DNA of 16,050 nucleotides, taken from Sulfurimonadaceae bacterium. GTDB taxonomy: Bacteria > Campylobacterota > Campylobacteria > Campylobacterales > Sulfurimonadaceae. The notes under the pieces are model-generated. The model worked only from the letters and a program-made list of their open reading frames with translations. It had not been told where the DNA came from and made no database searches. The position numbers and the translations under genes were made by a program. Where the stretch lies: positions 1-16,050 of the forward strand of contig JBFFUI010000044.1 of assembly GCA_041571435.1 (NCBI GenBank), read 5' to 3'. Below are positions 1 through 16,050 of this stretch, piece after piece; position 1 is the stretch's first letter, and the number at the start of each line of letters is the position of its first letter.

Positions 1-149
1 ATCCTGTTGTAGAGAGGGTTGCCTATGAGCGCGTCGTAGAGGCCGACCTTGGTGTCATAATCGGCCGTGCGCTCGGATGCGTCGATGACGGAGTAGATCC
101 CTCCGCCGACCTCTTCGAGATGCAGTTCTTTGATCATCTTCTTTAGCAT
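1..149 (-). CDS. 5' part of a probable class I SAM-dependent methyltransferase (runs off the window start)
   Basis: Manual translation from ATG at 149: MLKKMIKELHLEEVGGGIYSVIDASERTADYDTKVGLYDALIGNPLYNR, open to base 1 and starting 8 nt after the stop of 158..637. The YD..YD.LIG..LYNR segment recalls N-termini of small methyltransferases. The catalytic motif lies outside the window. Confidence 0.5.
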   Translation of the reverse strand, partial: MLKKMIKELHLEEVGGGIYSVIDASERTADYDTKVGLYDALIGNPLYNR

Positions 150-157
150 AGCGCTTT

Positions 158-637
158 TTACTCTTTCTCCGCCCATTCGCGGAGTTTGCGTTTGATTTTC
201 TTCTCGACCTTGTCACTTATCTCGTCCCACTCTTTGTCGAGCTCCGCGTCATCTTCGTTTTCGGCCCACTCGTTGAGCCTGCGCATGATCTTCTTTTCGA
301 CCTTGTCGCCTATCTCCTCCCACTCTTTGTCGCGCTTCCTGTTCGCCGCAGAACGGCACGAGGCGTGCGAACTGCCGCCCCAGACGATGATGACGCCCAG
401 CAGGAAACCGAAGTCGTACCAGCCGCCCGTGTTGTTGACCTCGTAGACGGTGATGTTGTCGTTGAAGAGATGGATGATGAGGGTAATGAACGAGATCATC
501 CCATGCCAAAGCCCATACCAGAACCCGGCCGGTTCTACCTGCACGAACTGTGCATCACCGGCGGTGCAGGCTGTAAAAAGAAAGAGCAGGGGGAGCAAGA
601 GCAGTGTTGTGTATAATCGAGGGTTTTTCAGTGTCAT
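158..637 (-). CDS. Hypothetical membrane lipoprotein with duplicated charged C-terminal motif
   Basis: 159 aa; AAGGAG RBS; hydrophobic signal ending FTAC (lipobox); AGFWYGLWHG...VYEVNNTGGWYDFGFLLG membrane segment; two 31-aa-period repeats at the C-terminus. Confidence 0.8.
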   Translation of the reverse strand: MTLKNPRLYTTLLLLPLLFLFTACTAGDAQFVQVEPAGFWYGLWHGMISFITLIIHLFNDNITVYEVNNTGGWYDFGFLLGVIIVWGGSSHASCRSAANRKRDKEWEEIGDKVEKKIMRRLNEWAENEDDAELDKEWDEISDKVEKKIKRKLREWAEKE

Positions 638-713
638 AGGAACTCCTTTTGACAGGTTTGGTGTTACTTGGGTCGCAACCTGACCAGATGCTGTGATTTA
701 GAGATTAATGAAC

Positions 714-742
714 AATATAACGTATTTGGGATTGTCAGTCAA
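714..742 (-). promoter_or_regulatory. Sigma70-type promoter for 158..637 and the downstream methyltransferase
   Basis: Minus strand reads TTGACT-17 nt-TATATT, about 77 nt upstream of the ATG at 637. Confidence 0.55.
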
Positions 743-811
743 CATCACGATCTAAGAGCTATAAAGAATAAGGAGAGAAGGTTCTATAATTTTGCTCGTA
801 CATCTCCTTGT

Positions 812-879
812 GTATAACATTTAACTTGAAAATAAATTCCAGTCAGGGTAACTGTTTTCACTCCAAAGAGTGGCTATTT
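812..879 (-). mobile_element. Degenerate attC-like site downstream of lipoprotein 879..1223
   Basis: Minus strand AAATAGC-CACTCTTTGGAGTGAAAACAGTTACCCTGACTGGAATTTATTTTCAAGTTAAAT-GTTATAC. It starts at the stop codon, has inner inverted arms TGAAAA/TTTTCA, and is followed directly by an AAGGAG RBS-like sequence. Confidence 0.5.
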
Positions 880-1223
880 CATCGATCTCTAACTTCAATA
901 ATATGAGTAGGAGCATTTTCCCATTTTACTCTTTCAAAATGTCCTGAACATATGCCAGCTCTTGAAAGGTTATAAGAGTTTACCCCAGTGACTTTACCAT
1001 CATAAAGCCAAATGATATCAAATGTACTAACTCCAAAACTTGTTCCCGTTGTACAATATTGAATTGCTTCGTTTTTTCCTTTAAATTGTCTATTTTCGGG
1101 ATTGCCTAACTTTTTAATTACTGATGCTTTTGTATCACCTGGGTTGATTTCAAGTAATGCTTTGTTTTTTGTAACACAGCCTGAAAAAAATATAAGTAAT
1201 ATTGTTAAAATTATTTTTCTCAT
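879..1223 (-). CDS. Small outer-membrane lipoprotein, SmpA/BamE-like fold likely; probable gene cassette
   Basis: Likely start is ATG 1223 (MRKIILTILLIFFSGC, lipobox) rather than 1265, which lies inside the attC-like site. The 'GDTKASVIKKLGNP' motif is typical of SmpA/OmlA-like domains. Strongly AT-rich. Confidence 0.7.
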   Translation of the reverse strand: MRKIILTILLIFFSGCVTKNKALLEINPGDTKASVIKKLGNPENRQFKGKNEAIQYCTTGTSFGVSTFDIIWLYDGKVTGVNSYNLSRAGICSGHFERVKWENAPTHIIEVRDR

Positions 1224-1239
1224 TATTGTCCCTATCATG

Positions 1240-1312
1240 ATATAACCATTACAGATAGTAATCAAAAATCCATTTGCAGTTTTTTTAATCAGATTCTTTT
1301 TGTTTGTTAGTC
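1240..1312 (-). mobile_element. Degenerate attC-like site between the two lipoprotein genes
   Basis: 73 nt; minus strand GACTAAC...TGATTAAAAA...TTTTTGATTA...GTTATAT. It begins 5 nt after the stop of 1318..1617 and ends 16 nt before the next ATG. Confidence 0.55.
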
Positions 1313-1317
1313 TTACT

Positions 1318-1617
1318 TTACTCTTTTTTGTCTTTAGATGAATCAGCTAGACATTGAAAAGTTAATTCCGCATTTAATGGTGTCCAACCGCGAGATCCAT
1401 GTGTTTCCCAGCCCTTTTCAACCATGTACATTTTTCTTTCAAGACAATACCTATTTGCACGCTCAAGCGAAAGCCCTTTTACGTCAGCCCAACTTGGAAA
1501 CTGGCCACCCATTTCTGAGCTTACTCTGTATGTATCTTTTCCTACGGGGACTACATTGCTAACAGACGAGCAACCAGCGAAAAGGAAAAGAAAACAATAA
1601 AGTAAAGTTTTTTTCAT
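1318..1617 (-). CDS. Hypothetical lipoprotein; probable gene cassette
   Basis: 99 aa; MKK-hydrophobic-FAGC lipobox; GAGG RBS; AT-rich; preceded by a GTTAGAC core site at 1643-1649. Confidence 0.75.
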   Translation of the reverse strand: MKKTLLYCFLFLFAGCSSVSNVVPVGKDTYRVSSEMGGQFPSWADVKGLSLERANRYCLERKMYMVEKGWETHGSRGWTPLNAELTFQCLADSSKDKKE

Positions 1618-1896
1618 ACTTCTTACCTCAGAATTATTTTTAGTCTAACTATTAATCGGTACACATTCTATACAACTAAATCTTAAATGTGGACTTAGCG
1701 GAACTTATGAAATGTTGCAAAAAAATGTTATTTGATTGCAGATTGTCCTATTTAGCTTGAATAGACAATAAGATGAGTAAGTGAATTTCAATTTTTATTC
1801 ATTTAAACGGCAAAAAAGCCCCTAAAACCGCCAAGAAGAACACAACTTGCATACCCCAAACCAGACTTTCAGAGTCAAAACAGACAAGGAAAATTT

Positions 1897-2271
1897 ATGG
1901 GAATCCCTCAACCAGCTTTTTATATGATGAAATGCCAACAATCTACGCCTCCGGGTATGCCGAAACCGTCATGCGTTACACCTCAGACGCAGGACCTTTA
2001 CCAGCACCTGGGTCAGTCACTGATGCAAAAAGGGATCATCGGTACGGTCCAGCCTATCCAGACAGGGTGTCTTAACCGCTGTAATACCGGTCCTGTGATG
2101 TTGGTCGAGCCGGGTCACTTTTTGTATGTCGGTCTGACAAAAGAGAAGATCGAAAGAATCATCGACGAGCACATCATCGGCGGCAACGTCGTCAGCGAAT
2201 ACCTGATTCCCGACGAGCTGTGGGACGAAGCGCTCTCGCCGGCTGACCTTATGAAACAGATGGGACGCTAG
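1897..2271 (+). CDS. Thioredoxin-like (2Fe-2S) ferredoxin
   Basis: 124 aa; four Cys (C13, C26, CLNRC); GP..LVEP...Y..LT.E.I..II.EHI.GG.VV signature; AAGGA RBS. Confidence 0.9.
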   Translation: MGIPQPAFYMMKCQQSTPPGMPKPSCVTPQTQDLYQHLGQSLMQKGIIGTVQPIQTGCLNRCNTGPVMLVEPGHFLYVGLTKEKIERIIDEHIIGGNVVSEYLIPDELWDEALSPADLMKQMGR

Positions 2272-2282
2272 AGCGTTTTACG

Positions 2283-2405
2283 CTACTGAAATGTTCTGAC
2301 AAGCAGGGCAGCCGTCAAGATCCAAATAGCGATGACAACGGCGGCGGCCGTTTTGGAGTGGGGGAGTGACATTAACGTTGTCTCTTTGGCTTTTTCTTTG
2401 CACTC
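2283..2405 (-). pseudogene. 3' remnant (last 40 codons plus stop) of a diverged YkvA/DUF1232 gene
   Basis: Translates to ECKEKAKETTLMSLPHSKTAAAVVIAIWILTAALLVRTFQ*, with 25/40 aa identical to the C-terminus of 4138..4509. No 5' part is present. Confidence 0.85.
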
Positions 2406-2591
2406 ATCCTCTACTCTTGCGCAACACAAGAGTGATCGTTCGCCTCCTAAACCCCTCCATCTTTAAAGTGAGAATAGCGTGCAAGAGCGATGTTTAACCT
2501 TCGTTGTACGCCTCATTTGTTACCATGTTTCAACGTCATCCTGAGGATGATGAATCACACTCTTATCACTGCACGCACAATCAAAAGGTTA

Positions 2592-3452
2592 ATGACTATG
2601 CATATGAAACATATAGTACAGGTTTTACACACATCATTATTGATACTACTCTTCCTAAACCCGCTTATGGCCTCTGAAAAACCTGAAAAGGCAGAAGAGA
2701 GTCCTCTTTCCAAGCCACTGATAGAGCGCTATATTTTAGATGAACTTAAATCGCTCCGCGTAGAACAGGAGCAGTTTAAAGCTACGGTTCAGACCACTGT
2801 CGCCAAAGGGCAGATAGAGCAGACCGACAGGGCGGCACGCTATATTACGGACACCATAGGCAATGTCTTTTACCTTATTGCCGGAGCGACCTCGCTGCTT
2901 ATCTTTGCAGGCTGGAATTCTCTACGCGACATCAGGAAAAAGACCGAACAGATCATTGAAGAGCGGATTCACGAGATCACTGAAAGATATAATGAATCCT
3001 TTGCGGCCTTACAGGAAAAACTGACGGAACAATCCGAAAAGGTCCTGGTGAACCAGAAGAAGATCTATGATACACAACTCATCCACTCGCTGTGGATGCG
3101 TGCGAATCTGGAGACTAATTTGCAGTCAAAGATCGAGATCTATGATGAGATACTTGAGGTCAATGCCATGGATGCAGAGGTCTATGCCTATAAAGCGGAT
3201 GCGGTCTTGGACCTTGACGAGTTTGAATGGGCACTCAACCTAAGCAACAAAGCCCTGGAGATCGATCCGCAATATGGCTATGCATTTTGGCAGCGGGCCT
3301 GTGCCAATGCCCAACTCGGTAACAAGAGCGAAGCGATCATAGACCTGAAAACGGCACTGCGCATCTCTCCGAACCTAAAAGATGAGACAGTGCATGAACC
3401 TTCCTTTGCGCCATTAACCGAGCTGGACGAGTTTAAACGACTCATCACCTGA
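2592..3452 (+). CDS. Membrane-anchored TPR-repeat protein
   Basis: Start probably ATG 2592, 2598 or 2604 after AAAGG; signal-like N-terminus; TM helix (VFYLIAGATSLLIFAGW); coiled coil; C-terminal TPRs (AYKADAVL..., ALEIDPQYGYAFWQRACANAQLG...AIIDLKTALRISP). Confidence 0.85.
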   Translation: MTMHMKHIVQVLHTSLLILLFLNPLMASEKPEKAEESPLSKPLIERYILDELKSLRVEQEQFKATVQTTVAKGQIEQTDRAARYITDTIGNVFYLIAGATSLLIFAGWNSLRDIRKKTEQIIEERIHEITERYNESFAALQEKLTEQSEKVLVNQKKIYDTQLIHSLWMRANLETNLQSKIEIYDEILEVNAMDAEVYAYKADAVLDLDEFEWALNLSNKALEIDPQYGYAFWQRACANAQLGNKSEAIIDLKTALRISPNLKDETVHEPSFAPLTELDEFKRLIT

Positions 3453-3473
3453 GCAGACGCCAAAGGCGTCGCT
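3452..3473. terminator. Hairpin between convergent TPR and DUF2391 genes
   Basis: AGC(A)GACGCC-AAA-GGCGTCGCT stem-loop directly after the TPR stop; the U-tract is weak. Confidence 0.45.
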
Positions 3474-3494
3474 TATCAAATAGTCAACCACTGT

Positions 3495-3890
3495 TTATTC
3501 TTTATCAAAGCTATCGGCAATGATAGCGCCCATAGATGCCGGCATTGATATTAAAACGAGACGTTTTAACGCAATAGCCGGCTCCGTCAGAAAAGGGAAC
3601 TTATCGAGTGCGATCAAAACAAGCGAGACGACTAAAGCCGTTATGAGGTATGCAATAACGATCCGGATCAAAAAAACCGGGACTCTGTATTTGATATTTG
3701 CCTGGAATATGCTCTCGTAGGCGTAAAGACTCAAGAAGACAACAGACAAACCGAAAACCAGCAGAAGGTTTGATAATGGAAGTGTCTCACCTAGTCTCCA
3801 TGCCTCTTCAGAGAATGAGATCGGAACCGCTAAAGCAAATGCCCCAATAGCAACTTGGCTTGCATCCTCTAAGTTAAAGCTCAAATTCAT
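3495..3890 (-). CDS. DUF2391-family integral membrane protein
   Basis: Start ATG 3890 after GGAGAG; ED..Q...GAF.LAVP..FSEE.W.LG motif, 4 TM segments, PASMGA...D.FDKE C-terminus. Confidence 0.8.
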   Translation of the reverse strand: MNLSFNLEDASQVAIGAFALAVPISFSEEAWRLGETLPLSNLLLVFGLSVVFLSLYAYESIFQANIKYRVPVFLIRIVIAYLITALVVSLVLIALDKFPFLTEPAIALKRLVLISMPASMGAIIADSFDKE

Positions 3891-4097
3891 ATTTCTCTCC
3901 AATGCGTCGTTATCTGTTTACCGTGCAACTTTTTTGTTTATGTAGTTGGCATTTTTGCGATCTTGATGAGTTGACTATCTATCCAACGAATATAGTAGCA
4001 ACATAATCCTGTATGACAATATGAGATTAGACAAAATATGCTTATTTTCTCATTCAAACGGGAGTTGGGAATGACTCAAAATCGTCTAAAAGAACAC

Positions 4098-4126
4098 CAC
4101 ATCATCGGTGGCAACGTTGTTACTAG
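4098..4126 (+). pseudogene. Internally deleted 3' remnant of the ferredoxin gene
   Basis: 4098-4122 matches 2170-2194 at 22/25 nt (HIIGGNVV; the differences are at third codon positions). It is followed directly by CTAG, equivalent to the ferredoxin stop at 2268-2271. Confidence 0.75.
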
Positions 4127-4137
4127 AGCCTCTTTCG

Positions 4138-4509
4138 CTAGTCTATGAGTTGAAGAAGCAGCACGGCCATCAGGATCCAAATAGCGATGACGACGACGGC
4201 GGCCGCTTTGGAGCGGGGAAGCGTTTCCAAGGTTGAGGCTTTTGCTTTTTCTTGGCACTCTTTCCAAACGGCTTCGGGTATGAGCCAGATAGCAAGCGCG
4301 ATGCCCAGCGGCACCAGCAAAAAGTCATCCAGGTACCCGATGACCGGAATAAAGTCGGGGATGAGGTCGATGGGGCTCAGCGCATAAGCGACGACGATGA
4401 CGGAGACGACCTTGGCCATAAGAGGTACATCTTTGTGGTGATAGGCGAGGTAGAGTGCATAGACGTTGTGCTTAAGCGCAATTGCCCATTGCTTTAGTCT
4501 ATCCATCAT
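4138..4509 (-). CDS. YkvA / DUF1232 family membrane protein
   Basis: Signature YALSPIDLIPDFIPVIGYLDD; AGGAG RBS. Confidence 0.92.
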   Translation of the reverse strand: MMDRLKQWAIALKHNVYALYLAYHHKDVPLMAKVVSVIVVAYALSPIDLIPDFIPVIGYLDDFLLVPLGIALAIWLIPEAVWKECQEKAKASTLETLPRSKAAAVVVIAIWILMAVLLLQLID

Positions 4510-4663
4510 GACGTTCTCCTGCCTGACATAACCACGCCTTTAGCCTTTTTTAGAGTGATGCTTTACGGAAGACCCATGACTGAAACACTCTATTTGTCGT
4601 TCTTACTATTGTACAGCAGGTATGTAAAAGAGGCCTAATAAAAATGAACTGGTACGTCTGTAA

Positions 4664-4693
4664 TTGCAATCTCCTTTTGAAGCCTGTTATAAT
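4664..4693 (+). promoter_or_regulatory. Sigma70 promoter of suhB
   Basis: TTGCAA-18 nt-TATAAT with extended -10 (TGtTATAAT), 29 nt upstream of the GTG start. Confidence 0.65.
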
Positions 4694-4722
4694 CAGACAA
4701 TAGAACCAAAAGGACGCACACC

Positions 4723-5490
4723 GTGTATGACGTCATCAAAACCATCGCCTTATCCGCCGGACCGCTTTTTATGGAGGGGTACACCCATGCCAAGACCATC
4801 ACCTACAAAAGTGCGGTCGACCTGGTCACCGAGTACGACGTAAATGTCGAACTGCTGCTCAAGGAGAAGCTCGCTGCCGCTTTCCCGGAGCACACGCTGG
4901 TGGGCGAGGAGACCAACGAGGGCATTACGCACCCCGACAAGGCGATCTACATCGACCCCATCGACGGCACGACCAACTTTGTCCACGGCATCCCTTTCTG
5001 CTGCATCTCCATCGGTATCTGGGAAGGCGGTGAAGCGGTTGCGGGCGTGGTCTATAACCCGGTGCTTGACGAGCTCTTTTATGCCGAAAAGGGGAAGGGG
5101 GTGACCTGCAACGGCGAGAACTTGCAGGTAAGCGAGGCGACGACGCTGGAGCGTTCGCTCATCGCGACGGGCTTTCCCTACACCAAGATCGAGCAGGGGG
5201 AGGACTTCCACTGGGTCATCAAAAGCATGGAAGCGCTGCTGCCCTACACCCGCGACATGCGGCGTCTGGGCTCGGCGGCGCTGGACCTCTGCTATGTGGC
5301 GCGCGGGACCTTCGAGGGGTATTACGAGGTGAACCTCAAGCCGTGGGACGTTGCGGCGGGCATCTTGATGGTGACGGAAGCAGGGGGCGCAGTCAGCCGC
5401 CGTGAGGGCGGGGCCTACCGGTTTGACGATCGCATCGTGGTGGCGTCCAACGGGCGTATCCACGAGGCCATCGTCGAGAAGCTGCGCTAG
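4723..5490 (+). CDS. suhB: Inositol monophosphatase family protein
   Basis: DLVTEYD, GEE, IDPIDGTTNFVHG, RRLGSAALDLCYVARG, LKPWDVAAG motifs; GTG start after AAAGGA. Confidence 0.93.
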   Translation: MYDVIKTIALSAGPLFMEGYTHAKTITYKSAVDLVTEYDVNVELLLKEKLAAAFPEHTLVGEETNEGITHPDKAIYIDPIDGTTNFVHGIPFCCISIGIWEGGEAVAGVVYNPVLDELFYAEKGKGVTCNGENLQVSEATTLERSLIATGFPYTKIEQGEDFHWVIKSMEALLPYTRDMRRLGSAALDLCYVARGTFEGYYEVNLKPWDVAAGILMVTEAGGAVSRREGGAYRFDDRIVVASNGRIHEAIVEKLR

Positions 5491-5516
5491 ATCTTTGACT
5501 GAGGTTCAACACCGGT
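5438..5516 (+). repeat. Direct repeat copy 1: suhB 3' end and downstream bases
   Basis: 5438-5500 matches 7380-7442 at 60/63 nt. After a 6-nt indel, 5507-5516 matches 7443-7452 at 9/10. Confidence 0.95.
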
Positions 5517-5534
5517 AATCAGCAAGAGCTCTTT

Positions 5535-6524
5535 TCAGGGCTGGGTTGTTAATGAACGGCGCACATAAATAAGAGCTATGAGTAAAAGCAAGGTTACGAG
5601 CCATCCCAAAATGTAGACGACCTTCGCGTGTTTGGCTTTCGCTTTTTCCCGCCAGCCAAGTGGACGAATGCCCTTGACATCAAAAACGATCTTGCTGGCC
5701 AGGTTGACACATACAACGTTGACCATGAGCAGCAACCCGGCACCGGTAGCGAGACTGCTATTTCCAGATCCCAGCATCAGCCCCAGTGCTGCTGCCGGCG
5801 GAAGTAACGCTACGGCGACCATGACGCCTACCAGCACGCTTGACAGACCCGTTGTGAGGGACAATGCCGCTGCGGCGCCCGATGCCAGTGCCAGAGCGGC
5901 GGAATCGAGGCCGACGACGGTGCGCAACACAAGTTCATGATTTGTTGCGTCAAAAGACCAAAACATCCCCAGACCGGCAGGCACGGCCACGGCCAGCAGC
6001 ATTCCGGCAACGAGGGTTTGCACCGATTTTCGAATGAGGGACAGGTCACCCATGGCCGTGCCAAGACTTAGCGCAAGATTTGGCCCGAGCAACGGCGCGA
6101 TCACCATCGCGCCGATCACGACAGCGACGTTGTTTGTAATAAGACCTATCGCAGCCACCAAGGATGACAATATGACCAGAACGACAAAATTCAAATCAAG
6201 CCGTACCCCTTTTTCAACCCCTTCGTAGAGCGCTTCCCGCGCTTCGGTCGCAGCATCTTCCTGCTTGCGTTCCTCTTCGTCCGGTTTAGGCAACGACACA
6301 TCTACGGGGAGGACCACGATGTGGGCAGCCGGCTGTTTGTCCAAGAGATTCTGCAGGGCGTCCAGTACCAACTGGAGTTTGTCATCGCTTACCAGCATTC
6401 GCATCAGCTGCATGCCATCTTCTTCGACAACGCCAAGCCGAAAATCCTGCACTTCCTCCTTTTTAGCTATCGCCAAAACGGTGTCTGAACTGTCTGCATC
6501 GGCGATTATTTCGACATACTTCAT
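5535..6524 (-). CDS. TIGR00341 / DUF389 family membrane protein
   Basis: Start ATG 6524 after GAAGGA; motifs AVVIGAMVIAPLLGP and LVGVMVAVALLPPAA; about 7 TM segments. Confidence 0.88.
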   Translation of the reverse strand: MKYVEIIADADSSDTVLAIAKKEEVQDFRLGVVEEDGMQLMRMLVSDDKLQLVLDALQNLLDKQPAAHIVVLPVDVSLPKPDEEERKQEDAATEAREALYEGVEKGVRLDLNFVVLVILSSLVAAIGLITNNVAVVIGAMVIAPLLGPNLALSLGTAMGDLSLIRKSVQTLVAGMLLAVAVPAGLGMFWSFDATNHELVLRTVVGLDSAALALASGAAAALSLTTGLSSVLVGVMVAVALLPPAAALGLMLGSGNSSLATGAGLLLMVNVVCVNLASKIVFDVKGIRPLGWREKAKAKHAKVVYILGWLVTLLLLIALIYVRRSLTTQP

Positions 6525-6552
6525 GATTGTGATTTCCTTCACCTCATAGCAC

Positions 6553-6588
6553 CGGCTAACGAGAGATGGGGTGTCGTTAGCCGTTTTT
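6553..6588 (+). terminator. Intergenic stem-loop with plus-strand T-tract
   Basis: CGGCTAACGA-11 nt-TCGTTAGCCG (perfect 10-bp stem) followed by TTTTT on the + strand. Confidence 0.55.
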
Positions 6589-6601
6589 AGCTGTTCTTGC
6601 G

Positions 6602-6853
6602 CTAGACCTTCTTAACGGTACTGATGATAGATAACAAAATTACGGCGCCGATAGTGGCCATAATGATAGCGCCTACAAAGCCGCCTGTCGTGATGCCGAA
6701 CAGACCGAATACAAAACCACCCAATACAGCGCCAACGATGCCCACAATGATATTGCCTATGAGGCCAAATCCTCTGCCTTTCATTATGATGCCGGAAAGC
6801 CATCCGGCCAGTGCGCCGATTGCCAAAAATATGATCAAGCTGGTAATATCCAT
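6602..6853 (-). CDS. GlsB/YeaQ/YmgE (transglycosylase-associated) stress-response membrane protein
   Basis: Start ATG 6853 after GAGGAG; IGALAGWL...G.GLIGNIIVGIVGA.LGG...A.IGAVILL signature. Confidence 0.92.
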   Translation of the reverse strand: MDITSLIIFLAIGALAGWLSGIIMKGRGFGLIGNIIVGIVGAVLGGFVFGLFGITTGGFVGAIIMATIGAVILLSIISTVKKV

Positions 6854-6866
6854 GATGACTCCTCGC

Positions 6867-7082
6867 CTATTTTTTAACGAAAATGAAGATGCCGACAACA
6901 AAACTGGCAGCAGCCGCGATGTACAGGGTCATGACCTTGTCTGTATCAGAACCTGTAACAGCCTGGCTTATCTGCGAACCGACAGAACCGGACAACTGAT
7001 ACCCCCATAATCCAAGGCCAACGCCTATAACCACCAGGGCAATACCTATGATTTTCATTGTCGCTCCCGAACCTATTGCCAT
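6867..7082 (-). CDS. DUF3185-like small membrane protein
   Basis: 71 aa; AGGAG RBS; KIIGIAL...G..L...GY...S.GSQIS..VTGS.TDK pattern; 2 TM segments. Confidence 0.8.
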   Translation of the reverse strand: MAIGSGATMKIIGIALVVIGVGLGLWGYQLSGSVGSQISQAVTGSDTDKVMTLYIAAAASFVVGIFIFVKK

Positions 7083-7251
7083 GTTGAACTCCTATAGTTG
7101 AAAGGGATGAGATACTTTTAGCATTACTGCCAACTGTTTAATATACCGGTATAAGTCTGAAATCAACCTAATACCACATATAAAAAATATTTATCTCTTT
7201 GCAGTCAAAAGCTATAGTCCTACGTCTTACTCTGACTGATTTTTTGGAGGA

Positions 7252-7372
7252 TTGCAGATCATCCCCTCGATGATAGCGCAACTGGCTCGTCTCCTACCGC
7301 GAGGTCGACGCCATCAAACGCTCCCTCTCGCGCATCTCGTTGCGACTCAGCTGCCCCAACGCGCTGGGCGAT
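7252..7372 (+). pseudogene. Internal fragment of an ACP phosphodiesterase (AcpH/DUF479)-like gene
   Basis: LQIIPSMIA-(frameshift)-NWLVSYREVDAIKRSLSRISLRLSCPNALGD recalls the AcpH C-terminal 'M...NWL.SY......I...L.R.S.RL...N.L' segment. It is GC-rich inside an AT-rich spacer and has no start. Confidence 0.6.
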
Positions 7373-7452
7373 CGGGTACTGGTGGCGTCCAACGGGCGTA
7401 TTTACGAGGCCATCGTCGAGAAGCTGCGCTAGATCTTCGACTCAACAGCGGT
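7370..7452 (+). repeat. Direct repeat copy 2: suhB 3' remnant
   Basis: Encodes DRVLVASNGRIYEAIVEKLR* versus suhB DRIVVASNGRIHEAIVEKLR*; offset 1942 nt. Confidence 0.95.
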
Positions 7453-7466
7453 TTACTCGGCTTGTC

Positions 7467-10163
7467 TCAAAACGCTTTTTTCAGTATTCGGATACGCAGC
7501 TGTTTTTCGACCTCAATGATAAAAAACATCGTGACGCCGATACCAAGCATCAACATAGTGTCAAACAGTCCGACCCCTTCAGTCTCAAAAACGCTTTGGA
7601 GCCATGGCACATAGGTAATGGCAATCTGTCCGATGATAACGACGATGATAGATATCCAGACAGCACGGGTGGCACGTACGGCTTTGCCGCTCAAGGCACT
7701 CCCGTACATATTGCGGATGAAGAGGAGATGGAATATTTCCAGCACGACCAGCGTGTTCACGGCTAGCGTTCGGGCAAGGCTTTCGGAATAGCCGCTTGAG
7801 ACAGCATATTCGTAAATGCCGAATATGCCGGCCAGAAACAGACTGGCGACCAACACAATATGCCACATAAGGCCGGCACTCAGCAGTGACTCACTGCGGG
7901 GTCGGGGCGGGCGCTGCATGGTGTTCTCTTCCGTTGGCTCGAAGGCCAGAGCGATGCCGAGTGTCACGGCGGTGATCATGTTCACCCACAAGATCTGGAT
8001 CGGGGTGATGGGCAGGTTCAGTCCGAGCATCAGTGCGAGGATGACCGTCATGGCCTCGCCGGCATTGGTCGGCAGTGTCCAGCTGATGACTTTTTTAATG
8101 TTGTCGTATACGGTTCGGCCTTCGCGCACTGCCGCGACAATCGATGCGAAATTGTCATCGGCCAACACGACCTCCGATGCCTCTTTTGCAGCCTCGCTGC
8201 CGGTTTTTCCCATGGCAATGCCGACCCCCGCGCGCTTAAGCGCGGGGGCATCATTGACGCCGTCACCCGTCATTGCCACCGTCATACCATTGGCCTGCAG
8301 TGCCATCACCAGGCGTAATTTGTGCTCCGGACTTGTGCGTGCAAAGATCCCCGTCTGTCTGACGACGGATTCGAGTGCGGCGTCGTCGAGCTCATTGAGC
8401 TCTGCACCGGTCAACAGGGCGTCGTTATTCCGCAGCCCCAGCTGTTTGGCGATAGCGACGGCCGTGACGGCATGGTCACCGGTGATCATTTTGACGTCAA
8501 TACCGGCACGGTGACACTCGGCGATGGCCTCAATGGCTTCAGGCCGCGGCGGATCGATCAGACCGGCCAGCCCCAGAAATATCAGCGAGTCGTCAATATC
8601 GGCATGTTCAAGCACGGTATGTTCGGGGCGAACCGGTTTGGTCGCGAAGGCCAGGAGCCGTTGGCCTTGTGCGGCTATTGTATTGACCTGCTCTTGCCAG
8701 TATGCGACATCCAGCGGTTCCGTCCCATTGCTGCCGCTGCGTTGTTCGATACACATGGCGAGCACTGTTTCCGGCGCCCCCTTGACAAAGATGAAGGCAT
8801 TGTTCTCATGGTCATGGTTAAGGGTCGCCATGTATTTGTGTTGCGTATCGAAAGGGATCACATCGGTACGTGTCCATTGGTCTCTTGCCCCGTGACAATC
8901 GATACCGGACTTTCCGGCAAACGCCAGCAGGGCGGCCTCCATGGGGTCGCCCTGAGCGGACCACGTATTCTCCTTTCGTACAAGTTCGGAATCATTGCAG
9001 AGTGCCGCCGTTCGTCCCAGCTCCTGTAATGCAGTATGATCCGAAATAGAGACTCTCTGCTCATTCACTCTTATGTCGCCCGAAGGTTCATAACCGGTTC
9101 CCCCGATATCGAAGCGCACAGATGCTGTGGCTACCGAGGCGACTTTCATCTCATTGCGGGTCAGGGTGCCCGTTTTGTCAGAGCAGATGACGGAGACTGA
9201 ACCGAGTGTTTCGATCGCCGGCAAACGGCGAACGATGGCGTTTCGCCGTGCCATGGCCTGCACACCTACCGCCATTGTTATCGTCAATACGGCAGGCAGT
9301 CCCTCGGGAATGGCGGCAACGGAGAGCCCCACCACAGCCATGAATATCGTGCTGAAATCGTAATGCATAACGAAGTAGCCTAACATCAAGATAAGCGAGG
9401 CAACGGCAAGAATGAAGAGCGTAAGCCACTTGGCCAAGACTGCCATCTGTGCAACCAGGGGTGTGTTAAGTGTCTGTACTTCAGAGAGTAGACCGCTTAT
9501 GCGGCCGATCTCTGTGTCAGCCCCCGTGGCAACCACCACGCCCAAGCCTTGTCCGCTCGCAACCGTCGTCCCGCTGAATCCCATGCAGAAACGGTCACCG
9601 AGCGGTGCTTCTGCAGCGACCTCTTTGGAACGCTTTTCGACAGCCACGGACTCGCCGGTAAGAATCGCTTCCTGGATCTGCAGACCGTGGGTTTCCAGTA
9701 AGCGCAGATCGGCCGGTACCTTGTCACCGGCTTCGAGCAGGACGATATCGCCGGGAACCAACAGTTCGCCCGCTACGGTTTGACGCTTGCCGTCACGTAT
9801 GACAGAGGCACGCAGTGCCAGCATCTGCCGTATGGCATCCATCGCTTTTTCGGCTTTTCCCTCCTGAATAAAACCGATGACGGCATTGATGATGACCACG
9901 GCAACAATGACAGCCGTATCAATAACATGTCCCAGCAGCAGCGTAATGGCGGCGGCTCCAAGGAGGACATAGATAAGGATGTTGTGAAAGTGGGAAATAA
10001 AACGCAGGATTACATTTCTGCGCGGCGGTTCCGGAAGCCTGTTCGGTCCGACATCGGACAGCCTTTGCTCCGCATCGGCTGCACTCAGTCCTGCCGTCGT
10101 TGACTTCAGGGCGGACAATGTCTGCTGCGATGTTTGGTTATGCCAGTCATGAACCCTTTTCAT
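7467..10163 (-). CDS. Cation-transporting P-type ATPase, P2A-like (Ca2+/Na+/other cation)
   Basis: 898 aa; TGES, AAIPEGLP, DKTGTLT, KGAPE, DPPR, MITGD, TGDGVNDAPAL, QILWVN motifs. Confidence 0.95.
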   Translation of the reverse strand: MKRVHDWHNQTSQQTLSALKSTTAGLSAADAEQRLSDVGPNRLPEPPRRNVILRFISHFHNILIYVLLGAAAITLLLGHVIDTAVIVAVVIINAVIGFIQEGKAEKAMDAIRQMLALRASVIRDGKRQTVAGELLVPGDIVLLEAGDKVPADLRLLETHGLQIQEAILTGESVAVEKRSKEVAAEAPLGDRFCMGFSGTTVASGQGLGVVVATGADTEIGRISGLLSEVQTLNTPLVAQMAVLAKWLTLFILAVASLILMLGYFVMHYDFSTIFMAVVGLSVAAIPEGLPAVLTITMAVGVQAMARRNAIVRRLPAIETLGSVSVICSDKTGTLTRNEMKVASVATASVRFDIGGTGYEPSGDIRVNEQRVSISDHTALQELGRTAALCNDSELVRKENTWSAQGDPMEAALLAFAGKSGIDCHGARDQWTRTDVIPFDTQHKYMATLNHDHENNAFIFVKGAPETVLAMCIEQRSGSNGTEPLDVAYWQEQVNTIAAQGQRLLAFATKPVRPEHTVLEHADIDDSLIFLGLAGLIDPPRPEAIEAIAECHRAGIDVKMITGDHAVTAVAIAKQLGLRNNDALLTGAELNELDDAALESVVRQTGIFARTSPEHKLRLVMALQANGMTVAMTGDGVNDAPALKRAGVGIAMGKTGSEAAKEASEVVLADDNFASIVAAVREGRTVYDNIKKVISWTLPTNAGEAMTVILALMLGLNLPITPIQILWVNMITAVTLGIALAFEPTEENTMQRPPRPRSESLLSAGLMWHIVLVASLFLAGIFGIYEYAVSSGYSESLARTLAVNTLVVLEIFHLLFIRNMYGSALSGKAVRATRAVWISIIVVIIGQIAITYVPWLQSVFETEGVGLFDTMLMLGIGVTMFFIIEVEKQLRIRILKKAF

Positions 10164-10348
10164 TACTTTCCTTGTTCGACATGATAGAGGATGCGTTTCG
10201 GACTCTGCTGTGACGCCATCCTTGTTTTATGTACCGGGCTTTAATCAGCGTTGGGAAACCCGTCACAATGTCAGGGATCTATTGCTTCGTATCATCCGAT
10301 CTACAGTTCAACATACGCCTCAAAGCAGTCTGATACGAGATGCCTGTA

Positions 10349-12694
<2,346 letters not shown>

Positions 12695-12702
12695 TCAGCG
12701 TT

Positions 12703-14832
12703 TTAGAGCAGTTTCAGGCGTTTGAGTCTCAGGGCATTGGCGATGACGGAGACGGAGCTGAAGCTCATCGCGGCAGCGGCGATCATCGGTGAGAGGAGTA
12801 TGCCGAAGAAGGGGTAGAGCAGACCCGCAGCGACAGGGACACCCGCGGAGTTGTAGATGAAGGCGAAAAAGAGGTTCTGTTTGATGTTGCGCATGGTGGC
12901 CCGGCTTAAGCGTCTCGCCCTGACGATACCCCGAAGGTCCCCTTTGACCAGGGTGACACCGGCACTCTCCATCGCAACGTCGGTGCCCGTACCCATGGCG
13001 ATGCCGATGTGGGCCTGCGCCAGAGCAGGGGCATCGTTGATCCCGTCACCAGCCATGGCGACGATATGCCCTTTGGCTTGCAGTTTTTTGATGATCTCGG
13101 CTTTTTGGTCCGGCATCACTTCGGCATAGACGTTGTCGATGGCCAGCGTCCCGGCGATCGCCTGGGCGGTCAGATGGTTGTCCCCTGTCAGCATGACGAT
13201 CTCGATCCCCTGGGCCTGAAGGTCGCGAACGGCCTGTGCGCTGGTCTCTTTGAGCGGATCGGCAACAGCGATCAGACCGGCCGCTTTGGCGTCGATGGCG
13301 ATCAGCATGACGGTGTTGCCCTGAGAGCGCAGGGCCTCTGCCTGCTTCAGCAGCGTATCGGCCTGGATGTTGAGGCTTTTTTCGAGCAGCTTGCGTGTCC
13401 CCACTGCCACCGTATGCCTCTCGACATCACCGGTAATGCCCATACCTGTAACGGACTGGAAGTTAACAGTTTCGGCCAGGGCAATGCCTCTCGCCTGGGC
13501 ACCTTGCACAATCGCCGCCGCCAAAGGGTGCTCGCTTGCACGTTCCAGACTGGCGGCGAGACGCAGCACCTCCTCTTCGCTGAATCCCTCTTCTGCCTGC
13601 ACGGTGATCAGTTTCGGTCTGCCTTCGGTCAGGGTCCCTGTCTTGTCGACGACAAGGGTGTCGACCTTCTCCATTATCTCAAGCGCTTCGGCATTTTTTA
13701 TCAGGACGCCGGCCGTGGCGCCGCGTCCTGTCGCGACCATGATCGAGATCGGCGTCGCAAGTCCAAGCGCGCAGGGACAGGCGATCATAAGGACGGCAAC
13801 CGCATTGACAAGGGCATGGGCCAGCTGCGGTTCGGGGCCTACCGTCCACCAGATGCCAAAGGTTATCAGTGCGATAGCGATGACGGCCGGCACAAAATAG
13901 CCCGAGACGACATCGGCCAGTTTCTGGATCGGTGCGCGGGAACGCTGCGCTTCGGAGACCATTGCGATGATCTGCGAGAGCAGGGTGTCGGCACCGACTT
14001 TTTCCGCCTTCATCAGCAGTGTGCCGGTACCGTTGATCGTCGCGCCGATGATGTGGTCTCCTGCAGACTTCGCTACCGCAAGAGGCTCTCCGGTGATCAT
14101 CGACTCGTCCACGTTGCTTTCGCCTTTGACGACACTGCCGTCTACGGGTATTTTCTCTCCGGGCCGGATACGAAGCAGGTCGCCGGGCTGCACTTCTTCC
14201 AGGGCAATGTCATGTTCCAAGCCTTCCTCTTTTACAAGGTGGGCCGTGTTCGGGGCCAGTTTGAGCAGCAGGGTGATGGCGGCACCGGTCTGGGCACGGG
14301 CCCGCAGTTCAAGGACCTGTCCCAGAAGTACCAGTACCGTGATGACGGCTGCCGCTTCGAAGTAGACCGCGACCAGGCCATCCTCTGTCTGCATGACCGA
14401 GGGGAAGAGCTGCGGCAGCATGAGTGCGACGACGCTGTAACTCCAAGCGACCGAGATACCCAGTGTGATCAGCGTGAACATGTTGAGGTTCATGGTCTTC
14501 AGTGAGTTCCAGCCACGGACGAAAAATGGCCAGCCGCCCCACAGGACGACAGGGGTAGCAAGAAGAAACTCTGTCCACTGCACACTCTTCATGGAGAGTG
14601 TAGCGGGGAGCCATGGTGCCAACATCTCGGTTGCCATGGCCAGGATGAAGACAGGGAGTGTCAGTACGGCACTGATCCAGAAACGGCGGCGCATGTCGGT
14701 AAGCTCTTCGTTTTCAGTATCGGTTTTTACCTGCACCGGTTCAAGGGCCATGCCGCATTTCGGACAGGCACCGGGATGGTCCTGCCTGATCTCGGGGTGC
14801 ATCGGACAGGTGTAGAGTGTTTCGTTTTTCAT
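12703..14832 (-). CDS. copA: Copper-translocating P1B-type ATPase
   Basis: N-terminal YTCPMHPEI...CPKCGM metal-binding domain; [27 protein letters not shown] and M..SS Cu(I)-site motifs. Confidence 0.95.
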
Positions 14833-15197
14833 GGTGATACCACCTTTGTCGTGACTTCGAGGATATGACCGTCGGGATCTCCGAAACAGAAGCCTTTGGC
14901 ATCGGAACGACTGTATTCGGACATATTGTTGCGGATCTCTGGCGAGTCGCCGTAGGAAATGCCTCTGACGGTGATATGGCTCAAAATACTGTCGTATTCG
15001 CTGGCTGAAGCGTGAAAGAGGTAGTGCGCCGCTTTGCGCTCCTGCCGCTTCTCAAAGTAGAGTTTGGTCGTCTCATCGACGTATAGGACTTCACGGCTCC
15101 CTTCTGTCTCGCCTTCTCTGAAACCGAAGGCCTCGGCATAGAACTGTGCTGACGCCTTGTTGTCTGAGCAGGGGACGATCTGACGGTCGAGTTTCAT
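14829..15197 (-). CDS. VOC / glyoxalase-bleomycin resistance family protein
   Basis: MKLD...V.C.D...SA.FY...FG, H..F, G..F.DPDGH.LEV pattern; AAGGAG RBS; ATGA overlap with copA. Confidence 0.88.
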
Positions 15198-15323
15198 GGT
15201 CTACTCCTTTAAAAGGAAGTGCCTACTCTAAAAAATAGCACCACTCTTCTTAGAAGGTTGTCTGGTCTTGGAACTATGTAAAAAAGTTAAGTGAGTCTAT
15301 TATGCAGATATACCCGACGCACG

Positions 15324-15339
15324 GCGTGCGGCAGCGGGT
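15324..15339 (-). other. Right half of a GC-rich hairpin (15313-15339) downstream of the helicase-like gene
   Basis: Plus strand ACCCG-A-CGCACG-G-CGTGCG-GCAG-CGGGT forms nested inverted repeats just past the stop at 15354. There is no clear U-tract. Confidence 0.3.
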
Positions 15340-15353
15340 CGCTCAAAGGAGGG

Positions 15354-16050
15354 TTATTTAGGGGTGTCGCCTTTTTTGACGGTCGGCATCTTAATGACGC
15401 GAGGGGCCCGTTTGGGTGCCTCTTGGGCACTCTCTTTTTTCGGTTTGTTGCGCCAGTCGCCGCCGCTTCTGTCCGCGTCGGAATGCTTCTTGTCCCATGG
15501 CTTTTTCTCACCTTTGTTGTCCCAAGACTTCTTTTCACCGCGGTTTTTGTCCCATGGTTTCTTCTCACCCTGATCGTCTTTGTTCCAAGGCTTGCTGCCG
15601 TCTTGCTTTTTGGCTCTGTATTTAGGGTTCTGGCGTTTCTCATCTTCGGTTCGCGGCGTGCCGTCATGGCGGTGGTTGCGTTCGCCTGTCTTGCCGGAGA
15701 AGATCGGTTTGCCGTTTTCGTCTTTACCGAGGTATTTGGACTCTTTTTTCTTTTTGGCATCAGCTTTGGCGCGTTTTTCGTTGCGCTCTTCCTGGTTCTT
15801 CTTGTTGTACTCCTGGCGCTCTTTCAGCTCTTTTGACGCTTCACGGTCTTTGACATACGAGGCCGGCTCAAATCCGGCGATGACCTCTTTGGTGAGGGTC
15901 CGTTTCATCACGGTCTCTATCTTGTAGAGCTCCTGCTGCTCTTTGTCGTCGGCAAGAAGCAGGGCGTAGGTCTTGGTCTGGTTGAGGCGTTTGAGGTACT
16001 TCTCCGGACTCTCTGCAAGGTCAAGGCTTATGATCATGTCGCATTTTACC
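15354..16050 (-). CDS. C-terminal part of a DEAD/DEAH-box helicase-like protein with a long basic tail (5' end beyond the window)
   Basis: The frame is open to 16050 (VKCDMIISLDLAESPEKYLKRL). The segment corresponds to D.VINYDLP..PE.Y.HRIG, followed by 'L..IE..MKR.L..E.I.GFEP' as in RhlE-type helicases, then a K/R/D/E-rich tail. Confidence 0.65.
   Translation of the reverse strand, partial: VKCDMIISLDLAESPEKYLKRLNQTKTYALLLADDKEQQELYKIETVMKRTLTKEVIAGFEPASYVKDREASKELKERQEYNKKNQEERNEKRAKADAKKKKESKYLGKDENGKPIFSGKTGERNHRHDGTPRTEDEKRQNPKYRAKKQDGSKPWNKDDQGEKKPWDKNRGEKKSWDNKGEKKPWDKKHSDADRSGGDWRNKPKKESAQEAPKRAPRVIKMPTVKKGDTPK
15490..15599 (-). repeat. Four coding tandem repeats G(E/S)K(K)(P/S)W(D/N)K
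   Basis: Units start (+ strand) at 15490, 15517, 15547 and 15580, with consensus TTGTCCCATGGYTTYTTCTCACC; periods are 27, 30 and 33 nt. Confidence 0.85.

Follow-up and report, generated by a model that had tools for sequence, protein, structure and literature searches.

How two neighbouring groups of genes, each enclosed by a duplicated gene end, came to stand side by side with no recombinase gene near them is the question raised by the stretch of Sulfurimonadaceae DNA analysed here (16,050 nt of contig JBFFUI010000044.1, called the window). A preliminary description had seen in them a recurring and possibly undescribed route of accessory-gene gain, such as the homology-anchored capture of incoming DNA. 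Homology-anchored capture indeed turns out to be the best class of mechanism, while the kind of scar is already known from Helicobacter and other bacteria. In our view the repeats are probably the scars of a recombinase-free joining of strain variants, in which one homologous anchor was combined with one illegitimate joint.

The two direct repeats are real and lie where they had been placed. They are recovered in a self-BLAST of the 2.16-Mb genome with E values of 1e-17 and 6e-21, and are thus not chance matches. The features of the two modules are collected in Table 1.

Table 1. Features of the two modules and their flanks (positions in the window; a point marks features given no strand).
Feature	Position	Strand	Basis
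fdx, intact small ferredoxin-like gene, 124 aa	1897..2271	+	ORF list; relatives
Repeat 1, copy 1: fdx 3' end, spacer and DUF1232 3' remnant	2170..2409	.	self-comparison, alignment
DUF1232 3' remnant, ~42 codons, allele type 'a'	2283..2409	-	allele comparison
65 nt, source not found, at illegitimate joint 2409/2410	2410..2474	.	genus comparison
TPR320 segment, TPR protein (ORF 2490-3452)	2475..3509	+	TPR families in Pfam
DUF2391 membrane-protein segment (ORF 3495-3902)	3494..3975	-	Pfam
122 nt, source not found	3976..4097	.	genus comparison
fdx remnant: 23 nt, 73-nt gap, then stop context and diverged spacer	4098..4137	+	alignment
DUF1232, intact, 123 aa, allele type 'b'	4138..4509	-	Pfam PF06803
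suhB-like inositol monophosphatase, intact, 255 aa	4723..5490	+	PF00459, E 1e-68
Repeat 2, copy 1: last 60 nt of suhB and 10 nt	5431..5500	+	alignment
DUF389 membrane protein	5535..6542	-	Pfam
GlsB/YeaQ-type (6602-6901) and DUF3185 (6867-7082) small membrane proteins	6587..7145	-	Pfam
acpH internal remnant (acyl carrier protein phosphodiesterase), residues ~136-176 of 214	7254..7372	+	comparison with relatives
Repeat 2, copy 2: suhB 3' remnant joined to acpH remnant at microhomology CGA	7373..7442	+	alignment
P-type cation ATPase, tail to tail with suhB remnant	7467..10163	-	Pfam

The first module

Repeat 1 covers the tail-to-tail ends of fdx and DUF1232. Copy 1 is made up of the 3' 102 nt of fdx, followed by 11 nt of spacer and, on the minus strand, 127 nt from the 3' end of DUF1232; it is colinear in alignment with the single junction found in the relatives G003 and G007. 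Copy 2 (4098-4264) is shorter than copy 1 by 73 nt (167 against 240 nt), and the identity between the two is about 75-79%. The pieces detected initially, D9 (2170-2192/4098-4120, 91%) and D1 (2301-2405/4156-4260, 79%), with spacings of 1855/1928 nt, both belong to this alignment. G003 and G007 keep an uninterrupted fdx/DUF1232/suhB order and represent the empty site for this module.

Two allele types of DUF1232 are present. The remnant 'a' is 86-87% identical to G004 and G007 and 78% identical to the window's own full-length gene, while the 3' end of the latter, type 'b', reaches 83% identity with G003 and 77-78% with G004 and G007. Since the two ends are more similar to other species than to each other, two alleles have been joined here, and the remnant is no fresh duplicate.

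It is important to point out that the resident genes fdx, DUF1232 and suhB are whole, as had been claimed, being of full length compared to relatives. For fdx, whose match to PF01257 is weak and under the curated Pfam cut-off, the length is the same in G003 and G004, with 90-94% amino acid identity.

The TPR320 segment is 87-88% identical to sequences in G004 (contig C10) and G009 (C128). The DUF2391 segment is 87% identical to the same G009 contig, where its tail-to-tail arrangement with TPR320 is also present, amid core genes. Moreover, G004 has TPR320 immediately upstream of fdx, as does a ~95%-identical contig of another study (X5). A simple drop of cargo into a duplicated target does not agree with this placement elsewhere, nor with the gene remnant in module 2 described below. 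The stretches at the joints for which no source was found are 65, 122 and 108 nt long; the first has no match among 15 genomes of the genus, and the sole match of the second is 74 nt at 74% to G010 (C79).

The second module

Repeat 2 had been described as a longer duplicate (D2, 5414-5500/7356-7442, 85%, spacing 1942 nt). The true duplicate is only 70 nt, as the sequence to the left of 7373 is acpH and not suhB. The proposal that the repeats derive from gene 3' ends accordingly holds for the fdx/DUF1232 and suhB ends, and fails for the left part of D2. The identity is 90.5% over 74 nt in the self-BLAST and 95% over 63 nt. The two copies are closer to each other than to any relative compared, and their final 35 nt are identical and differ from every one of these relatives. 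At the protein level, the intact suhB is 87-91% identical to G003, G004, G013 and G009.

At the joint 7372/7373, the interior of acpH precedes the suhB end, with a 3-nt overlap, CGA. We take this gene to be acpH from reading its protein sequence rather than from a family search. In G003, G013 and G006 suhB is followed by the full gene, to which the remnant is 84-86% identical. The ATPase beyond the suhB remnant is 84% identical to G003, where it lies 10 kb from suhB.

For DUF389, a DNA match is absent among the genomes of the genus examined. Its nearest metagenome relatives are 84-85% identical in amino acids and are found on short contigs of low G+C; in one of them (L127) DUF389 adjoins the GlsB gene, as in the window. 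None of the relatives in the source search adjoins suhB or acpH, and the parental haplotype was not recovered. The GlsB/DUF3185 segment has matches of 78-82% identity elsewhere in G004, G005 and G009.

Mobility genes and the proposed signature

The description of the modules as lacking a recombinase is borne out, as Pfam assigns none of the 16 main ORFs to a recombinase family. Pfam searches of these ORFs yielded no integrase or transposase, and neither a tRNA nor terminal or flanking inverted repeats were found in the window; there is no Rfam match at E 0.1, and the joints have no core sequence in common. The inserts measure 1.7-1.9 kb and are flanked by direct repeats of more than 30 bp (240/167 and 70 nt). 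The cargo families are TPR, DUF2391, DUF389, Transgly_assoc and DUF3185, with no restriction-modification genes among them; the small membrane-protein cargo noted earlier is thus present (the last four families), together with one TPR protein. Homologues of DprA and ComEC are encoded in the genome, and the same, nearly universal families match 10-11 of 14 control genomes.

Two shared traits had been read as a signature of the process. The stop codons at 2268, 4123, 5487 and 7429 do lie within CTAGA, a pentamer that closes 29 of 1895 crude ORFs. It does not mark the junctions, however: the joints are elsewhere, and suhB of G003, G006 and G013 and fdx of G004 end otherwise. A similar scar in another species, L053, has a TGA stop, and neither this scar nor one in G006 contains CTAGA. 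Considered as a signal, the motif is under-represented, with 7 occurrences in the window against 18.6 expected. As to the similar spans (1855/1928 and 1942 nt), these other scars span 900 and 1604 nt. We treat the likeness of the spans as a coincidence, and the CTAGA context also looks incidental.

The expected recurrence throughout the genome did not materialize. Among 29 short local direct-repeat pairs in the census, mostly paralogous neighbours or tandem repeats, only the two of the window are 3'-end fragments of this type, and no enrichment of the signature was found in the genome outside the window's contig. One further pair (C7, 31073-31235/33595-33757) is a duplicated gene boundary, that is, the 3' end of a gene with the 5' end of the next.

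Scars and gene orders in relatives

The suggestion that the process recurs at a hotspot fares better. Between fdx and suhB, six genomes show five different contents. In L053, which is another Sulfurimonadaceae species, the scar lies at suhB and the genes run suhB, cytochrome c, redoxin remnant, suhB remnant, diguanylate cyclase and redoxin, and the two remnants meet at 1315/1316 with an overlap of GTA. Its sister species L049 and L046 hold both putative parental orders of this scar. G006 has, 1.6 kb from a full CDGSH-type gene, a 238-nt fragment of that gene's 3' end, so that a gene end is duplicated around cargo downstream of fdx; in G013 fdx is followed by CDGSH and the fragment is absent. 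The repeat lengths over the four scars are 240, 70, 52 and 238 nt. Two insertions of G004 at the hotspot have no flanking repeat at E 1e-4, which means that the signature is not general there. An overlap of 3 nt at two joints (CGA, GTA) is, statistically, a weak observation.

Origin of the repeats

Since the genome is a metagenome bin of 66 contigs, we have also considered that the locus is a chimera of co-occurring strains, joined by the assembler at shared words. In X3, another sample from the same study, the depth is 35-39 on the cargos compared to 52-63 on the flanks, and Logan contigs break within the 35-mer that is identical in both copies of repeat 2. The links from suhB to the cargo and from the remnant to the ATPase rest therefore on the 16-kb contig itself. 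However, contigs of X3 span 2235-4279 and 5466-7433 with 0 differences, and those of X1 span 2158-5374 and 5466-7433, such that every illegitimate joint is crossed in two samples with 0-2 differences. Furthermore, the identical runs in repeat 1, at most 18 nt long, are too short to mislead an assembler, and a chimera could not create the joint between acpH and suhB. An artefact is thus exceedingly improbable. The depth, together with 11-18 loose letters at contig ends that would suit a strain lacking cargo 1, gives only a hint of a cargo-free sub-population in X3. The order suhB then ATPase, which would be the empty site of module 2, appears only in 18 loose letters of one X6 contig.

According to the reading we prefer, two versions of a hypervariable chromosomal region would share fdx, DUF1232 and suhB, and differ in the genes between and beside them. 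DNA of the incoming version would, probably after uptake from a related strain, pair homologously on one side and be joined illegitimately on the other at a few bases of microhomology; the joint would fall within a conserved gene, close to where the shared homology ends. The intact gene copy would then come from one partner and the short 3' stub from the other, each scar presumably recording one event. An equal product would result if the incoming piece were circularized before a single crossover brought it in, and the sequence is unable to separate the linear from the circle route. Either side of each module may be the one that came in. That the neighbouring genes are intact would follow if only those products survive in which the tightly packed tail-to-tail genes are whole. 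The postulated parent orders are TPR320/DUF2391/truncated fdx and DUF389/GlsB/DUF3185/truncated acpH; parental haplotypes of the same species were not recovered.

A tandem duplication in place could also have started the process, running at microhomology from within one conserved gene into the following one, after which the redundant copies decayed or were replaced by cassettes and only stubs were left. A downstream gene that precedes the end of the upstream one, as at 7372/7373 and at 1315/1316 of L053, is the product of such a duplication, and an origin within the same lineage predicts the identical last 35 nt of the suhB ends, unlike all relatives compared. It would require at least two more replacements per scar, though, ending exactly at the stubs. 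The DUF1232 ends differ as much as alleles from separate species do, a single copy is present in G003 and G007, and the material enclosed by the copies has nothing in common, all of which makes this course of events unlikely. We consider it very unlikely that the modules are decayed integrative islands that a tyrosine recombinase once placed in the 3' ends of fdx/DUF1232 and suhB. On this view every island would have supplied a replacement gene end, as is seen in many islands, and would later have lost its integrase. Integration into a gene 3' end with a substitute end is the classic signature of an island, and the atypical G+C of the region (32-63% vs 47.7% for the genome) would fit. Neither an integrase nor its remnant is present in the window, though, the only two PF00589 matches of the genome being on other contigs (C11 and C2). 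The joints have no common core, the repeats vary from 52 to 240 nt, the cargo consists of ordinary chromosomal genes that stand among core genes in G009, and the acpH remnant at the joint would not be expected for an att site.

Relation to known systems

Insertions in which the target duplication is long and variable and no mobility gene is present are on record for Helicobacter, Campylobacter, Haemophilus, Neisseria and others (Furuta, Abe & Kobayashi 2010, PMC2853133; also Nobusato et al. 2000, Gene 259:99, as cited), and a proposal that traces 3' gene remnants to homology-facilitated illegitimate recombination (HFIR) is likewise in print (PMC5361080), so the idea of an undescribed route is not supported. 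In the cases detailed in the 2010 survey, the likeness extends to inserts of a few kb flanked by variable direct repeats of tens to hundreds of bases, to a relative with a single repeat copy at the empty site, to the absence of a mobility gene, and to some repeats that overlap gene 3' ends. These cases are mostly from naturally competent bacteria, epsilon-proteobacteria included. The survey screened for restriction-modification cargo, whereas the window holds membrane proteins and a TPR protein; this cargo was a screening criterion of the survey and not part of the mechanism. The inserts of the window stay below 20 kb. Other differences are that repeat 1, at about 78%, is far more diverged than most of the tabulated cases compared, and that module 2 has an extra gene remnant at its joint and an empty site that was not recovered.

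HFIR in transformation (de Vries & Wackernagel 2002; Prudhomme et al. 2002; Meier & Wackernagel 2003, cited in PMC5361080) has been proposed to leave the orphan 3' gene remnants of Vibrio T6SS arrays (Kirchberger et al. 2017, PMC5361080). As outlined in that paper, it would share with the window a single homologous anchor, putative in our case, within a conserved gene, together with an illegitimate joint, the additive stacking of cassettes and the stubs that displaced genes leave; two of the joints also show microhomology (CGA at 7372/7373, GTA in L053). It differs in that the window is known from sequence alone, and in that the joint falls inside the putative anchor gene, which leads to a duplication rather than a deletion.

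A variable slot between conserved genes, with strain-specific contents and no recombinase, is also what characterizes the minimal mobile elements of Neisseria, where alternative cassettes between conserved flanking genes are exchanged by transformation. To our knowledge, these elements move by a double homologous crossover and leave no duplicated gene ends.

The locus offers a clean natural example of accessory-gene gain independent of mobile-element enzymes in free-living Campylobacterota, beyond restriction-modification systems and pathogens. With four scars in three species within one hypervariable region, and putative parental orders that still exist in relatives, it is a usable test bed for one-sided capture against circle integration. 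One can also speculate, though we regard it as improbable, that integrase-free stacking of cassettes is regular in the Sulfurimonadaceae at borders of conserved and variable sequence, where microhomology-closed circles with 50-240 nt of both flanking gene ends would cross in by RecA. The circle route would then amount to an integron-like accretion of accessory genes, recurring at suhB in at least two species. For annotation, short gene-end stubs of this kind are best taken as recombination scars, and neither as pseudogenes of separate origin nor as att sites.

Finally, a possible terminator of DUF1232, formed by a hairpin with a T-run, overlies the fdx remnant (4113-4095, minus strand), but terminator-like sites are not in excess in the terminator scan (5 found vs 6.2 in shuffles).

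Results and Discussion

The two direct repeats reported in the preliminary description are real. They are recovered by a repeat finder and also when the whole genome is compared with itself by BLAST, where the two main pairs reach E-values of 1e-17 and 6e-21. All illegitimate joints are crossed by contigs assembled independently from public runs. Contigs from X1, possibly the source sample, cover 2158-5374 and 5466-7433. X3 was sampled in the same study, and its contigs span 2235-4279 as well as 5466-7433, at 0-2 differences. Both sets stop within the 35 nt that are identical between the copies of repeat 2, and the order suhB, cargo (DUF389, GlsB, DUF3185), remnant, ATPase is therefore taken from the original contig. 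The genome bin comprises 2.16 Mb in 66 contigs with a G+C content of 47.7%; the window is the entire contig C44 (16,050 nt), along which G+C varies from 32% to 63%.

Features of the window and of its repeats
Feature	Position	Description
Gene order by Pfam, left part		p159(-), two low-G+C lipoprotein genes(-), fdx(+), TPR protein(+), DUF2391(-), DUF1232(-)
Gene order by Pfam, right part		suhB-type inositol monophosphatase(+), DUF389(-), GlsB/YeaQ-type(-), DUF3185(-), P-type ATPase(-), KatG(-), CopA(-), glyoxalase(-), p227(-)
p159 tandem repeat	162-336	93-nt repeat, 80% identity; encodes a charged KEWEEI...REWAE motif twice
Lipoprotein gene	1318-1617	low G+C (32-35%); lies within 879-1617
Intergenic element	1634-1754	conserved, ~110 nt, between lipoprotein gene and fdx
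Repeat 1, copy 1	2170-2409	runs from the intact fdx into a 127-nt DUF1232 3' stub
Between repeat 1 copies		65 nt without known source, TPR gene, DUF2391, 122 nt without known source
Repeat 1, copy 2	4098-4264	23 nt of fdx, 73 nt missing, stop context kept, then intact DUF1232
Repeat-finder pair	2170-2192/4098-4120	91%
Repeat-finder pair	2301-2405/4156-4260	79%
Repeat-finder pair	5414-5500/7356-7442	85%
suhB end	5431-5500	last 60 nt and 10 nt beyond the stop
Putative acpH piece	7254-7372	internal (residues about 136-176 of 214)
suhB remnant	7373-7442	sole suhB part of the second copy; matches 5431-5500
p227 tandem repeats	15487-15578	lysine-rich

In the uninterrupted site, seen in two relatives (the complete genome G003 and G007), fdx, a small ferredoxin-like gene with a weak Pfam match, and DUF1232 stand tail to tail with 11 nt between them, ahead of suhB. 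The window holds this fdx/DUF1232 junction twice. Its two DUF1232 ends are 78% identical to each other (85/109); copy 1 has 86-87% identity to G004 and G007, and copy 2 has 77-78% to these two but 83% to G003. The window thus brings two allele types side by side, and repeat 1 is not a recent in-genome duplicate.

The cargo of this first module (TPR320 and DUF2391) is not foreign within the genus. In G009 the two genes lie tail to tail amid core genes (valS, gatB/yqeY-like, xseB and metX, names read from translations). TPR320 is immediately upstream of fdx in G004, and a contig of X5, from a different study, has the same order (TPR320 3' end, 109 letters, fdx) at ~95% identity. Accordingly, the module can equally be read as an fdx-plus-stub piece set before a resident array of TPR320, DUF2391, decayed fdx and DUF1232.

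At the second module, the repeat copies are 90.5% identical over 74 nt and 95% over 63 nt, and share a 35-nt stretch that is unlike every relative compared. Ahead of the suhB remnant lies a piece of the gene found next after suhB in G003, G013 and G006, which we read from its sequence as a probable acpH; the two pieces join with a three-base overlap, CGA. DUF389 has no DNA match among 15 genus genomes, and its best metagenome relatives (84-85% amino acid identity) are on low-G+C contigs, in one of which (L127) it again adjoins a GlsB gene. The GlsB and DUF3185 pair occurs at other places in G004, G005 and G009. A contig of X6, from another study, has suhB-like letters immediately before 7380 and continues into the ATPase end, a weak hint that an order with suhB tail to tail with the ATPase exists.

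The region around fdx and suhB is a hotspot where the scar, a duplicated gene end, recurs. Six genomes show five different contents of the interval between the two genes (shared by G003 and G007, and one each in G004, G006, G009 and the window genome). In L053, from another Sulfurimonadaceae species, the order is suhB, cytochrome c, redoxin 3' remnant, 52-nt suhB 3' remnant, diguanylate cyclase and full redoxin, the remnants joining with a GTA overlap; sister species have the simple orders suhB, cyclase, redoxin (L049) and suhB, cytochrome c (L046). Downstream of fdx, G006 has 238 nt from the 3' end of a CDGSH-type gene (87% identity), 1.6 kb from the full gene, which in G013 is tail to tail with fdx. 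A suhB 3' remnant is present in 2 of the 20 suhB loci tested, 8 of which have only ~1.5 kb of flank. Two insertions in G004 at the hotspot have no flanking repeat, which counts against generality.

The reported absence of a recombinase holds, as none of the 16 window ORFs matches a recombinase family in Pfam; the genome carries two PF00589 genes, which lie on C11 and C2. The window has no tRNA and no Rfam match, and a repeat search of it gave no inverted repeat around either cargo. The four scars, with repeat lengths of 240, 70, 52 and 238 nt, have no common core. The CTAGA stop context had been put forward as a shared signature, but it lies within the repeats and not at the joints, and is missing from the L053 and G006 scars. 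It occurs less often in the window than expected (7 against 18.6) and ends 1.5% of crude ORFs; we regard it as an ending (CGC TAG A) that two genes have by chance.

Given coexisting strains with different orders, one event per scar is the simplest account. DNA of one arrangement would pair with the other via a shared conserved gene, and its far end would join at a microhomology just within the anchor gene or its neighbour. The product would hold the intact gene from one partner, the stub from the other and the accessory genes of both. A circularised fragment entering by a single crossover gives the same product, as does tandem duplication followed by cassette replacement, although the latter requires more steps. 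A downstream gene ahead of the upstream gene's end, as at the acpH/suhB joint, is the order that results from a duplication joint, a circle joint or a donor end rejoined into the anchor gene. Survivorship accounts for the intact state of the neighbouring genes, since fdx and DUF1232 are just 11 nt apart and both are spared only by events that duplicate the junction. The genome has DprA and ComEC homologues, which are little informative on competence.

Such a route, suggested to be possibly undescribed, is of a kind already known under the names insertion with long target duplication and homology-facilitated illegitimate recombination. The former, first described by Helicobacter genome comparison, was later seen in Campylobacter, Haemophilus, Neisseria and others, most of them naturally competent; it involves no mobility gene, and repeat length varies (PMC2853133). 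The latter has been put forward to account for cassettes that are stacked, with 3' remnants, in Vibrio (PMC5361080). To these cases the locus adds non-RM cargo, a free-living sulfur oxidiser as host, repeat copies that are strongly diverged and several scars clustered at one hotspot.

Recurrence throughout the genome was not borne out: elsewhere it has just one similar local repeat, on C7, which duplicates a gene boundary. This repeat (G000:C7:31073-31235 and 33595-33757; 163 nt, 74%) duplicates the end of a prepilin-peptidase-like gene together with the beginning of an lptF/G-like gene (names read from translations); the second copy, 2.5 kb downstream, yields a 168-aa ORF whose N-terminus is the same. 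In G006, the fdx-suhB interval of 9 kb contains several broken genes, and the hotspot is therefore also a site of gene decay. At L052 (G006:C15, 10001-12203), a frameshift or stop interrupts suhB, and acpH consists of three frame-shifted pieces.

By its flanks, the nearest relative is G002 (90-94% identity at 1-746 and 13042-16050), which has no match to the window fdx, DUF1232, suhB, ATPase or katG. At 55-63% G+C (genome, 47.7%), much of the contig, within 750-13040, is possibly accessory DNA specific to the strain, with many genes for metals and oxidative stress (P-type ATPase, KatG, CopA). The sole genus match of the tabulated lipoprotein gene is on G009:C61 (L033), which also holds the GlsB and DUF3185 pair; these are separate in the window and may once have been neighbours elsewhere. 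The intergenic element, without tRNA or Rfam matches, has a second copy at G000:C7:25255-25357 (83%) and is present in at least six genus genomes; one G003 copy (1044559-1044670) is ~450 nt upstream of an integrase gene (1045121). Finally, the right end of the contig (15430-16050) matches the start of C7 (G000:C7:1-621) at 95%, which reflects either a second p227 copy or contigs that are strain variants or neighbours.

Follow-up and report, generated by a model that had tools for sequence, protein, structure and literature searches.

A diverged direct repeat of a ferredoxin–ykvA junction in a Sulfurimonadaceae contig: a probably native gene remnant beside a probably imported copy

Some gene junctions occur twice in one genome with each gene intact only once, which raises the question of which copy is native and how the other one arrived. 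Such a case is found in a Sulfurimonadaceae contig (JBFFUI010000044.1 of assembly GCA_041571435.1), of which the 16,050 nucleotides analysed here are referred to as the window. The convergent 3' ends of a ferredoxin gene (fdx) and a ykvA gene are present in two copies, between which lie genes for a TPR protein and a short DUF2391-like protein. The left copy consists of an intact fdx and a 3' remnant of ykvA, and the right copy of a relic of a second ferredoxin gene (fdx') and an intact ykvA gene (ykvA'), the sole complete ykvA of the locus. The features are collected in the table.

Table. Features of the duplicated fdx–ykvA junction and its surroundings (positions of the window)
Position	Strand	Feature	Basis
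1897..2271	+	fdx, thioredoxin-like [2Fe-2S] ferredoxin gene, intact, probably resident, 124 aa	NCBIfam fdxn_Azotob 3.5e-23; weak Pfam PF01257
2272..2282		11-nt spacer between convergent stop codons, left (probably resident) copy	equal length and register in L001
2283..2409	-	3' remnant of the probably resident ykvA, stop and 41 codons, cut at 2409/2410	colinear with L001 to L001 position 1131
2410..2591		left end of block, non-coding, upstream of TPR gene	without homology to L001 or any of 80 loci
2592..3452	+	TPR protein gene, N-terminal signal/TM region, C-terminal TPRs	Pfam TPR_2, TPR_9; NCBIfam TPR_END_plus 3.4e-14
3495..3902	-	short DUF2391-like membrane protein gene, 135 aa	Pfam DUF2391 1.3e-9, profile positions 6-120 of 275
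3903..4097		AT-rich intergenic stretch, DUF2391-like gene to fdx' relic	GC 0.38-0.40
4098..4126	+	fdx' relic of a second, divergent ferredoxin gene: 25 nt (HIIGGNVV), 73-nt deletion, stop region	22/25 to 2170-2194
4127..4137		11-nt spacer, right (divergent) copy	length and register as 2272-2282
4138..4509	-	ykvA' (DUF1232), intact, divergent, 123 aa	Pfam DUF1232 2.1e-13
4510..4722		ykvA'–suhB intergenic region with right block boundary	L001 comparison
4723..5490	+	suhB-like inositol monophosphatase gene, probably resident, right flank	Pfam Inositol_P 1.3e-68

The two copies form an ungapped direct repeat (2268-2405 against 4123-4260, 102/138 nt identical), and the whole window has no better direct diagonal of 138 nt; in five mononucleotide shuffles, only 63-66 matches occurred over the same length. 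In the core of the repeat (2301-2405 against 4156-4260), 83/105 nt are identical (79%), and the copies share no identical run longer than 18 nt. The stop codons of fdx (TAG, 2269-2271 and 4124-4126) and of ykvA (CTA, 2283-2285 and 4138-4140) stand in register in both copies. Additionally, 2170-2194 matches 4098-4122 at 22 of 25 positions, with all three mismatches at third-codon positions, and the right copy is without a counterpart of 2195-2267 (73 nt), past which the fdx' relic is out of frame. When the 100 nt upstream of 4123 were compared with fdx in a shuffle test, none of 200 shuffles attained 22/25, the top score being 18. A further extension of fdx' into the 5' leader of fdx (4078-4097 against 1824-1843) was rejected, as its local score of 20 was attained by 127 of 300 shuffles.

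All elements of this arrangement that the original prediction had described were reproduced: the repeat with its core, the short upstream match, the 73-nt gap, the stop codons, the 11-nt spacers, and the order of intact fdx, ykvA remnant, intervening genes, fdx remnant and intact ykvA. The remnant had been described as still in frame with many synonymous or conservative changes. The reading frame holds over 41 codons with no indel or internal stop codon; the second part is weaker, since 22 of the 40 codons compared with ykvA' differ, 7 synonymously and 15 nonsynonymously (Nei-Gojobori omega 0.43). The ORF called mechanically over the remnant runs from 2283 to 2429, with a TTG start and 48 aa.

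The key to the polarity of the two copies is a single relative with an empty site. Among 80 fdx loci, one (L001, from a Sulfurimonadaceae MAG) carries ykvA directly after fdx, in the order fdx, ykvA, OMP gene, suhB and with the same spacer as the left copy of the window; a search for genomes with adjacent fdx and ykvA, recommended together with the original prediction, thus found one. Two fdx matches, as expected of a second fdx fragment, occurred in none of the 80 loci, 70 having one match and 10 none; these relatives are nearly all metagenome bins. Since L001 is the sole empty-site locus and a contig of 2.75 kb, the designation of a copy as native depends on one comparison. By blastn, L001 352-1131 corresponds to window 1635-2409 at 87.7% and L001 2042-2751 to window 4601-5310 at 87.5%, whereas L001 1019-1418 matches window 4152-4550 at 78% only.

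A three-way comparison over 142 nt places the left copy with L001 (122 identical positions, 86%), against 104 for right and L001 and 104 for left and right. At the informative sites, left and L001 agree 27 times, against 9 and 9 for the other two pairings (binomial p=2e-4), and these 27 sites are scattered along all 142 nt, with no switch of affinity within the repeat. A candidate gene-conversion patch at 2319-2336, where four adjacent sites agree between left and right and differ from L001, was rejected by permutation (p 0.17-0.25). The 25-nt fdx piece is identical to L001 in the left copy (25/25) and matches at 22/25 in the right copy. The remnant agrees with the 3' end of L001 ykvA at 105/123 nt with a dS of 0.31, which lies within the range of the flanking genes, namely fdx (348/372 nt, 94% aa, dS 0.22) and suhB (532/588 nt, 93% aa, dS 0.39). 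In the trees, the window fdx is sister to that of L001, and the remnant groups with L001 and the proteins P0125, P0123 and P0124.

The right copy has other relatives. YkvA' is 75% identical to L001 YkvA at the amino acid level (dS 0.90), and the 82 codons beyond the repeat reach a dS of 1.00 to L001, to which fdx and suhB pooled are lower (Fisher p=5.7e-5). Its closest amino acid identities are 92%, with P0121, and 87%, with P0122 of Sulfonitrofixus jiaomeiensis (Sulfurimonas sp.) HSL3-7, and with these two it forms a clade in the protein tree (support 99/97). AU tests rejected both the sisterhood of the remnant and intact ykvA (p=0.0009) and the grouping of ykvA' with the L001 type (p=0.0008).

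Because of this affinity to L001, in identity and in dS values like those of the flanks, the left copy (fdx and the ykvA remnant) is very probably native and the right copy (fdx' relic and ykvA') divergent and probably imported. The expectation that the two copies do not pair as closest relatives is borne out by the informative sites and the AU test, and the idea that one copy derives from another lineage with the same fdx–ykvA junction is upheld. The polarity, however, is reversed: the remnant had been taken for the foreign piece, whereas it is the left copy that resembles L001 and the right one that diverges. Likewise, a Campbell crossover inside the repeat would make the affinity switch along it and leave the intact ykvA with a native 5' part, and neither feature is present. 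At this locus a YkvA of the HSL3-7/P0121 group stands between fdx and suhB genes of the L001 type, as in an in situ xenologous displacement.

The left boundary of the divergent block could be mapped. The homology of the left copy to L001 reaches 2409, four bases beyond the previously given end at 2405, and both blastn and alignment stop at 2409/2410. A hairpin of 7 bp at this joint (2413-2433) was rejected as no better than shuffles (z -1.2), as was a minus-strand terminator role of the fdx and fdx' pieces (hairpin and pieces z -1.2, -1.2, +0.4 and +0.1); terminator-like sites numbered three, with 2.8 expected. The right boundary lies somewhere from 4551 to about 4830, where homology is present and no sharp switch occurs: 4510-4550 aligns to L001 1377-1418 as part of the 78% match, 4551-4600 finds no equivalent in L001, which carries the OMP gene at that place, and 4601-4722 agrees with L001 at 89/122 nt. 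The first 60-120 nt of suhB are more diverged (p 0.04-0.06 at cuts chosen post hoc). Where L001 has 1132-2041, with the 5' part of ykvA and the OMP gene, the window has 2410 to about 4600 instead, so that DNA was gained and resident DNA lost at one locus relative to the unmodified L001.

Within the block, the TPR ORF opens at 2490 (320 aa), with a likely start at an in-frame ATG at 2592, 2598 or 2604; its 798 homologs are mostly 280-284 aa long and span 77-90% of its length, with identities of 91-97% for the best. The DUF2391-like gene is considered naturally short rather than truncated, since its full-length relatives are 130-135 aa long. The GC content of the block is 0.459 against 0.562 in 5000-16050, and GC3 is 0.54 in the TPR gene, 0.46 in the DUF2391-like gene and 0.66 in ykvA', against 0.60-0.83 in neighbouring genes. 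The TPR and DUF2391-like genes were paired in neither of the two plasmid loci inspected. A 91% identical TPR relative (P0243) seems to share a genome with the L001-type YkvA P0125; this coincidence implies that the TPR gene may be resident in the clade and that the block may have a mosaic make-up or go back to two events. The description of the TPR and DUF2391-like genes as foreign cargo is unproven.

Signals of a mobile element were also looked for. No recombinase family was matched by any of 15 ORFs of the window in an NCBIfam search, which Pfam supplemented for 14 of them (ORFs overlapping larger genes being left out), in agreement with the original statement that no recombinase is encoded. 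The window contains no tRNA or tmRNA and no match to an Rfam family, and none of seven proteins matched a PADLOC defence family at E<=0.01. Searches of plasmid and phage collections with 2410-4600 gave only weak matches of 65-75% to single genes, all of which fell short of 80% query coverage. Of the marks of an att-flanked integrative element, neither a recombinase match, nor hybrid copies, nor a tRNA/tmRNA target or att core was found. The locus is best seen as an ordinary recombination scar and not as a new mobile element.

With roughly even confidence, we propose that an additive recombination left the repeat as its scar, most likely a homology-anchored illegitimate recombination of a foreign block into an L001-like backbone. 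That a block of ~2.2 kb (2410 to about 4575) interrupted the resident ykvA and brought a xenolog is an equally balanced proposition. The incoming DNA would have entered as a linear fragment without the help of a site-specific recombinase, found its homologous anchor on the ykvA/suhB side and been joined illegitimately at 2409/2410, which would amount to homology-facilitated illegitimate recombination (HFIR), a process whose illegitimate joint usually falls at a few bases of microhomology. The resident ykvA would thereby have lost its first 82 codons and promoter, its last 41 codons staying beside the resident fdx, and the redundant fdx' may have shrunk by deletions before or after entry. The block would comprise the TPR gene, the short DUF2391-like gene, the 29-nt fdx' relic and a complete ykvA', now the only intact ykvA. 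The direct repeat would stem from the origin of the incoming DNA in a related lineage that shares the convergent fdx–ykvA junction, and such a donor makes the remnant native and the intact copy the xenolog. A single HFIR event would need a donor in which the TPR and DUF2391-like genes already stood beside an fdx' that was truncated or later deleted, and such a one-event mechanism is much less certain than the polarity.

Several other histories could give a similar arrangement. A Campbell single crossover of a circular molecule in the ykvA–suhB region, followed by a deletion that took away the resident ykvA's 5' part and the DNA before the TPR gene, would first produce two full copies of the junction and end in the identical gene order; the right copy turns L001-like within 4551-4830, a possible crossover site, and the fdx' relic shows that deletions took place at the locus. 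This history is nevertheless unlikely, as it needs one event more than a one-sided illegitimate join, and no replicon, recombinase or circle-related gene and no plasmid or phage relatives of the block were found. Somewhat less probable still are two events, in which the resident ykvA was destroyed when the TPR and DUF2391-like genes landed in it by insertion or rearrangement, and a fragment of another lineage with the 3' end of fdx' and ykvA' later brought back a functional ykvA. The unequal GC3 of the parts of the block, the apparent presence of an L001-type YkvA genome among the nearest TPR relatives (91-97%) and the absence of HSL3-7 from the best 120 TPR matches fit two events, which are, however, less parsimonious and have no intermediate genome.

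The affinity of the left copy bears on the crossover inside the repeat that was originally envisaged, by a Campbell-type or homology-facilitated route and with the remnant arriving as foreign DNA alongside the cargo. This agrees with the gene order and the in-frame remnant, yet the left copy and its remnant are nearest to L001 (122/142, with sites 27 against 9 and 9), no switch of affinity occurs and the intact ykvA retains a dS of 1.0 beyond the repeat, which makes it barely credible. An in situ tandem duplication of fdx–ykvA, with reciprocal decay and later insertion of the TPR and DUF2391-like genes between the copies, would yield a direct repeat and one intact copy per gene without a recombinase. 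It is highly improbable: the copies are not mutually closest, as left and right agree at fewer positions (104/142) than left and L001 (122/142), which belong to different organisms, and as sisterhood is rejected by the AU test; moreover, the duplication must predate the split of the L001 and HSL3-7 types and then be lost in L001, and a second fdx fragment is seen in none of the 80 loci. Just as improbable is an assembly chimera of contigs from two co-occurring strains, which would be in keeping with relatives that are almost all metagenome bins and with a TPR protein and YkvA' whose exact sequences are missing from the protein collection (best matches 97% and 92%). A strain switch at shared k-mers would give one hybrid junction and not two copies 1.9 kb apart; 2409/2410 has no shared sequence, an fdx' relic with two deletions is no product of an assembler, and both flanks are L001-like.

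The window and L001 differ in all three intervals around the junction, namely upstream of fdx, between the copies, and from ykvA to suhB. This fits an unlikely wider reading in which the convergent fdx–ykvA junction would act as a portable homology anchor, a small hot spot of repeated recombinase-free capture through which gene sets of the TPR/DUF2391 kind would pass between Sulfurimonadaceae lineages and ykvA alleles would be exchanged.

Whichever its history, the locus illustrates that the intactness of a copy does not reveal the direction of transfer, for which an outgroup locus is required. To our knowledge, there has been little work on gene-transfer mechanisms in sulfur-oxidising Campylobacterota, and the excerpts covered by a literature search contained no documentation of natural transformation in Sulfurimonadaceae. 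The locus implies no new mechanism or function; within these bounds it would be a clean natural case of recombinase-free gene gain, with both joints readable and one intact copy of each gene kept.

HFIR joins one end of a linear fragment by homology and the other illegitimately (PMC3240628; PMC5361080), and it is described in the transformation of Acinetobacter, Streptococcus pneumoniae and Pseudomonas stutzeri (PMC5361080; PMC3240628). As in those accounts, the window would have gained new DNA beside a homologous anchor and lost resident DNA at the illegitimate end, with no recombinase and no target-site duplication; by contrast, the event in the window was not observed but is deduced from one comparison. 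The displacement of T6SS effectors in Vibrio cholerae leaves orphan immunity genes, and Rhs and CDI loci contain arrays of orphaned 3' ends, for all of which HFIR is also proposed as a mechanism in the relevant part of PMC5361080. As far as these loci are outlined there, they share with the window a homologous incoming module that displaces a resident gene and a resident relic beside the new copy. The window differs in lacking both an array and any toxin or immunity function, in the single event, in a housekeeping-like membrane protein gene as the target and in a relic made up of the 3' part of a gene.

Integrative islands aimed at a gene's 3' end bring a substitute for that end with them and thus create imperfect direct repeats at attL and attR. 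The window resembles them in the direct repeat of a gene 3' end that flanks inserted genes; unlike them, it encodes no integrase and has no identical core beyond the 18-nt run, and its divergent copy spans a whole gene with its promoter and not the 3' end alone. In xenologous displacement in situ, a resident gene is functionally replaced at its own locus by a homolog from another lineage, the flanks being inherited vertically. The term itself occurs in, e.g., PMC1274311 and PMC9425974. Similarly, the resident ykvA appears to have given way to another lineage's homolog at the same locus, the genes on either side being vertically inherited. A clean displacement leaves no relic, whereas the window keeps two, the 3' end of the resident ykvA and that of the probably foreign fdx', and as both of these relics survive side by side, the joints can be mapped.

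The fdx-ykvA locus bears a recombination scar, well preserved but ordinary, in which ykvA has been displaced in situ; one intact gene of each kind is kept there, fdx being the resident one and ykvA' the incomer. The junction between the two genes occurs twice, as a left copy with the intact fdx and a ykvA remnant and as a right copy with a ferredoxin relic (fdx') and the intact ykvA'.

Features of the window and of the related contig L001
Feature	Coordinates	Strand	Remark
Window, fdx (ferredoxin gene)	1897-2271	+	intact
Window, ykvA 3' fragment	2283-2409	-	remnant, 41 codons
Window, TPR gene	ORF 2490-3452	+	likely start 2592-2604
Window, DUF2391-like gene	3495-3902	-	short
Window, fdx' (ferredoxin relic)	4098-4126		
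Window, ykvA' (DUF1232/YkvA gene)	4138-4509	-	intact
Window, suhB-like inositol monophosphatase gene	4723-5490	+	
Window, P-type ATPase, Ca/PMR1 type	within 7467-15197	-	898 aa
Window, catalase-peroxidase KatG	within 7467-15197	-	767 aa
Window, CopA-type copper ATPase	within 7467-15197	-	709 aa
Window, glyoxalase-like ORF	within 7467-15197	-	
L001, DUF6232 gene	before fdx		
L001, fdx	619-993		
L001, ykvA	1005-1376	-	
L001, OMP beta-barrel gene	1438-2001	-	Pfam OMP_b-brl, 2.6e-9
L001, suhB	from 2164		

The direct repeat described in the original prediction was reproduced in full. Positions 2268-2405 and 4123-4260 are identical at 102/138 nt (83/105 in the core), which is the top direct diagonal of 138 nt in the window (63-66 in five shuffles), and 2170-2194 matches 4098-4122 at 22/25, a score reached by none of 200 shuffles, with 73 nt missing from the right copy. 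The pair of stop codons, with the 11-nt spacer between them, is in register in the two copies; the remnant carries no indel, and 22 of its 40 compared codons differ from ykvA' (7 synonymous, 15 nonsynonymous; omega 0.43). The spacer length is identical in three copies (window 2272-2282 and 4127-4137; L001 994-1004), and the spacer and convergent stop codons form what looks like a small palindrome (left copy, AGCGT..ACGCT; L001, AGAACGTTCT). A 25-codon ORF at 4072-4149 (+; MTQNRLKEHHIIGGNVVTRASFASL), starting downstream of a GGGAG stretch, spans the fdx' relic and stops within the 3' end of ykvA'; no other frame still reads the relic, but the ORF is probably meaningless.

In the protein collection, 1274 homologs of the ferredoxin were found, the named ones from Campylobacterota. 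A scan of genome contigs with an alignment of 41 homologs gave 80 loci from Sulfurimonadaceae and relatives. When these were searched by tblastn with ten proteins of the window, L001 alone among the 80 had a homolog of YkvA or SuhB close to fdx. L001, a contig of 2751 nt from a Sulfurimonadaceae MAG, represents the empty site; no TPR or DUF2391 homolog was detected in the flanks retrieved around fdx at any of the 80. Two ferredoxin loci are present in each of four MAGs (L002, L003, L004 and L012, with partner loci L008, L026, L007 and L042), and a starred clade (96) unites the window fdx with L001, L002, L003, L004 and L012, so that each of the four MAGs contributes a single copy. Since the neighbours differ, the copy at L002 and L004 lying downstream of a flavocytochrome c sulfide dehydrogenase gene and not ahead of ykvA, the window-type fdx looks like an extra paralog of variable location.

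Comparison with L001 reverses the polarity of the original prediction, in which the remnant was foreign. By blastn, L001 352-1131 matches window 1635-2409 at 87.7%, unbroken across fdx, spacer and remnant and ending at 2409, and L001 2042-2751 matches 4601-5310 at 87.5%; L001 1019-1418 matches 4152-4550 at just 78%. Over 142 nt common to all three, 122 positions are identical between left copy and L001, 104 between right copy and L001, and 104 between left and right. Among 45 two-versus-one sites, 27 join left with L001, nine left with right and nine right with L001 (binomial p=2e-4). In the 25-nt ferredoxin piece, the left copy equals L001 exactly, and the right copy has three differences, all in third codon positions. 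By the Nei-Gojobori method, dS relative to L001 is 0.22 for fdx, 0.39 for suhB and 0.31 for the remnant, as against 0.90 for the full ykvA' and 1.00 for its 82 codons outside the repeat (Fisher p=5.7e-5 for the latter versus the pooled flanks). The remnant is best read as the tail of the resident gene and ykvA' as a xenolog, which brought along part of the ferredoxin gene next to it; this accounts for the duplicated junction.

Identity of the ykvA' protein is 75% with L001 YkvA and rises to 87% with the YkvA of Sulfurimonas sp. HSL3-7 (later named Sulfonitrofixus jiaomeiensis; GC 48.7%, PMC12403661) and to 92% with the homolog P0121. In a tree of 20 YkvA sequences, with which a quick tree of 43 is concordant, ykvA', P0121 and HSL3-7 form a clade (support 99/97), and the remnant groups with L001 and the homologs P0123, P0124 and P0125 (80/82). 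The original prediction had named a closest relationship between the two copies as what would refute it, and they are not each other's closest relatives: AU tests rejected a clade of remnant and intact copy (p=0.0009), as well as one of the intact copy with the L001 type (p=0.0008), a grouping chosen post hoc from the quick tree.

Against the L001-like backbone, a block from window 2410 to about 4575 stands in place of L001 1132-2041, a stretch comprising the OMP gene together with the promoter and 5' two-thirds of ykvA; the right boundary falls somewhere within 4551 to about 4830. The OMP gene, between ykvA and suhB in L001, is absent from the window (counterpart 4551-4600), reflecting either gain in L001 or loss in the window along with the insertion. 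GC is 0.459 in the block versus 0.562 for 5000-16050. TPR homologs are frequent in the family (798 matches, best 91-97% identical), and the TPR gene may be resident in the clade, since its homolog P0243 (91% identical) has the same contig-length value, 96,419, as the L001-type YkvA P0125 and may thus lie on one contig with it. The TPR ORF opening at 2490 encodes 320 aa, and homologs, mostly of 280-284 aa, cover 77-90%; the likely starts are in-frame ATGs at 2592, 2598 and 2604, downstream of an AAAAGG stretch. Relatives of the DUF2391-like gene product measure 130-135 aa, and the gene is a natural short form; linkage of DUF2391 to TPR was absent in both plasmid examples examined. No plasmid or phage relatives of the block, defence family or Rfam family were found, the window holds no tRNA, and no recombinase family occurs among the ORFs scanned, in agreement with the original prediction.

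Upstream of fdx, L001 homology begins only at window 1635, the DUF6232 gene lying there in L001 instead. Positions 640-1634 are a second variable segment adjoining the repeat locus, of low GC (0.348 vs 0.56 for 5000-16050), with two ORFs on the minus strand, 879-1265 (GC3 0.18) and 1318-1617 (GC3 0.30), that gave no Pfam, NCBIfam or PADLOC match. Further along, 7467-15197 (-) carries a series of metal and oxidative-stress genes.

The original prediction attributed the structure to Campbell-type or homology-facilitated integration with a crossover inside the repeat; its observation of the repeat stands and its interpretation does so in part, with the polarity reversed and a crossover inside the repeat not supported. 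The 27 sites shared by left copy and L001 are scattered along the entire 142 nt; affinity thus does not switch along the repeat, and the left copy is L001-like throughout. The structure would suit about as well as the reading outlined below a Campbell-type crossover located right of ykvA, after which the 5' part of the resident ykvA was deleted, and two successive events also fit.

The structure is consistent with integration of a linear fragment anchored by homology on one side; the fragment would have joined homologously on the ykvA/suhB side and illegitimately at 2409/2410. A homologous join at one side and an illegitimate join at the other define homology-facilitated illegitimate recombination, as PMC3240628 and PMC5361080 describe it, and the joins proposed for the window follow the same pattern.
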